A stretch of 64,000 nt of DNA from Patescibacteria group bacterium (GTDB lineage Bacteria > Patescibacteriota > Microgenomatia > 0-14-0-10-38-17): contig JBMNNJ010000001.1 in NCBI GenBank assembly GCA_050953885.1, positions 527,437 through 591,436 on the forward strand. Reading direction: 5' to 3'. How positions within the stretch are numbered: the first letter of the stretch is position 1; every line of letters begins with the position of its first letter. Positions 1 to 64,000 of the stretch are shown here, in pieces. Both the position numbers and the translations under genes were made by a program. Under the pieces are notes generated by a model that worked only from the letters and a program-made list of their open reading frames with translations, searched no databases and had not been told where the DNA came from.

Positions 1-103
1 TCCCCGTATTTATTTTGGCCAAAAAAAGGAAGCCGAACTTATTGAAGCCTACGACTTAAACACCGACTTAAGCTTTACAAAACTTAAAGAACTTCTTTGT
101 CTT

Positions 104-616
104 TTGGACAACTCAAAAGTTGCCGTCCAAAATAAAGAAGAAATTCTTAACTCTCCCCTCCTGCTTCAAGGTAAAAATCCGCAAATTATTTTCGAAAGCC
201 TTAATAAAATTGGCGTCGGTAAACTCCATGGCGTTTCTCTTGAAGTGATTGAAAACCAATTCCGGGGAAAAATTTGGGAAAAGCCTCTTCGGGAAAACCA
301 CTCTCCTGCTTCTCGGGCGGCTGGTAAAATTTGGGAAAGCGTTAGCCAAGGAAGGTTTTATCAGGCTCGGCTATGGGTGGCTTGGTATGAAGAAGCAATA
401 AGAAGAGAGGGGGGATTTTTTGCCCCTCAATCAAGCTGCGGCACCACCCTTGCCTCCATATTAGCCCTAAACCCACAATCTTATTATGGACGGCCGTTTT
501 TTGGCTTGGAAATCATCCCCCGCGCCAAAGCCTGCCCGGCCTGCGGTTGGCCGCTTTTAACTCCCGTCCCCGTCGGCGGCCATTGCCCCCATTGCGGAAC
601 CGAAAGAAAATGTTAA
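104..616 (+). CDS. hypothetical protein with C-terminal zinc-ribbon (CPxCG...HCPHCG)
   Basis: ORF track; two Cys pairs at the C-terminus; no recognisable family. Confidence 0.3.
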   Translation: MDNSKVAVQNKEEILNSPLLLQGKNPQIIFESLNKIGVGKLHGVSLEVIENQFRGKIWEKPLRENHSPASRAAGKIWESVSQGRFYQARLWVAWYEEAIRREGGFFAPQSSCGTTLASILALNPQSYYGRPFFGLEIIPRAKACPACGWPLLTPVPVGGHCPHCGTERKC

Positions 617-625
617 AATAACCTT

Positions 626-1336
626 ATGGGTAAAGGGGGAAAACCTTTTTTCTCGGTCATCATCCCTGCCTTTAATGAGGAAAAAACCATTAGCCAAACC
701 CTAGGGTCCGTTTTGAGGCAAAACTTCCCGCGCCGCCAATATGAGATAATCGTCGTTAATAATAACTCCACCGATAAAACCGCCGCCATCGTTAAAAAAT
801 TTCCGGCGGTAAAATTAATTCACGAACCAAAGCAAGGCTATGTTTATGCTCTAAAGCGAGGCGCCAAAGAGGCCAGCGGAGAAATTTTGGTTTTCACCGA
901 CGCAGACACCATTGTTCCCCCCGATTGGCTTAACCAATACCAAAAAGCATACCAGAACCTAAGAGTAGTAATGGTTGGCGGAGCGGCTAATTTTCAGCCT
1001 AAATTTGGTCTCATTTTTTTAGTACAAGCTTTTCTTAATCTTTTTGGCTTCTTAACCAAAGTTGCTTCGGGCTTTAATTTTTCCCTCCGCCGCCACACTT
1101 ATGAAAAAATTGGCGGCCTTAACCCGCAAATTAACTTTCACGCCGACACCGATCTAATCCTGCGCGCCAAAAAAGAAGGTAGGGCCGTTTTTCTTTTAAA
1201 AAATCGGGTGATTACCTCCAGTCGTCACTACCGCGGCCTTGAGGGAATTGGCTATGTTGTTAAGGGGGCTATCAATGCTCTTTGGTTATTTTTATTTAAA
1301 AAAACCCTTTTTTGGCATTTTGGCGAAGTCCGCTAA
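626..1336 (+). CDS. family 2 glycosyltransferase
   Basis: N-terminal 'FSVIIPAFNEE' nucleotide-sugar binding start, DxD-like 'TDADT'; typical GT2 layout. Confidence 0.7.
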   Translation: MGKGGKPFFSVIIPAFNEEKTISQTLGSVLRQNFPRRQYEIIVVNNNSTDKTAAIVKKFPAVKLIHEPKQGYVYALKRGAKEASGEILVFTDADTIVPPDWLNQYQKAYQNLRVVMVGGAANFQPKFGLIFLVQAFLNLFGFLTKVASGFNFSLRRHTYEKIGGLNPQINFHADTDLILRAKKEGRAVFLLKNRVITSSRHYRGLEGIGYVVKGAINALWLFLFKKTLFWHFGEVR

Positions 1337-1717
1337 TTGTCAAAAAAAATAGAAAGTGCTAAACTAACAGCAATGACGCCTAAACTTTTAGCCCAGGTGG
1401 ATATCGGCCAAGAAACTAAAATTAACCCCACCCAGGGAATTAGCAGCCCTTCTCAATTCCAAACCATTGGGGGGTTAATTTCCGCCATTTTGCCTAACCT
1501 TTATGTGGCCGCGGGCTTGATTTTGCTTTTTTTCTTGATTTTTGGCGGCTTTATGGTTATATTAGGAGCAGGGAAGGGCGAAAGCCAGCAAGCCGAACAG
1601 GGCAAAAAAATTGTCACCCGCACCATAATCGGTTTCTTGATTATTTTTTTAAGTTACTGGATTATTCGCATTATAGAAATTATCACCGGAGTAAAGATTT
1701 TTAGTCCTTCGCTTTAA
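1337..1717 (+). CDS. T4SS pilin-like (VirB2/TrbC-like) small membrane protein, paralog 1
   Basis: ~120 aa, two hydrophobic helices flanking the conserved 'GGF.V..GAGKGE...A......IGFLIIF' core shared with six neighbouring paralogs. Confidence 0.5.
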   Translation: MSKKIESAKLTAMTPKLLAQVDIGQETKINPTQGISSPSQFQTIGGLISAILPNLYVAAGLILLFFLIFGGFMVILGAGKGESQQAEQGKKIVTRTIIGFLIIFLSYWIIRIIEIITGVKIFSPSL

Positions 1718-1734
1718 ATTACAAGACAAATTTT

Positions 1735-2103
1735 ATGGCTAGCAACAATAAAAAGATCGTACCTTTTTTAGCCGGGGTTGTGGGTGAAATCACTCCCCCT
1801 CCCATTGGCTATCCGGACATAGAAGCAGGCGGCTTGGGAAGTTTTTTGAACAATATTTTAATGTTAATCACCACCGTGGCCGGCCTTTTCGCCCTCTTTA
1901 ATTTTATTATGGCCGGTTTTGGTTATATGTCGGCCAACGGCGACGAAAAGAAAGTCCAACAGGCTTGGACAAAGATTTGGCAAAGCCTTCTAGGCTTAGG
2001 CATTGTGGCCACCGCTTTTCTAATTGCCGCCTTAGTTGGCTGGATTTTCTTTAAAGACCCCACCTTTATTATTAACCCAAAGATATATGGACCGGGGCAG
2101 TGA
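1735..2103 (+). CDS. T4SS pilin-like small membrane protein, paralog 2
   Basis: Motif 'AGFGYMSANGDEKK...LLGLGIV' between two TM helices. Confidence 0.5.
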   Translation: MASNNKKIVPFLAGVVGEITPPPIGYPDIEAGGLGSFLNNILMLITTVAGLFALFNFIMAGFGYMSANGDEKKVQQAWTKIWQSLLGLGIVATAFLIAALVGWIFFKDPTFIINPKIYGPGQ

Positions 2104-2417
2104 ACAAGGCAAGATACTAAGATACTGAGAGACACGATAAAGCAAATTCAAAAGTCAAAAGTCAAAAACAATAAATAAACTCAAATCGCAAAACGCAAAA
2201 CTCAAATCTACAACGCAAAACTTAAAACTTAAAAGACAAAAACAGAATTACAATTTAGAAATACAAATATTATTAAGCCCTAAAGTTTTTTAGTTTTGAG
2301 TTTTAACATGTAGTTTTGAGATTTGAGATTTGCGTTTTGAGTTTATTTTTCGTTTTCATTCGTGTCTTTTAATAATTTCTTAATTTCCTTTTTTTAACAA
2401 CTTAGCAATATAATTCT
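2104..2417. repeat. mosaic hairpin-forming intergenic repeat (contains 170-bp core element copy 1 at ~2177-2350)
   Basis: A-rich 'caaaagtcaaaa/aaactcaaat' arm, core 'gaaagacaaaaacagaattacaatttagaaatacaaatatta', then the complementary T-rich 'tttgagtttt' arm. Confidence 0.8.
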
Positions 2418-2795
2418 ATGTCCAATTATAATTTTCTTGCCCAAAGAGAAGTTCCTATTGCTCCCGATGGCGGGCTTTACGGACCTGGCCCCACAGCACC
2501 CACCACCTCCACCGGCCTAGGCGAAGGTATCGCTCATTTGATTTCCGTAGTTATCGGCCTCTTTACTTTAGTCGCCGGTCTTTGGTTTCTTTTTCAACTT
2601 ATTTTAGGCGGCTACGCTTATATGAGCGCCGGCGGCAACAAAGAAAAGGCGCAGGCTGCTAGTCAAAAAATTACCCAAGCTTTAATTGGCTTAGTGATTG
2701 TGGTTTTGGCTATCTTTATTATTAATCTCCTTGGCTATATTTTGGGCGTTGACTTCCTTGATATTATCGGGATTATCCAAAACTTAACTTTTTAA
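2418..2795 (+). CDS. T4SS pilin-like small membrane protein, paralog 3
   Basis: Motif 'GGYAYMSAGGNKEKAQAA...ALIGLVIVV'. Confidence 0.5.
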   Translation: MSNYNFLAQREVPIAPDGGLYGPGPTAPTTSTGLGEGIAHLISVVIGLFTLVAGLWFLFQLILGGYAYMSAGGNKEKAQAASQKITQALIGLVIVVLAIFIINLLGYILGVDFLDIIGIIQNLTF

Positions 2796-2804
2796 TATCC
2801 TAAG

Positions 2805-3140
2805 ATGAAACTGGCACAAGGCACAATATACAACCCTCTTCTACCCATAGAGCTTCAACAGCCACCGGCGCAGGCGCCAAATACTCTTCAGCATATTCTT
2901 TCCACCGCCATAACCCTGGCCTTAATTGGCGCCAGCGTTGTTTTTCTTTTTATTATCATCACCAGCGGCATTTCTTATATGACGGCGGGAGGAGATAAAG
3001 AAAAAAAGGTGGCCGCTTCTACCCGCCTTACCAATGGGGTTATCGGTTTGGCGATTGTTTTTTGCCTTTTTGCCTTTGCCCAACTTCTCTCTTCCCTTTT
3101 TGGCATCAATTTGTTAGAATTTACTATTCCCAGACTTTAA
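2805..3140 (+). CDS. T4SS pilin-like small membrane protein, paralog 4
   Basis: Motif 'SGISYMTAGGDKEKKVAA...GVIGLAIVF'. Confidence 0.5.
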   Translation: MKLAQGTIYNPLLPIELQQPPAQAPNTLQHILSTAITLALIGASVVFLFIIITSGISYMTAGGDKEKKVAASTRLTNGVIGLAIVFCLFAFAQLLSSLFGINLLEFTIPRL

Positions 3141-3158
3141 TTTTAAAATAAAAAGGAG

Positions 3159-3509
3159 GTGAAAAAAATGTTTAATGTTCTCGCTCAACAAGCAACCATC
3201 GACATTAATCCCGGAGAAGGATTTGAAGACATTGCCAACATTACCGTTGGTTCAATTTTAAGCGGCGCAATCCAATTGGTGTTAATCGTTGCCGCCCTTG
3301 TCTTTTTCTTTCTCTTAATTATCGGTGGTATCCGCTGGATGACGGCCGGAGGCGATAAGGAAAAAGCGGGCGCGGCTCGGGGCCAGCTCACCTCGGCTTT
3401 AATTGGCTTGGCAATTGTTTTTGCCGCTTGGGCTATTATCCGCTTAATCGAGGTTCTCTTCGGCGTTTCTATTATTAGCGGCTTTGAAATTCCCTCCTTT
3501 GTACCTTAA
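3159..3509 (+). CDS. T4SS pilin-like small membrane protein, paralog 5
   Basis: Motif 'GGIRWMTAGGDKEKAGAA...ALIGLAIVF'; perfect SD 'aaaggaggtg' 8 nt upstream. Confidence 0.55.
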   Translation: MKKMFNVLAQQATIDINPGEGFEDIANITVGSILSGAIQLVLIVAALVFFFLLIIGGIRWMTAGGDKEKAGAARGQLTSALIGLAIVFAAWAIIRLIEVLFGVSIISGFEIPSFVP

Positions 3510-3528
3510 TAACTTTTAAAACTTAAAA

Positions 3529-3903
3529 ATGTTATTAAAAAAGAAGGGGAGGAAAAAACAAGTGGCCGGACTTTTATTAGCGCAAGGTAGTGGGTGGCAG
3601 ACTAACGCTGATTATATCGCGGAAGGCGATGTGCCTACTATCTACGGCCTTGAGGCAATCGTGGCCAATATCCTCAATATTATTATCGGGTTGGCCGGGG
3701 TGGTTCTTTTGCTCATGCTAATAGGGGGTGGTTTTGGCTACATTACCTCTGGCGGTGATAAAGAAAAAGCGGCCAAGGCCAAAAACACCCTCACCTACGC
3801 CATTTTAGGCCTTTTGGTTATTTTGGGCGCTTGGCTAATTATCCGTTTAATCGAGGAATTTACCGGCTTAAATTTGCACATTTTCCAAATTCCCAAAATA
3901 TAA
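3529..3903 (+). CDS. T4SS pilin-like small membrane protein, paralog 6
   Basis: Motif 'GGFGYITSGGDKEKAAKA...AILGLLVIL'; stop overlaps the next start (TAATG). Confidence 0.5.
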   Translation: MLLKKKGRKKQVAGLLLAQGSGWQTNADYIAEGDVPTIYGLEAIVANILNIIIGLAGVVLLLMLIGGGFGYITSGGDKEKAAKAKNTLTYAILGLLVILGAWLIIRLIEEFTGLNLHIFQIPKI

Positions 3904-5900
3904 TGAAAAAGTTCCCCTTTGCCGTTAGCCTTTCCGTTTTTCTTTTCTTAGTGGCCGCAGAAGCTTGGGCAAATCCCCTTACTTATACTATTGAGTACCG
4001 AAACCGCAATATTTCTATTCCTGAAGAAAAGAAACAAGCGGTTATCAATCAAGCCCTAAAAAGTTGGCCAAATAGTAAAATTGAGATTAGCTGGGATTAT
4101 GTTTACAACAGCGCCATCAACCATAATTGGAATCCTGCTTTTGTTATTGCTCTCTGGATTGAAGAATCGGGAGCCAGCGGCGTTAGCGCTTATGATGTTG
4201 GTTGCTTAGGCGGATCACCCAATAATATTCCCAGCCAACTTAATTGCCTTTTTAGCCGCCCTTATGCTAACGAAACCTTCCGCACTTTTATGTGCAAATA
4301 TAGCGGAGAAAAAGAGGATTGCTACACCAATCCTAATTATAATTTTTTAAACAACCCCTATTTCCCTACCAACCTAGGCATTTGGTATTACCGGCTTGCC
4401 GGTAACGCCGGTCTGGGAGGTAGCGTTGGCGATGGCGGTGAGCCTACAGAACCGGGCGGCTCTTTTTATACCGAAGAAACAATTTTCTTAAAAGACAGCC
4501 TTGCCTCAAACGACCTTCTCCTCGACTACCGCTATTATCGCGAAGAAAGTCGCCCCACCCCCGCTCCTCCTCCCCCTAATATTTCTCCCGCCCCAAAAGT
4601 TCAGGGCGCTACAACAGAAAGAGGAACTAAATCGTTTGATGGGGAGTTAAATATCACCGAAGAGGGGAAAAACCTCCCTAATTTTAAAATAATGGAGGAA
4701 ACTTTATCTTTTTCTTTAGAAAGACTACTGCCGGAAAGTCTAAGAAAAGAATTATCAATTAATCCCCAAGAAATTAGCGGTAAGGCGCGGCACTTTGTCT
4801 ATGGCTTAAGCGAAAATGAAGGTAAGTTAGCGATCAATAGCGCCGCAGAAGGAATTCCCCGGGAAATTCCTGAAGAAAAAGCCGCCTTTCCCTCTTGGTG
4901 GGGCCAGCTGGTTGGGGAAAGCAAGGTAGTCTGCGGTCTTTTTAACACTTGCCCCGCCCCAGAAAGCCTTAAAATTAAAGTCGCCGCCGCTGACGAATAC
5001 AATCCTCCCGAAGGCCTCGGCCACCGAAACTCCTCTTCTTTGGTTGACGAAGAAAATCTTGATAACGAAGTCATTAGCTCTCACTTCACTATCATCAGCT
5101 TTTTTACCAGAATTATTGAGGAAATCACCGAATTCTTTGAATATTGGGGAGAAGTTCTTATCGCCAAAAAAGAAACCACCACTACCACCGCCTTAGCCGA
5201 AACACGGGCAATTGTCCCCGGCGGCGAGAATATCAGAGAAAACACTTCTTTTTTCAAAGGCTTCCTCCCCGCTTCGGCTATTCCTGCCCATCACAACTCG
5301 CCTCTAAAAGTAAGCGCCGATTATGAAGTTTCTTCAGGATACACCCTTATAGGAGAAGAGAAGCTGGAATATCATAATTTAGGCGCTACCCAAAGAAATT
5401 ATTGCTTGAGTCTTTGTTCACAATATCCAGCCGGCTTTAATATCAGCCAAATTGACCCCCTTTGCCCTTCTTGCCGTCCAGATGATTATCCTCTCGAAGG
5501 CTACGGCGATATTCCTTTAAGCAAAGAGCTGTGCCGATCCCCAAATGGGAAGATAAGACAAGAAGACGAAGAAGGAGAATGCCATTATTATGATCTCCCC
5601 AACGGAGCCAATGAGGGCTGTGAAGAAGGTCAGGATCCGGTTTGCGAAGGCGGGAGATGCAATCCTTATGAATTTTATACCGACGATTATATTAAAAAAT
5701 GCGGCACTACCCCTTGGTACGGAAGCTGTCGTGATGTTAATGTTTGCGAGTTGATGACCTTTGCTAAAAATCCCGCCGGCGGGTTTGGCGAATGCCAATA
5801 CGCCAACCCCACCGTTTGTGTTCGCACCGATCGTCTTAAGGTAGGCAAATGCGCTGCGGTTTGCAACTTGGCCTGTTGCGCGGAGCAGAAGAAAAAATAA
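3903..5900 (+). CDS. secreted cysteine-rich protein (start chosen at internal ATG 3903; signal peptide MKKFPFAVSLSVFLFLVAAEAWA)
   Basis: Signal peptide; about 30 Cys clustered in the C-terminal 180 aa; no known family. The ORF-track start at 3831 overlaps the previous gene. Confidence 0.45.
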   Translation: MKKFPFAVSLSVFLFLVAAEAWANPLTYTIEYRNRNISIPEEKKQAVINQALKSWPNSKIEISWDYVYNSAINHNWNPAFVIALWIEESGASGVSAYDVGCLGGSPNNIPSQLNCLFSRPYANETFRTFMCKYSGEKEDCYTNPNYNFLNNPYFPTNLGIWYYRLAGNAGLGGSVGDGGEPTEPGGSFYTEETIFLKDSLASNDLLLDYRYYREESRPTPAPPPPNISPAPKVQGATTERGTKSFDGELNITEEGKNLPNFKIMEETLSFSLERLLPESLRKELSINPQEISGKARHFVYGLSENEGKLAINSAAEGIPREIPEEKAAFPSWWGQLVGESKVVCGLFNTCPAPESLKIKVAAADEYNPPEGLGHRNSSSLVDEENLDNEVISSHFTIISFFTRIIEEITEFFEYWGEVLIAKKETTTTTALAETRAIVPGGENIRENTSFFKGFLPASAIPAHHNSPLKVSADYEVSSGYTLIGEEKLEYHNLGATQRNYCLSLCSQYPAGFNISQIDPLCPSCRPDDYPLEGYGDIPLSKELCRSPNGKIRQEDEEGECHYYDLPNGANEGCEEGQDPVCEGGRCNPYEFYTDDYIKKCGTTPWYGSCRDVNVCELMTFAKNPAGGFGECQYANPTVCVRTDRLKVGKCAAVCNLACCAEQKKK

Positions 5901-5919
5901 TTGCATTTTAAAAATTTTT

Positions 5920-7482
5920 GTGGTACTTTTAAACTATAAAAAGATGACCTTTTCTTTTTCTTGCAAACTTTCTTGCAAAAAACTATTTTTAGCTTTCTTT
6001 ATTTTTGGGACTGCTTTTCTTTTATTGGTCCCAAAAATAAAAGCGGTAAACGCTTATTACGAGCCGGGGACAGGCGGCGGGGTCGGCGGGAAAGTCGCTT
6101 CCTTTGAAGAAGCAGTTTACGAAACCAATGAATTTAACAACGAAAGCCATTCTTATGCCACCACCGAAAATATTATCCAAAGCCTCAACAATATGATTTT
6201 GGGTTGCGCCACTGAAACATGCGCAAATGCTTTAGCCTCAAAAGGTTTGCCTACCAACGGCGCCGTTGGCGCCGCCAGCGGCTTGATCGCCTCTCTTTAC
6301 GCCACCCCACCCGCCTCTTCTGCTTATTACTTGGCTGACTTGGGCCAGCGGCTTAATCTAACTCAATCGGTCTACGCCCAAGGAATCGGTTTTTCCGGCC
6401 TCAACCCTCTCTTGGATCTTTGGAAAGCGGCTCGCAACGTAGCCTACACTTTCTTTATTTTTGTCTTCCTAATTATTGGTTTTGCCATTATGTTTCGGGC
6501 CAAAATTAACCCCCAAACGGTGGTCACCATTCAAAGCGCCATCCCCAAGGCGGTGGTGGCCCTGATTTTGGTTACCTTTTCCTACGCCATCGCCGGGTTA
6601 ATGATTGATTTGATGTACCTCTCAATCGGTTTACTTTTTGGTCTTATCCCCGCTAATTTTAAAGCTTTTCTTCCTCATGGCAGCGATGTTACTCCTTATT
6701 ACACCGGCGGCTTTGGTGAGCTTATTCATAATGTTTGGGATGCCGGCTGGGGATCCTTCTGGAGAGTTCTTACCGAAGGTGTTGGTTGGACAGGACTAGG
6801 AGTTGATGCTGGCATAACAGGAATCGCTGCCGGTATCGCCGCACTGCTTTCCGGACCTACAGGCTGGGTTGCCCTAGCCACTGCCGTAGCTACCCCTATA
6901 CTATTAATATTCCTCGTCGCTATAATCGTTCTTTTCGCCACCGTCAAAATTTTTTGGGTGCTTTTGGTTTCTTATATCAACATCATCATTAGTATTTTGA
7001 TTGCCCCTATTCAGTTAATGCTTTCCGCCATCCCCGGCCAAAATACTTTTGGCCCCTGGATAAGCAATCTCTTAAAAAATATTCTTGTTTTTCCTGCCAC
7101 CGTCGGTATGTTTATTTTAGCCTTTATCCTCTCCGATCTTTCTAAAATAAGCGGTGATCAAAATCTTTGGGTGCCACCTCTTTTAGGTTTTTGGGGCGAA
7201 AAAACCAGTCAAGCAATCGGGGGGTTGTTAGGTTTTGGTATCATCTTGATGACCCCTAAAGTAGCTGATATAATCAAGAGTATGTTTGAGAAAAAGCCCT
7301 TCGCCGCCGGGACGGCGATAGGGGAAGCATTGGGACCGGCTAAGGGAATAGGAAAAGCCGCAGGATGGGTAGGGGTTAGTAGTGGCGCTGAAGCAATCAC
7401 GGCGGGCTGGAGTGGAGCAACGCAACCCCCAATAAAGAAGGGAGTCAGAACAATTCTCCAACGTACAAAAATAGTCCAATAA
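5920..7482 (+). CDS. polytopic membrane protein, VirB6/TrbL-like (contextual assignment)
   Basis: At least five long hydrophobic helices, Gly-rich loops, placed after the pilin genes in a T4SS-like locus. Confidence 0.4.
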   Translation: MVLLNYKKMTFSFSCKLSCKKLFLAFFIFGTAFLLLVPKIKAVNAYYEPGTGGGVGGKVASFEEAVYETNEFNNESHSYATTENIIQSLNNMILGCATETCANALASKGLPTNGAVGAASGLIASLYATPPASSAYYLADLGQRLNLTQSVYAQGIGFSGLNPLLDLWKAARNVAYTFFIFVFLIIGFAIMFRAKINPQTVVTIQSAIPKAVVALILVTFSYAIAGLMIDLMYLSIGLLFGLIPANFKAFLPHGSDVTPYYTGGFGELIHNVWDAGWGSFWRVLTEGVGWTGLGVDAGITGIAAGIAALLSGPTGWVALATAVATPILLIFLVAIIVLFATVKIFWVLLVSYINIIISILIAPIQLMLSAIPGQNTFGPWISNLLKNILVFPATVGMFILAFILSDLSKISGDQNLWVPPLLGFWGEKTSQAIGGLLGFGIILMTPKVADIIKSMFEKKPFAAGTAIGEALGPAKGIGKAAGWVGVSSGAEAITAGWSGATQPPIKKGVRTILQRTKIVQ

Positions 7483-7692
7483 TAGCATGCTCCAAAGAAC
7501 TAAAAAAGTCGCTGGAAAACTCCTTCTTTCTGCCATTTACAAAGAGGCGGCAAACCATTCAGCTAAAGGAAAAGAGCCGTGGAATACTGTAAGAAGACTG
7601 ACTAAAAAGAAAGCAGAACAAAAATAAGCCTACATTCATTAACGTAAATAAGCTTATTTTAACATCTCTTTCCCTCAAGACAAAACAATAAC

Positions 7693-9309
7693 TTATTTGT
7701 TCTTTCTCCCCTCATGTAGAGGAAGACATTCTTGTTTAGATAAGACATTTTGTATTGACTCCCATGCTTCACGAGAGTCAGAAAAAAATCCTGCCGTTTC
7801 ACAGGCCGCCTTCACATATTCAATAAGACCCTTAGAACTTCCTGCCCCCAAACTTTTAAGTAATCCATCTAAAATACCAGGAGCAACTACATCCGCTCTT
7901 CTATTTTTGCTTATTGTAGATGTTCCTAACGTTAACAATCTCCCTCCAATCAAATTTATTTTCAGTAATTTCTTTTCTTCATCATCCAAATCCCCCGTGC
8001 CTAATTGAATATCCTTATTAATCACCCTTAAGGCTTCAGGCGTTACTAATTCAGCCACCATATCTGGCAATTTATTTTCCCAAAAAATCTTTCTCACTCG
8101 ATTCTGCCTAAACATACAATAAAGCCAAGAGCTAAAGGCTGTTTCCGGAGTTTCTTTAAGTACATCCTTTAGGTTCTCCCCACCCATCCAGCGGTCAAAA
8201 ATAGATTTTTTTCCCCCTTTAGGCCCAACTTTGGTAGCATGCCAAAAATCAGTTGTTAAGCTGTCCGGAGCTGTCTGGGCCAAGACCGGTGGCCCTGCCG
8301 GTCTGCCCAGCCTTAAATCAGCTAAGGTCTTACCTCTAAAAAAGAAAAGTTTTATCAAATCAGATTGCTGCTCATTATAAAAAGTGCAATCTCCCTCTGG
8401 CTTTTCCCCTCTTTTATCCTTCTCGCCTCCCAACCAAACAGACAAGAGTGTTACTGTTGCCAAATGTTTGGCTAAAATAACCGCTCTCTTAGCTACAAAA
8501 GAATTCACACCTTCCTCGACTAATTGTTTCTCCAACATTTCCGCAAATTTCCTTCTCTCTTCTTCAGTGGAATCTTTTTCTTGTAGAATCTTAGTAAAAG
8601 TCGTTTCTATTTTTCTCCCCGCCGGTGTTTTTAATTCAACCCCAAGGTGTATATCTATTATAAGTCTCAATGCCCTCTCTGTCGCTGGACCATAATCGGG
8701 AGTTTCCAACAAATCTTTCATCATTGAAGGAGGCAAAGTCTCCAAATACGATGCACTTAAAAAAAGTCTTTCTGCATAAGTATCAACATCGCTTTCCAGG
8801 GGAGACCGTTGGGCAAAAACATTTTGAAGTCTAATCGCCGCTTCTACTTGATGAAGCACTTTCCCCCATTCTTCAGCTTCTTCTTCATTTTTTCTTTTCC
8901 TTTCTCCCTCACTCCCCATGCCTTCTCCTTTACTTTCTTCCCCAAAGGGTTGGCGTTGATATTTTCTAAGATAAGACTCTGGCAAACCGCCTATTCCCTG
9001 AAGGTGAATAGAAAATTTATCAGAATAAGCTCTCCTATTTAAAGCGTCAATAACCGGACGCACCGACCATGGCTCTATCGCCTCTGGTTTTTTCTCGTTG
9101 CTTTCTCTTGGAAATAACAGCTCAAAAATAATCACTTCTCTCCCGCCTTGTGGCGCAACTTCGGGATTACTAAGCATCTCCGCTATCCCCACCGATAACT
9201 CTCGCAACTTCATTTGCTCCTGCGTTAGCGCCTCTGGCCAACCAAGTTCCCCCTGGTTTACCTCTTCCGACGGTCTTCCTCCTGGTCTTTCTCCTTCAAC
9301 TCCTAGCAT
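7693..9309 (-). CDS. hypothetical cytoplasmic protein (acidic, no TM)
   Basis: Long ORF antisense to the T4SS-like genes; no recognisable motif. Confidence 0.5.
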   Translation of the reverse strand: MLGVEGERPGGRPSEEVNQGELGWPEALTQEQMKLRELSVGIAEMLSNPEVAPQGGREVIIFELLFPRESNEKKPEAIEPWSVRPVIDALNRRAYSDKFSIHLQGIGGLPESYLRKYQRQPFGEESKGEGMGSEGERKRKNEEEAEEWGKVLHQVEAAIRLQNVFAQRSPLESDVDTYAERLFLSASYLETLPPSMMKDLLETPDYGPATERALRLIIDIHLGVELKTPAGRKIETTFTKILQEKDSTEEERRKFAEMLEKQLVEEGVNSFVAKRAVILAKHLATVTLLSVWLGGEKDKRGEKPEGDCTFYNEQQSDLIKLFFFRGKTLADLRLGRPAGPPVLAQTAPDSLTTDFWHATKVGPKGGKKSIFDRWMGGENLKDVLKETPETAFSSWLYCMFRQNRVRKIFWENKLPDMVAELVTPEALRVINKDIQLGTGDLDDEEKKLLKINLIGGRLLTLGTSTISKNRRADVVAPGILDGLLKSLGAGSSKGLIEYVKAACETAGFFSDSREAWESIQNVLSKQECLPLHEGRKNK

Positions 9310-9416
9310 ATTTAACCTAGCAATAATTACTTATTTAAATAAATTCTACCATATTAAATATTTTCTCTCTAAAACCATTATATCACATTAAATTAATCAA
9401 TTTTTCCTATCACAGA

Positions 9417-11348
9417 CTACTGAATATCTAATCTTTCTCTTGCAAAAGCACCTCTTTTTTCAAGATAACCTAACGGGTGCTCTTTTAGTAAACTCTCAAA
9501 TACTAATCTATCCGTCACCCCAAATGGAGACGTTATTCCCCTCTTTTCCGGATTTCTCACCCCACCATAACCAGCATAAACTGCCCACACTTTCAAATTA
9601 TGAAAATGTCTTATTGCCGTCTCCTTCGAACTACCCCTCTCTTCGTAATATTCCTCAAGATTCCTTTCTAGTCTCAAAGTCCTGAAAATATCAAGAAGGG
9701 GTACAACCCACTCTCCTATTTTTTCTTCTCTCAAGGGCCTACCAGGGCTAAAGTATTCCAACAGTTCCACTGCTTCCTTCGAGATAAGAAAAAAATGATC
9801 TTCACTTGTAAGATTGCTCTGTGTTCTACTCCAGTCGATTTTTTCTTTTCTAAGCAATCTTTCCAATAAGCTTACTTTTCCTTGACTATCATCACTGTAA
9901 GTTTCCCAAAAACTTTTCATTGTGGTAACAGGATAACATTCTGGCACATAAATTAAAATTTTCCCTTTTTTTCCCTCAACCTCATAACGCCAAAACTGAG
10001 AAGGAGAGTTCGCCCCCTTAAATATAAAATCTTCTGCTTCCTTTCCCGTTTCCTTTTTTATTCTCTCAATCTGCAATACTCCCCACTTACCAAAAGCTCC
10101 CCACTCAAAACCATTTGCGCACTCATCTTCAAATCTTTCTTGAGGATGATAAACAGTCCGCAGGGCTTCGGAACACAACGCCGGAACCCAAGCATGCCGT
10201 TCTCTCAAATCCCTAGGGCCTTGCAAAGAGTATCGGCTATCAACTGACTCTATCAAGTTACTACACCATATCCAATTCCAGGCAATAGCATCAGCACTCT
10301 TAACCTTAATTCTAAGTTTTTGCCTTTCTTCCTCGCTCATTTGGCTTTCCATTTCCCGAGAAACACCAAAAACACTTCTTGCCAAATAATCCTGCAGTTT
10401 TTTCCTAAACTCATTAAGCTCCGCTCCTGATTCGCATTCTACTAAACAAAACTCTTCTTCCTCGCCACTCCCTTTATCTACAATCTTAGTCGTGCCATTT
10501 ATAATTTCATCAGCGTACCATTCCAAAGACTGCTTTACTCCCTCAATATTGTAAAGCCTTTCTGCCTGTTCAACCGTGTTTGTCAATTGTATCCAATCTA
10601 AATCTTCCGTCAACTCCTTTGGAGATGCATAATGTACTTTCTTCCAATAAGCCGCTCTGGCTAATTGCCAACGGGCATCCCAATCCCTACGCTCCTCAGA
10701 AGAAGCCTCTATATAAAACCGTGGCTCCATATTAGGAGTAAAACGCGTGTAAAAATCTTGTTGAAGCTCCACATCAACCCAACGCTCTTTCTCTTCTTCA
10801 GGAGGCAATTGAGAGTAGGCTTCTCTTGTTCTTTCATTATAACCAATAGCCATTTTTATTAAGTTTTCGGTGCTTTCTTGATTTTTTTGGGTTGACTTAA
10901 TTGTTTCTTCTTGTAAATCTTTCATTCTTCCCATAAATTTATCTAAACCGCTTAACTTTATCTCCGTGGGCATAGCCTTTTGGTTTACTTCTCCCCCCTC
11001 TTCTGACAATTCCTGCTCCCTTAATAATCTTTCCCTTTCCTCACCAAGCTCTCCGGCTAAAACCGACCATTCATCTTCAGGCACTTGCTCGTCAAGGCAC
11101 CAATCATCGCCTTTCCCTAAAAGTTTCCCCAAACCTTCCGGGGTTTGGTTGCGAGATTCCAACGCCAGCCGGCCTAAGCGTTGGAGCTTCTCGTTTCTGA
11201 TTGCCGCCTCTTGCAAAACTTTTTCTTCCTCGTCTTTTTTTGGCTCTATTAAACCCCGTAACCTTTCTTCAAAAGAAGGTTGCCTTGCCTGCTCTGCCGA
11301 TAATGGTCTTTCCTGTTCTGGTGTGGGCATAATTTCTCTTTCAACCAT
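9417..11348 (-). CDS. hypothetical cytoplasmic protein (Glu/Arg/Trp-rich)
   Basis: Long ORF; no recognisable motif. Confidence 0.5.
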   Translation of the reverse strand: MVEREIMPTPEQERPLSAEQARQPSFEERLRGLIEPKKDEEEKVLQEAAIRNEKLQRLGRLALESRNQTPEGLGKLLGKGDDWCLDEQVPEDEWSVLAGELGEERERLLREQELSEEGGEVNQKAMPTEIKLSGLDKFMGRMKDLQEETIKSTQKNQESTENLIKMAIGYNERTREAYSQLPPEEEKERWVDVELQQDFYTRFTPNMEPRFYIEASSEERRDWDARWQLARAAYWKKVHYASPKELTEDLDWIQLTNTVEQAERLYNIEGVKQSLEWYADEIINGTTKIVDKGSGEEEEFCLVECESGAELNEFRKKLQDYLARSVFGVSREMESQMSEEERQKLRIKVKSADAIAWNWIWCSNLIESVDSRYSLQGPRDLRERHAWVPALCSEALRTVYHPQERFEDECANGFEWGAFGKWGVLQIERIKKETGKEAEDFIFKGANSPSQFWRYEVEGKKGKILIYVPECYPVTTMKSFWETYSDDSQGKVSLLERLLRKEKIDWSRTQSNLTSEDHFFLISKEAVELLEYFSPGRPLREEKIGEWVVPLLDIFRTLRLERNLEEYYEERGSSKETAIRHFHNLKVWAVYAGYGGVRNPEKRGITSPFGVTDRLVFESLLKEHPLGYLEKRGAFARERLDIQ

Positions 11349-11687
11349 ATTGGTTTAGCTATAACAAACTTGGCCCGATTTTAGCAAAAAATATAGGAAA
11401 AAACAAGCTCGGCCCTTGCGCAGTTTCTTAGTTTGTTGTAAGCTAGAATTGTTTAAAGTTAAAAGTCAAAATTCAAAATGCAAAAAGTTAGCAACTCGCA
11501 ACTGGTAACCAGTAACTCGTAATAAGAAGCCAAGATTAAATAACAAAGAGTAAAATGCAAAACCAAGCCAAGAATTAAAAATGTCTTTGAATTTTGATTT
11601 AGGTTTTAATCTTTGCGCTTTGCTCTTTGCGCTTTTTTTATTACCTATTACGGACTACTGATTTTGACTTTTGAATTTTGAATTTTT
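11349..11687. repeat. mosaic hairpin-forming intergenic repeat
   Basis: Arms 'aaagtcaaaattcaaaatgcaaaa ... ttttgacttttgaattttgaattttt', with modules 'gttagcaactcgcaactggtaaccagtaactcgtaataagaa' and 'tttgatttaggttttaatctttgcgctttg'. Confidence 0.8.
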
Positions 11688-12533
11688 ATGGAACAGCATC
11701 CTATTCCTCAACACATTTCCTCCTATGAGTTTCGCCTTATCGGCGAGATGACGCTAGGACAGTTTGCCCGTGTGGCCGGCGGGGTTATCGTTGGTTTGCT
11801 TTTCTACGCTCTTCCTTTACCCGGTTTTATCAAGTGGTTCCTTGTTTTTCTTGCGGTGGGAGGAGGAGCAGCTTTTGCTTTTTTTCCCATTGAGGGCCGC
11901 CCCTTGGAAACCTGGATTTTGGCCTTCTTAAAATCAATTTATTCTCCCACCCAGTATGTCTGGCGAAAAAGCGTCGCCTCTTTTGACTTTCAAACCCGAA
12001 CGCCCTCTGCCGAAGAAGCCCTTCCTCCTTCCCCAGCCACAAAAACCCTTACCCCTCAAGAGTTGGCTCTTTTGCGCACTTTTGGACAGAAAGATACCGA
12101 TTTTTATAGTGAAGAGGAAATTAAAAAAGCCCAGGCGCTTCTTGCTCTTTATCAGCAACCCACCAAAGTAACCCCTCCTCCCCCCCCGGCGGGGGTTAAA
12201 AAAGAAGAAAAGGCCAAAGAGACTCGCTTTGAGGAAAACCTGCCTTTTCCCGCCCCGCCGGAAGAGCCGAATATTATCGTCGGTATGGTGATTGACAAAA
12301 ACGGCAAGATTGTGGAAGGAGCAATTATTGAGATCAAAAACCAAGAAGGGGAAACGATGCGGGCAATGAGAAGCAACAAGTTGGGTCAGTTTCGCACTGT
12401 TTCTCCTTTAGGTGATGGCGAATACCAAATTTCCTGCGAAAAAGAAGGACTTAATTTTGATATAATGAAAATTAAACTTGAAGGGAAAATCCTTCCACCT
12501 ATTGAAATAAGAGAAAAGCCATCGGCTCTATAG
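11688..12533 (+). CDS. PrgI/VirB3-like membrane protein with C-terminal carboxypeptidase-regulatory-like beta domain
   Basis: N-terminus 'IPQHISSYEFRLIGEMTLGQF' plus two TM helices resembles the PrgI family. C-terminus 'IIVGMVIDKNGKIVEGAIIEIKN...GQFRT' resembles the CarbopepD_reg fold. Sits directly upstream of VirB4. Confidence 0.4.
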   Translation: MEQHPIPQHISSYEFRLIGEMTLGQFARVAGGVIVGLLFYALPLPGFIKWFLVFLAVGGGAAFAFFPIEGRPLETWILAFLKSIYSPTQYVWRKSVASFDFQTRTPSAEEALPPSPATKTLTPQELALLRTFGQKDTDFYSEEEIKKAQALLALYQQPTKVTPPPPPAGVKKEEKAKETRFEENLPFPAPPEEPNIIVGMVIDKNGKIVEGAIIEIKNQEGETMRAMRSNKLGQFRTVSPLGDGEYQISCEKEGLNFDIMKIKLEGKILPPIEIREKPSAL

Positions 12534-12566
12534 GATCTATTAACCCTATATCAAATTTTTCAAAAA

Positions 12567-13337
12567 ATGCCAACCTCACCTGTCCGTGCCTCAACCCAAG
12601 AGGCCATTCCCATTGAAGACATTCGCGACAATTTAGTTATTTTAAAAGATGGCTCGGCGGCGCTGATTCTCCAAATAAGCGCCCTAAACTTTGACCTTCT
12701 TTCTCAAAGAGAACAGGAAGCGCTTATTTTTGCCTATGGCAGTCTTCTTAACTCCCTTAGTTTCTCAATCCAAATTTTTATTCGTTCGCAAAAAAAAGAC
12801 ATTACCGGCTACCTTAGTCTCTTGGAAAAGGCCAAAGATAATCAAAAAAATCCTCTTCTTAAGAAACTTATCACCGACTATCAAAAATTTATTAAAGAAG
12901 TGGTCACCAAAACAGAAATTTTGGATAAAAAATTTTATCTGGTGATTCCCTTTTCCTCACTTGAATTAGGAATAGGCGCGGCAACAAAAAGCCTTACCGC
13001 CAGTCTCCCTTTTTTTAAAAAATCTGCTCCCTCTCAAAAATTAGACTTAATTGAGGTTTCCCAAAAGGCGCAGACCTCACTTACCCCCAAGAGGGACCAT
13101 TTAATCAGGCTTTTTGCCCGCTTGGGGCTTTCTGCCCGCCAGCTCACCACCAACGAGCTTATTTACCTTTTCTTCCGTATTTACAATCCCAACGCCAAGG
13201 GGATTGAACCGGCCCTTACCAAAGAATATCTCTCGCCCTTAACCACCAGCGTTTTAACACCACCGAAAGAAGAAATCGCAAAGACAGAAAAGCCTGAAAC
13301 TCAAAATGAGAAGTCAGAAACAAAAGCGCCGCAGTAA
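12567..13337 (+). CDS. virB4: VirB4/TraE-family N-terminal domain (stand-alone ORF)
   Basis: 'IPIEDIRDNLVILKDGSAALILQISALNFDLLSQREQEALIFAYGSLLNSL.FSIQIFIRSQK' matches the Gram-positive VirB4/TrbE N-terminal region; ends in a low-complexity linker. Confidence 0.55.
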   Translation: MPTSPVRASTQEAIPIEDIRDNLVILKDGSAALILQISALNFDLLSQREQEALIFAYGSLLNSLSFSIQIFIRSQKKDITGYLSLLEKAKDNQKNPLLKKLITDYQKFIKEVVTKTEILDKKFYLVIPFSSLELGIGAATKSLTASLPFFKKSAPSQKLDLIEVSQKAQTSLTPKRDHLIRLFARLGLSARQLTTNELIYLFFRIYNPNAKGIEPALTKEYLSPLTTSVLTPPKEEIAKTEKPETQNEKSETKAPQ

Positions 13338-13798
13338 AGTCAAAAATCAAAATTTAAAAGTTTATCCGCCAGCTGGCGGATAAAATTCAAAATGAAAATG
13401 TAAAAAGTAAAAAGTTAGTAACTCGTAACTGGTAACCAGTAACTCGTAATAAGAAATCAAGATTAAATAGCAAATATCAAAATGCAAAACCAAGTTCAAA
13501 GACCAAAACTATAAATTAAATCTCAAAACGCAAATGACAAACTGCTCTGCCGGCAAGGCAGGTCTACATGGCAAATGTTAAAACTTTTTAAAGCTTAAGG
13601 TTATTTTTTTAGATTTTAGTTTTGAGTTGTAGTTTTGAGTTTTGACATTTGAGATTTAAGTTTATTTATTGTTTTTGAATTTTGATTTAGGTTCTAATCT
13701 TTGCGCTTTGCGTTTTACGCTTTTTTATTACTTATTACGAGTTACATATTACGGATTACTGATTTTTAATTTTGACTTTTGAATTTTGAATTTTTTTC
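13338..13798. repeat. mosaic hairpin-forming repeat lying between the two VirB4 halves
   Basis: Contains all modules: 'caaaa' arms, 'ccgccagctggcgg', the 'aactggtaaccagt' module, 'tgccggcaaggcagg', and ends 'ttttgaattttgaatttttttcATG'. Confidence 0.8.
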
Positions 13799-15631
13799 AT
13801 GCCCAATCCTCTTAACCAACTATTAGCAATAATCAAGCCTCCTAAAAAAGAAAGTCAGGCGGAGGCGGCCGCAGAAAAAGAAGGCGGCGACACCTTTGGC
13901 GCCGGCGTGCCCACCATTAAAGACATCATCGCCCCGGCCGCCATTGAAGTGGATTTTTCCTATCTTAAAATTGACAATAAATATTTACGGACTTTTTTTG
14001 TCGCCGGTTATCCCCGCTTTGTTTCCGCCAACTGGCTCTCGCCCCTGATTAATTTTGACCACACCTTGGATATTTCCATGTTTATTTATCCAGTGGAAAT
14101 AAAGGGAACCTTAGACGACTTGCGCCGGAAAATCGCCGAAATGGAAGCGGAAATTTCCACCGACATCCAGCGGGGCCGGGTGGTTGATCCCTCCACCCAA
14201 GCAAAATTAGAAGACGCCCTTGCCCTTCAAGAAGAGTTAGCCAAAGGAACAGAGCATTTTTTTCAATTTAGCCTCTATATCACCATTCCCGCTGATTCTC
14301 TTCAGGAATTGGAAGAGGTAAGTCGTGAAGTTGAAGCCACCTTGGGTTCGCTTTTAATTATTGCCAAAACGGCTAGCCTGCAAATGGAAGAAGGCTTTAA
14401 AACCACTCTCCCTTTGGGAGTTGATCTTTTAAATATTACCCGTAATATGGACACCACCTCACTAGCCACCACTTTCCCTTTTACTTCCTCAGAACTGACC
14501 GCCAACGAGGGGATTTTATACGGTGTTAACCAACATAATGGTTCTTTGGTTATTTTTGACCGTTTCAATTTGGAAAATTCTAATGCGGTTATTTTTGGCA
14601 AGTCCGGTTCGGGGAAAAGTTATCTGGTAAAACTTGAAGCCCTGCGCTCTTTAATGATGGGCACGGAGCTGATTATTATCGACCCCGAGGAAGAATACCA
14701 CCAGCTTTGTGAAGCAGTAGGAGGCGAGTATATTAAATTTGGTTTTGGCTCGCGGGCAAAAATCAACCCTTTTGATCTCCCCAGTCAGCAACTATCGTTT
14801 CCCGGCGAAAAAACCGAAAATGAACTTGGCTTCAAGCTTCTCTCTCTTCATTCGCTTTTAAAAATAATGTTAGGAGAGATGAGCGCTAACGAAGAAGCAA
14901 TTTTGGACCGAGCACTCGTGGCCGCTTATAAAAGCAAGGGAATCACTCCCGATCCCGCCACTTATGAACAGGAGCCGCCGCTTTTAGAAGATCTTTATAA
15001 AACTCTTTTGGGAATGGAAAGTAAAGAGGGTCAGCTTTTGGCTACCCGTTTGGAAAAATTTGTTAAAGGCTCGCTTACCGGCATTTTTGACCAGCATTCC
15101 AATGTTAACCTAAAAAATCCTTTTACGGTTTTTTCCTTAAAAGACGTCGAGGGCGACTTAAGGCCGGTGGTAATGTTTATTATCCTTGATTACATTTGGA
15201 CCAAGGTTAAGGCAGAGCTTAAAAAAAGAATCGTCATTGTTGATGAGGCGTGGTATTTAATGCGCTATCCTGATTCGGCCCAGTTTTTGGAATCTATCGC
15301 CAAAAGGGCGCGCAAGTATTATCTGGGGCTTTCCACTATCACCCAAGACGTTCCCGATTTTCTTTCTTCGCCCTATGGGGAATCAATTATCACCAATTCT
15401 TCTGTTCAAATTTTAATGAAACAGCATCCGGCCGCTATTGACCGCTTAGGCGAGGTTTTCTATCTTTCCGAGGGGGAGAAAAACTTCCTCCTCTCGGCCA
15501 ATATTGGCGAAGGGCTTTTCTTTGCCGGCGAAAACCATGTGGCCATTAAAGTCATCTCCTCCCCTCAAGAACATAAATTGGTTAGTTCCAGTCCGAAAGA
15601 GAAAATAAAAGAAACGACCAAAGAAAAATGA
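13799..15631 (+). CDS. virB4: VirB4/TraE-family ATPase, central and C-terminal domains
   Basis: 'FVAGYPRFVSANWLSPLINFDHTLDIS' VirB4 mid-region; Walker A 'GKSGSGKS'; Walker B 'IVIVDEAW'. Confidence 0.8.
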   Translation: MPNPLNQLLAIIKPPKKESQAEAAAEKEGGDTFGAGVPTIKDIIAPAAIEVDFSYLKIDNKYLRTFFVAGYPRFVSANWLSPLINFDHTLDISMFIYPVEIKGTLDDLRRKIAEMEAEISTDIQRGRVVDPSTQAKLEDALALQEELAKGTEHFFQFSLYITIPADSLQELEEVSREVEATLGSLLIIAKTASLQMEEGFKTTLPLGVDLLNITRNMDTTSLATTFPFTSSELTANEGILYGVNQHNGSLVIFDRFNLENSNAVIFGKSGSGKSYLVKLEALRSLMMGTELIIIDPEEEYHQLCEAVGGEYIKFGFGSRAKINPFDLPSQQLSFPGEKTENELGFKLLSLHSLLKIMLGEMSANEEAILDRALVAAYKSKGITPDPATYEQEPPLLEDLYKTLLGMESKEGQLLATRLEKFVKGSLTGIFDQHSNVNLKNPFTVFSLKDVEGDLRPVVMFIILDYIWTKVKAELKKRIVIVDEAWYLMRYPDSAQFLESIAKRARKYYLGLSTITQDVPDFLSSPYGESIITNSSVQILMKQHPAAIDRLGEVFYLSEGEKNFLLSANIGEGLFFAGENHVAIKVISSPQEHKLVSSSPKEKIKETTKEK

Positions 15632-15651
15632 GAAATTAAAAATTCGGTTTT

Positions 15652-18600
15652 ATGCCCGACCAAGATAAATTAATCCTTTCCCGCGAAACCGCCGCACATC
15701 TTCTTGAGGGAATCTCTTTTTTTAAAGAAAATCCCGCCGCCAAAGAATGGCAAAATTTAGATAAGAATCTTTTTATTTTTCTTTGCCGCGAACTTTGTCA
15801 ATTACCTGTCGAGGAAGAAGAAAATCTTAATGATTATCTTGCCCGTCTTGAGGATTTTTTAAAAAAAATCGTTAATGAAGAGCTCACCGCCCCTTCCCTG
15901 CCCCAAAATTTGGAAGAATTAGTTGAGGCTTGGGAAAAATTTTTGGCCCAAAAAGACGCCCAAGCGCCACCTCCTCCCAAAATAAATCTTCCCACCGTTG
16001 AAGACTGGATAAAAACTTTACAGGAAAAAAGGGTTCAGGAAGAGGTCGCCCCCCAAGTTGAAAAGGCGCTTGAAACCGCCGCTCCCCACCTTTCCTCCCA
16101 AGATAAGGCTGTTCTTGGAGAAAAGATAAGCGAAGAGATCGCCAAAACCCCCTTCCTTATCCTTCCCCGGGAAGAAAAAGAAGCGGTTGCCCAAAGGGTG
16201 GTTGAGAAAAGCCTTGAAGAAAAACAAATCCTTTTAGGAGAAGAACAAAGGCAACTGTTAACTAAGACAATGGTTAGTCCGGCGCCAACGCTTCCTTCCC
16301 AAAAGCAAGTGGTTAAGGAAATCGGAGACCAGGTAGAAAGTTTAGTAAGCCAGCATCTCCCCGACCTTTCTCCTGATCAAAAACAACTTCTCTCTCACCA
16401 GTTGGTTGAAGAAGTAATTACGCCGATAATTCCCCCCGAGGAGGCTTTTCTCAAGCCTTCGCTTTGGCTGGCCGAAGCCCCGGGGTTAAAAACACCTCCT
16501 GAAATAGCCGCTAAGGCAGAGACAATCATTGAAACCAGTGTCCCTCAAGCTTCAGGGGAACAAAAAGAAGCCTTAAAGAAAGAGGTTGAAAAAATCATTA
16601 GAGGAGAAGAAGAGCTTGGTCCGGCCACCAAAGAATGGCAGGAAACTTTTCGCCAGACACTGGCGAGAGAGGAAATAAAACCAAGGGTAGAAGCAGTTCT
16701 TGAAACCGCCGCTCCCCACCTTTCCTCCCAAGATAAGGCTGATCTTGGAGAAAAGATAAGCGAAGAGATCGCCAAAACTCCCTTCCTTACCCTTCCCCGG
16801 GAAGAAAAAGAAGCGGTTGCCCAAAGGGTGGTTGAGAAAAGCCTTGGGGAAAAACAAATCCTTTTGGGAGAAGAACAAAGACAGCTATTAACTAAGGCAA
16901 TGGTTAGTCCGGCACCAGCGCTTCCTCCAAAAGAAAGAGTCGTTAGAGAAATTATTACCCCACCTGTTTTTAAAAACTTTCAGGAACAAATCAAAGAAGC
17001 CCTAAAAATTTCTTTAGGAAAAGTTGAGCCGGAAACCATTAGCGAGGTGAGTCCCATTGTCAGCGAAGCGCTGGCGGTTAATCTTCCTTTCTTAACCCCC
17101 CAAGAATTAGCAAGCCTAAACCCTTCAGAAAAAGGCGAAATCGTGGAAAACACTATCGAGGCAGCCCTGCCGGATATTGGCGAATTTTTGGTCGCCAAAG
17201 GAATTAACCTTTCCCCCCAAGAAACTGCCAATTTTTTAGATCAGCTTACCATTGCCACAAATGATAATTTAGAAAAGCTCACCATTGTTCCGCCCGAAAA
17301 TCGTCTCCCCCAGGAAAAAATTACCAAAACCGAAGGAAGCGCCACCCCCGCCTTAGCCGCCCTCCTTCATCCCCGTCAAACCGCCACTCTCCTTTTTAAC
17401 CCCCAATTAAGAAGAAACCTTGAGGCTTTAGATAAAAACCCCTCCCTTCCTTTTAGTCTTACTGTTGAAGGAGAAGAGGCCTCGCCGGGAGAAAAAATTA
17501 AAAATATTTTTCTTCAAAAGGGAATTAATTTTCAAAGCGTTAATTTAGTCAAGCCCCTAAAAGAGGAAACCGAAAGCTTAATATTGGCCGCCAAGGGAAT
17601 TACCAGTGCCGACTTAAACTTGGCGATTAAGACAAGCCGGGAGGAAAACCGACCGGTTGAAGAAATTAGTAAATTAGAACAGCTTTTTGTCCGTCAGTTG
17701 GATTTTGAAAAAAAGTTTCCCCAGTTAGCCCAAAAATTTTATCGCCTAAGAAGAGCGCGTGAAGTTGTTTCCGGCCAGAAAAACGACCAAAAATTACCTT
17801 CCTGGCCTTTTGCCCAAATTAAAAGCCAAACTAACCTTGAAACAACAAGATGGAACTTTTTAAGAACTGCTAATCGTTTTTTGGAAAAAATAGGCTTGGT
17901 TAAAAAAGAGGAAAGTCCTTCAGGGAAAATTATCCAATCCTCTCTGGTTTGGTATTATCCCCAAAAAATTGGCCAGGCAATCTCCTCTTTTTGGCAAAAA
18001 ACAGGGATTGGCAAAACCATTAAATCTTGGTTTTCCCAACAAACTCATCGTTTTTGGCAAGGCGCTTTGGGACAAATAAGAGGATTTAGTAAAGCGGGAG
18101 TTAAAAAAGCGGCTCAGGAAGGCGCCAAAAAAGGGGTTGCCAAAGCCATCGCCTGGCTTTCTACCAAGCTGGCGGCCACCAAACTGGGGGCGGCTTTAGG
18201 CTCAATTGCCCCGGGAATAGGCAATGCGGTCGGCGCGGTAGTGGGATTTGTGGTTGATACCGGCGTCTCGCTTTTTAAAAAAGGCGGTGAATTTTTAGAA
18301 AAGCTTACCGGCGGCCAAACCGAAGCCGAACAAAAACTAAAAGCCGCTCTTGGCCCATTTTCTTTTCTGGTTTCCCCTTTAGTTTTAATTTTTATTATCG
18401 CCTTAGGCGCGCCACTTATCCTTGTTTTTTTAACTGTTACCAATATTGGTGGCGCTTTTTTGAGCCCGGCGGGGGGAGAAGAATTTGTCCCCCCGGGTAA
18501 TTCTCTCCCTCCTAATATTAACGGTCATTTATCGGAACAACTAGTTCAAATGTTTATTAACTGCGGTTTAGGAAACCCCGAGAGAGAAAATGCTACTATT

Positions 18601-19062
18601 TCTGTAAACAAAGGAAGCCTTTCTCGCTTTATAGACTGCATTGAGAACAGCGATCTAGACCCTTGGCAAAAAAACGCTCTCTCCGACAGGTTTGAAAGCA
18701 ATACTAATAAATTTTATTATTTTCAATGTGTTGGTTTTGTTTTTGGCGTGGAAGCTATCCAAGGAAGAATAATGCCTTCAAATGATGTTTGTTGGGCTAC
18801 CGCAAACCAGTGGGGCAAAGAAGAATGTTATAAAAATAGTCCTGAATATGAATTTTTAGGAAATGACTGCTCTGGAGTACAGCCCGGAACTATTGCTGTT
18901 TGGTTCGGCAGCACTACTGGTCATATCGGTATTATCACCGGCATAGAAGAAGAAGTAGGTGAGCGTCGATTCCGCTTTACCTCAGCATGGGGTAATAATG
19001 GTATTATTGATATCCGCTCTTTTCCCTGTAGTCAATTTGATGCTTTCATCAGACCTCGATAA
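15652..19062 (+). CDS. large T4SS-associated protein with internal tandem repeats, TM segments and C-terminal CHAP peptidoglycan hydrolase domain (VirB1/PrgK-like role)
   Basis: C-terminus 'FQCVGFVFG...GTIAVWFGSTTGHIGII' carries the CHAP Cys/His; two ~227-bp near-identical copies at 16069-16295 and 16699-16925. Confidence 0.55.
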   Translation: MPDQDKLILSRETAAHLLEGISFFKENPAAKEWQNLDKNLFIFLCRELCQLPVEEEENLNDYLARLEDFLKKIVNEELTAPSLPQNLEELVEAWEKFLAQKDAQAPPPPKINLPTVEDWIKTLQEKRVQEEVAPQVEKALETAAPHLSSQDKAVLGEKISEEIAKTPFLILPREEKEAVAQRVVEKSLEEKQILLGEEQRQLLTKTMVSPAPTLPSQKQVVKEIGDQVESLVSQHLPDLSPDQKQLLSHQLVEEVITPIIPPEEAFLKPSLWLAEAPGLKTPPEIAAKAETIIETSVPQASGEQKEALKKEVEKIIRGEEELGPATKEWQETFRQTLAREEIKPRVEAVLETAAPHLSSQDKADLGEKISEEIAKTPFLTLPREEKEAVAQRVVEKSLGEKQILLGEEQRQLLTKAMVSPAPALPPKERVVREIITPPVFKNFQEQIKEALKISLGKVEPETISEVSPIVSEALAVNLPFLTPQELASLNPSEKGEIVENTIEAALPDIGEFLVAKGINLSPQETANFLDQLTIATNDNLEKLTIVPPENRLPQEKITKTEGSATPALAALLHPRQTATLLFNPQLRRNLEALDKNPSLPFSLTVEGEEASPGEKIKNIFLQKGINFQSVNLVKPLKEETESLILAAKGITSADLNLAIKTSREENRPVEEISKLEQLFVRQLDFEKKFPQLAQKFYRLRRAREVVSGQKNDQKLPSWPFAQIKSQTNLETTRWNFLRTANRFLEKIGLVKKEESPSGKIIQSSLVWYYPQKIGQAISSFWQKTGIGKTIKSWFSQQTHRFWQGALGQIRGFSKAGVKKAAQEGAKKGVAKAIAWLSTKLAATKLGAALGSIAPGIGNAVGAVVGFVVDTGVSLFKKGGEFLEKLTGGQTEAEQKLKAALGPFSFLVSPLVLIFIIALGAPLILVFLTVTNIGGAFLSPAGGEEFVPPGNSLPPNINGHLSEQLVQMFINCGLGNPERENATISVNKGSLSRFIDCIENSDLDPWQKNALSDRFESNTNKFYYFQCVGFVFGVEAIQGRIMPSNDVCWATANQWGKEECYKNSPEYEFLGNDCSGVQPGTIAVWFGSTTGHIGIITGIEEEVGERRFRFTSAWGNNGIIDIRSFPCSQFDAFIRPR
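16069..16925 (+). repeat. two near-identical ~227-bp direct repeats (period ~630 bp) inside the 1136-aa CDS
   Basis: 'cttgaaaccgccgctccccacctttcctcccaagataaggctg...' repeated with only a few substitutions. Confidence 0.8.
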
Positions 19063-19085
19063 ATAAGTTATAATAAAATGGCCCA

Positions 19086-19763
19086 ATGAAAATAAACCGC
19101 AATTTAGCGATCTTAATCGTCTTTTTAGCTTTCCTGGCTACCCTGTTTTTGGGGCGGCAAATATTTTTTCCTCCCGGGGAAAAACTTCAGGTGGTAAATA
19201 CCACCCCCTTACCGGGTCAAAATAACATTCCCTTAAATCAAGAAATTGTTTTGGAATTTAATCAGGCAGTTAACCCCCAAGATCTCGTTTTTTCTTTTTT
19301 TCCCGAATTTCTTTTTGAAATTAAAAGCGAAAACCAAAAAATTATTATCAAACCTAAAGAAAGCCTTCTTCCTAAAAGCCAATATCGTCTGGAACTTAAA
19401 GATAAAAGCGATCATTCTCTTTTTTCTTTAGTTTTTGAAACCACCGGGGAAGAAATTGTCCCTTCTCCCTCTCTTTCTCTTTCGCCCCCACTAGAAGCAA
19501 CTACCGAAGGCAAGGGCGATCTTAATGCTCTTAAAGAAATGACTAAAGAACTTTATCAAAATTATCCTCTTTATGACTATACTCCCTACCGTACTCCCAC
19601 TTGGGTAACCGATTATTTAGAACCAAAAAAACTAATTATCATTTATAAAAAAGGAGAAAGTCTGCCAAGTATTCAGGAAGAAGTTTTTGCTTGGATACGA
19701 GAAAATAAAGTGGATCCTAAAACCCATCTTTATGTTTGGGAGGAAAGAGAAACCTTGCCTTAA
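19086..19763 (+). CDS. hypothetical membrane-anchored or exported protein
   Basis: N-terminal TM 'LAILIVFLAFLATLFLG'; no known family. Confidence 0.4.
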   Translation: MKINRNLAILIVFLAFLATLFLGRQIFFPPGEKLQVVNTTPLPGQNNIPLNQEIVLEFNQAVNPQDLVFSFFPEFLFEIKSENQKIIIKPKESLLPKSQYRLELKDKSDHSLFSLVFETTGEEIVPSPSLSLSPPLEATTEGKGDLNALKEMTKELYQNYPLYDYTPYRTPTWVTDYLEPKKLIIIYKKGESLPSIQEEVFAWIRENKVDPKTHLYVWEERETLP

Positions 19764-19765
19764 TT

Positions 19766-20893
19766 TTACTCCTCTTCTTGAAGTCTTACCGGCATAATCA
19801 CATGAGAAAAAGTGTTACCCTTGGGAAAGTAAAAAAGAGCCGGCGATAAAGAGTCGTTTAATTCCATTACCAACCGTTCTTCTTCTCCGGCTTCAACCAA
19901 ATCCAGTAAAAAACGAAAATTAAAGGCAATTTTTTGCTTTGGGCCGGCCGCTTGCGCTTCCAGCCGGCTTTTGGTTTCCCCCACCTGCGGCGAATTGGCA
20001 CTAATCACCAGCTCGTTTTCGCCAATATCAAGCTTAACAATATTAGCCGATTCGCGGGCAAAAATGGCCGCCATTTTTATGGCCCGCCGAAAATCTTCTT
20101 TTTCTAAAACTACTTTTGTTTTCCCCTCTTTAGGAATTACCTCCTCCACATTAGGAAAACTGCCTTCCAAAAGCCTTGAGGAAAGCTCAATGTTGGGAAG
20201 AAAAAAAACCGCCTGTTTTTCCTTATCGGAAAGACCCATTTCTATCTCTTCTTTTTCAATTTTAATCCGCCCCACTTCCGCCAAGGCGTTCGCCGGCACA
20301 ATAAATGTTTGCTCCTCCAAAGAAGAGGTTAGGCTGATTTTTTTTAAAGAAAGCCGATAGCCGTCGGTGGCGGCCAACTGACATTCTTTTCCTTTAATTT
20401 TAAATTGAATCCCGCCCAAAACCGGCCGGCTTTCATCGCTGGTGGCGGCAAAAACAGTTTCTTTAATTGCCTCATTTAAAACCGCTGTTTTAAAACTTAT
20501 TTTTGAAGAAGAAACGGTAGAGATCTGGGGAAATTCTTCCGCCGGCATCACCGGAAAAAGCGCCTGAAAACCGCCGCAGGCGGCCTCCAAACCTTCTTTT
20601 TTTAAAAAAAGATCAACTTTTCCCGCCGGCAGGGAATTAACAAATTCTAAAAAAGGGCGGGCCAAAACCGTGGTTCTCCCCTCCTCCTCAATTTTAGCCC
20701 CCAAAAAATAATTAATGCCCATTTCTAAATTGGTGGCGGAAATTTTTAGCCGGTTTTTTTCGGTTGCCAAAAGAATATTTCCTAAAACCGGCAATGTTGG
20801 TCGGCTGGGAAGAAAATGGGAAACCGTGGTGAGGGCAGAATTTAAATTTTCCTGAAGAAGAGTAAGCTTCATAATTAGATTGTTAGAATACAC
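19766..20893 (-). CDS. dnaN: DNA polymerase III beta sliding clamp
   Basis: 375 aa; 'MKLTLLQENLNSALTTVSHFLPSRPTLPVLGNILL'; three-domain length; directly downstream of dnaA. Confidence 0.85.
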   Translation of the reverse strand: MYSNNLIMKLTLLQENLNSALTTVSHFLPSRPTLPVLGNILLATEKNRLKISATNLEMGINYFLGAKIEEEGRTTVLARPFLEFVNSLPAGKVDLFLKKEGLEAACGGFQALFPVMPAEEFPQISTVSSSKISFKTAVLNEAIKETVFAATSDESRPVLGGIQFKIKGKECQLAATDGYRLSLKKISLTSSLEEQTFIVPANALAEVGRIKIEKEEIEMGLSDKEKQAVFFLPNIELSSRLLEGSFPNVEEVIPKEGKTKVVLEKEDFRRAIKMAAIFARESANIVKLDIGENELVISANSPQVGETKSRLEAQAAGPKQKIAFNFRFLLDLVEAGEEERLVMELNDSLSPALFYFPKGNTFSHVIMPVRLQEEE

Positions 20894-21552
20894 GAATTAA
20901 AACGAATGAGAAACGAATGGACACGAAAAAAAATGGCTGGCGCAAAAATAATTCAAAATGCAAAAGTCAAAATTCAAAATTGCAAGTCAAAAGTTAAAAG
21001 TTTTTTCGCTTTACTTTTTAATTTTATCCACCGACTGGCGGACAGAATCATTCTTGTAGCTGTCATTCCTGAATTAAATTCAGGACAGGCTCTGACGAAA
21101 GTCAGGATCGGCCTTAAAGCTTGACGCTTGAAACGCTTGAGGCTTGAATCGCTTTAATCGTTTAATGTTTTTACGTTTCAAACGTCTCCTGTATTTCAAG
21201 CATTTCACGCATGATTCTGAATCAAGTTCAGAATAACAATAAGGGTTAATCCGCAACAATTTAATCGTTTAACAATATAACAGTTATTATTATATCTTTA
21301 TAGTATTAGTTTTAGTAGGCAATGTCAATAAGTGGATTTAGACTGAAATTAACCATGATGTTAATGTTGGTTAATTAAATTTAGCGATTTTCCCCGTCTT
21401 TTTCTTTTTCATACCTTGTATTTTCTTTTCAGTTTTGGGTTTTTTTAGTGAGAAAAAACAAGGATAAAAAAGAATTTTTTGTGGAAAAAAATAAATAGTT
21501 TGTGGAAAACTAAATTTTTAGTTTTCCACAATTTAATAACATAATAACAAAT
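20894..21552. promoter_or_regulatory. candidate chromosomal origin (oriC) in the dnaA-dnaN intergenic region
   Basis: DnaA-box variants 'tttgtggaaaa' (x2) and 'ttttccacaa' at 21470-21535; 'ttatccacc' at 21018; AT-rich unwinding-like stretch 21240-21400. Confidence 0.55.
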
Positions 21553-22893
21553 TTAAATATTCAACTCCTTTCTTATTTTCACCACCCGATGACGGACGGT
21601 TTCATTGGTGGTAAATTCCTGATTAATTTTTTCAATCGCATGGATAACGGTGCTGTGGTCGCGGTTTCCCAAAAGCTCGCCAATTTTCATTAGCGGCAAA
21701 TTTAGGTCTTTTCTTAAAAGATACATGGCAATATGGCGGGCATTGACTAATTCTTTTTGGCGGCTTTTCCCGCAAAGGTCGCGGATTTTAAAAGAAAATT
21801 CCTTGGCGGTTTGGGAAAGCACTTTGCGGGGGGTAATTTTTTGGACCGTTTTTTGGGCTCGGCCGTAAAACTTACTGGCAAAATCCAAGGTCAGGGCTGT
21901 ATTTTCCGCCAGAGCGCGGGTTTTAAGTTGTAAAAGAGCGCCTTCAAGTTCACGGGCATTGCTTTCAATGGTTTGGGCTAAAAAGGAAAGCACTTCTTCG
22001 GGAACAGTAAAGCCCTTTTCCCCGGCCTTTTGCTTTAAAATTGCCAAGCGCATTTCATAGTCCGGAGACTGGATGTCAACGGTGAGGCCGCCCATGAAAC
22101 GGGAGGTAAGACGGTTTTCTAAGGGTTGGATTTCCTCGGGGCGGCGGTCGGAGGTTAAAACCACCTGCCGGCCAGCCAGATAAAGGAAATTAAAGGTATG
22201 GAAAAATTCCTCTTGGGAATATTCTTTGCCGGCAATAAATTGGACATCATCAATAAGTAAAACATCCACTTGGCGATATTTTTTTTTGAAATTGGTGATG
22301 GTTTTACTCTGGAGGGCGGCGACTAATTCGTTGGTAAAAGTTTCCGCGGTTGCGTAGAGGATGTTTAAGTCGGGATGTTTTTCGGCAATGGCATTGCCAA
22401 TGGCCTGAACTAAATGGGTTTTGCCCACTCCCACTCCTCCCCAGACAAAAAAGGGGTTATAGGCCTGGCCCGGGTTTTCCACGATCGCTTGGGCGGCGGC
22501 ATGGGCAAAATTATTGGAAGAGCCAACCACAAAGGAAGAAAAATTATAATAAGGAAGCAGGCCGGTTTTTGGGTTAAAACCTTCTTTTCTTTCTTTTTTT
22601 TCAAAAAGTGGCCCCATTTTTTCCGGTGTTTTTTTGGGCCGCTGGTTAATGGTAAAAACAAGACTGTTTTTTTCTCCGGTTTGGCGATCTAAGATTTCTT
22701 TAATTAAAGAATAATAGCGGCCCTCTACCAGTTCCTGAAGATAGGCGCTGGGACAACCGATGGTGGCAACATTATTTTCAAGCGATAAAAGTTGGATGGA
22801 GGAAAGAAGGGCCTGATAATTGGTTTTGGAAACGGCAATTTTCAACTCTTCCTGGACGTTTTCCCAAAGGGCGTTTTGATTCATTTTTTCCAA
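21553..22893 (-). CDS. dnaA: chromosomal replication initiator DnaA
   Basis: Walker A 'GGVGVGKTHL'; 'LLIDDVQFIAGKE'; C-terminal DnaA-box-binding HTH 'HSTVIHAIEKI'. A further box 'ttttccacaa' lies upstream at ~22945. Confidence 0.9.
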   Translation of the reverse strand: MEKMNQNALWENVQEELKIAVSKTNYQALLSSIQLLSLENNVATIGCPSAYLQELVEGRYYSLIKEILDRQTGEKNSLVFTINQRPKKTPEKMGPLFEKKERKEGFNPKTGLLPYYNFSSFVVGSSNNFAHAAAQAIVENPGQAYNPFFVWGGVGVGKTHLVQAIGNAIAEKHPDLNILYATAETFTNELVAALQSKTITNFKKKYRQVDVLLIDDVQFIAGKEYSQEEFFHTFNFLYLAGRQVVLTSDRRPEEIQPLENRLTSRFMGGLTVDIQSPDYEMRLAILKQKAGEKGFTVPEEVLSFLAQTIESNARELEGALLQLKTRALAENTALTLDFASKFYGRAQKTVQKITPRKVLSQTAKEFSFKIRDLCGKSRQKELVNARHIAMYLLRKDLNLPLMKIGELLGNRDHSTVIHAIEKINQEFTTNETVRHRVVKIRKELNI

Positions 22894-23006
22894 AATAGGC
22901 AGGAGGCTTAAGAAGGCAGGACTCTTTTAATAATAGCGAAGTTTTCCACAATTTGCAAGGGGCGGATCTATGTATCCGTCCGTTTTGATTTACAAACCCC
23001 AAAGAA

Positions 23007-23336
23007 TTATAACAGCTCTATTCCTAAAATTATTTCCAAAATTTGGACAATCCAGTAGCTTAGGAAAATAATTAAAAAACCAATTAAAGCATTGGTTATT
23101 TGCCCCTGGGCTTTTTTGGCCGCCTCCTCGTTGCCGGCGGCGGTAAGATAGCCGAAGCCGCCGATTAAAAGATAAATAAAGGTGGCGATGCCGGCCAAGG
23201 GGAAGATATAGATAAGCAGGCGGGAAACAATATCACCGATATTTTGCCATTGGGAAATGGGGGCGTTAGAAGGAATGCCGGAAATTTGAGAATAGTTAGG
23301 GATAGTGACGGCAGCAAGGTTTTGGACGAGTTTCAT
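23007..23336 (-). CDS. T4SS pilin-like small membrane protein, paralog 7
   Basis: 'GGFGYLTAAGNEEAAKKAQGQITNALIGFLIIFLSYWIVQILEI'. Confidence 0.5.
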   Translation of the reverse strand: MKLVQNLAAVTIPNYSQISGIPSNAPISQWQNIGDIVSRLLIYIFPLAGIATFIYLLIGGFGYLTAAGNEEAAKKAQGQITNALIGFLIIFLSYWIVQILEIILGIELL

Positions 23337-23691
23337 AAGAAAAAATTGTTAAAATACGCGAATGAAAACGAATAAAATTCAAAACGCAAAATTAAAAATC
23401 AGTAATCCGTAATATGCAACAAAAAAAGCGCAAAAAGCAAAGTGCAAAGATTAGAACCTAAATTAAAATTCAAAGATATTTTTAATTCTTGGCTTTGGTC
23501 TTTGAGCTTGGTTTTGCATTTTACTCTTTGCACTTTAATCTTGTTTTCTCACGAGTTACTAACTTTTTACTTTTTACATTTTCATTTTGATTTTATCCGC
23601 CAGCTGGAAGATTCGTCAGAATGACGAATCGCCTTGCGCATTACGAACCGCATACATTATACCTAATATTAGATATAAAATACAACCTTGC
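23337..23691. repeat. mosaic hairpin-forming intergenic repeat (inverted arrangement of the 11.4-kb modules, plus half of the 'ccgccagctgg' palindrome)
   Basis: 'cagtaatccgtaatatgc...gcaaagattagaacctaaat...cacgagttactaacttttt'. Confidence 0.75.
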
Positions 23692-24615
23692 CTACTCCAG
23701 CCCCGGCAGGCCCAAAATGTCAACGCCAATTAGCCGTAGGAGAAACAAAGAAAGGATGATAAAAATCAGGCCGGTAACGGCAGAGGTGATCGTTTCTTTA
23801 GCGCCTTGAATTTTTTGGGGATTGCCGGAGGAGGTCATTAGCTGGAAGCCGGAAAAAACGATCAGTCCAAAAGCGGCCAAGCCACCAAAGCCCAAAAGAT
23901 ATGGAAAAAGCCATTTCACCAAATCTATTGGGTCGGTGGGGATACAACCCAAGGCGGTTTGAACTCCCTTCCCCGAACCACAGGTTATGTTAGTTGTTCC
24001 CCTTGCGATTTCTTCTATTGCTTCTTCACCACCGCAAAACCACGCATCTCTGCTCCCTTTTATCTTAGATTTTTCACAAGGGCAACCTGTTGGACATGGC
24101 CGGCCGCCGCTTTTTGAGCAAGGCATACCGCATTCTAATTTCGTAGGGGAATCTTGCTCTTCAATTGAAAACGATATCTTTGTAATTAAGCCGTCGGAGG
24201 GGCAAGAATGCTCTCCGGTACTCTCAATCTCACACTCCAAAAGCTTAGCTTCATAATTGCCCGCCTCAAGGTAACGAGCCATTTTCATCTCCTGTGGCTG
24301 CAACGTTGCATTTTCGCTCCAGTGGAAGGATTCATAGTCTATCTCTTCCCCACCTTTATATATCTTTATAAAATATAGCCAATTACCAAAAGTGTCTTCG
24401 TTACAATTACTAACAGTTATTGTAACTTTATCCCCTTCGATTTGGTATCCCATGTCGCATGATAATTGGAGGGGTATGTTGTCTTGGCTAAAGACAGTCG
24501 AAAGATCAAGGCAGAAAAATAAAAAAAACCAAAAAATAACAACGCCACGCTTGATAAGGTTTTTAGGTATTAGTTTTAGAAGGGGTTTCATAGGCTGTTT
24601 AATTATTCTCATCAT
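23692..24615 (-). CDS. exported Cys-rich protein with C-terminal pilin-like domain
   Basis: N-terminal TM or signal peptide; Cys-rich middle; C-terminus 'FGLIVFSGFQLMTSSGNPQKIQGAKETITSAVTGLIFIILSLFLL' resembles the pilin paralogs. Confidence 0.45.
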   Translation of the reverse strand: MMRIIKQPMKPLLKLIPKNLIKRGVVIFWFFLFFCLDLSTVFSQDNIPLQLSCDMGYQIEGDKVTITVSNCNEDTFGNWLYFIKIYKGGEEIDYESFHWSENATLQPQEMKMARYLEAGNYEAKLLECEIESTGEHSCPSDGLITKISFSIEEQDSPTKLECGMPCSKSGGRPCPTGCPCEKSKIKGSRDAWFCGGEEAIEEIARGTTNITCGSGKGVQTALGCIPTDPIDLVKWLFPYLLGFGGLAAFGLIVFSGFQLMTSSGNPQKIQGAKETITSAVTGLIFIILSLFLLRLIGVDILGLPGLE

Positions 24616-25063
24616 AGCAAAAAAGGGGAAATTTTGGTAGGATTAAGATAGTCAAAAATCACAAGATCACAAGATCATAAAATCACAAGAGCATGAAATC
24701 ATGAAATCAAAAGAGCAAAAGAACAAAAGGCAACTGCTAAAATTATTGGCGCGGATTGAATAATCCATAATGGGTAATAAAAATCGCAAAGCGCAAATAT
24801 CAAAAATTAGAACCTAAATCAAAGTTCAAAAACAAAAGATAAACTCAAACCTCAAAACTCAAAACTCAAATCTACAACGCAAAACTTAAAACTTGAAAGA
24901 CAAAAACAGAATTACAATTTAGAAATACAAATATTAAGCCCTAAAGTTTTTTAGTTTTAAGTTTTAACATGTAGTTTTGCCATTTGCGTTTTGAGATTTG
25001 AGTTTATTTTTCGTGTCCATTCGTTTCTTATTCGCGCATTTTAGCTATTTATCTTACCACAAA
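24616..25063. repeat. mosaic intergenic repeat containing 170-bp core element copy 2 (~24841-25012)
   Basis: Same core 'gaaagacaaaaacagaattacaatttagaaatacaaatattaagccctaaag' with complementary arms. Confidence 0.8.
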
Positions 25064-26764
25064 ATGCCTAAAAAGCTGATTATTGTTGTCGTTCTTTTTG
25101 CCGCTCTTTTTTATTTTACCTCTTTTTCCCTTATTTTTGGGCAGACAAACGAGGAAATTGAAAAAGAGTTGGCCCAAATTGCCGAGGCCCTGCGGCTTTT
25201 GGAAATTGCCGAAAAACCCTTAAAAGAAGAGCTTTCTCAACTGCGGGTAAAATTGACGGATATTGAGAGGAGAATTAATAATGTTTCCTTAAGTATTGAC
25301 CGCCTTGAGGAAAGCATTAAAGAGCGAAGCCAAGATTTGGCCTATCAAAAAATGCTTTTTAACCAAAGAGTGAGAAACCAATATATCAAACAGCGCTCCT
25401 CTTCCTCTCCTCTTTTGCTTTTCTTAGCCACCGACGAGGCTATTGATTTAACCCAAGAAGTTTGGGCTAATCGGATGGTAGCCCGCCGCGATCAGGAAGA
25501 ATTGATTGAAATTGCCCAAAACCTTCTTGCTTTGCAAAAAGACAAGGAATTTTTAGAAAAAGAAAAAGTTAATTTGGCGGCGGTAAAAAAAACCTTTGCC
25601 TCGCGGGCTCAATTTTTGGAAGGAGAAATTAAAGGGGCGGAAAGTTATCGGGCCCAGCTTAACGCCCGCCAAAAAGAATTAATCGCCAAAAAGCTGGCCA
25701 GCCTTAATTTGCCCACCAGCTTAGGCGCCGGCCCCCTTTATTGTGTGGACGACAGGACCATTGACCCGGGTTTTCGGCCCGCCTTTGCCTTTTTTACCTT
25801 TGGCATTCCCCATCGGGTGGGGATGAATCAATATGGGGCGTTGGGTCGGGCCAAGGCGGGGCAAAACTATCACCAAATATTAGAAAGCTACTTTGCCGGC
25901 ATTAGTTTTGAGAAAATGGATCCAAATATGAGAATTAAGGTTCAGGGTTATGGAGAGATGGCCTTGGACGATTATCTTTTGGGAATTTACGAGATGCCCG
26001 GCAGTTGGCCAATTGAGGCCTTGAAGGCTCAGGTGGTGGCGGCGCGTTCCTATGCCCTCTCTTATACCGATAATGGCGCTAAGGAGATTTGCACCACTCA
26101 GGCTTGTCAAGTTTACAAAGGCGGCAATAAAGGGGGCGATTGGGAGAAGGCGGTGCGGGAAACTGCCGGCGAGGTGATGGTTTCGGGTGGGCAGGTGATT
26201 ACCGCCTGGTATGCTTCAACTGCCGGCGGCTACACTTATCGTTCTTCGGATGTGGGTTGGCAGGACCGGCCCTGGACTAAGAGGATGCAGGATACCACCG
26301 GCGCGGCTAATGGCTTTGGGGAGTTAATGGAGAAAGCCTATGACAAAGAATCACCTTGTTTTTACGCCGCCCAAGGCTGGCGAGCGCAGTACAATAAGTC
26401 GGCTTGGCTTAAAGCAGAAGAGGTGGCGGATATTGTTAACGCCATTCTTTTGGCTAAAGCCGACAGCGGTAGCCAAGACCATCTTTATCAACCCGACAAA
26501 CCCCATCCTTATGGCGGGGAAGTTTGGGATCAGGAGCGGGTAAAAAGCGAACTTCGTCAAAAAGGGATCACTCCTTTTAACCGGATTGATAACGCCTCGG
26601 TTAACGGGGTTGATTGGGGGGTAGGAAAAACCACCTCGATTAGTTTTTCCGGTGATGGCGGGAGCGTTTCTTTTTCCGGTGATGAGTTTAAAGATTATTT
26701 TAATCTGCGCGCGCCGGCCAATATCCAAATTGTCGGCCCGCTTTTTAATGTGGAGAAAAAATAG
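25064..26764 (+). CDS. SpoIID/LytB-domain protein with N-terminal TM and coiled coil
   Basis: 'YLLGIYEMPGSWPIEALKAQVVAARSYALSY...CTTQACQVYKGG' is a canonical SpoIID motif. Start taken at the ATG after the repeat; the ORF track starts at 24998. Confidence 0.7.
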   Translation: MPKKLIIVVVLFAALFYFTSFSLIFGQTNEEIEKELAQIAEALRLLEIAEKPLKEELSQLRVKLTDIERRINNVSLSIDRLEESIKERSQDLAYQKMLFNQRVRNQYIKQRSSSSPLLLFLATDEAIDLTQEVWANRMVARRDQEELIEIAQNLLALQKDKEFLEKEKVNLAAVKKTFASRAQFLEGEIKGAESYRAQLNARQKELIAKKLASLNLPTSLGAGPLYCVDDRTIDPGFRPAFAFFTFGIPHRVGMNQYGALGRAKAGQNYHQILESYFAGISFEKMDPNMRIKVQGYGEMALDDYLLGIYEMPGSWPIEALKAQVVAARSYALSYTDNGAKEICTTQACQVYKGGNKGGDWEKAVRETAGEVMVSGGQVITAWYASTAGGYTYRSSDVGWQDRPWTKRMQDTTGAANGFGELMEKAYDKESPCFYAAQGWRAQYNKSAWLKAEEVADIVNAILLAKADSGSQDHLYQPDKPHPYGGEVWDQERVKSELRQKGITPFNRIDNASVNGVDWGVGKTTSISFSGDGGSVSFSGDEFKDYFNLRAPANIQIVGPLFNVEKK

Positions 26765-26989
26765 AGTATAATATAGTCAAAAGTCAAAAATACACGAATT
26801 AAAACGAATTAGAAACGAATGAACACGAATGAGCGAATAATGTCATCCTGATGAAAATCAGGATCTGTCTTAATACTTACCAAAAACAGATTCTGTCCAC
26901 CAGCTGGCGGATTAACTTTTAATTTTTAAATTTTAGTTATAAGGATTAAGGAATAATTATAATTCTTATCAAAGATACCGTTAATCTTT
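26765..26989. repeat. mosaic intergenic repeat ('acacgaattaaaacgaat' module, 'atcctgatgaaaatcaggat' hairpin, 'ccaccagctggcgg')
   Basis: Shared modules with 20.9-kb and 61.3-kb regions. Confidence 0.7.
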
Positions 26990-27652
26990 ATGCCCGATCT
27001 TTATACCGCCTCGCCAAACACAAAAGTAGAAGCGCCCCAAAAAGAGGAAGAAAAAAAGCCAACAGCCAAAGTTCGTGTTTCCCCTTTCAAGAAAATTGTC
27101 AGCCAAAATCTTTCTCCAAAATGGGGGTTGGCCGTTAACCCTAAAAAGATTAAATTTGCCAGTCAGGAAAAGGATGAAGAAGTTTTGCTTTTAATCCGCC
27201 GCCACCCGATTACCAATTTACCTTGGGCGCTTGCTTTGGTTTTAATGATTTTTGCCCTGCCGGCCGCTTTTCATTTTCAGTGGCTGGCGCCTCTTCCTTC
27301 CAACTTTCAAATGGTGGTTGCCTTTGCTTGGCTGGCGCTGGCGTTGGCAATTTTTTGGGGCGGGTTTTTAAGCTGGTTTTTTAATGTTAATATTGTTTCC
27401 AGCAGAAGGGTAATTGATATTGATTTTTATAATCTTATTTATCGGGAGGTAACTGATGCGGAGGTGGAGAAAATTCAGGATGTCACCCATAAAATGGGCG
27501 GAATTTTTGGGTTAGTTTTCAATTATGGCGACGTGGTGATTCAAACCGCTGGCACCAAGCCGGAGATTGAGTTTTTAAAAGTTCCTCGGCCGGCGCAAAT
27601 CGCCGCGGTTTTACGCCAGATTAGAGAGGAAGCAGAGAAGGAGATAGGGTAA
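26990..27652 (+). CDS. membrane protein with bacterial PH (YdbS/bPH_2-like) domain
   Basis: Two TM helices followed by 'SSRRVIDIDF...GDVVIQTAG'. Confidence 0.35.
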   Translation: MPDLYTASPNTKVEAPQKEEEKKPTAKVRVSPFKKIVSQNLSPKWGLAVNPKKIKFASQEKDEEVLLLIRRHPITNLPWALALVLMIFALPAAFHFQWLAPLPSNFQMVVAFAWLALALAIFWGGFLSWFFNVNIVSSRRVIDIDFYNLIYREVTDAEVEKIQDVTHKMGGIFGLVFNYGDVVIQTAGTKPEIEFLKVPRPAQIAAVLRQIREEAEKEIG

Positions 27653-27790
27653 AGGCACTAAGATATTAAGAGACACGATAAAAAAATTCAAAATTTAAAA
27701 TTCAAAAGTCAAAAGTGCAAGTTAAAATTCAAAAGCAAAGCAAAAAAATTTTTAACTTTTAACTTGCAATTTTAAATTTATCAGATTTCT

Positions 27791-28030
27791 ATGGATAACC
27801 CCCAAAATTTGCTTAAATTATTTCAGGACTTTTCTCTTTGGTCGGTTTGGCGTGTTTTTCTTTTGGTCTATTTTTTAGGCTATTTAATTTTTAATCTTAT
27901 TTTAGGACGGCAAATCACCTTAATGAGTCAGCTTTTTGAGACAAACTTGAAAGGCTTGCTTAAAATTTTTAACTGGTTGCTTTTTGGTTTGGGGGTTTTG
28001 GGTTTTTTAATGGCTTTAACTTTGGGGTAA
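27791..28030 (+). CDS. small membrane protein, hypothetical
   Basis: 79 aa with two hydrophobic helices. Confidence 0.3.
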   Translation: MDNPQNLLKLFQDFSLWSVWRVFLLVYFLGYLIFNLILGRQITLMSQLFETNLKGLLKIFNWLLFGLGVLGFLMALTLG

Positions 28031-28084
28031 AAAGCGCCGGAGCGCGAGTTTTGGAAAAAAGAGGTGTTTATGATATGCTTTTAA

Positions 28085-29860
28085 GTGATGGCTGAAAACC
28101 AAAAAAATTGGGCCATTAAGGTAGGGAAAATTGTTGGTCCGCAAGACGAGACCCATTGGTCGCAAACCCATATTTTTGTGCCGCCGGAAAAAGAAAAGCG
28201 GGAGAAAAAGGGCTCTCTTTTGGCGGTTTTTTCTCTTACTGGCGAAAATTCTTTTCCTCCTGATTTGGGTAAAGAACTGATTTTTCGGCTTCAGGAAGAA
28301 TATTACGGTCGGGCTCAGGGCTGGCCGATGCAAAACCTAATGGCGGCGGTGGAGAAAGTGGCCGTTGAAGTAGAAGAAAGCCAGTTGGGAGTGGAACTGG
28401 AAATTACCGCGGCGGTTTTTTGGCAGGGAATTTGGTACTTTGTTACCAACGGCGCGGGGCGGGTTTACGTGAAGCGTGGCCCCACTCTCTCGGCGGTTTT
28501 GTCGGGTGAGGGGAAAATTTCCTCTTCATCAGGCAAGGCTGAAAAAGGCGACCTGATTCTTTTGGGTAATGATCTTTTTTTTCAAAATTTGCCAGCCGAA
28601 AGAGTGCGGCAGGCTTTGGAAAGTGCCAGTCCGGCGTTGGCGGCAGAAACATTAAGCCCCTTTTTGGTAAAAGAAGGGAGGCTGGGCGCAGCCGCTTTGG
28701 CGGTAAAATTGGAAGAAGAAGAGGCTAACGAAGAGGCAAGGACGGAGGAAGGAAAGAAGCGAGATTTTACGGGAATGAAAACAAAATTAGCAAGATATGG
28801 CAAGCCATTAGCTTTAGGACTTTTTGTTTTGCTTCTTATTGGGGCGGCTTTCTGGGGTATAGGAAAGAAAAAAGAAAGCAATTTATCAGAAAATCAAGAA
28901 ACCTTAAGACAAGTAGAAGAAAAAATTATTCAGGCGGAAGCCTTGACGGATCTTAATCCTCTTCAAGCAAAAACCATTTTGGAAGAGCAAAAGGCGGTTT
29001 TGGAAAAAGTTAGCGGCAACGAAGAGCTGGAAGCAAAAAAGAAGGATCTTGCGAACCGGCTGGAGCAACTTTTGGTTCAAGTCAGCAAGCCGAAAGAAGA
29101 AGCTCCTTTACCAGAAGAGGAGTGGCCGGTTTTTCTTGAAACAGAGGAAATAAGCGATGTGGCCAATTTAGGCAAAACCATTTACGTTCTTTCATTAGGG
29201 GCGGGAAAGATTTTGCAAATTGATTGGGAGGAAAAAACCAGCACCGTTTTTTTGGGTGATGAGAAAATCGGCAGGATGCGCTTTATTGTTCCCCAGCTTA
29301 ACAAAATGTTGCTTTTGGCCGATGACGGGGTTTATCAGGCCGACAAGAGTAAATTAAGCCCGATTATTGAAAAAGAGGAAAGTTGGGGGAAAATTGTGGG
29401 CATGAGTTCCTGGCTTGGTAATCTTTATCTTTTGGATAGCGCCAAAGACCAAATTTGGCAATATCCGGCGACGGCGAGCGGCTTTGGAGCGATTCAGGAG
29501 TGGATAAAAGAGAAGAAGCAGGATTTTTCCGATCAGGCAAAAATGACCATTGACGGCGCGGTTTGGATTGTTGACCAGGGCAAGGTTTTCCGTTATTGGA
29601 AAGGTTATGAGGAAAAAGTTTTTTCGCCCGAAGGATTGGGGAAGGAGGTCCTCCCCTACACCACCGCTGACTTTGACTCTCTTTATCTTTGGGATAAGGA
29701 AAAAGGGAAATTGGTTTTTTTAAACAAAGAAGACGGGAAAGTTACCGGTGAAAAGAATATTGGCCGGATTGAAGGAGGCAGCAGTTTTATTATTTCTCCT
29801 GACCAAACAATCGCCTTGATCGGCGCGGGGGAAAAGCTGGTAGAAATAGGGCTGAAGTAA
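28085..29860 (+). CDS. hypothetical protein with a central TM helix and coiled coil
   Basis: Long ORF; no recognised family. Confidence 0.45.
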   Translation: MMAENQKNWAIKVGKIVGPQDETHWSQTHIFVPPEKEKREKKGSLLAVFSLTGENSFPPDLGKELIFRLQEEYYGRAQGWPMQNLMAAVEKVAVEVEESQLGVELEITAAVFWQGIWYFVTNGAGRVYVKRGPTLSAVLSGEGKISSSSGKAEKGDLILLGNDLFFQNLPAERVRQALESASPALAAETLSPFLVKEGRLGAAALAVKLEEEEANEEARTEEGKKRDFTGMKTKLARYGKPLALGLFVLLLIGAAFWGIGKKKESNLSENQETLRQVEEKIIQAEALTDLNPLQAKTILEEQKAVLEKVSGNEELEAKKKDLANRLEQLLVQVSKPKEEAPLPEEEWPVFLETEEISDVANLGKTIYVLSLGAGKILQIDWEEKTSTVFLGDEKIGRMRFIVPQLNKMLLLADDGVYQADKSKLSPIIEKEESWGKIVGMSSWLGNLYLLDSAKDQIWQYPATASGFGAIQEWIKEKKQDFSDQAKMTIDGAVWIVDQGKVFRYWKGYEEKVFSPEGLGKEVLPYTTADFDSLYLWDKEKGKLVFLNKEDGKVTGEKNIGRIEGGSSFIISPDQTIALIGAGEKLVEIGLK

Positions 29861-30174
29861 AGAGACTAAGAGACTAAGATACTAAGATACACGATAAAAC
29901 AAATTCAAAATTCAAGATTCAAAAACAATAAATAAACTCAAATGTTAAATCGCAAAACGCAAAACTACAACTCAAATCTTAAAACTTGAAAGACAAAAAC
30001 AGAATTACAATTTAGAAATACAAATATTAATCCCTAAAGTTTTTTAGTTTTGAGTTTTAACATGTAGTTTTGCCATTTGCGTTTTGAGTTTTGAGATTAT
30101 CTTTCGTTTTCTCTTCGTGTCAATTTGTGTCTTCTAATAATTTAGCAATTTAACAGTTTGACAATTTAATTTTT
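29861..30174. repeat. mosaic intergenic repeat containing 170-bp core element copy 3 (~29931-30105)
   Basis: 'gatactaagat' module then the core with complementary arms. Confidence 0.8.
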
Positions 30175-30541
30175 TGGTGGAGATGGGGAGGAATGACCTC
30201 CCGTCCGAAAAAAACCCTTCTGAATTTCTCCAAGCTCAGTTAGCCTTTTAAATTTTCTTTTGGGATTTTAGCCGCTAACCGCTTTTTCCCAAAATAGCCT
30301 TTAATTCTCTGCTTTTTTCCTTAAGGCAAAGGGAAAAAGCGCCTCTTGCCTTGCGTTTTCACCTTCCCTGCCCCGACAAGAGGGGGAAAAGAAGATGTCT
30401 TTTCCTTACGCGAAAGCGTAATTCAAAGAGTAGTCGACATCATTGTCGGCATTCTTTTTTTGGTGAATTTTAACGGGGTGATCACCTTCCCCGGCTTGCC
30501 CTTCAGAACAGGCCTTTTCCGTCGATTCAAAGAGCATCCCC
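30175..30541 (-). ncRNA. ssrA: tmRNA (SsrA)
   Basis: Minus-strand 5' 'GGGGATGCTCTTTGAATCGACGG' is close to the E. coli tmRNA 5' end. 3' 'GGACGGGAGGTCATTCCTCCCCATCTCCACCA' has an encoded CCA and a G3:U acceptor pair. Tag ORF 'GCC GAC AAT GAT GTC GAC TAC TCT TTG AAT TAC GCT TTC GCG TAA' gives ADNDVDYSLNYAFA*. Confidence 0.8.
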
Positions 30542-30712
30542 AAAAATCGCCCTATGGGCGAGGAATTTCGAATTACAAATCACAAATTCCAAACAAATTC
30601 TAAATTCTAATTTTCAAATTTAAAAAAATGGATTACATTTCATTCGCTCATTCGTGTTTATTCGTTTCCCATTCGCGTCTTTTAACAATGAAACAATATG
30701 GCAATGTAATTT

Positions 30713-31114
30713 CTATTTTAGAATAGTTGCTTTTCCTTTTCCGACCCTCTTCTTTTTTCTCCCCAACCCCACTTTCAGTTTAATTAAGTTGTTCTTATTA
30801 TACCACTCTAAGGCTAGAGGGGTCAATTTTTGTTGTTTGTTTTTATTATGAAGAGCTAAAATTTCCTTTTTTTTTAGAAGCAGCTTTCGGTGGCGGCGGG
30901 GATCAGGCGGGTTAAGGCCGGCCGCTGGTTGATAAGGGGCAATATAGGCATTTTCCAAAAAAGCCTCGCCCTTTCTGATAGTAATAAGGCTTTGATCAAG
31001 ATTCCCCTGTCCGGCGCGTAAGCTTTTTACCTCCGGTCCGGTCAGTGCCACGCCGGCCTCAAGTTCATCTAAAATTAAATAATCGCGATAGGCTTTATGG
31101 TTTTTGATGAGCAT
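30713..31114 (-). CDS. smpB: SsrA-binding protein SmpB
   Basis: 'KNHKAYRDYLILDELEAGVALTGPEVKSLRAG...DPRRHRKLLLKKKEI'. Confidence 0.85.
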   Translation of the reverse strand: MLIKNHKAYRDYLILDELEAGVALTGPEVKSLRAGQGNLDQSLITIRKGEAFLENAYIAPYQPAAGLNPPDPRRHRKLLLKKKEILALHNKNKQQKLTPLALEWYNKNNLIKLKVGLGRKKKRVGKGKATILK

Positions 31115-31299
31115 GATAAAAAACTCAAAACTTAAATCTAAAAAAAAACAACTTTAAGCTTTAAAAAGTTTTAACATTTGCCATGTAGATTTGAGATTTG
31201 CGATTTAAGTTTGCCATTAAACTGTCAACCATTTGTTATTTTTTTATTTCTTCGTGTTGTTTATCTTTGTCTCGTGCTTATATTATACTTTATCTACCG
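31115..31299. repeat. mosaic intergenic repeat fragment
   Basis: 'gccatgtagatttgagatttgcgatttaagtttgcc' module. Confidence 0.55.
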
Positions 31300-31998
31300 A
31301 TGCCTTTTTCTTTACTTGATATTTTCTATCCCCGTCATTGTTTGTTTTGCGGCCGGAAGGGCAGTTTTTTCTGTCCCGATTGCTTTTCAAAAAAGCCCTT
31401 GATCCCTTTCCAAATCTGTCCTATTTGCCAGCGGCCTAGTTTTTCCGGCCAAACTCACCCTTCCTGCCAAACAAAATTTAATTTAAACGGCCTGATCAGT
31501 CTTTTCTCCTACCCCCCTTTTTCCTCGGCAATTAAAAAAATAAAGTATCGGCCTTATTATTTTGCCGCCATAGAAGAACTGATGGTAAGGGTGGGCCCCA
31601 TTTTAAAAAACGAGGCAAGTTTTGGGCGATGGCGGCGATTTATCAAGGAGTGGCCGGCGGTGGTGGTTCCCTTGCCCTTGGCGGCGGGTCGGGAAAAAGA
31701 GCGGGGTTTTAATCAGGCCGAACTAATGGGCCGATTTTTGGCCTCTTTTTTCAAGCTTCCCTTTGATAATCATCTTCTTTGGCGGGTAAAAGAAACCTGG
31801 CCGCAATCTTTATTAAGCAAGAAGGAAAGAAAAGAAAACGTTAAAAACGCTTTTGCGGTTTTGCCGGGGAAACGTTGCCCCCAGGCGGTACTTTTGGTGG
31901 ATGATGTTTGGACCAGCGGTGCCAGTCTTAAGAATGCCGCCTCTGCCTTGAAACATCACGGCGCTTCCTTGGTTTGGGGCCTCACTCTTTGCCGGTAA
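31300..31998 (+). CDS. comFC: ComF family protein (ComFC-like phosphoribosyltransferase; DNA uptake)
   Basis: N-terminal double zinc finger 'CLFCG...CPDC...CPICQ...HPSCQ'; C-terminal PRTase 'VLLVDDVWTSGASL'. Start moved to the internal ATG at 31300. Confidence 0.7.
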   Translation: MPFSLLDIFYPRHCLFCGRKGSFFCPDCFSKKPLIPFQICPICQRPSFSGQTHPSCQTKFNLNGLISLFSYPPFSSAIKKIKYRPYYFAAIEELMVRVGPILKNEASFGRWRRFIKEWPAVVVPLPLAAGREKERGFNQAELMGRFLASFFKLPFDNHLLWRVKETWPQSLLSKKERKENVKNAFAVLPGKRCPQAVLLVDDVWTSGASLKNAASALKHHGASLVWGLTLCR

Positions 31999-31999
31999 G

Positions 32000-32073
32000 T
32001 GCGCCTGGCCGGATTTGAACCGGCACTTTTTGGCTCCGGAGGCCAACGCTTTATCCAGTTAAGCTACAGGCGC
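32000..32073 (-). tRNA. tRNA-Arg (anticodon CCG)
   Basis: Cloverleaf: acceptor GCGCCUG/CAGGCGC, anticodon loop CUCCGGA, T-arm GCCGG-UUCAAAU-CCGGC. Confidence 0.8.
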
Positions 32074-32078
32074 GAAAG

Positions 32079-32166
32079 CGGAGGGAGGGAGATTCGAACT
32101 CCCGTGGGCCGTAGGGCCCGCAAGGTTTTCGAGACCTGCCAGATAAGCCACTCCTGCATCCCTCCA
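32079..32166 (-). tRNA. type-II tRNA with long variable arm, probably Ser (anticodon CGA)
   Basis: Acceptor GGAGGGA/UCCCUCC, T-arm GGGAG-UUCGAAU-CUCCC, variable arm GGGCC-CUAC-GGCCC, loop CUCGAAA; anticodon-stem folding partly ambiguous. Confidence 0.55.
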
Positions 32167-32263
32167 AAGCAAGATACTAAGGGACTAAGATACTAAGAAA
32201 TAAGAATAAAATTTTTCTTCTCCCCGGGTTTCTTTGTATCGGGTATCTTTGTATTTTACCTAG

Positions 32264-32337
32264 TGCGCCTGGGGCGATTTGAACGCCCAACCGCCAGCTC
32301 CGCAAGCTGATGCTCTATCCAGTTAAGCTACAGGCGC
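32264..32337 (-). tRNA. tRNA-Arg (anticodon reads GCG)
   Basis: Acceptor GCGCCUG/CAGGCGC, anticodon arm UCAGC-UUGCGGA-GCUGG, T-arm GGGCG-UUCAAAU-CGCCC. Confidence 0.7.
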
Positions 32338-32754
32338 AAAAGAAAAGTTAAAAGTTAATCCGCCAGCTGGCGGATTAAAAATCAAAAATCTAGCGCAAAG
32401 CGCAAAGATTAAAACGCAAAACCAAGCTCAAAGACCAAAACCATAAACTGAATCTCAAAACGCAGATGGCAAGCTTAAATCTCAAAACTACATGTTAAAA
32501 CTCAAAACTAAAAAACTTTAGGGCTTAATATTTGTATTTCTAAATTGTAATTCTGTTTTTGTCTTTCAAGTTTTGAGTTTTGCGTTGTAGTTTTGCGTTT
32601 TGCGATTTGAGATTTGAGTTTATTTATTATTTTTGAACTTTGATTTAGGTTTTGATCTTTGATATTTGCACTTTGCGTTTTTTTATTACGAATTTTGCGT
32701 ATCTTTCTTATTATATCAAACCTCACTTGCAAAACGCCAAAAGTTTGTTATACA
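32338..32754. repeat. mosaic intergenic repeat containing an inverted copy (copy 4, ~32471-32630) of the 170-bp core element and 'taatccgccagctggcggatta'
   Basis: Reverse complement of the core 'taatatttgtatttctaaattgtaattctgtttttgtctttc'. Confidence 0.8.
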
Positions 32755-33321
32755 ATGACTTTAATGGCCGAAGAAGAAAAACCCGCCCCAAAACTTGAAA
32801 AGAGCGATATTCGTTTTAAGGAAATTTTTTCCTGGGAAGCGCCGGAAAGGCCCTTCAAAAGAAGAAGTAAGGAATTTTGGACCACCCTTCTTTCACTGGT
32901 GCTTTTAATTTCTTTAATTCTTTTTTTCGCCAAAGAATATTTCTTAATTGCCACCATTTTTGCCCTCGTTTTTCTTTTTTATATTCTTTCTACCCGCCCG
33001 CCTCAAAAGATTACTTACAAAATTACCAATCAAGGGATTTTTTGGGGGCAGACAAAATATGAATGGCCGGTTTTGCACTCTTTTTGGGTTGAGAGCGACG
33101 ACGGGCAGGCAGTTTTAAAAGTGAGCACTTATCTTTCTTTCCCGCGGCAGTTGATTTTACCTTTAGGCGATCAGGATGAAAAAGCCTTGCGAGAAGTTTT
33201 GGAGAATTTTTTACCCTACGAACAGCCGGAGCCTACTTTTATTGAGAAGGCCACCAATTGGCTTGCTAAAACTTTTCCTTTGGAAGGAAAGCCTCAGGAA
33301 CCGCCGCAAGGGGGAAAATAA
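32755..33321 (+). CDS. hypothetical membrane protein
   Basis: Start placed at the ATG after the repeat (the ORF-track start at 32659 lies inside the repeat); two TM helices. Confidence 0.4.
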   Translation: MTLMAEEEKPAPKLEKSDIRFKEIFSWEAPERPFKRRSKEFWTTLLSLVLLISLILFFAKEYFLIATIFALVFLFYILSTRPPQKITYKITNQGIFWGQTKYEWPVLHSFWVESDDGQAVLKVSTYLSFPRQLILPLGDQDEKALREVLENFLPYEQPEPTFIEKATNWLAKTFPLEGKPQEPPQGGK

Positions 33322-33354
33322 CCTCTTTATTAACCGCTTCTTGATATAATTATA

Positions 33355-35136
33355 GTGATGAGTCAGATTGACGAGGTTTTGGCCAAAACGGATATCGTGG
33401 AATTAATCGGCAGTTATTTGCCTTTAAAAAAAGCCGGCCGTAATTTTAAAGCCCTCTGCCCTTTTCATGCCGAAAAAACTCCTTCTTTTATTGTTTCCCC
33501 CGAACGGCAAATTTTTAAATGTTTTGGCTGTCAAATTGGCGGAAACGCGCTTAAATTCTTAATGGAGTATGAAAAAATGGATTTTGGCGAGGCGCTGCGG
33601 TTTTTGGCTCAAAGAGCAGGGATTACCCTAAGAGATTATCGGCCCGGACCTCAAGAGGCCAAGCGGGAGCGCCTCTTGCAACTTAATCATCTGGCGGCCG
33701 AACTTTATCATTTTTTGCTTACTGAGCATCGGGCGGGCGAGCCGGGCCGGAAATATTTAGCCCAAAGAGGGATTAAGAAAGAAACAATTGAGGAATTTAA
33801 CCTTGGTTATGCCCCACTCCGCCGTAATTTACTGGAGGAATTTTTGGTGGGCAAAAAGGGATTTAGCCGGGAAGAGCTGGAGCTTTCCGGTTTAGTTTTT
33901 AAGAACAACAAAGGCCAATTGGGAGATCGGTTTTTCCAGCGCCTTATTTTCCCCTTAACTGACCAGCGGGGTAATGTTTTGGGTTTTTCCGGGCGGTTAA
34001 TTTCCCCCCGTGAGGGTACGGGTAAATATATTAACACCCCCGAAACGCCGCTTTACCATAAAAGCCAAATGCTTTTTGGTTTGGCGCAGGCAAAGGAGGC
34101 AATTCGGCAGGAGAAGAAAGTTTTGGTGGTGGAAGGAGAGTTTGATATGATTTCCCCCTATCAGGCGGGGATTAAAAATGTGGTGGCCATTAAAGGCAGT
34201 GCCTTAACCGAAGAGCAAGTGAAGCTTTTACATCGTTTTAGCGAGGAGATTCTTTTGGCTTTAGATGAGGATAGCGCCGGCGACGCGGCGACGCGGCGGG
34301 GAATTCAGGTGGCCTTAAATGAAGGCCTGAATGTTTTGGTGGTTTCGCTTTTAGGCAAATATAAGGATCCGGATGAGGCGGTGCGGGCGGATTTGGATTT
34401 TTTTAAACAGAGAATGGCGGCGGCAGTGCCGGTTTTTGATTTTTTTATTGCCTCGGCCCTGAAGCGTTTTGACATTAACTCGGCTTGGGGGAAAAAGCAG
34501 GTGGTTGAGGATTTGGCGCCCATCCTTTCCGGCGTTGAAGATGAGGTTTTACTCTCTTCCTATGTTAAGCAAATGGCCTCGGCTCTAAAAATTGGCGAGG
34601 AGGCAATTTTTGCCAAAATCGCCAAGACAAACGAAATGTCTTCGGGAAATAATTTTAGAAAGAGGGAGGATTTAGCCTTAACAGAGAAAAAAGAAAACCG
34701 ACAGGAGGTTTTGGCCCACTATTTTTTGGCTCTTTGTTTTCAAACCCATCGCGAGGAGGCGCTTTTAACGCCCGGCCTTGAGGAATGGCTTGATAATCCC
34801 GGCTATCGGCGCTTAATTAAAGCCTTGAACCAGTTTATGGGAAAAGAAAAAAAATTTTCTTCTTCTGGTTTTTCCCAGAAGTTAGCGCCGGAGCTAAAAG
34901 AAATTTTTGACGAGTTTTATTTAACTCCCCTGCCGGAGAAATTAACCGATCCGTCAGAGCAGGAAAAAGAAATTAATCGGGTTTTGGATGAATTAAAAAA
35001 ACTTTATTTAAGAAAACGTTTGGAAAAATTAACCCAAGAATTAGAGATAAAAGAGAAGGCAGGCGAGGAAAAAACCCTGACCGTGCTTGAGGAAAAAATT
35101 AGCCAAACCCTAAAAGAGCTGAAAATGGAGAGCTGA
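33355..35136 (+). CDS. dnaG: DNA primase
   Basis: CHC2 zinc finger 'CPFHAEKTPSF...CFGCQIGGN'; TOPRIM 'VLVVEGEFDMIS...LALDEDSAGDAATRRG'. Confidence 0.85.
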   Translation: MMSQIDEVLAKTDIVELIGSYLPLKKAGRNFKALCPFHAEKTPSFIVSPERQIFKCFGCQIGGNALKFLMEYEKMDFGEALRFLAQRAGITLRDYRPGPQEAKRERLLQLNHLAAELYHFLLTEHRAGEPGRKYLAQRGIKKETIEEFNLGYAPLRRNLLEEFLVGKKGFSREELELSGLVFKNNKGQLGDRFFQRLIFPLTDQRGNVLGFSGRLISPREGTGKYINTPETPLYHKSQMLFGLAQAKEAIRQEKKVLVVEGEFDMISPYQAGIKNVVAIKGSALTEEQVKLLHRFSEEILLALDEDSAGDAATRRGIQVALNEGLNVLVVSLLGKYKDPDEAVRADLDFFKQRMAAAVPVFDFFIASALKRFDINSAWGKKQVVEDLAPILSGVEDEVLLSSYVKQMASALKIGEEAIFAKIAKTNEMSSGNNFRKREDLALTEKKENRQEVLAHYFLALCFQTHREEALLTPGLEEWLDNPGYRRLIKALNQFMGKEKKFSSSGFSQKLAPELKEIFDEFYLTPLPEKLTDPSEQEKEINRVLDELKKLYLRKRLEKLTQELEIKEKAGEEKTLTVLEEKISQTLKELKMES

Positions 35137-35299
35137 AGAGGTATAATAAGTAAAGTTAAAATTCAAAAGTCAAAAGTCAAAATTGCAAGTCAAAAGTCAA
35201 AAGTTTTTTACTTTACTTTTTAATTTTAACTTGTACTTTTGACTTTTAAATTTTGAATTTTGAATTTTAATTTCATTCGTGTATTTTAAAACATAAAAC
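35137..35299. repeat. mosaic intergenic hairpin repeat
   Basis: 'aaattcaaaagtcaaaagtcaaaattgcaagtcaaaagtcaaaagtttttt ... ttgacttttaaattttgaattttgaatttt'. Confidence 0.75.
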
Positions 35300-36424
35300 A
35301 TGGCTAAAAAATTAAGCAAGAATAAAACCAGCACCCTTTCCCCGACTAAAGACATCCTCTCGCCTGCGGCAAGGGATTTATTGGCGCGAGGTAAAGATGA
35401 AGGGTTTTTAACCCAAGACGATGTGTTGGCGGTTTTTCCTGATGCGGAAAACCGTCTGGAGGAATTAGACGAGTTTTATAACCAAGCCCTTAGGGAAGGG
35501 GTGGATATTTTTGAGGCGATTGATCTTGAAGAGGCCGGGGAAGAAGATTTTGAAAAGCTAAGCCGTCAAATTGAGGAGCTGACTCTTCAGCAAAATGAGC
35601 CGCTGGATCCGGTGCGCAATTATTTGCGGGAAATTGGTCGGGTACCCCTTCTTAAGACTGATGAAGAGTATGAGTTAGCCAAAAAAGTGGCTGAGGGATC
35701 GCGGGAAGCAAAGCAGAAGTTAATTGAGGCAAATTTACGGCTGGTGGTTTCTATTGCCAAGCGCTATATTGGCCGGGGCCTGCCGTTTTTGGATTTGATT
35801 CAGGAGGGCAATAAAGGGCTGATCAGGGCGACCGAAAAATATGACTATCGGCGGGGTTTTAAATTTTCTACCTATGCCACCTGGTGGATTCGGCAGGCGA
35901 TTACCCGGGCCATTGCCGATCAGGCGCGGACGATTCGCATTCCGGTGCATATGGTGGAAACAATTAATAAGGTTTATCGTGCCACCCGTCAGCTGACACA
36001 AAAATTAGGTTATGAGCCAAGCGCGGCAGAAATTGCCCAAGAGCTTGACATCCCCGTCTCTAAGGTAAAGACGGTTTTTAAAATTTCCCAAGGCACGGCT
36101 TCTCTTCAAGCGCCGGTAGGCGAGGATGGTGATTCGGTTTTGGGCGATTTTATTGAGGATTCGGTGCAACTTTCGCCCTATGAGGAGGCTTCGCGAGAGC
36201 TTTTAAAAGAAAACATCGACGAAGTGCTTTCCTCGCTTACCGATCGGGAGGCCAAAGTTTTGCGGATGAGATTTTCTCTTGACGGCGATCAACCCCACAC
36301 CTTGGAAGAAGTGGGCCGTCATTTTGGCGTTACCCGGGAGCGGATTCGCCAAATTGAAGCCAAAGCCCTGCGCAAGCTAAAGCACCCCTCCCGCCGCCAT
36401 AAACTTCAGGATTATTTGGATTAA
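35300..36424 (+). CDS. rpoD: RNA polymerase sigma-70 factor
   Basis: Region 2 '[50 protein letters not shown]'; region 4 HTH '[20 protein letters not shown]'. Confidence 0.9.
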
Positions 36425-36593
36425 AAACTGCCTTACCAAAAGACGCGAATTAACGAGTAATGGGCGCGCCCTGAAGCGCGCTAATCCATTCTATTCTGAC
36501 CGCATTATTTAACTTGTACAGAGAAAAAATTTAGGCTGGATGAAGTGGTATTTTAAACGAGAAGTTGTTATAATGCGAGTTAATAATTTGATA

Positions 36594-36646
36594 TTCCTCG
36601 GTAGCTTGGTTGGTAGACCTGCCTGCCGGCAGGCAGGGCGTCCGCC
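36594..36646 (+). pseudogene. partial duplicate of tRNA-Asn 5' half (positions ~1-31) carrying a 20-nt perfect palindrome insertion (36618-36637, 'cctgcctgccggcaggcagg')
   Basis: 'ttcctcggtagcttggttggtagac[cctgcctgccggcaggcagg]gcgtccgcc' versus genuine tRNA 'tcctcggtagctcagttggtagagcgtccgcc' at 36918. Confidence 0.6.
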
Positions 36647-36668
36647 GTTGTTTTTGTATGATTTAAGT

Positions 36669-36914
36669 ATGTATTATGTTTATGTGATAAAAAGTGAAAA
36701 AGACAATAGTCTTTATAAGGGGATTACTAACTGCCTATCAAGGAGGTTGAAAGAACATAATTTGGGGAAAAATCAATCAACAAAAAGTAAAATTCCTTAT
36801 GTTTTGGTTTATCATGAGACGGTTGATAACAGGATGAAAGCGAGAGAAAGAGAAAAGTGGTTTAAAAGTGGTGAGGGCAGAGAGTTTTTGAGAAAAATTA
36901 TTTTAGAAAAGTGA
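36669..36914 (+). CDS. small GIY-YIG nuclease (COG2827/UPF0213-like, tRNA-adjacent type)
   Basis: 'YYVYVIKSEKDNSLYKGITNCLSRRLKEHNLGK...IPYVLVYHETVDNRMKAREREKWFK'. Start at internal ATG 36669; the ORF-track N-terminus would read through the tRNA fragment. Confidence 0.7.
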   Translation: MYYVYVIKSEKDNSLYKGITNCLSRRLKEHNLGKNQSTKSKIPYVLVYHETVDNRMKAREREKWFKSGEGREFLRKIILEK

Positions 36915-36917
36915 TAT

Positions 36918-36990
36918 TCCTCGGTAGCTCAGTTGGTAGAGCGTCCGCCTGTTAAGCGGCTGGTCGGAGGTTCGAGTCCTCCCCGAGGAG
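36918..36990 (+). tRNA. tRNA-Asn (anticodon GTT)
   Basis: Acceptor UCCUCGG/CCGAGGA, D-arm GCUC-AGUUGGUA-GAGC, loop CUGUUAA, T-arm GGAGG-UUCGAGU-CCUCC. Confidence 0.8.
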
Positions 36991-37176
36991 CACGGTCTTT
37001 CTTACTCAAAACAGAAAAGCAAGTTTAGTTTATCCTTAAAATACTTCAAAAACCTATTGAAGAGTGTGAGCTTTTATTTTCTCTGGAAAATAGCTCCTAA
37101 AAGTTGTTTTAGGAGAGACGGTAAATACGTTTTTTGTCAAAGCTTCAAAAAAGCAATAGAAAAATAATAGCTTTGT

Positions 37177-38265
37177 TTGGGAAAAATGATACAATATGGT
37201 GGAGATATGGGCAAGAAAGACAAAAGTTCGGCTAAAAACAAGGCCTCTTGGCATTATTTCTGGTTTTGGCTTTTAACATTAGGCTTTTTTTGGCTAATTC
37301 TATTTGCTGTAAAATTTGATTTTTCAGAAAACTCCTCTGGAGCTTGGCTAGTTTTATTTCTCCTAAATATCCTTTTAGGGATAGTTTTCTTCTTAAGATT
37401 TATTGGTAACCTTTTTCAATCTTTTAAAAATAAAGATAAAAAAGAACCCATAAGGTATGGTTTTGCCGCTTTAGCTTTAATAATTTTATTCTTTACTTCT
37501 TTCTATACAGCTTCCCCTATTGCCAAGGCCTACTTCGCCCTGTCAAGTAGCGAAGTTAAGGGAGAACAAACAGCTAATGATCCCGCCAAACTTTCTCAGC
37601 CTGTAGAAGAAGCTAGTAGCGAAAAATCAAAACCCTCGATAAACAACAGTAATAGCGTCAATATCAATACGGTTGAGTGTATTGGCCCTGACGGGAAACA
37701 TTTTGATACAACTCTAGAGGAATGTACAGCCTTAAATGAAAAATGGGGTGAAGAAGTAAATTATATGGTTGATTGCCCAATTCATCAAAGTTGTGGTGGG
37801 GGGACCAAAAGAATGGCTAAAAAAGAGTGTGATAATTCTATTTGTTGTGAGGTTGGCGGAGTTTGGGAGCTGTACCTTTCTAAAACTGCTTGTCAACAGG
37901 CTCAAGATAAATATTGGAAAGATTATTATGATGATCTTTATGGTAAGGAGAGCAAGGAGTGGGAGGAAGAGCTTAATGGGAGATATAGTAATTCATCCAA
38001 TAACGAAAATATCCCCTATTCAGTCCCTCAAAACCCAGTTCCTGCCAACACCCCTATACCAACAGTAAAAGCGGATAATAATTATGCGAACTTAAGATGT
38101 AAAGGAGATGTTCGTCGTTGGCTGGAGACTCAAAAGAGTTTATTACGGCAATATGCGAGAGCGAAGAACATGCTAAATAGTAGCTGGTATGATTATGGAG
38201 TTTTTAGATTGGAAAGGGAAGCAAAAAATAAATTAGACGAATGCGATATTCTCTATCCTGTCTAA
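37177..38265 (+). CDS. membrane protein with extracytoplasmic Cys-rich domain, hypothetical
   Basis: Three or four N-terminal TM helices, then 14 Cys in about 120 aa. Confidence 0.4.
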   Translation: MGKMIQYGGDMGKKDKSSAKNKASWHYFWFWLLTLGFFWLILFAVKFDFSENSSGAWLVLFLLNILLGIVFFLRFIGNLFQSFKNKDKKEPIRYGFAALALIILFFTSFYTASPIAKAYFALSSSEVKGEQTANDPAKLSQPVEEASSEKSKPSINNSNSVNINTVECIGPDGKHFDTTLEECTALNEKWGEEVNYMVDCPIHQSCGGGTKRMAKKECDNSICCEVGGVWELYLSKTACQQAQDKYWKDYYDDLYGKESKEWEEELNGRYSNSSNNENIPYSVPQNPVPANTPIPTVKADNNYANLRCKGDVRRWLETQKSLLRQYARAKNMLNSSWYDYGVFRLEREAKNKLDECDILYPV

Positions 38266-38353
38266 AGGTATTGAGAAAATTGCGATCGTTGTTCCTTATA
38301 ATTTTTAGTAAAATGATTTAAAGTATAGTTGTTGATATTTTTTATAAGCTTTT

Positions 38354-38662
38354 ATGAATAAAGAAATACAGAAAAGAAAACTTTTTTCTAAAAATAAAAA
38401 GACAAATTTGATTTTATTGATAGCGGGTCTGTTGGGGTTTATTAGCGGTGGTGCTGCAATTCAGTTTCCTGGACTAGTTGCGTTGATTGGCGGTGTTGGG
38501 GGATTAATTAAAAACAGGAAAATTGATGAAAAAGACAAAAAAATGCCTTGGGTGGTTTTGGTTTCGATTATTTTATTAGTTGTTGGTGTTATATCTCTCC
38601 TTGTGCTTTTTCTGATTAACCCAATTGAATCAATAGAGAGGTCAAGGCAGTTAGCTAACTAG
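38354..38662 (+). CDS. small membrane protein, hypothetical
   Basis: Two TM helices. Confidence 0.35.
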   Translation: MNKEIQKRKLFSKNKKTNLILLIAGLLGFISGGAAIQFPGLVALIGGVGGLIKNRKIDEKDKKMPWVVLVSIILLVVGVISLLVLFLINPIESIERSRQLAN

Positions 38663-38691
38663 ATTTTTAAGCAGTTAGTTTTCAATATTAG

Positions 38692-38991
38692 ATGAGTCTC
38701 AAAAAGCCTTCAATAATTGCTGGTGTTCTTCTTCTCCTTGCCATTCCCCCTATTTGGCCCTATGGTTATTATATTTTTCTTCGTTGGGTTATTTTTATTA
38801 CTTCAATAATTGTCGCTTGGGGATTCTATAAATCAAAACTAACCGCTTGGACATTTATTTTTGGGGCAATAGCCTTTTTGTTTAATCCAATAGCTCCAAT
38901 TTACTTGACTAAAAGCAACTGGATTACCATAGATTTTGTTTCGTCAATTTTTTTCTTTTTGGCAGCGTATTCAGCAAAGAAAAAAACATGA
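38692..38991 (+). CDS. small membrane protein, hypothetical
   Basis: Three hydrophobic helices; overlaps the next gene by 4 nt. Confidence 0.35.
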   Translation: MSLKKPSIIAGVLLLLAIPPIWPYGYYIFLRWVIFITSIIVAWGFYKSKLTAWTFIFGAIAFLFNPIAPIYLTKSNWITIDFVSSIFFFLAAYSAKKKT

Positions 38992-39980
38992 AAAAACTTT
39001 TATTGGTTTTGCTAGAAATATCTTTAGCCACGTTATGGTTGTTTAACTTCTGTGCAGGAATAGTGGGTGGGGCGTGGCTTTTGCTTTCTGGTGGATGGAA
39101 AATAGTTATTTTGGGGCTACTAATCTCAATTATCATGCCCTGGGCATATACCATAGCCCTTCTCCCAGCTTTCCCAATTACACTACTCTTGGCGAAAGTA
39201 GTTGAGAAAAAAAGTAGATTTTGGGTTTCTATGTTAGGATTTATTGTTGGTAGTTATCAATACCTCATATTGGCATTATGGGCGACGCTTGCTTTTGGGT
39301 GGTTTGTACTTGAATTTGAGGGCGGTTATTCACCTATTGCATTGATTTTATGGGGATACTCGGTTGTTATGGGGCCAATCGGTTACATGGCTTCAAAGGA
39401 AGTTTCTGATTCTACAGGAACTACGCTTGGGGTTCTATTCACCCAAATTTCATATATCACATTAGCAGTCAATTACCTTGTGGGTGGCAGTATAGAACAG
39501 GGCTACTTAATAGTGTGGCTCTTCCTGATTGTTTTTGCAGTGTTAGTTGTGTCGGTTCTTAATTTGGCTTTTCCCAAAAAAGCAGAGATCTCAGAAACCA
39601 CTTTGCCCATCATCGAGGATGGAAGAAAATATCCTACGTATTTTTCTAGATTGTTTAACGGAAGAATTAACAGAACAAGCTTTCTAATTGGAAATATTAT
39701 TATTTATGCGGTGGTTATTGCCCTAGTGTTCGTTTTAAATGAAACATTTTATAACATTGCAGCATATACAATCACGATAGTTTATAGTCTTTCTTTTTAT
39801 ATCAGGAGACTGCATGACTTAGGGAAAAGCGGTTGGTATATGTTGATAGGCCTAATCCCTCTTGCTAATTTAATCTTCTTGTTTTGGTTGCTACTCGCAT
39901 TGGGGCAAAATACTACCAACAAGTTTGGGAAACAGCCCTCAAAAGGAGTCAATATCAAAGAAATTTTAGCATTTGAATAA
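38988..39980 (+). CDS. polytopic membrane protein with C-terminal DUF805 domain
   Basis: 'RRLHDLGKSGWYMLIGLIPLANLIFLFWLLLALGQ' is the DUF805 signature. Confidence 0.5.
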   Translation: MKKLLLVLLEISLATLWLFNFCAGIVGGAWLLLSGGWKIVILGLLISIIMPWAYTIALLPAFPITLLLAKVVEKKSRFWVSMLGFIVGSYQYLILALWATLAFGWFVLEFEGGYSPIALILWGYSVVMGPIGYMASKEVSDSTGTTLGVLFTQISYITLAVNYLVGGSIEQGYLIVWLFLIVFAVLVVSVLNLAFPKKAEISETTLPIIEDGRKYPTYFSRLFNGRINRTSFLIGNIIIYAVVIALVFVLNETFYNIAAYTITIVYSLSFYIRRLHDLGKSGWYMLIGLIPLANLIFLFWLLLALGQNTTNKFGKQPSKGVNIKEILAFE

Positions 39981-40074
39981 TTTATGAACTAAACAATGAA
40001 TAGTGGGGTGGACTAAAAAGCTAGATATAGTTCTTTTTGTCTAAAAAGGTACTCTTTTAACCACTGTCTCATTC

Positions 40075-40290
40075 GAGTATCATCCAAGCGCGGGAGCCAA
40101 GCTTGACGAGAGGCCGAATCGGCTATCTTGTCAAAAGGATTTACCTAGTCAAATCGGACTTTTTGCTCTTTAACTCTAAGCCCTGAAGCACCATCTTCAA
40201 AAGCAGCCGTTTTTCGTGGGCTTCAGAACTTTCAAACACTTTCCCAGCGTTTTCAGCCAGTTTTAGCAGGTAAGATGAGGTTACATAGTA
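40075..40290. repeat. island repeat family R, copy 1
   Basis: 'gacgagaggccgaatcggctatcttgtcaaaaggatttacctagtcaaatcggacttttt...ctctaagccctgaagcaccatcttcaaaagcagccgtttttcgtgggcttcag'. Confidence 0.7.
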
Positions 40291-40500
40291 TTCCTCGTCG
40301 GCAAATTGTAGCTTCTCAATTTTCTTATTGATTGCCTTCTGTTTTGCCCGATACCCTTTTCGTTTTTTCTCTATAGTAGCTCTCAGTAATTTTCCGCTGC
40401 CTGGCGAATTGTTAAAAATTTTGGTAACCCTTTCTTAGCCCTCTGTAGATCTCAATAAAATTATACAAAAAACCAGGGTAAAATGGTATTATCAAAGTGA

Positions 40501-41541
40501 ATGAAAAAACATAATTTTCCTTGCCTTGTTCATGCCACTTTAATCTCTGCCCTTGTTTTGGCTTTATATTCCCTCTGGTTTGTCCTTCTTGACCGCAGGT
40601 TTGTTTTCCTCTATGGACATTTGCATAGCACTCCGTTTGATTTCAGGACTGTCAGTCGCTACTGGATGACTGGTTTGGTAGCAAGCGGTGCAGTTTTAAT
40701 CGCTTGCACAATCGTCAATCTGGTTATCAAAAAAGTGCGTCATGATTATCAACTGCCCGATTGGAAGGTAGTTTGGAAATATACCTGTTTAATTACGGCT
40801 TTACCTGTTTTTATTATCCTCACTTTTGTCGGTAAACCCCCAATACCCGCCTTGCTGTCTCTCTGGACTTTGGTAGTCCTTTTCGCTTCTTTAAGGCTGG
40901 CTTTGTATACCAGTAGCTTTATTGTTAATAACTTTCGCCAGTCAGTTTTTGCTTTCTTTGATGGTTTAGCCTTGATACCGATATTGCAGTTGCTTCCTCT
41001 TTCTTTTGATTATGGTTTGAGGAAAGCATTTCCACCAGTTACAGTAATCGCTCCACTGGTTATTATCTTGGTAGGATTATTTTGGTTGTGGATTATGACT
41101 TTGTTTTACAAGCGCTTCAAGCAGCCCTTTACTTCTTCAATAAATATCTTTCTCTCTGGCTTGGTTTCCACCTACCTTCTTTTGCCGCTTCTGCATTATG
41201 TTAACTCCCGCCCTGGATATATCAGGTATCTTTCCGATAGCGCTAACTTCTTTGCCAACGAAGTTTGGCTTCAGATAACTACTTTCCTGGTGGCTACTGG
41301 TGTTCTTTGGTGGATTGGTAAATGGAGAAAAAACAACGATTTCAATCCTGTCAAAAGCTTGCTGTTTTGGCTAACCCTACTTACTGTTGTCGGCTTCCTA
41401 ATAACGAATGTAACCGCAGGCAAGGAAACAGATATTTGGGTTTGTAAAAATGACCAGTGGGTAAAACAAGGCAACCCACCTTATGAAAAGCCTTTTGATG
41501 AGGAATGTGGGATAATTGATAAAGCATTCGAGGGATTATGA
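40501..41541 (+). CDS. polytopic membrane protein (at least eight TM helices), hypothetical
   Basis: Hydrophobicity pattern only. Confidence 0.4.
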   Translation: MKKHNFPCLVHATLISALVLALYSLWFVLLDRRFVFLYGHLHSTPFDFRTVSRYWMTGLVASGAVLIACTIVNLVIKKVRHDYQLPDWKVVWKYTCLITALPVFIILTFVGKPPIPALLSLWTLVVLFASLRLALYTSSFIVNNFRQSVFAFFDGLALIPILQLLPLSFDYGLRKAFPPVTVIAPLVIILVGLFWLWIMTLFYKRFKQPFTSSINIFLSGLVSTYLLLPLLHYVNSRPGYIRYLSDSANFFANEVWLQITTFLVATGVLWWIGKWRKNNDFNPVKSLLFWLTLLTVVGFLITNVTAGKETDIWVCKNDQWVKQGNPPYEKPFDEECGIIDKAFEGL

Positions 41542-41924
41542 AAATAAATCTTAGTTTCCTAAGCCCCGACCTTTGAACACATTGCTGTCGCTTGTTATAT
41601 TCTCATTGCCCCTTCTTCGAGAAAGAGCCAGGCTGCCAGATGGCGCGATTATTGAGGTTATTTATTACCGCCCAATCTTTCTTTTACCTCTTATTTTTAA
41701 ATGCAGGATTGGTATCCCTTCTTTTTGATGATTGGTTTCTTCCTGGTTATTTACTTTTCCGCCTTCCTGGTTGTGGCTATTCTTCACACACAATTACACA
41801 CCCGATGTGCAACAGATTACTCCTGTTTGGAAGAGAGCAAACAAGTCAAAAGGCTAAAAACCTATTAACTTCCTTGTTTTTAAACTCAGGATATTCGAGG
41901 TAGTTTACTCAGTCTGTTCTTCGA

Positions 41925-42130
41925 AAAACATACCATCGCTAGAGCCAACTTTGACGAGAGGCCGAATCGGCTATCTTGTCAAAGGGGTTTATCCAGTTAT
42001 ATCGGACTTTTTTACCCTTTATCTCTAAGTTCTGAAGTGCCATCTTCAAAAGCAGGCGTTTTCCGCGAACTTCATTCGGCAGGTGTTAAGCTATTCCACC
42101 TGGAAGGTGGAAATCACTTTAGAAAACGGC
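41925..42130. repeat. island repeat family R, copy 2
   Basis: 'gacgagaggccgaatcggctatcttgtcaaaggggtttatccagttatatcggactttttt...ctctaagttctgaagtgccatcttcaaaagcaggcgttttccgcg'. Confidence 0.7.
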
Positions 42131-42230
42131 GGCATGAATTTGGGAGATGAAAACTGGCCAATAAGGTACTATAAAGAAGTGCTGAGTGCCAGTTGAGCAA
42201 AAATTAAAACTCTGTTAACATACAACCAGA

Positions 42231-42809
42231 ATGAAATATATAGAGAAGGAAATAAAGTTTGAGATAAAGGATTTGCCGAAGCTTATTGATTGCTTAAAAA
42301 AGAACGGTGCGAAATTCCTAAATGAATCTAAAGAAAGAACGATCAGGCTAGATACTTCAGACGGCGCTTTGGAAAAAAAGGGCGTATTCCTTCGAGTAAG
42401 AGCGGGAAACAAGAACACAATCACGCTTAAAGAGAAGGTTGGTGATGACAGAGATGTTAGGGCAAGAAAGGAAACGGAATTTGAGATTAAGGATGTGGAT
42501 GCAATGGCATATATCTTAGAAAGATTAGGCTTTGACTATCTTCGGATTATGGAAAAATACAGAATTAATTTGGAATATAAGGGAACAAAGCTATCCATAG
42601 ATGAATTATCTATCGGATTTTACCTCGAAATTGAAGGGCCCGAAAGAAAGATTGAAGCGGTTGCCGAGGAATTGGGCTTTGATCTAAAAGAGAAAATACT
42701 GGTGACGTATTGGGATATTCTTGAAGAGTTTAACAAAAGGGATAAAACAAAAAGGAAAGATATCGTTTTCCCCAAAGAGTACCAGCCCAAACTTTTGGGG
42801 GCATACTGA
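42231..42809 (+). CDS. CYTH-domain protein (CyaB-like class IV adenylyl cyclase / triphosphatase fold)
   Basis: 'EKEIKFEIKD...GVFLRVR...ITLKEKVGDD...EFEIKDVD...LSIDELSIGFYLEIEGPE' alternating acidic beta-strands. Confidence 0.55.
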   Translation: MKYIEKEIKFEIKDLPKLIDCLKKNGAKFLNESKERTIRLDTSDGALEKKGVFLRVRAGNKNTITLKEKVGDDRDVRARKETEFEIKDVDAMAYILERLGFDYLRIMEKYRINLEYKGTKLSIDELSIGFYLEIEGPERKIEAVAEELGFDLKEKILVTYWDILEEFNKRDKTKRKDIVFPKEYQPKLLGAY

Positions 42810-42924
42810 AAGGCTTGTCCACCCGGAAAGTGTCTTAGCTTGACACCTGGAGTATATTTAGTTGTGTTTTATTACCAAGGAGTAAAAATATGCCAAGTGT
42901 GAACCTGGGACACCTGGAAGGTGT

Positions 42925-43060
42925 ATTTACCAACTTTTTGCCATCAAGCCTTAAGCCCTGAAGGAAGTGTCACCTTCAAAAGTAGCCGTTTTTCGTGGAC
43001 TTCAGAACTTTCAAACAACTTACCTGTGTTTTGGGCAAGCTTCAGAAAGTTGGCTTATTC
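42925..43060. repeat. island repeat family R, copy 3 (partial)
   Basis: 'ttaagccctgaaggaagtgtcaccttcaaaagtagccgtttttcgtggacttcagaactttcaaaca'. Confidence 0.65.
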
Positions 43061-43119
43061 ATTTTCTGATTGGTATAATGTCTTCATATAGTTAAACAAA
43101 TTTTGTTTACCGAAAGAAG

Positions 43120-43308
43120 GTGAATAAAATAATGAGTATTCGAAAGGAAGTATTGTCAATGATTCCTAGTGAGGTTATAGGGCCTTCTGGGCAAGAAAGA
43201 TTGGGTCTCGAGCAAATAGGGTTGAAAGAATTATGTTCAAAGACTGACTTTATGAGTACCAAGAGAGGAGGTAGGGAGCCAGGGGTTAGGAAATGGGGAA
43301 GAGGATAA
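43120..43308 (+). CDS. small ORF (62 aa), speculative precursor peptide
   Basis: Preceded by 'gaaggtg' SD-like sequence; directly upstream of the PqqD-like gene; otherwise unsupported. Confidence 0.15.
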   Translation: MNKIMSIRKEVLSMIPSEVIGPSGQERLGLEQIGLKELCSKTDFMSTKRGGREPGVRKWGRG

Positions 43309-43404
43309 GAGAAATTAAAAGAAGATTAAATTAGTGAGTGTGCCATGGTTAACACTTAAGGCGTAAGCTGTTTTAAAGGCAAGTCTTTTAAATTCTTAGT
43401 TAAT

Positions 43405-43677
43405 ATGTATTTTAAATTAAACAAGGACTCAATAATTTTCCTGGATTCTGATGCGCAAGAAGGTTACAAAACAATAGCCTATGACTGGAAGAATGATAAA
43501 ATTTTAGAAATCTCCCCTCCTCTTTATCATATTTTAAAAGCTTTAGATTCTTCAGGATCAGCGACCGAAGAAGATTTAGAAAAATGGATTAACACTTTTT
43601 CCGCTAACGATAATTCTGTAAAAAAAGCGATAGCTGATTTAATTGAGAGAGAGATAATTAACAAGTATGAATACTAA
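43405..43677 (+). CDS. PqqD-like small protein (putative RiPP recognition element)
   Basis: 90 aa; 'IIFLDSDAQEGYKTIAYDWKN...LYHILKAL' resembles the PqqD family; overlaps the next gene by 11 nt. Confidence 0.3.
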   Translation: MYFKLNKDSIIFLDSDAQEGYKTIAYDWKNDKILEISPPLYHILKALDSSGSATEEDLEKWINTFSANDNSVKKAIADLIEREIINKYEY

Positions 43678-45289
43678 TTTTACTTTTACTTTTTCGCCAA
43701 GTACATCCTCGCTTGAACAATTAAGCAAACAGCTTAAAGATGTTATTTTGCCGGCAAAGGTATTTATTGAGAACAAAGAGATGGCTGTCTGGGGCTATTT
43801 TTCAAGCTACAGGCCTGAAATATCTGAAAACAGTTTGGCTGACGAGTTAAAAAAATACGGCTTTGGGCGAATTGCAAACAGCGATTGTGATTATCTTTTG
43901 TTTGTCTGGGACAAACAAACCAAAAAACTAATGGTGGGGCTTGATAATATAATGAGCATTTCATGTTACTTCACTATCTTAGACAACCAAATTGTCTTTT
44001 CTTCAAGTTTTTCGGAAATTAAAAACACCGTCTCTTACCATCAACCATTAATAGCTGACTTGGACGGCTTATTAACATATGTAACAAACGGAATGCATTC
44101 AACGGAACGGACCATCCTTGATTCAGTAAAATCAATTCCTCCTGGAAGCGTGGTTGATTTTGTTTTTGAACCTGGTATCTCGTATCAAATAAGCTCTTGT
44201 GTTGATATTGACGGTTTTCTTAATTCTTTGCCTAAAGACGAATTTAAAGATGAAAAAGAGTTTGCAAAGGCGCTGGAGTTAGTCTTAACGGATGCGGTGG
44301 CGCGCCGTTTGGAAAAAATTCCGCAAGGGACCCATATTGGCTGTGAAATCTCAAGTGGTTTTGACTGCACTTTGGTTGCTTATATCATGGCCAAGCTTAT
44401 TGGTCCGGAGAATTTTTATTGTTATTCGTTTTATTTTCCAGAAGGTTATGGTACAGAAAGTTTGGCAGTTATTCGCAAATTTGCAGATAAACATTCTCTG
44501 CAGTTAAGAGCGGTAGAGCTTAATCCCAAAGAGGGCTATGCACGGGATTATTTCAAACTTTGGGAAAATGATGATCTTTTGCAACTGCGCGCTGATTACT
44601 TCGGCGATTATATAAAATTATTAGAGAAATATACCCCTCGTTTACTTTTTACTGGCCAACACGGGGATGAGACTTATTCTCTTAAGGAATTGCTGTTGAC
44701 CGCAAAATATAATCGCCAGATGAGTTATTTTGATAATGTCTGGTGGTTGAAAAAGGATAACCAGGCTGTGCTTTATACACAAAAGGGCTTGGATTTGCTA
44801 CTTGATAGGGAGAGATTTAATAGCCGAGGAAGGTATCCTGTGTTTTATTCAGACATTAATTTAGCAGAGACAGCCTTGATAGATCAAGTCTATAGGAATT
44901 TTGGAACTCGCGAGGTGTCCCCTTATTTGGATTTGCAGGTGCTGTCGGTGGGAATAAGGCGAGGTTCGAAAAAGAAAGAAATAAAGGATGAGAAACAGCT
45001 CTATTTTCGATATCTTGATCATATATTTATTCCCGAGATGTTTATTCCCAAAAGGGGAGGAACAGAATTCGCTTTGGATTTTCCGAGAAATCAAAAAACT
45101 TTAATATCTTGGGTAATGGAGAATTCTGTTTTAGCCCAATCTGGGTTGATAGATCCTAAAAAGATTATGCAGATGATGGCCAATAAAAATAGCCCCCTTT
45201 ACAAAGACGCGTTTGTGGCTTTAGCTTTCGAATATTTGGTGAGGGCAGATTGGTATTTAATCAAGAACAAAATAAGTCTGCCGATATGA
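43667..45289 (+). CDS. asparagine-synthetase-like (AsnB family) ATP-dependent amidotransferase/cyclase-like protein
   Basis: Degenerate PP-loop 'EISSGFDCTLVAYIM'; N-terminal domain without Cys1 resembles lasso-cyclase-type AsnB homologs; size 540 aa. Confidence 0.4.
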   Translation: MNTNFTFTFSPSTSSLEQLSKQLKDVILPAKVFIENKEMAVWGYFSSYRPEISENSLADELKKYGFGRIANSDCDYLLFVWDKQTKKLMVGLDNIMSISCYFTILDNQIVFSSSFSEIKNTVSYHQPLIADLDGLLTYVTNGMHSTERTILDSVKSIPPGSVVDFVFEPGISYQISSCVDIDGFLNSLPKDEFKDEKEFAKALELVLTDAVARRLEKIPQGTHIGCEISSGFDCTLVAYIMAKLIGPENFYCYSFYFPEGYGTESLAVIRKFADKHSLQLRAVELNPKEGYARDYFKLWENDDLLQLRADYFGDYIKLLEKYTPRLLFTGQHGDETYSLKELLLTAKYNRQMSYFDNVWWLKKDNQAVLYTQKGLDLLLDRERFNSRGRYPVFYSDINLAETALIDQVYRNFGTREVSPYLDLQVLSVGIRRGSKKKEIKDEKQLYFRYLDHIFIPEMFIPKRGGTEFALDFPRNQKTLISWVMENSVLAQSGLIDPKKIMQMMANKNSPLYKDAFVALAFEYLVRADWYLIKNKISLPI

Positions 45290-45895
45290 GGTGTAGACGG
45301 GATTGAAAAGGAGGTTTTTTATCGGGAATACCGAAAATACTCGGCTTTAGAAAGAAAATTAAGAGGAAATAACATTTGTATTAGAGGTTTAAAAATCTAT
45401 CTACCTCTTTGCTTACAAATTCAGGATATTCCAGCTCTTTAGTCTAGTCTGTCCTTCGGAAAACATATTTAGTCCGCCGTAGATTTTAGCTTTAGCGAAG
45501 GAGACCCATTATTCGAGCCTATTGCACACCCCTATCCCACACCTATTGCCCGATGTGCAACAGATACGGCACATCGGCAAGATCAGTTTTCCCAGGTTAA
45601 ATGTTTAATCTTCTCCAACTCTTTCTGATAATTGACTTGATTAAAAATAAATCTCTGGTTAAATTAAAAAACGATTTTCCTATTTATCCCGATGTGCAAG
45701 GGGTAAATCACATCGGGTGCGAAGCAGTGGCGTGAACTTGTAGGGTAGATTTTACCCCCGCTTCGTACTTATTTGGTCAACAGGGGCAAGTTAAATTCTC
45801 CCTAGTAAAATTGTTTAAATTTATGCTAAAATTTAGTTGTTGTTATCAAGAGGCTTTTTAAGAAAGCCGCAAGAATAATTTTTTAAAATAAATAT

Positions 45896-46330
45896 ATGTG
45901 TCCTGTTTGTACCGTGGGCGTGGCGGCGGGGTTGGGTTTATCTCGCTGGCTTAAAGTTGACGATGCCATTTCCGGTCTTTGGATTGGGGCTTTAATTTTG
46001 GCCTTGGCTATTTGGTTTTGGCGATGGCTTTACCAAAAGAAGGCCCAGAAACCGTTTAGCGCCCTCTTGCTTTTGGTGGTGGCTTTTTGGCTTTTAACTT
46101 TTCTTCCCCTTAATTATGCCGGCATTCTTGAGGACTGCCGCCCTCTTTGGGGGATGAATCGCTTAATTTTAAGTTCAATTATTGGCGTGTTGGTGGCGCT
46201 CTTGGGCATTTTGCTTGATAAAGATATTAGAGCCGGCAAAAAAGGCAAGGCGGCCTTCCCTTACCAAAAAGTGGTTTTGCCCCTTACCCTTCTTCTTTTG
46301 GCCAGCTTGATGATGGCCTTAGTTTCTTAA
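45896..46330 (+). CDS. membrane protein, hypothetical (four TM helices)
   Basis: Hydrophobicity pattern; N-terminal CPVC. Confidence 0.35.
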   Translation: MCPVCTVGVAAGLGLSRWLKVDDAISGLWIGALILALAIWFWRWLYQKKAQKPFSALLLLVVAFWLLTFLPLNYAGILEDCRPLWGMNRLILSSIIGVLVALLGILLDKDIRAGKKGKAAFPYQKVVLPLTLLLLASLMMALVS

Positions 46331-46338
46331 TTAAAACG

Positions 46339-46860
46339 ATGAATAAAGAGGAACTTTTAAAAAAAGTTAAAAATTTTAAAGAGAGCGACAAGGTTGATCT
46401 TTCTTCGAAAGAGGATTTAGCGGTGGCGGTGATGAATCTTATTAGCATCGAGGAGCATCTTTTCTTTACCTACAATAAAACCGGCGATAAGAAATATTTA
46501 GGTTTATTAAAAGAAGTCAGAGAAGGGCGCAAAAAGTATCTGGCCCAGATTGTTAAAAATCCCAAGGGAGAGCTTTGGTGCATTTCCAAGCATTTGTTGA
46601 GCGCTTCGATGAGGTTGATGGAGGTGGGCACCAAGAAATTAAATGAAGGAGAGGAAAAAGAGGCGAAGGAACTTTTTGAAAAAAGTTATGATCTTTGGAA
46701 TATTTTTTGGGGGCTTAACTTAGGCTTAATTGAGGCAAAAGATGTGCTGGCCGAAGAGGATGAGAAAGAAGAGATTAAGCTTGGGGAAGGGAAAAAGGTT
46801 TCCGTTTTTGCCAAATTGGGAGATGTTATCCAAAAAGTTTTGGATTGCTGTCGGGAGTAA
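46339..46860 (+). CDS. hypothetical protein
   Basis: ORF only. Confidence 0.35.
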   Translation: MNKEELLKKVKNFKESDKVDLSSKEDLAVAVMNLISIEEHLFFTYNKTGDKKYLGLLKEVREGRKKYLAQIVKNPKGELWCISKHLLSASMRLMEVGTKKLNEGEEKEAKELFEKSYDLWNIFWGLNLGLIEAKDVLAEEDEKEEIKLGEGKKVSVFAKLGDVIQKVLDCCRE

Positions 46861-47336
46861 AACAAAGTTTAGGTTATCCCCTTTTCCCCTCAATTTTAGT
46901 TTTAAGAATGAAAAGCCCGGTTTGTCAAAGAGATGGTTTCGGTTGCGGCATTGCCTGCCTTGCTTTTATAACCGGCAGGTCCTACGAGAAGATCGCGGAA
47001 GGATTAGATAAAGAAAAAGCCAAAACAGAAGGTTTTTCTTGTCGGGAATTAATTGCTTATTTGAAAAGTTTAGGATACCGGGCGGAGTACCATTATCTTA
47101 ACCAAAAGTGGCGAAAAAAGATTTATCGGGAGAAAGCGATTGTTTTTCTAAAACGAAGCAAAAAATTTCCTTCCGGTCATTATCTTGCTCGCTATCATAC
47201 TTTTTGGATGGATCCTTGGCTTAATTTCTCAAAAGAAAAAAGCTTGGTATTGGCCAAAGCAGGTTTTAGAAAAAGACTGCCGGGAAAGCCAATTTACGGC
47301 ATTTTTGTGACCGGACCGCAGAAAGTGAAAACATAA
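46845..47336 (+). CDS. peptidase C39-like (papain-fold) cysteine protease domain protein
   Basis: 'CQRDGFGCGIACLAFITGRSYEKI...GFSCRELIAYLKSLGY' carries the Gln/Cys catalytic-site pattern of the C39-like family. Confidence 0.45.
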   Translation: MLSGVKQSLGYPLFPSILVLRMKSPVCQRDGFGCGIACLAFITGRSYEKIAEGLDKEKAKTEGFSCRELIAYLKSLGYRAEYHYLNQKWRKKIYREKAIVFLKRSKKFPSGHYLARYHTFWMDPWLNFSKEKSLVLAKAGFRKRLPGKPIYGIFVTGPQKVKT

Positions 47337-47438
47337 TATTCCCAAGAAGACCTATTATTTTGGATCGTTCTGGAGGTTAAGATACGACGTGACGGGGACA
47401 AAATTTATCATGCTGACTTGCCAGCTGGCGGGTCGGCC

Positions 47439-47510
47439 TCTTTGTATAATGTTTAGATCTTGAATCAGGCTCAGAGTCTGCCCTGAATCTAACTCAGGGA
47501 TGACATTTAT
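47439..47510 (+). promoter_or_regulatory. conserved promoter/leader element copy 1 (extended -10 'tTGtATAATg' plus hairpin 'ccctgaatcta.ctcaggga')
   Basis: About 70 nt nearly identical to 53637-53710. Confidence 0.45.
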
Positions 47511-47762
47511 GCCCTAACCGCATAATATTTATACGAAAAATGTCGGCTAAAAATCAAACGAAAAGGAATTGGTGGAGATAAAAACTTCTTGAAGCGGACT
47601 TTATGGCGGGAGTTGTTTTTTAATTTTAAAAGAAATACGCTATTTTTAGCAATGGATAATAATCAGGCTAATTAAGCCGGCCAAATAAATCAGGCGCCGA
47701 GGGAAAATCAGTTTTCAAAGATTCTGGACGGGGCGGGAAGATATCTTTTCGGCCTTTTTCTT

Positions 47763-47978
47763 TTGGCGCTGCCGATGCTGATTATTATTTTGGTGAAGGG
47801 AAAACCTCTTCAATTTTTGTTTTTGGCTGCCTTAACGCCGCCGCTTAACCTTATTGTCGTGCCGCCGATTATTATTGGTTTGTATTTTATGCTTTCCGGC
47901 AAACTAAGGGCACGCTTGGATATCACTCTGCTGATTCTTTACGCCCTTCTTCTTTTTGGACTTGTAAAGCTGGAATAA
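47763..47978 (+). CDS. small membrane protein, hypothetical
   Basis: 71 aa with two TM helices. Confidence 0.25.
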   Translation: MALPMLIIILVKGKPLQFLFLAALTPPLNLIVVPPIIIGLYFMLSGKLRARLDITLLILYALLLFGLVKLE

Positions 47979-47997
47979 AGTGTTTATGCTTCTTGGT

Positions 47998-49365
47998 TTA
48001 GGGTTGATAGAGATCTAAAATCTTCTTGCCGATTTCGGCGTTGAAGCCGGAGAAAGCTTTTTGACCAACAAAAATAATCGGGTAATAACCAAAAGAAGAA
48101 GAAACGCCTTCGCTTTTATTACCAACGGCCTGTTTTTTCTCCTCCAGTTTTTGGGTAAAATCGGCTTCTTCTATAAGATACTCCTCAAAGGGAATATTTT
48201 GGTCCTTGAAAAATTCTTTGGCCTCAAGACACATCGGGCCGCTATTGTTGTGAAACATTAAAACTTCTGCCGCCCCTTCAGCCTCTTCTTTTTCTGGCGC
48301 GGGCGTTTCTTTTGATTCCTCGTTCGTTTTTGGCCAATATTTTCCTACCTCATCGACGGCGCAAGGATTAGCGATATTTTCCTCCTCGTCATAAGAAACA
48401 AGCGGCCTGATTTTTTCCGGTGTATAAGGGGCGGTGCGGTTTTGGGGGATTTGCCAGCCGGGTAAAACTACCACCTCATTCTGGGCCAGCTCATCAATGG
48501 TTACCCACTCCACTTCTTCATTGTCAAAAAAATTCAGCCACATTTGATACCACGGCTTTTTAAGGCCGCCAATATAGGTATGGGAAACCGGAGTAATCTG
48601 GCTCTGCCGAAGGGCCGCCTTAAGCTCCGCCAGCATATCATCCGGCGTTCCTCCCCGCTCGTAGTAACTATAATCGCAAAGACTGCCGTATTTAAATTTA
48701 ATGGAAGGAATGTTAGAGACAGAAACCACTTTGACATCAGGATACTCCTCGGCCTGATAAACCGTGGCTTTGGTGTCGGTGGTGCCCCGGGCAAAAAGAT
48801 AAGGGATACCCAACTCTTGCGCCACTTCGATTGTGGTTAAATCAGTGCCCATATAACGAGCCGAGATAATCCTTAGAGGCTGGCCGGTGCAGGCCTCAAT
48901 GCGTTCTTTCAAGTTAACAATCGCTTTTTTTTGCTCTTCATAGGGTTTATCCCAAAAAGGGGCTTCCAAGCTTGAACCGGCAATTTCTAAATTATAGGGG
49001 AGTAACTTTTTAACATCTTCGCAATTTTTTTCAATAAAATCCGCCCCCACCATTAGATAACCATGAATCCCCCGCCGGTAAAGCTCGTTAACAAAATTAG
49101 CCAAACCAACCGTGTCTTTCATCTCAATTAAAATCATCAGCCCTTTCGGAGGAGGATAAAGCCGCGTCGATGGTGTTGCCTGATAAGTTTTTGCTTCATA
49201 AAGCTCATCTTGACAAAGCGCTAAATCTTTTTTTAAAGAAGCCAAGGCGGAGGAAGAAAAAAGACCGGTGATTAAAAAGATCAGCAAAAGGCAAAGAAGG
49301 ATAATTTCTTTTTGTTCTTTTTCCATTTCTGCTTTCAGTTTAACATTTATTTTTCCCTTTGCCAA
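47998..49365 (-). CDS. exported or membrane-anchored protein with C-terminal glutaredoxin-like domain; possible divergent polysaccharide deacetylase fold
   Basis: N-terminal TM; C-terminus 'VLMFHNNSGPMCLEAKEFFKDQNIPFEEYLIEE' is thioredoxin-fold-like with a single Cys. Confidence 0.35.
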   Translation of the reverse strand: MAKGKINVKLKAEMEKEQKEIILLCLLLIFLITGLFSSSALASLKKDLALCQDELYEAKTYQATPSTRLYPPPKGLMILIEMKDTVGLANFVNELYRRGIHGYLMVGADFIEKNCEDVKKLLPYNLEIAGSSLEAPFWDKPYEEQKKAIVNLKERIEACTGQPLRIISARYMGTDLTTIEVAQELGIPYLFARGTTDTKATVYQAEEYPDVKVVSVSNIPSIKFKYGSLCDYSYYERGGTPDDMLAELKAALRQSQITPVSHTYIGGLKKPWYQMWLNFFDNEEVEWVTIDELAQNEVVVLPGWQIPQNRTAPYTPEKIRPLVSYDEEENIANPCAVDEVGKYWPKTNEESKETPAPEKEEAEGAAEVLMFHNNSGPMCLEAKEFFKDQNIPFEEYLIEEADFTQKLEEKKQAVGNKSEGVSSSFGYYPIIFVGQKAFSGFNAEIGKKILDLYQP

Positions 49366-49458
49366 ATTACGCCGGCGCCGGCAATAGGGGGGCTCACCGT
49401 CCGTGGCAATTTAACAATTTATTCGTCATTTTCCATTCCAGTAAGCTATAATATAGAT

Positions 49459-49716
49459 ATGAAAAAATTAGCGCCTCTTTTTAAAGAAAAGCCCTATCTT
49501 GCCTGGGATGTAAAAGATAAGGGGGGTTTATCGGAAAAAAGTATTTTAGAACATATTTTAAATTACGGCAATTGGGACGACTATTTGGCGGCCGAAAAAA
49601 CTTTTGGTTTAAAAAAAACCAAAGCTTTCTATGAGGAGCTTAAAAACAAAAAAAGAGTTAACTTAAGGCCGCAGACCATCAATTATTTTGATTTATACTT
49701 TAAAAAATATGCATGA
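49459..49716 (+). CDS. small protein, putative partner (antitoxin-like) of the downstream nucleotidyltransferase
   Basis: Overlaps the downstream gene by 8 nt; start taken at internal ATG. Confidence 0.3.
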   Translation: MKKLAPLFKEKPYLAWDVKDKGGLSEKSILEHILNYGNWDDYLAAEKTFGLKKTKAFYEELKNKKRVNLRPQTINYFDLYFKKYA

Positions 49717-50320
49717 GGAAGTGCTTTCAGAAAAGCAAAAAAAACTTTTACCGCTTTTAAAAAGCTTCTCGGACAACTTTGGCTTGGTGGGCGGCACCGC
49801 CGTTGCCCTACAAATAGGCCACCGCCGCTCAATCGATTTTGACCTTTTTACTCTTAAAAAACTGGCGGGCGAAAATATTCGCGAGATTGTTAGGGAAAAA
49901 TACCCGATTCAGGAAATTATTACTGATGAGCCTAATGAACTTTCCCTGGCCGTTGAGGATGTAAAAATTACTTTTCTCAAGTATCCTTTTAAGATCAAAT
50001 TTTCCAAACCGTTTAAAGATATTATTAGCTGTCCTGACCTTCTCACTCTGGGGGCCATGAAAGCTTTTAGCTTAGGCCGGCGGGCGAAGTGGAAAGACTA
50101 TGTTGACCTTTATTTTATCTTTAAAAGCATCTCATTTGCCCAAATTGCCAAAAAAGCCCAAGTCCTGTTTGGAGGGGAATTTAACGAAAAGCTTTTTCGC
50201 GAGCAATTGGCTTATTTTGAAGACATTGATTATTCGGAAACAATTGACTATATGAGGGGGTTTGAAACAGAGGAGAAAGCCATAAAAGAAGAGTTAAAAA
50301 GGGTAAGTCTTCAGCGATAA
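49709..50320 (+). CDS. AbiEii/AbiGii-family nucleotidyltransferase (type IV toxin-like)
   Basis: 'FGLVGGTAVALQIGHRRSIDFDLFT' matches the DUF1814/AbiEii N-terminal motif. Confidence 0.55.
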   Translation: MHEEVLSEKQKKLLPLLKSFSDNFGLVGGTAVALQIGHRRSIDFDLFTLKKLAGENIREIVREKYPIQEIITDEPNELSLAVEDVKITFLKYPFKIKFSKPFKDIISCPDLLTLGAMKAFSLGRRAKWKDYVDLYFIFKSISFAQIAKKAQVLFGGEFNEKLFREQLAYFEDIDYSETIDYMRGFETEEKAIKEELKRVSLQR

Positions 50321-50586
50321 GAGAACCACCTTGTTAACAAATTACACCTCTGGTAATAAAAACTGGTTCTTCCCGCTTATACCAACATCGCCACGAATAT
50401 TCTCACTCTCCCGCACTAAATTGCTATATAGCAATTTAGTCTTTGAATAAGTTAAAACACACCCGTAAATAATATTGCTATCGCAAAAGTACTTAACTTA
50501 TACAAGGGCTTGACAAACCGCCTCCTTGTTGTTATTATGAATAAGTATTCACTATATTATTTAATAACAAAAGGAGGTGAGGAAAG

Positions 50587-50832
50587 ATGCCAGGATTTGA
50601 CGGCACCGGCCCAACAGGAACAGGTCCACTTACCGGCCGGGGTTTCGGCCCTTGCGGTTTGGGTTTGGGCTGGAGGAAAAGATTTGGCGCGGGGCGAGGC
50701 TTGGGAAGATATTTCCGCTGGAGTTGGCCCACTACCCGCGAGGACCAGGAAAAAGCTCTTGCCGATTACAAGAAAGCGCTTGAAGAAGAAATGGAAGATG
50801 TGGAAAAGGAACTTGCTGACTTGCAAAAGTAA
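50587..50832 (+). CDS. DUF5320-like glycine-rich small protein
   Basis: 'MPGFDGTGPTGTGPLTGRGFGPCG' plus C-terminal coiled coil; perfect SD 'aaaggaggtgagg'. Confidence 0.5.
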   Translation: MPGFDGTGPTGTGPLTGRGFGPCGLGLGWRKRFGAGRGLGRYFRWSWPTTREDQEKALADYKKALEEEMEDVEKELADLQK

Positions 50833-50920
50833 GCGCTGAGAATAAAGTCCCTACCTTGTCTGGTTTTTTTATCCTAAATAGCCCAAGGTAGGGACTTACC
50901 GTATTATAATATAGTTAATT

Positions 50921-51199
50921 ATGCCCAGAAGAAAAATTCCCCGCCGTGTTCGGTTTAAACCAAATGTTTATTATTTTAAACCCCAAGGGATTCCCCTGCG
51001 GTTTCTTGAAGAGATCGTCTTATTCCCCGATGAGCTTGAGGCTTTAAAACTCTACGAAGTTGACGGCTTGGCGCAAACCGCCGCGGCTAAAAAAATGAAA
51101 ATATCTCAGCCGACCTTTGCCAGAATATTAGAAAGCGCCAATAAAAAAATTGCCCAGGCGATCATTGCGGGAAAAGCAATTAGAATCGAAGAAAAATGA
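50921..51199 (+). CDS. DUF134/UPF0251 predicted DNA-binding protein
   Basis: 'PRRVRFKP.VYYFKPQGIPL..LEEIVL..DELEALKLYEVDGL.Q..AAKKM.ISQPTFARIL' sigma-region-4-like HTH. Confidence 0.55.
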   Translation: MPRRKIPRRVRFKPNVYYFKPQGIPLRFLEEIVLFPDELEALKLYEVDGLAQTAAAKKMKISQPTFARILESANKKIAQAIIAGKAIRIEEK

Positions 51200-52317
51200 A
51201 AAAGAAATTACTTGCTTTTCTTTTCCTATTGCCGGCCTTTTTTTCTCTTAGCGGCGCTCTTGTTTTTGCCCAAGGTGAAGGGGTTAGTCAACCGCCCCAA
51301 GAAGAAACCCTTGAAGCGGTGGTAGAAAAAATAGCGGAAGAAAAACAGATTAAGCCTTTAGGGGCAGAAAACTTTCAGCTTTATCAAAAACTGGAACTTT
51401 TGGTCACGAAAGGCTCTTTAAAAGATAAGAAAATTATTGTTGAAAACGGCAATTTGCCGGCGGCCAATAGCTTAAGGTATAAGGTTGGCGACAAGGTAAT
51501 GGTTAGTTTTAACAAGGATTTTGAGGGCAACGACAGTTTTTATATCACGGATTATATCAGGCGGGAATCATTGGCTTGGCTTTTCTTAATCTTTGCCGTC
51601 TTGGCGATCGTTGTTGCCAGAGGACGCGGGGTGGCCTCAATTATTGGTATGGGGGTTTCCTTTTTGATTATTTTTGTCTTTATTCTTCCCAAAATTGCTA
51701 CGGGCAAAAATCCAGTTTTGATCGTTATTTTAGGCTCGTTGGTGATTATCCCCATCACTTTTTTCCTTTCCCATGGTTTTAATAAAAAAACCTTAGTCGC
51801 CATGGGTGGAACGCTGATTGCCCTAATTATTACCGGAATTTTGGCTAATATTTTTGTGGAAGCCGCCAAACTCACCGGTTTTGCCTCTGAAGAAGCAGGG
51901 TTTTTACAAGTGGCCAAAGGGGGAGTAATTAACATGAAAGGTCTTCTTTTGGCCGGAATTATCATCGGCCTTTTGGGGGTTCTGGACGACGTGACCGTTT
52001 CTCAGGCGGCGATTGTTTTTCAACTTAAAGAAGCCAATAACAGACTGAAATTTAACCAGCTTTACCAGCGGGCGATGAGGGTGGGGCAGGATCATATTGC
52101 CTCAATGATTAACACCCTTATTTTAGTTTACGCCGGCGCTTCCTTGCCGCTCCTGCTTCTTTTTATTGACAGCCCTCGCCCTTTTTTAGAAGTAGTTAAT
52201 TATGAAATTATTGCCGACGAGGTGGTCCGCACCTTGGTGGGCAGTATTGGCCTTATCTTAGCCGTCCCTCTTACCACCCTCATTGCTTCTTTAGCGGTAA
52301 GCGCGGAAAAAAAATAA
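51196..52317 (+). CDS. YibE/F-like polytopic membrane protein
   Basis: Signal peptide, about 110-aa N-terminal domain, then about 7 TM helices; overlaps DUF134 gene by 4 nt. Confidence 0.4.
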   Translation: MKKKLLAFLFLLPAFFSLSGALVFAQGEGVSQPPQEETLEAVVEKIAEEKQIKPLGAENFQLYQKLELLVTKGSLKDKKIIVENGNLPAANSLRYKVGDKVMVSFNKDFEGNDSFYITDYIRRESLAWLFLIFAVLAIVVARGRGVASIIGMGVSFLIIFVFILPKIATGKNPVLIVILGSLVIIPITFFLSHGFNKKTLVAMGGTLIALIITGILANIFVEAAKLTGFASEEAGFLQVAKGGVINMKGLLLAGIIIGLLGVLDDVTVSQAAIVFQLKEANNRLKFNQLYQRAMRVGQDHIASMINTLILVYAGASLPLLLLFIDSPRPFLEVVNYEIIADEVVRTLVGSIGLILAVPLTTLIASLAVSAEKK

Positions 52318-52510
52318 GAAGTTCTTAAGTTTTTCTTCTCTGGCAATGAGCTCTCCTGCCACGCCCGCCGGTATTTCTTCCTTAAGCTAATACTGATTAC
52401 TAATCCCTACATTTTAGGTAAGCAAAACTTCAGGGGCAAAATTTTAACCAAAATTAAAATTGGAAATTTTGCGTTTTAAAAGCTTTAGGTTTAAAATAGG
52501 CTTTTTGAAC

Positions 52511-53113
52511 ATGAACGAAAGACGAATTGGCCACCAAGAACGACCGATTACTAACGAAATCCTCTGGAAAGAAAGGGCTTTTTTTGCTCGTCGCGTTTTA
52601 GGGCAAGGAGGCACTTTTGTTGGCGTTGGCCGACCGGAAAAAGTTTATCAGCAGGGAAAAATTTTAATGGCAACTCAAATTTTTGGCTGTGACTTAGACG
52701 AAAAAATTTTAACCGAATACCGAAAGTTTGCCCGTCTTAAAAGCAACTTTAGTTTTTTGGAAGGCGACATTTTAGCCGAAAAACAAAAAGAAGCGATTAG
52801 GCAATTAAGAGAAAGCCATGCTCCTTTAGTGGTTGATTTTGCAAATCTTTTTAACTGGGAGCAAAAATCGCCGAAAAAATTGTTAGATTTTTGTTGTCAA
52901 GTTAAGCCAGAAATGATCTTTTTAAGCGATTTTCCCAACGGTCCTCTCTTTGCCGCCGTAGAAAAATCTTTACCAGCAAATAGCTCTTTTCGGGGCTTGC
53001 TCGAAGAAGATTTTGACCCCCGTTCTTGCCCAAAAGCCGCTTTTTCTCTGCGCGCCATAGCCTTACCTTTAGAAAATAACTTTATAGAAAAAGTGGCCGC
53101 CTTGGTGGATTAA
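52511..53113 (+). CDS. hypothetical protein
   Basis: ORF, start at internal ATG; no motif. Confidence 0.3.
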   Translation: MNERRIGHQERPITNEILWKERAFFARRVLGQGGTFVGVGRPEKVYQQGKILMATQIFGCDLDEKILTEYRKFARLKSNFSFLEGDILAEKQKEAIRQLRESHAPLVVDFANLFNWEQKSPKKLLDFCCQVKPEMIFLSDFPNGPLFAAVEKSLPANSSFRGLLEEDFDPRSCPKAAFSLRAIALPLENNFIEKVAALVD

Positions 53114-53636
53114 GAAAAAACAGCTTAGGGGTGGTTTGTTGTTAGCTTCGAAGATAAAAATTATCAGGGGAATAACTGTTATTTCAGGAAGGTAAAATTT
53201 CAAAAAGGACAAAAGCGCTCCCACAGCATACTTGTTTTTCAAAGCCTCCTCGTCAACTTCCACCAAATTTTCTGCCAGCAAGCCTTTGAAAATTAATTCG
53301 TCGGAGAATGTTTGTCCAAAAAGTGTCTCCCAACTGAAAAGACTGGTAAGCACCTTGAAGTTTCCTTTTTCCAAAGGAGAAAAAATCCAAATTAGCGGGG
53401 AAAATGAAGTTTCCCGCGGCCGCGTTTTTCCGTCTTGGGCTTATCCGGTCGGAGGCGGGCTGATAGTGGCGGGCTTGGCTTTTATTTTGATAAAATATCG
53501 AAAAAGCAAAGTGGTGAAAGCGCTTGGGAAGGCGGCAAGAGGTGAATTGCTATTTCCCCCTCTGGCAAAAAAGGCTAAAGTATTTAAAAATAATTAAACG
53601 AAACTTACATAGTTTGTTATGTTGAATTCAACTCAG

Positions 53637-53710
53637 CATCTTTGTATAATGTTTCAGATTCTGAACGAAGTTCAGGGCCTGCCCTGAATCTAATTCAGGG
53701 ATAAAATTTA
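53637..53710 (+). promoter_or_regulatory. conserved promoter/leader element copy 2, upstream of the MazG-like gene
   Basis: 'ctttgtataatgtttcagattctgaacgaagttcagggcctgccctgaatctaattcaggga'. Confidence 0.45.
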
Positions 53711-53729
53711 TGTTCCAATAATAAAAACG

Positions 53730-54059
53730 ATGGACTTTAGAGACTATCAAAAGCTTTCCCGCAAAACGGCCATTTATCCCCAAAAAGGGAAAAACTTTAT
53801 CTACCCTACTCTAGGCCTGGCTGGTGAAGCCGGCGAGGTGGCGGAGAAAATTAAAAAAGTTTTAAGGGATAATCAGGGGATTATTGACCAACCCAAAAAA
53901 GAGGAAATTGCCAAGGAGTTAGGGGATGTGCTTTGGTATCTGGCGCAAATTGCCACCGAGTTGGGCCTTTCGCTGGAGGAAGTGGCGAAGGGCAATCTTA
54001 AGAAACTAAGTTCAAGGCAAAAAAGAAAGCGGCTTTCTGGAAGCGGAGATAATCGTTAG
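53730..54059 (+). CDS. MazG-like nucleotide pyrophosphohydrolase
   Basis: 'FRDYQKLSRKTAIYP...LGLAGEAGEVAEKIKK...ELGDVLWYLAQIA' MazG/EEXXE motifs. Confidence 0.65.
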   Translation: MDFRDYQKLSRKTAIYPQKGKNFIYPTLGLAGEAGEVAEKIKKVLRDNQGIIDQPKKEEIAKELGDVLWYLAQIATELGLSLEEVAKGNLKKLSSRQKRKRLSGSGDNR

Positions 54060-54350
54060 GCTCTTGACAAATACTATTTGACGGGGCCACCAGGACAACA
54101 GAGCGCCGCCTCTTTTTTATCGGTAAACCAGCCTACCCTAGTTCTTTGACGCGGAGTAAACCGCTGCCCACCAGCATCACCTCGCCTTCGGCGCAGGAAG
54201 CCAGTGTCGGCAATTACATCCAAAACATTAAGGGTAATTATGCTGATTAATTTAAAAAGATGGCCTTAAATTGGCGGTTGATTTCCGATGGGTGTTTGGG
54301 ATAGAATAAAAAGCAATTAGTTAGAAGTTAAAGGAGGTGAAATAATAAAA

Positions 54351-54608
54351 ATGAGTTATAACTTAACAAGCGATGCGGAAAAGCAAACGGAGGAGGCCAA
54401 AAACTTGGCGCGCGCCAGGCAGTCTTTAATTGAAGAGCTTGACGCCATTAATGTTTATGAAGAGCGTTTTCAGGCCAGCAATGACGAAGAATTAAAGAGA
54501 ATTCTGGCGCATAATCGTGATGAGGAAAAAGAGCACGCGGCGATGCTGGTTGAATATCTAAAAGAAAAAGACGCGACTTTCAAGAGGATGTTTGAAGAGC
54601 ATGACTAA
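54351..54608 (+). CDS. small ferritin-like (EExxH) protein
   Basis: 'LIEELDAINVYEER...RDEEKEHAAMLVEYL'; perfect SD 'taaaggaggtgaaa'. Confidence 0.3.
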   Translation: MSYNLTSDAEKQTEEAKNLARARQSLIEELDAINVYEERFQASNDEELKRILAHNRDEEKEHAAMLVEYLKEKDATFKRMFEEHD

Positions 54609-54697
54609 AACTTAAAAAGAGATTTGTTTCTCTTAAAGCTTGCTTAAAAAGGGGGAACGTTTTTAAAAAACAATTAGAGTTTTATTAAAGGTTAGTT

Positions 54698-55966
54698 ATG
54701 AGTTTGGAGAGAGAAAGAAGAGAACAAGAGCAATCGCCTTCGCCAATAGTTTTTTTTCTTCACGCCTATCAGCCGCCGCGCGAGCTTTATTTTGTCAACA
54801 ATGGCCACGGGGAAACGCTTCAAATTTATCCCGAGATTAACGAACAAATTTACCGAGAGGTTTATCGGCCAATTTTAGTTGATTCGGAAGAAAGATTTCC
54901 CCAAGGGATGGTTTTTTCCTTCTACTCTACCCTGCGGGAATGGATGAAAAGCACTCACCCTGATGATTTTGAGAAAATGGTTGATCTTGTTGGCAGGCAA
55001 AAAGACCGGGAATATCAAGTTTTAGGAGACCCTTTTATTCACGCGATTTTACCCCTTTTACCCGAAGACGATCAAAGGCTTCTTTTAGATTTGGGGCAGA
55101 AAGCTTTTAGGGAGGATTTTGGTTTTACCCCTAAAGGCTTGTGGCTTCCGGAAACAGCGATTAGTTCGGCCACTTTAGACAAGGCTAAGGAAGTTGGCTA
55201 TGAATTTGTTGCTTTGCGAGACGATCAAATAGTCTTCCCGCCGGGGGTAAAAAAAGAACAGCCGGTATTTGTTTCTTTGCCATCAGGAGAAAAGATGGGG
55301 GTTTTTTGGTTTGAGACTTCGGAAAGCGGCAAAGTTGCCTTTGATGATGGGGAAACAATTAGCGCCGATAATTTTCTGGAAAGATGCCAAAATAGCCAAG
55401 AGCAACTGGCGGTGGGGGTGGATATGGAAACCTTTGGCCATCATAAGCCCGGTCGGGAAAAATTTTTACTGGAAGCTCTTTCTCCGGCGGTTTTAACTTC
55501 CCACCGTATTGCCCCCTTAAACTTAAGAGAAGCCTTGGCAAAGCCAAGCGGAGAAAAAACATTTGTTGGGTTGGTGGAGGATTCCAGTTGGAGTTGTCCG
55601 CACCTGCTGGGTCGGTGGCGGGGAACTTGTTCTTGCGATTCTCCTTCGGAAGCGGTTCTGGCCGAGAAAAGAAAACTTTATGAAGAATTAGCCGCTTTTA
55701 ATAGCGAGTTTCAAATTAGTAGGGGTCAGGAAAGCGATTTTATAAAAAGAGTCTTGCGGGCAAGAGAGGATCTTTTTGCCGGCAGGAATTTTGAGGCTAA
55801 ATTTTGTTTCGGATTAACAGATGAAGAAAAGAAACAATATTTAGGTAAGCTCTACTCTCTTTTGGGTTTTACCAGTTGCGGTTGGTTTTGGGGAGGGGAT
55901 AATCGTCGGGAAAGAATGATTACCCAAAAAGCACTGGAAACATTAGAAACAATAGCGAGCGAATAA
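54698..55966 (+). CDS. hypothetical protein, possibly GH57-like glycoside hydrolase
   Basis: 'FFLHAYQPPRE', 'GLWLPETAIS', 'DMETFGHH' resemble GH57 conserved regions; weak. Confidence 0.3.
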   Translation: MSLERERREQEQSPSPIVFFLHAYQPPRELYFVNNGHGETLQIYPEINEQIYREVYRPILVDSEERFPQGMVFSFYSTLREWMKSTHPDDFEKMVDLVGRQKDREYQVLGDPFIHAILPLLPEDDQRLLLDLGQKAFREDFGFTPKGLWLPETAISSATLDKAKEVGYEFVALRDDQIVFPPGVKKEQPVFVSLPSGEKMGVFWFETSESGKVAFDDGETISADNFLERCQNSQEQLAVGVDMETFGHHKPGREKFLLEALSPAVLTSHRIAPLNLREALAKPSGEKTFVGLVEDSSWSCPHLLGRWRGTCSCDSPSEAVLAEKRKLYEELAAFNSEFQISRGQESDFIKRVLRAREDLFAGRNFEAKFCFGLTDEEKKQYLGKLYSLLGFTSCGWFWGGDNRRERMITQKALETLETIASE

Positions 55967-56021
55967 TTAGATAGTAAGGTAGGACTTGCTTTTAGGTTGT
56001 AAATTGTGTACTCTTAACTAG

Positions 56022-56831
56022 ATGTTAAACCAAGAAACGAATTCTTCCATGGCAGGATTTTGGGGAAAAAAGTCAACGCTGGTGAATGTTTTTCTGGCCG
56101 TTTTGATTATTTTTGCGGTGGCCTTAACCGTTTCCACCGTCGTGGGGATACAAAATAAAATTAAGGAAGGAAGATATATTGGTCAGGAGATTGAAACCAA
56201 AAATACGCTGGTGGTTTCCGGTCGTGGCGAGGTTTACGGTAAGCCTGATTTGGCCTTAATTTCTTTTGCGGTTTCCTCCGAGGCAAAAACAGTGGCCGAG
56301 GCCATGGCCCAAAACAGCCAAAAGATGAACGCGGTGATTGCTTTTGTTAAGAGCCAAGGCATAGAAGATAAGGATTTAAAAACCACCACCTTTAGCCTTC
56401 GTCCTCGCTATGAATGGCGCGAGGATCTTTCTCCCCAGCGGCAGTTGATAGGTTATGAAGCGCGCCAGGAATTGGAGGTAAAAGTGCGGGCAATGGATAA
56501 AATCGGCAGCCTTATTGAAGGAGCCACCGCCGCTGGTGCCAATCAGATAGGCGATCTGCAGTTTACGATTGATAATCGGGAAGAGCTGGAGAGGGAGGCG
56601 CGAGAAGAAGCGGTGAAAAATGCCAAGGATAGGGCCAAAGAGCTGGCTTCTCTTTTAGGAGTGAACTTGGTGCGAATTACTAATTTCAGTGAAAAGAGCC
56701 AGGCGCCAACCTATTCTTTGCAAACTTTTGGTGCTTTGGAAGCAACAACTGACGAGAAAGAAGCGCCGCAAATAGAGACAGGGGAAAATAAAATTGAAAT
56801 TACGGTAAGCATTACTTATGAAATTAATTAG
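56022..56831 (+). CDS. SIMPL/DUF541 (BP26-like) periplasmic protein
   Basis: TM anchor then 'LVVSGRGEVYGKPDLALISFAVSSEAKTVAEAMAQNSQKMNAVIAFVKSQGIEDKDLKTTTFSLRP'. Confidence 0.7.
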   Translation: MLNQETNSSMAGFWGKKSTLVNVFLAVLIIFAVALTVSTVVGIQNKIKEGRYIGQEIETKNTLVVSGRGEVYGKPDLALISFAVSSEAKTVAEAMAQNSQKMNAVIAFVKSQGIEDKDLKTTTFSLRPRYEWREDLSPQRQLIGYEARQELEVKVRAMDKIGSLIEGATAAGANQIGDLQFTIDNREELEREAREEAVKNAKDRAKELASLLGVNLVRITNFSEKSQAPTYSLQTFGALEATTDEKEAPQIETGENKIEITVSITYEIN

Positions 56832-56950
56832 TCGAAACGGATTTTTAAAAAAAGAAAGAAACCTCACATTCTCTTCTCTAACTCCCCAGAGGCCTTGGCG
56901 TAATTATTTGACAAAAGCACTAAAATAATCTTAGATAAAGTTTATCTTTT

Positions 56951-57712
56951 ATGGGAGAAGAAAAAAAATTAGTCAGTGTTATTATCCCCGCCTTCAACGA
57001 GGAGAAAACAGTGGCGGAAGTGGTTAAGGTTTGCCTAAAGACGCCCGAAGTGGGAGAGATAATTGTTGTCAACGATGGCTCGCAGGATAAAACCAAGGAA
57101 AGGCTTCAGGTTTTTAGAGATAAAGATAAAATTAAGGTGGTTAATCTTCCCAAAAACCGCGGCAAGGGTTATGCTGTGGCCCAAGGAATTAAAAGAGCGC
57201 GTTATGATTACCTCCTTTTTTTAGATGCCGATTTAATTAATCTTCAGCCGTATTATCTTTCTTCTTTGTCTTGGCCGGTGTTGAATGATCAGGCCGATAT
57301 GACGATTGCCGCCCCCTCTTTTTTCTACAGCCCCTATTATCTTTCTTGGCCTCTTTCCGGTCAGCGCTGTTTGAAGAAAATTTTTTTTAGTAAGGAAACA
57401 GTTGAAAAAATGGAAAAGACGGGTTATGGTTTAGAAGTTTTCCTTAATGAATTGATGAAAAAGAAAAGAATTGTCGTGGTGCCCTGGGTTTCTGGTAAGC
57501 CGCTTCATCTTAAGAAAGTTAAGAAACAACAAAATTGGATGAAGGCCTATGTGAAGGAGAACTTTCAGGTTTTCCGCCAAACAATTGCCAACCAGCGCTC
57601 TTCTTATCAGGAAAAAATGAAAACAGGTTTTCTCCGTAGTTTAGCTGACTACCTTAAGGTTAACTATCAGCGTTTAAAGGACTACCTTTTAGAGGAAGAG
57701 CTAGAAGAATAG
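56951..57712 (+). CDS. family 2 glycosyltransferase (Dpm1/GtrB-like)
   Basis: 'VSVIIPAFNEEKTVAEVV...IIVVNDGSQDKT...LFLDADL'. Confidence 0.7.
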   Translation: MGEEKKLVSVIIPAFNEEKTVAEVVKVCLKTPEVGEIIVVNDGSQDKTKERLQVFRDKDKIKVVNLPKNRGKGYAVAQGIKRARYDYLLFLDADLINLQPYYLSSLSWPVLNDQADMTIAAPSFFYSPYYLSWPLSGQRCLKKIFFSKETVEKMEKTGYGLEVFLNELMKKKRIVVVPWVSGKPLHLKKVKKQQNWMKAYVKENFQVFRQTIANQRSSYQEKMKTGFLRSLADYLKVNYQRLKDYLLEEELEE

Positions 57713-58710
57713 TTAAGAAGAGAAAAAATTTCGTTTTGAGCCTGAAAAGAGCGGAAAAGCACCCTTAAAGTAGGGATAATGAGCTGGCTTTGGTAACAGT
57801 TGAGAGCCTTTCTTTTTTTAGCTATTTGTTCTTTTGATAGCCAAAAGCTGAACCAGCCTTCCCCTTTTGGGCTGACTTGTCGAGGAGGAAACAAAATTTT
57901 ATTTTTCTTTTTTAGGCCTGGCGGGTAAACACGGAAAAAATTGAAAATTCTTAGGTGGATCGGATATTGGTAGAGAGTTCCCTGCCAGCGAATTGCTTTT
58001 AAGGCTTTTTTGATAAAAAGGGCAACGGCTTGATGATCGGGATTGCTCTCTTTCTGATGGGGAGCAAAAATAACTGTGGGCTGAAATTCTTCGATGACGT
58101 CTTTAATGTCTTTAGCAAGATTTTCTCCGCGGTATTCCTGTGAAGTATCTGGCGAGTGGTCAAGTTTTGTTGTTTGGCTGGCAATTAATTTTTTTGGTTT
58201 TTTCCATAAAGAAGAGAGGACTCCGTCGGGATAATCCCAAAAAAGCAGGTTATTTTCTTGCCCGCCTAAAGCTTTGATTGCCCTTTTGGCTTCTTCTTCT
58301 CTTACCCGGCTGGTTTCAATAAATTTTTCCGGCAAAAACCTGACTTTTTTATCCTTTAAAAAAAGAGAGGGGTTGCCATTACCGCGGGTAACAAAAACAA
58401 TTTTAAGGGGATTTTTTTGGGCTAAAAGTTGGCTGATCAGGCCGCCGGCGGCAAGAGTTTCGTCGTCAGGATGGGGGGAAAAGAAAAGCACCCGTTCCTT
58501 TCTTTTTATTTTTAGCAAAGAAAGGGAAGGCTTTTTTGAACGCGAGAGCCAACCTTCTAAAAAGCCAATTCCTCCTGAAAGAAAAATCAGAAAGAGAACA
58601 AGCCATCCTAAGATTAAGGCAAAACTATTGGCAAGACTTGGGAAAGGAAGACCGCTTATTTGGGAGAAAAAAGCCATTCCTAAACTGATTACCAGTAAGA
58701 TTTTTATCAT
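57682..58710 (-). CDS. PIG-L/LmbE family N-acetylglucosaminyl deacetylase with N-terminal TM
   Basis: 'VLFFSPHPDDETLAAGGLI...NPDHQAVA'. Confidence 0.7.
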   Translation of the reverse strand: MIKILLVISLGMAFFSQISGLPFPSLANSFALILGWLVLFLIFLSGGIGFLEGWLSRSKKPSLSLLKIKRKERVLFFSPHPDDETLAAGGLISQLLAQKNPLKIVFVTRGNGNPSLFLKDKKVRFLPEKFIETSRVREEEAKRAIKALGGQENNLLFWDYPDGVLSSLWKKPKKLIASQTTKLDHSPDTSQEYRGENLAKDIKDVIEEFQPTVIFAPHQKESNPDHQAVALFIKKALKAIRWQGTLYQYPIHLRIFNFFRVYPPGLKKKNKILFPPRQVSPKGEGWFSFWLSKEQIAKKRKALNCYQSQLIIPTLRVLFRSFQAQNEIFSLLNYSSSSSSKR

Positions 58711-58762
58711 TAAGTTCCTATTTTAACATTTTGCCTTATTTTTTAAGATATAATGATTAGTA

Positions 58763-59533
58763 ATGACTTATTTTCAAGCCTTTATTCTTTCCCTGGTTGA
58801 GGGGATTACCGAATTTTTGCCTGTTTCCTCAACCGGCCATCTGATTTTAGTAAGCCACCTTTTGGGTCTTGCCCAAACGGAATTTTTAAAAAGTTTTGAA
58901 ATCATTATCCAATTGGGGGCAATTTTGGCGGTGGCCGTTTTATACTGGCGCACTTTGTTTTCCAGCCGCCGCCTGCTTCTCCGGGTGCTTATCGCCTTTA
59001 TCCCCACCGGCCTGATTGGTTTTTTTGCTTATCCGTTGGTGAAGGGTTTTCTTCTTGGTAATCTTCAGATAGTGATTGTTTCCCTTGCTTTAGGGGGGAT
59101 CTTAATGCTGGCTCTGGAGGACTTCTTTAGCCAAAGAAAGCGTCAGAAGAAAATTAAAGACTTAAACCTAGCTCAAGTTTTTTTAATCGGTGTGGCCCAA
59201 TCTCTTGCTTTGGTCCCCGGGGTTTCCCGGGCAATGGTAACGATTTTTGCCGGTCTGGGGACGGGCTTGAGCCGCAAAAGCGCCACCGAGTTTTCTTTTC
59301 TTTTGGCCATCCCCACCATGGTGGGGGCCGCGGGTCTTGATTTGGCAAAAGTAGGTTTTTCTTTCACACGTCAGGAGTATTTGATTTTGCTGGTGGGCTT
59401 TTTGGGAGCTTTTCTGGCGGCGCTTTTAACAATTAAAGCCTTGACTGGCTTTGTTAAGAGCCATTCTTTTCGGATTTTTGCTTTCTACCGGATTATTTTG
59501 GCTTTTGTTTTTTGGTTTTTCTTGGGCCGCTAA
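58763..59533 (+). CDS. uppP: undecaprenyl-diphosphatase
   Basis: 'AFILSLVEGITEFLPVSSTGHLIL' canonical BacA/UppP N-terminus; about 8 TM helices. Confidence 0.85.
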   Translation: MTYFQAFILSLVEGITEFLPVSSTGHLILVSHLLGLAQTEFLKSFEIIIQLGAILAVAVLYWRTLFSSRRLLLRVLIAFIPTGLIGFFAYPLVKGFLLGNLQIVIVSLALGGILMLALEDFFSQRKRQKKIKDLNLAQVFLIGVAQSLALVPGVSRAMVTIFAGLGTGLSRKSATEFSFLLAIPTMVGAAGLDLAKVGFSFTRQEYLILLVGFLGAFLAALLTIKALTGFVKSHSFRIFAFYRIILAFVFWFFLGR

Positions 59534-59577
59534 AGCTTTAAAGCACTTATTTTTGTTCTACCGCTTTCTTTTCTTTC

Positions 59578-60591
59578 TTGGGTAAGAAGAATATAATGGA
59601 AAAATTAAAAATGATTGGCAAGTTAAAAAAAGCAACGATTTTTTTGGGAGTTTTTGTTTTGGGAGTGGCTTTGGGCGCTTTAGGGGAAAAGCTTTTAACC
59701 AAAAAAGAAGAAGAAAATGTTTTTTTCCGCCAGCGCCAGTCGGAGTATCAATTCATTAATCCCCTGCTTGACTTTGCTCCCCTTGAAGAAACCAGACGGG
59801 GGGATTTAGTTTTTTTAAGAAAAAAGCTGGAAGAGTTAATCAATACGGCTGTTAAAAGTAACAAGGCTTCCCAAGTGGGCATTTATTTTCAAGAACTAAA
59901 TTCCGGCGCCTGGATTGGTCTTGGCGAGAGAGAAAAATTTGCTCCCGCCAGCCTCCTTAAAGTTCCTTTAATGATTGCTTATCTAAAAGTTGCCGAAGAG
60001 GATCCCGATTATCTTTACCAAGAGATAGAATATCAGCCCCAGGAGGCGCTTTCCCAAAATATTCCGCCGGAAAAGCAATTAGTGGCGGGCCAATCTTATT
60101 CAATTGGCAATCTTATTAGGCGGATGATTGTTTATTCCGACAATCAGGCGCTGGAGATCTTGGCGGACAAAATTGAAAAAAATAAATTGGCGGAAGTTTA
60201 TGCCGATTTAGGCTTAAAGGTGCCGGCAGATGAGGCGGAGGAGAACTTTATCACCGTCAAAGACTATGCCGCTCTTTTCAGGATTCTTTATAACGCCTCT
60301 TATCTTAGCCGCGAGATGTCGGAGAAGGCGCTTAAATTATTAAGCGAAGTGGTTTATGAGGATGGTTTGGTCGCTGTCCTGCCTGAAGGGATTAAGGTGG
60401 CCCATAAATTTGGCGAGCGGGCTTATGAGGAAAGCGGGGTAAAACAATTTCACGATTGCGGGATTATTTATTACCCCGGCAAGCCCTACCTGCTTTGCGT
60501 AATGACCCGTGGAGACGATTTTAACGCTCTTCAGGGAATTGTGCGGCAAGTTTCCCAGACTGTTTATCAAACTATTAGCCTTAATAATTAG
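59578..60591 (+). CDS. class-A beta-lactamase-like serine hydrolase, membrane anchored
   Basis: 'FAPASLLKVPLM' (SxxK), 'YSDNQA' (SDN), 'AHKFGE'. Confidence 0.55.
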   Translation: MGKKNIMEKLKMIGKLKKATIFLGVFVLGVALGALGEKLLTKKEEENVFFRQRQSEYQFINPLLDFAPLEETRRGDLVFLRKKLEELINTAVKSNKASQVGIYFQELNSGAWIGLGEREKFAPASLLKVPLMIAYLKVAEEDPDYLYQEIEYQPQEALSQNIPPEKQLVAGQSYSIGNLIRRMIVYSDNQALEILADKIEKNKLAEVYADLGLKVPADEAEENFITVKDYAALFRILYNASYLSREMSEKALKLLSEVVYEDGLVAVLPEGIKVAHKFGERAYEESGVKQFHDCGIIYYPGKPYLLCVMTRGDDFNALQGIVRQVSQTVYQTISLNN

Positions 60592-60613
60592 CTCTCGGTT
60601 TTGCCCGCCTGGC

Positions 60614-61057
60614 TTAATTTGTTTTTGTTTTTAGTCCGGGTGGTTGGTGCGGGCGGCGAGAAGCTTCCATCAGTTTTTGGTCTAAGCTTTTTAAGGCGAT
60701 GTTTTTTCGAGACGAGAGAAAGACATAGGCGGCATCATAAAAAGAAAGGTTTTCACCCAGGCTAATGGCCAGAGTTTCTTCATAATTAATCTCCTCGTAA
60801 ATTATTGGCAATCTTAAAAAAGCTTCTAAAAGCTTTACCCCCGTGTTTTTGGCGAGTCTTTTTTGCTTAATGGCCGATCTTAGGGCATTGGCCACTTCAT
60901 ATCGCAGTAGGCTTGGGGCAAGAAAGTCAACCGCGCCTTTTTCAAAAGAAGAAAATAACTTTTTAATCTTTGGCCTTGCGGCCTCGTCCGGAAGCAGTTT
61001 TGCCAAGATAATGCTGGCGTCAACAACAACTTTTTTAGTATTTTCGGCCATCTTCAA
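60614..61057 (-). CDS. vapC: PIN-domain toxin (VapC-like)
   Basis: 'VVVDASIILAKLLPDE...', acidic residues spaced as in PIN domains. Confidence 0.65.
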   Translation of the reverse strand: MKMAENTKKVVVDASIILAKLLPDEAARPKIKKLFSSFEKGAVDFLAPSLLRYEVANALRSAIKQKRLAKNTGVKLLEAFLRLPIIYEEINYEETLAISLGENLSFYDAAYVFLSSRKNIALKSLDQKLMEASRRPHQPPGLKTKTN

Positions 61058-61277
61058 CTAATTTTTTATAATCAATCCCCTTTGTTTTGGCTTGGGCGGA
61101 GAGGTTTTCTATTTCTTCCAGGATTTGTTGGCGGGAATTGGCGGCTTGATAATCATAGAAAGCCCTTATCGCCCTTCTTATTAATTCGCCCATTGATTTG
61201 TTTTCTTTTTCAGCCAAACGCGACAAGAGAGCGTAATCAGTTTCGGTGAGCAAGAGGTTAGTTCTTTTGGTAAGCAT
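61035..61277 (-). CDS. ribbon-helix-helix antitoxin (VapB/CopG-like)
   Basis: 'TNLLLTETDYALLSRLAEKENKSMGELIRRAI'; overlaps the PIN gene by 23 nt. Confidence 0.55.
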   Translation of the reverse strand: MLTKRTNLLLTETDYALLSRLAEKENKSMGELIRRAIRAFYDYQAANSRQQILEEIENLSAQAKTKGIDYKKLVEDGRKY

Positions 61278-61464
61278 AATATTAAAGTAACATATTACTT
61301 AATGACTGTCAAGAGAAGAAATTAATAATCGTTAAACTGTTAGGAACACGAATTAATACGAATGAGTGAACAAAATGTAGGAGCGCCCCTTGTGGGCGCC
61401 CGACCATGTGGGCGGAAATAAGCCCCCAACGGGTGATTCATAAATCACCCCTACCATGATTAGT

Positions 61465-61737
61465 TTAAGAAACAGCCGGCTTTTGGTAGCTTTCAAAGGC
61501 GGCGGCGGCTTGGGGGTTGACCAACCGGAGGGAAGACAAAACCTTTTCCCTGATAGCGGCGGTGCGAACAAAGCCTTTAGCGGCGTTAGCTGCCGCCCAA
61601 TTTTCTACTTCTTGGGCAATGCTTTCTGCTTCCTGATCGGTGGCGCCGGCGGCAATAAGACTTTGGCGGATTTTATTGGCGTCAAATTCTTCCAGCCGGC
61701 CGTCTCTTTTTTGCACCCGAATACTCATTTTTCTCAC
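61465..61737 (-). CDS. stand-alone ATP-cone domain protein
   Basis: 'IRVQKRDGRLEEFDANKIRQSLIAAGA' ATP-cone consensus. Confidence 0.5.
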   Translation of the reverse strand: MRKMSIRVQKRDGRLEEFDANKIRQSLIAAGATDQEAESIAQEVENWAAANAAKGFVRTAAIREKVLSSLRLVNPQAAAAFESYQKPAVS

Positions 61738-61977
61738 CCCCCTTTGTTTAGGATACTAAGATATTAAGATACAAAGAGACTAAGATACTAAGAACACAAG
61801 GCATGATACACGATACAAAGAAATACGAGACAGGATGGTTTCTATCCTGTTTTATCCTGTAAACATCCTGTTTAATCCCGTGTGCTTCGCTAGCAGCTTA
61901 TTTCCAGCTTACCCCATTTTTTTGCCAAAAGCAATTTTGGCCGCTGGCCTTTGGGAAAATGATAAAATGAGTTTTAA

Positions 61978-62865
61978 ATGAAACCAGTAGTTAGCTATTC
62001 GGTTATTATTACTGCTTTTCGGGAGGAAAAAACTATTGGTCGGGCCATTGAAGCGATTTTGCCGCAAATTGATTTTTCCAAGGCCGAGCTTTGGGTGGCG
62101 GCGCCGGATGAGGCTACCCTCAAGGTGGCGAAAAACTACCCGCAGGTTAAAACCCTAAAAGATGAGGGGAAAGGCAAGCCGGCGGCGCTTAATCTGGCGG
62201 TTTCAAAAGCCGGCGGAGAAGTTTTAGTTTTAACCGATGGCGATGTTTGGCTGGGAAAGGAGGCATTGGAAAAGATTTTGGCGGTCTTTAAAAATCCCAA
62301 AGTCGGTTTGGCCACCGGTCAACCAAAGCCGGTTAATAAAAGAGATTCTCTTTTTGGTTTCTGGGCGTTCTGCTTAACCGGCGCCGCTCACCAAATAAGG
62401 CTTAAAAGAAGTGCCGCCGGAGATTATTTTGACGGCTCCGGCTATCTTTTGGTGATAAGAAAAAAGTATTGGTCACCGGTTCCGCCTTCTTTATTAACCG
62501 AGGATGTTTTTTTCTCCCAAGAGGTTTGGGAAAAGGGAGGAAAATTGGTCTACGTGCCCCAAGCGGTAGTTTGGGTTAAATTTCCCACTAATTTTTCCGA
62601 CTGGAAAAAGCAAAAGGTGCGCTCGGTGGGTGGGGCGGCGCAAAAGAGAAAAGATTTGCCTTCAATGCGCGGTTTTAAAAATGAATTAAAAGAAAGCCTT
62701 TTTCTTTTAACTCTCCCCTCCTCCTTTAAGGAGTGGCTTTGGCTTTTGCTTCTTTTTTTAGCCCGGCTTTACCTTTGGCTTTTAATTTTTTGGAAGCTAA
62801 AGATACGGCAGTTACCGCAGGAGAAAATTTGGCTAAGAACAGAGAGCACAAAGATGATAGAATAG
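61978..62865 (+). CDS. family 2 glycosyltransferase
   Basis: 'YSVIITAFREEKTIGRAI...VLVLTDGDVWL'. Confidence 0.65.
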   Translation: MKPVVSYSVIITAFREEKTIGRAIEAILPQIDFSKAELWVAAPDEATLKVAKNYPQVKTLKDEGKGKPAALNLAVSKAGGEVLVLTDGDVWLGKEALEKILAVFKNPKVGLATGQPKPVNKRDSLFGFWAFCLTGAAHQIRLKRSAAGDYFDGSGYLLVIRKKYWSPVPPSLLTEDVFFSQEVWEKGGKLVYVPQAVVWVKFPTNFSDWKKQKVRSVGGAAQKRKDLPSMRGFKNELKESLFLLTLPSSFKEWLWLLLLFLARLYLWLLIFWKLKIRQLPQEKIWLRTESTKMIE

Positions 62866-62871
62866 AAATTA

Positions 62872-63993
62872 ATGAGGGCTATTGTTTTGGGAGGAGAAAG
62901 AAAGGATGCCGCTTCGCTTTACCGCCGGCGGCTAATTGTTACCAATTTGGCGGATTTTCGCGTCCAGCTTTTAAACCCCTCTCCCGGCCGGCCGCCGCAG
63001 ACTTCCCCACCTCCCCCTCTTTTTCCCCAACTTTTTTACCAAGAAGAAGAAAAATTTTTGGAAAAGGCGGATTTGGTAATTGCCGACTTAACCAAGAGTG
63101 ATTTTAAAACTGGTTTTTTAGTCTCCAAGGCTTTAGGCTTGCAAAAACCGGTTTTAGGCCTTTTTTGGCAAGAAAAGGAAACAAAAATGCCCGCTTTTGA
63201 TGAGGATTGGCAAAAAAAAGAGCAATTTTTTTGGGAAAGTTTTAACGAGCAAAATATCCGCTCTTTACTGCGCCATTTTTTAAGTTTTTGCCGCCGAAAA
63301 AAACGTTTTTGGGGGAAGCTAATTGCTATTGAGGGAGTGGATGGGTCGGGGAAAAGCACCCAAGCCAGAAAACTTTTTGCCTATTTTAAAAAAAAGGGTC
63401 TAACGGCCAAAATTATTGATTTTCCCTGTTATAAAACTTCTTTTTATGGCCAAATGGTCGGTCGTTTTCTTCAGGGGGAATTTGGCTCACCGCTGGAGGT
63501 TAACCCCTATTTTGCCTCCCTGCCCTATGCTCTTGACCGTCTTGGGGCAAAAGACCAAATTGAGGATTGGTTGCGGGGTGGTTGCTTGGTGATCGCCAAC
63601 CGCTACGCCCCCTCAAACCTTGCCTATCAGGGAGCGCGGTTAAAAGGCAAGAAAGAACAGGAAAAATTTTGGGACTGGGCAGAGCAAATGGAGTATCAGG
63701 TTAACAAAATTCCCCGCGAGGAGGTGGTGGTTTTTCTTCACCTGCCGGCGAGAGTAAGCCAGAAACTTGCTTTTAAGCGCTTTAAAAAAACAGGTAAAAG
63801 CGACGCCTACGAAAAAAATTTGCCTTATCTTGAGGCGGTAGAAAAAGCTTATCTAAAATTAGCCAAGCGGTCCCCCCATTGGTTAACCATTGAATGCCTT
63901 TCTTCGACAGGGGATAAGATTTTGCCGCCAGCGGAAATTAAAAGAAAATTATTCAAGGGCTTGAAGAGAGAAAGATTGTTAAGTAGAATATAG
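62872..63993 (+). CDS. tmk: thymidylate kinase with ~145-aa N-terminal nucleoside-2-deoxyribosyltransferase-like extension
   Basis: C-terminal 'IAIEGVDGSGKSTQ' P-loop plus Tmk lid; N-terminus 'ADLVIADLTKSDFKTGFLVSKALGLQKPVLGLF' is Rossmann-like. Confidence 0.65.
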   Translation: MRAIVLGGERKDAASLYRRRLIVTNLADFRVQLLNPSPGRPPQTSPPPPLFPQLFYQEEEKFLEKADLVIADLTKSDFKTGFLVSKALGLQKPVLGLFWQEKETKMPAFDEDWQKKEQFFWESFNEQNIRSLLRHFLSFCRRKKRFWGKLIAIEGVDGSGKSTQARKLFAYFKKKGLTAKIIDFPCYKTSFYGQMVGRFLQGEFGSPLEVNPYFASLPYALDRLGAKDQIEDWLRGGCLVIANRYAPSNLAYQGARLKGKKEQEKFWDWAEQMEYQVNKIPREEVVVFLHLPARVSQKLAFKRFKKTGKSDAYEKNLPYLEAVEKAYLKLAKRSPHWLTIECLSSTGDKILPPAEIKRKLFKGLKRERLLSRI

Positions 63994-64000
63994 ATAAATT

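Follow-up and report, generated by a model that had tools for sequence, protein, structure and literature searches.

A three-gene cassette in Patescibacteria with the features of a candidate lasso-derived RiPP system

Which genes of this locus, from a Patescibacteria group bacterium, belong together, and what might they make? In the window, by which we mean the entire 64,000-nucleotide stretch of DNA analysed, a small ORF and the genes of a 90-aa protein and a 540-aa AsnB-like protein lie between a CYTH gene and the gene of a C39-like peptidase. An earlier note on this DNA had likened the arrangement to lasso peptide loci, and all ORFs it named are present where it had placed them. Its core idea, that a short precursor, a PqqD/RRE-like protein and an AsnB-like protein lacking the glutaminase nucleophile form a lasso-like RiPP locus, is strengthened by the co-conservation of the three genes, by the predicted RRE fold of the second and by the AsnB fold without Cys2 of the third. 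We discuss below where the conserved unit ends, what its parts resemble and which reaction they may perform.

Table 1. Features of the cassette and its surroundings, in window coordinates
Feature	Position	Strand	Remarks
CYTH ORF	42231-42809		Pfam CYTH E=1e-14
~270-nt intergenic repeat, 3' part	42894..43110	+	directly 5' of the cassette; repeat families D2/D5/D13
Promoter-like site	43050-43079	+	TTGGCT-18-TATAAT, with a TG in front; inside the upstream repeat
Precursor-peptide gene	43132..43308	+	58 aa from ATG at 43132; MSIRKEVLSMIPSEVIGPSGQERLGLEQIGLKELCSKTDFMSTKRGGREPGVRKWGRG
Conserved leader motif E-Q-I-G-L-K-E-L-C-S	43210..43239	+	alignment of 26 distinct peptides
Predicted core peptide TKRGGREPGVRKWGRG	43258..43305	+	invariant Lys 43261-43263; conserved acid (Glu) 43276-43278
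90-aa predicted RRE protein (PqqD-like / lasso-B1-like fold)	43405..43677	+	AF2 and Foldseek; translationally coupled to the enzyme gene
540-aa AsnB-like enzyme	43667..45289	+	predicted macrolactam synthetase; AF2, Foldseek, hhalign
Variant PP-loop S-S-G-F-D-C-T (ATP pyrophosphatase motif)	44351..44371	+	invariant in the family alignment
Next repeat copy, 5' part	45390..45467	+	family D3; downstream cassette boundary
C39-like ORF	46845-47336		Pfam C39 22.5 bits vs cutoff 22, E=1e-4

Extent of the conserved unit

The conserved unit comprises three genes only, those of the 58-aa peptide, the 90-aa predicted RRE protein and the 540-aa AsnB-like enzyme. We found this trio in about 30 Patescibacteria loci, with enzyme identities ranging from 99% down to about 30%, and in still more distant members (loci L158 and L162-L164); in L001/L002/L004 it is duplicated in tandem. 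No further protein family is conserved next to it among 25 non-redundant loci. A PADLOC search with all cassette genes returned no match, which leaves the nucleotide-signalling or defence function that had been offered as an alternative unsupported.

The upstream neighbour is indeed a CYTH (triphosphate tunnel) protein, as shown by its Pfam match and by its closest solved relative, Saci_0718 (E=3e-9), itself a triphosphate tunnel enzyme; the C39-like assignment of the downstream one is weak but acceptable. Searches with tblastn for these two genes and the two genes between them gave no matches in 22 related genome loci, including loci whose enzymes are 83%, 73% and 65% identical to that of the window. 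In none of the loci from other species does the cassette have the CYTH gene or the C39-like gene, both of which the earlier note had counted as possible parts of the system, as a neighbour. CYTH adjoins the cassette only in contigs of the same species, namely in most of them (L165, L167-L169), and in the same-species strain L166 other genes take its place; on the other side, the enzyme gene is cut off from the genes downstream by an IS element in L165 and by an ABC-transporter block in L170. The CYTH gene is a strain-specific neighbour outside the cassette.

The cassette is bracketed by copies of a ~270-nt repeat, as had been claimed. The upstream copy aligns with copies at 39990-40300 and 41840-42150 and with the region 5' of the small ORF in L012, and the same repeat precedes the cassette in L090, L012/L094, L088 and L166. 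The copy at the downstream boundary was found by blastn in L090, L008, L088, L165-L167 and L170. A promoter scan predicted, within the upstream repeat, a site with matches at 10 of 12 positions. Since the cassette shifts between contexts together with its flanking repeats, it should be functionally self-sufficient, and the functional unit is best read as a RiPP cassette of three genes that is self-contained and has a promoter of its own, not as the stretch from CYTH to C39.

Precursor, recognition protein and enzyme

The small ORF, previously delimited as 43120-43308, probably starts at the ATG at 43132, which has a ribosome-binding site (AAGGTG) 9 nt upstream and agrees with public gene calls of 58 aa; the alternative GTG start at 43120 would give 62 aa. 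With a peptide HMM, all family loci that have flanking sequence were seen to contain a small ORF homologous to it, amounting to 26 distinct sequences. Between the window peptide and that of L009, synonymous changes are frequent (7 identical, 13 synonymous and 12 non-synonymous among 32 codons). The leader motif listed in Table 1, which reads E-P-x-V-E-V-L-G-K-M in the other clade (clade B), is likely the recognition sequence to which the RRE would bind.

The conserved core is C-terminal, cationic and about 15 residues long, with the pattern x-K-x-G-G-x-[D/E] followed by roughly 8 residues up to the C-terminus; in the window it reads T-K-R-G-G-R-E-PGVRKWGRG, where the invariant Lys and the conserved Glu are Lys48 and Glu53 in the numbering of the 62-aa form. 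K-x4-[D/E] occurs within the last 22 residues of 28 of the 33 distinct peptides, and of 31 if x5 is allowed, as compared with a mean of 5.2 (sd 2.0, maximum 13) for shuffled tails. Exceptions include one member (L007/L011, KKCGERKPGV) that departs from the K-x4-E spacing, and L163, which is devoid of the motif; the Gly-Gly pair is missing from some cores (KRMNID, KWRGVE). Directly ahead of the Lys the peptides differ, having G, A, T, V, L, Q, I, K, R or E, and in the peptide alignment positions -1 and -2 of the putative core show no conservation and no Thr(-2). With the core taken to begin one residue before the Lys, the acid falls on position 7 in 28 of the 33; residue 1 would mostly be G, A or T, though some peptides have Q, L, V, I, K, R or E there. 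The macrolactam ring that had been proposed between Gly1 and Glu8 of 'GQERLGLE' lies in the unconserved N-terminal leader and has to be abandoned.

For the 90-aa protein, whose reported 11-nt overlap with the enzyme gene is correct, the description as PqqD-like fails by sequence but stands by fold. The Pfam PqqD HMM matched only one of 18 family members, at E=0.12, and not the window protein. In contrast, its AF2 model (pLDDT 85), built like that of the enzyme on a shallow alignment (16-19 sequences), has the topology b1-b2-b3-b4-a1-a2-a3-b5, with the three-strand sheet and three-helix wHTH of RREs. The top Foldseek matches in the PDB were McbB, TbiB1, TbtB, MadB, CteB, TglI and NisB (probability 0.9-1.0, TM 0.56-0.65), the second-best of which, TbiB1, is a lasso RRE with bound leader. 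Among 25 non-redundant loci, 21 have a homologue immediately 5' of the enzyme gene, and homologues are also present in the distant loci L158 and L162-L164. Judged by its modelled structure, the protein is a RiPP recognition element.

The 540-aa protein is AsnB-like, with a degenerate PP-loop and no N-terminal Cys, as the earlier note had described it. It matches Pfam PF00733 (E=1e-6) and, over residues 73-337 only, TIGR01536 (E=4e-15), where its 55.7 bits stay far below the cutoff of 267.1. The best Foldseek match of its AF2 model (pLDDT 90.9) was the hydroxyamidotransferase TsnB9 (E=2.6e-16), and full-length matches included beta-lactam synthetase, carbapenam synthetase and human and E. coli AsnB. 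An hhalign comparison with canonical AsnB (probability 99%) paired SSGFDCT with SGGIDSS, GDE with GDE and SPYLD with VPFLD, and showed the N-terminal domain to be shorter; this domain is nevertheless retained, with invariant Asn71/Asp93-type residues. The Cys2 nucleophile is absent from all family members, the window protein beginning with MNTNF, whereas the canonical AsnB matches from the same search all begin with MCG. Across the wider family the PP-loop reads SSG[FL]D[SC], as opposed to SGGxDS in canonical AsnB. The GDE and P[FY]LD synthetase motifs are present. All 64 clusters (50% identity) obtained at E<1e-30 are about 525-545 aa long, carry the SSG variant and lack the MCG start, and in sequence terms these enzymes form a distinct family. 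The lack of Cys2 and the low TIGR01536 score speak against a bona fide AsnB with an intact glutaminase domain, the outcome that, together with a 90-aa protein unrelated to PqqD, had been named as fatal to the earlier reading. Of the curated lasso-cyclase models, NF033535, whose cutoff is 525 bits, gave the window protein only 23.8, and NF033561 did not match it; distant members are likewise far under the cutoffs, so that sequence allows no direct transfer of function. We predict the enzyme to be an ATP-dependent, Asp/Glu-adenylating synthetase that forms amides, specifically macrolactams.

Candidate reactions

We consider it probable that the cassette encodes an RRE-guided RiPP system in which the AsnB-like enzyme forms an amide at the conserved Asp/Glu. 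The fuller reading, which we prefer tentatively, is that of a lasso-derived system without a B2 leader peptidase, where the Asp/Glu is adenylated and a macrolactam formed onto the Lys side chain. The RRE would bind the leader motif (…LEQIGLKELCS…) and hand the core to the 540-aa enzyme, which would spend ATP on adenylating the Glu/Asp side chain; an amine of the same peptide would then attack the acyl-adenylate, closing a small macrolactam. As the nucleophile we propose the invariant Lys, whose epsilon-amine would act on the acid five residues further along. The ring would thus be a side-chain-to-side-chain K-x-G-G-x-[D/E] isopeptide, for which a leader peptidase is unneeded, and the product a small cationic peptide of ring and 8-residue tail, possibly antimicrobial or signalling.

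Taken by itself, closure onto Lys is a choice that we make with some hesitation, and slightly in favour of it over closure onto a freed N-terminus. It is consistent with the invariance of the Lys next to a variable residue, and with the lack of a conserved leader peptidase (25 non-redundant loci) and of conserved cleavage-site residues. Against it stand the motif exceptions and the many features that fit a true lasso peptide. We know of no AsnB-like enzyme that makes Lys-Asp/Glu cross-links in peptides; the known ones, in graspetides/microviridins, are made by ATP-grasp ligases. That the cassettes represent an undescribed RiPP class confined to Patescibacteria, with a PP-loop AsnB-like enzyme, guided by a lasso-type RRE, cross-linking Lys to Asp/Glu and encoded in repeat-flanked, strain-shuffled units, is a possibility that we hold with more doubt.

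The main competitor is a true lasso peptide without a linked B2, in which an unlinked or housekeeping protease would cut the ~42-aa leader and the alpha-amine of T/A/G1 would be joined to Glu/Asp7; this we judge rather unlikely, and equally that its 7-membered ring is threaded by the 8-residue tail. RRE and AsnB-like cyclase are the lasso pair, with TbiB1 ranking so high among the structural matches of the 90-aa protein; the residue before the Lys is mostly small (G/A/T), the acid mostly falls on position 7, or in some peptides on 8, and the 15-aa core has a constant tail of ~8 residues with bulky ones around positions 11-13. The clade-B leader E-P-x-V-E-V-L-G, with its spacing P-x-V-x3-G-x7, resembles [Y/W]xxPx[L/V/I/F/A], the motif that lasso RREs bind (PMC13381572), and triculamin and pseudomycoidin are precedents that lack B proteins (bioRxiv 10.64898/2026.07.03.736388). 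Yet about 30 loci contain no transglutaminase-type B2 or other conserved third gene within +/-4-10 kb, Thr/Ile(-2) is absent and the cleavage site unconserved, some members would have Q, L, V, I, K, R or E at position 1, the tail of L158 would have only 5 residues, the enzyme scores far below the lasso-cyclase cutoff, and the invariance of Lys2 is left unexplained.

The other explanations fare worse. It is improbable that ammonia or an external amine is what the enzyme attaches, by amidation or conjugation, to the Asp/Glu or to the C-terminal carboxylate, the RRE recruiting the substrate only. AsnB-type enzymes do perform intermolecular amidations, TsnB9 is the best structural match, and the retained N-terminal domain with its Asn71/Asp93-type residues could bind a small amine donor; but without Cys2 there is no glutamine-derived ammonia, turning an encoded Asp/Glu into Asn/Gln would be pointless, residue types at the C-termini vary, and ring closure predicts just such a strict spacing of K...[D/E] around a Gly-Gly turn. 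We give very little credence to a wider system of CYTH, small ORF, RRE, AsnB-like and C39-like proteins, be it with C39 as leader peptidase or as a signalling/defence module. The five genes adjoin in the window and in most same-species contigs, and the peptides carry a Gly-Gly pair, after which C39 peptidases often cut, but this reading is at odds with the tblastn and PADLOC results, with flanks that differ even within the species, and with a cassette that has its own promoter-like site and repeat copies at its boundaries. Double-glycine leaders require hydrophobic residues at -4/-7 and Gly-Gly at -2/-1; the peptide is unfit as such a leader because the invariant Lys occupies -4, and some members have no Gly-Gly. 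Least credible is the idea of a housekeeping asparagine synthetase that has merely diverged and is preceded by two small ORFs by chance: the public annotation is 'asparagine synthetase B (glutamine-hydrolysing)', but Cys2 is missing, the TIGR01536 score is low, the protein has a shortened N-terminal domain, the two small genes are strictly co-conserved and show substitution patterns of the coding type, and some genomes carry the unit as a tandem duplicate.

Patescibacteria, whose genomes are tiny, are credited with next to no specialised metabolism; a RiPP cassette that is conserved, mobile and sometimes duplicated would be unexpected in them. Its cationic 15-residue products could serve as effectors in their episymbiotic lifestyle. 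As rule-based lasso mining needs a B2 peptidase, the family would be missed by it. The cassette offers a natural test between lasso-type cyclases that work without leader removal and AsnB-like Lys-Asp/Glu cross-linking, and three small genes suffice for an experimentally tractable system.

Comparison with known systems

A canonical lasso cluster encodes a precursor (A), an RRE (B1), a leader peptidase (B2), an AsnB-like cyclase (C) and an exporter (D). The cassette shares with it a short precursor, with the leader at the N-terminus and the core at the C-terminus, and a separate PqqD-like RRE whose gene is translationally coupled to that of an AsnB-like enzyme without the glutaminase Cys; in one clade only, it also shares a P-x-V leader motif. 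If its core starts at the residue before the Lys, the Asp/Glu 7 residues into a ~15-aa core would be a further likeness. It differs in having no linked B2 transglutaminase-like peptidase (no B2-type Pfam matches among the window neighbours or in the Pfam annotations of the related loci), no exporter and no Thr(-2), in the invariant Lys at core position 2, and in its ~540-aa enzyme, whose PP-loop is SSG[FL]D[SC] and whose scores lie below the lasso-cyclase cutoffs. Unlike lasso clusters, the family is limited to Patescibacteria (Microgenomates, Collierbacteria, Woesebacteria, Blackburnbacteria).

Beta-lactam and carbapenam synthetases match the cassette enzyme in their two-domain AsnB fold (Foldseek E=1e-14 to 1e-12), have also lost the N-terminal Cys and catalyse ATP-dependent intramolecular amide formation, as we predict for it; however, they act on small molecules, with no peptide or RRE, and have the standard SGGxDS PP-loop. 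The linear polyphosphorylated peptides (LPPs) of Bacillota combine a lasso-type RRE and leader motif with another processing logic and another leader peptidase; they differ from the cassette by kinase/glycosyltransferase chemistry, an SPase-I-like peptidase and the absence of an AsnB-like cyclase (PMC13381572). Triculamin-type clusters, consisting of a precursor with a follower and a truncated cyclase, TriC, without B1 or B2 (bioRxiv 10.64898/2026.07.03.736388), resemble the cassette, with its predicted lasso-type chemistry, in dispensing with a dedicated leader peptidase and in being compact and missed by standard lasso-mining rules. Yet triculamin has an N-terminal core and no leader, no RRE and a cyclase without the N-terminal domain, whereas the cassette combines an RRE and a two-domain enzyme with a precursor whose leader is long.

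Should the ring close onto the Lys, the product would be of the same type as graspetides/microviridins, which also have a side-chain-to-side-chain macrolactam on a leader-bearing precursor, cyclised without a peptidase. Those are made by ATP-grasp ligases via an acyl-phosphate, while the cassette would employ a PP-loop AsnB-like enzyme, via a predicted acyl-adenylate, and a separate RRE. Lasso machinery would then have been re-purposed for peptidase-independent side-chain macrolactams.

The peptide, RRE and AsnB-like genes

The open reading frames described in an earlier note on this DNA are all present where it had placed them (see table). Searches with the 540-aa protein encoded in the cassette gave only 35 word-index relatives, and every one of these comes from a Patescibacteria metagenome bin. 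The enzyme family is sharply bounded: an exhaustive profile search yielded 64 clusters (50% identity) at E<1e-30, whose members are about 525-545 aa long, carry the PP-loop SSG[FL]D[SC] and lack an MCG start; canonical AsnB proteins (600-660 aa, MCG..., SGGxDS) appear in the same search only from about E=1e-19. We fetched the genomic context of about 30 loci, including as much as 10 kb on either side. Wherever the flank was long enough, the enzyme gene is directly preceded and overlapped by a gene for a protein of about 90 aa, except in an RRE-less subclade, and a homologous ORF of 43-60 aa, found with an HMM of the small peptides, adjoins this pair. Clustering of all neighbouring ORFs from 25 non-redundant loci revealed no further conserved neighbour. 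Collierbacteria-type loci carry two tandem copies of all three genes.

Features of the cassette and its surroundings in the window
Feature	Position	Remarks
GIY-YIG endonuclease ORF	36540-36914	
Duplicated 38-nt segment covering the tRNA-Asn 5' end	36580-36617, 36903-36940	84% identity
tRNA-Asn	36918-36991	
Direct repeat, ~270 nt	39990-40300, 41840-42130, 42894-43110, 45390-45600	also in L090, L012/L094, L008, L088, L165-L170
CYTH / triphosphate-tunnel enzyme, 192 aa	42231-42809	Pfam E=1e-14; nearest solved relative Saci_0718, E=3e-9
Sigma-70-like promoter	43050-43079	
Small ORF (peptide)	43120-43308	likely start ATG 43132, giving 58 aa; AAGGTG ribosome-binding site 9 nt before ATG; public calls also 58 aa
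90-aa ORF (RRE)	43405-43677	11-nt overlap with the 540-aa ORF
540-aa ORF (AsnB-like)	43667-45289	
C39-like ORF, 163 aa	46845-47336	marginal Pfam C39 match, 22.5 bits (cutoff 22)
455-aa protein	47998-49365 (-)	weak matches: polysaccharide deacetylase (E=1e-3), C-terminal glutaredoxin-like (E=3e-3)
AbiEii-type toxin-antitoxin module	49312-50320	also in L001/L002 (1-537) and L162 (2242-3436)

Against PDB sequences, neither the 540-aa protein nor its family profile had a significant match, the best being TsnB9 with E=0.28. Its AF2 model (pLDDT 90.9; built, like that of the 90-aa protein, on a shallow alignment) matches AsnB-type enzymes over the full length in Foldseek searches, namely TsnB9, beta-lactam synthetase, carbapenam synthetase, and the human and E. 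coli asparagine synthetases. In a profile alignment to canonical AsnB, SSGFDCT corresponds to SGGIDSS, FTGQHGDE to LSGDGGDE and SPYLD to VPFLD, and the N-terminal domain is shortened; Cys2 is found in no family member. The earlier description of an AsnB-like protein with a degenerate PP-loop and no N-terminal Cys thus agrees with both model and alignment. Since the synthetase motifs align and Cys2 is missing, the adenylating site looks intact at the sequence level, whereas glutamine hydrolysis would be impossible. Lasso cyclases and the beta-lactam and carbapenam synthetases likewise have an adenylating site without glutamine hydrolysis. In sequence, the 540-aa protein is no nearer to curated lasso-cyclase models than to AsnB.

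Three cysteines near the PP-loop (C226, C234, C252) are invariant in an alignment of 16 sequences and suggested Fe-S or sulfur chemistry. We dropped this idea: most members of the wider family have Ser in place of Cys234 (SSGFDSS), which makes a part in metal or sulfur chemistry unlikely.

The 90-aa protein had been called PqqD-like, yet it has no significant match in Pfam or NCBIfam, PqqD included, and its profile finds only weak winged-helix matches among PDB sequences. Because these searches gave nothing usable, the question was settled by structure prediction and Foldseek. The model (pLDDT 85) has the topology b1-b2-b3-b4-a1-a2-a3-b5, the arrangement described for RREs (PMC13381572), and the PDB entries that match it best are proteins with an RRE: McbB, TbiB1 with leader, TbtB, MadB, CteB, TglI and NisB. 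The predicted fold therefore supports the assignment, and the sequence does not.

Several relatives depart from the arrangement in the window. The duplicated cassettes (7521-11783 in L001/L002/L013 and 4860-9267 in L004-L006/L098, all Collierbacteria-type genomes) have their own peptide type in each copy (GKNGGGD... versus AKNGAGDKSGIYGH), and their RREs and enzymes have diverged to about 30% identity between copies. The RRE-less subclade (L021, L022, L106-L108, L145, L159; enzymes 23-25% identical) has a small ORF of a different kind directly upstream, ending in ...[RK]K-S-S-R-Y-P-E-G-R-x-P-H-Y or ...KNSLYPENNIRFY, which still contains K-x5-E. A larger cluster at 1244-13584 of L160, in which a distant family member (E=2e-39) is accompanied by a radical SAM enzyme, a sulfotransferase, a PhyH dioxygenase and an S9 peptidase, may be a RiPP pathway of greater complexity that draws on the same enzyme family. 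Several records among L009 and L012-L017, whose cassette proteins are 32-82% identical, bear the title 'uncultured Gammaproteobacteria/Pseudomonadales bacterium', which is probably wrong in view of their genome content and likeness to Microgenomates records.

The precursor peptide and its proposed modification

A comparison of 33 distinct peptides showed that the N-terminus varies, that a leader motif is conserved, which is EQIGLKELCS in the clade of the window and E-P-x-V-E-V-L-G-K in the other (clade B), and that a C-terminal core x-K-x-G-G-x-[D/E] is shared, with about eight residues after the acid. The pattern K-x4-[D/E] is present in 28 of the 33, compared with 5.2 +/- 2.0 for shuffled tails; not every peptide has Gly-Gly. 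The net charge of the putative core of about 15 aa, TKRGGREPGVRKWGRG in the window peptide, ranges from +1 to +5. The ORF is a real coding gene, as its many synonymous substitutions show. The macrolactam ring earlier proposed for GQERLGLE was discarded, because this stretch falls in a part of the leader that is not conserved.

We consider it probable that an RRE-guided, ATP-dependent amide-forming enzyme modifies a ribosomal peptide at its conserved Asp/Glu. The nucleophile may be the Lys epsilon-amine, whose attack would yield a side-chain-to-side-chain macrolactam and would not need a peptidase. We tentatively and slightly favour this route over a lasso ring, since it is the most economical for a three-gene cassette moving as a unit, though a Lys-acid macrolactam is, to our knowledge, without precedent among AsnB-like enzymes.

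Slightly less probable is that a freed alpha-amine closes the ring onto Asp/Glu, as in lasso peptides. In favour of this, most peptides have G/A/T ahead of the Lys; with that residue as the first of a 15-aa core, the acid would stand at position 7 and bulky residues at about positions 11-13. In clade B, the leader is spaced P-x-V-x3-G-x7 before the core, which fits the lasso leader pattern. The [Y/W]xxPx[L/V/I/F/A] portion of this pattern is described in PMC13381572, and B-protein-less routes, as for triculamin and pseudomycoidin (bioRxiv 10.64898/2026.07.03.736388), keep this rival alive. However, no locus has the defining leader peptidase B2 within the flanks covered, at most 10 kb on each side, and Thr(-2) is likewise absent; the residues at -1 and -2 are not conserved, residue 1 is Q, L, V, I, K, R or E in some peptides, and the Lys is the sole invariant position besides the acid. 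That the enzyme amidates or conjugates the peptide without cyclising it is less likely, as Cys2 is missing and the spacing between Lys and acid is fixed around a Gly-Gly turn.

Surroundings of the cassette

In tblastn searches of 22 related genome loci, among them loci with 83%, 73% and 65% identical enzymes, neither the window's CYTH gene nor its C39-like gene had a match, and nor did the two genes that separate them. Flanks differ even among contigs encoding an identical 90-aa protein; in contigs of the same species, a NUDIX gene and other genes replace CYTH (L166), and an IS element (L165) or an ABC-transporter block (L170) follows the enzyme gene. In the window as well as in relatives, the cassette is bordered by copies of a ~270-nt repeat, of which the one upstream of the small ORF contains a good sigma-70-like promoter. 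From the variable flanks, the boundary repeats and this promoter-like site, we conclude that the cassette is an independent, mobile transcription unit, and that CYTH and the C39-like gene are chance neighbours from strain history.

On the tblastn result, the flank of L166 and the lack of any defence-system match, we rejected the suggested involvement of CYTH and the alternative of a defence module. Processing at a double glycine by the C39-like protein, which had been put forward as leader peptidase, is rejected because a Lys occupies position -4 and some peptides have no Gly-Gly; its gene is also unmatched in the related loci.

Between 37 and 47 kb, every transcription unit in turn has a repeat copy in front of it, and the repeat bounds the strain-variable blocks of one species (CYTH versus NUDIX block, IS insertion, ABC-transporter insertion). 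The region looks like a repeat-mediated gene-cassette array. The RNA fold z-score of the repeat is only -2.05, and it holds a conserved hairpin, TTGACGAGAGGCCGAATCGGCTATCTTGTCAA. The repeat-flanked cassettes may have an integron-like origin, but there is no integrase nearby, where the upstream genes are dnaG, rpoD, the GIY-YIG gene and tRNA-Asn, and the repeats have no Rfam match. The variable region begins right after tRNA-Asn, and the duplicate of the tRNA's 5' end, located inside the GIY-YIG ORF just upstream, is possibly a scar left by an insertion at the tRNA. Three unrelated loci have an AbiEii-type module no more than a few kb from the cassette, which fits a neighbourhood that is mobile or variable.

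Comparison with known systems

Our literature searches turned up no description of this cassette family. Lasso clusters work alike, but here no B2 gene lies in the flanks covered and the curated cyclase HMMs are unmatched. Triculamin-type systems differ from the cassette in having neither leader nor RRE, and a truncated cyclase. The assignment to a new RiPP class, Lys-acid macrolactams made by an AsnB-like enzyme, is somewhat doubtful; we read the cassette rather as a lasso-like system without a linked B2, distinct from the triculamin type.
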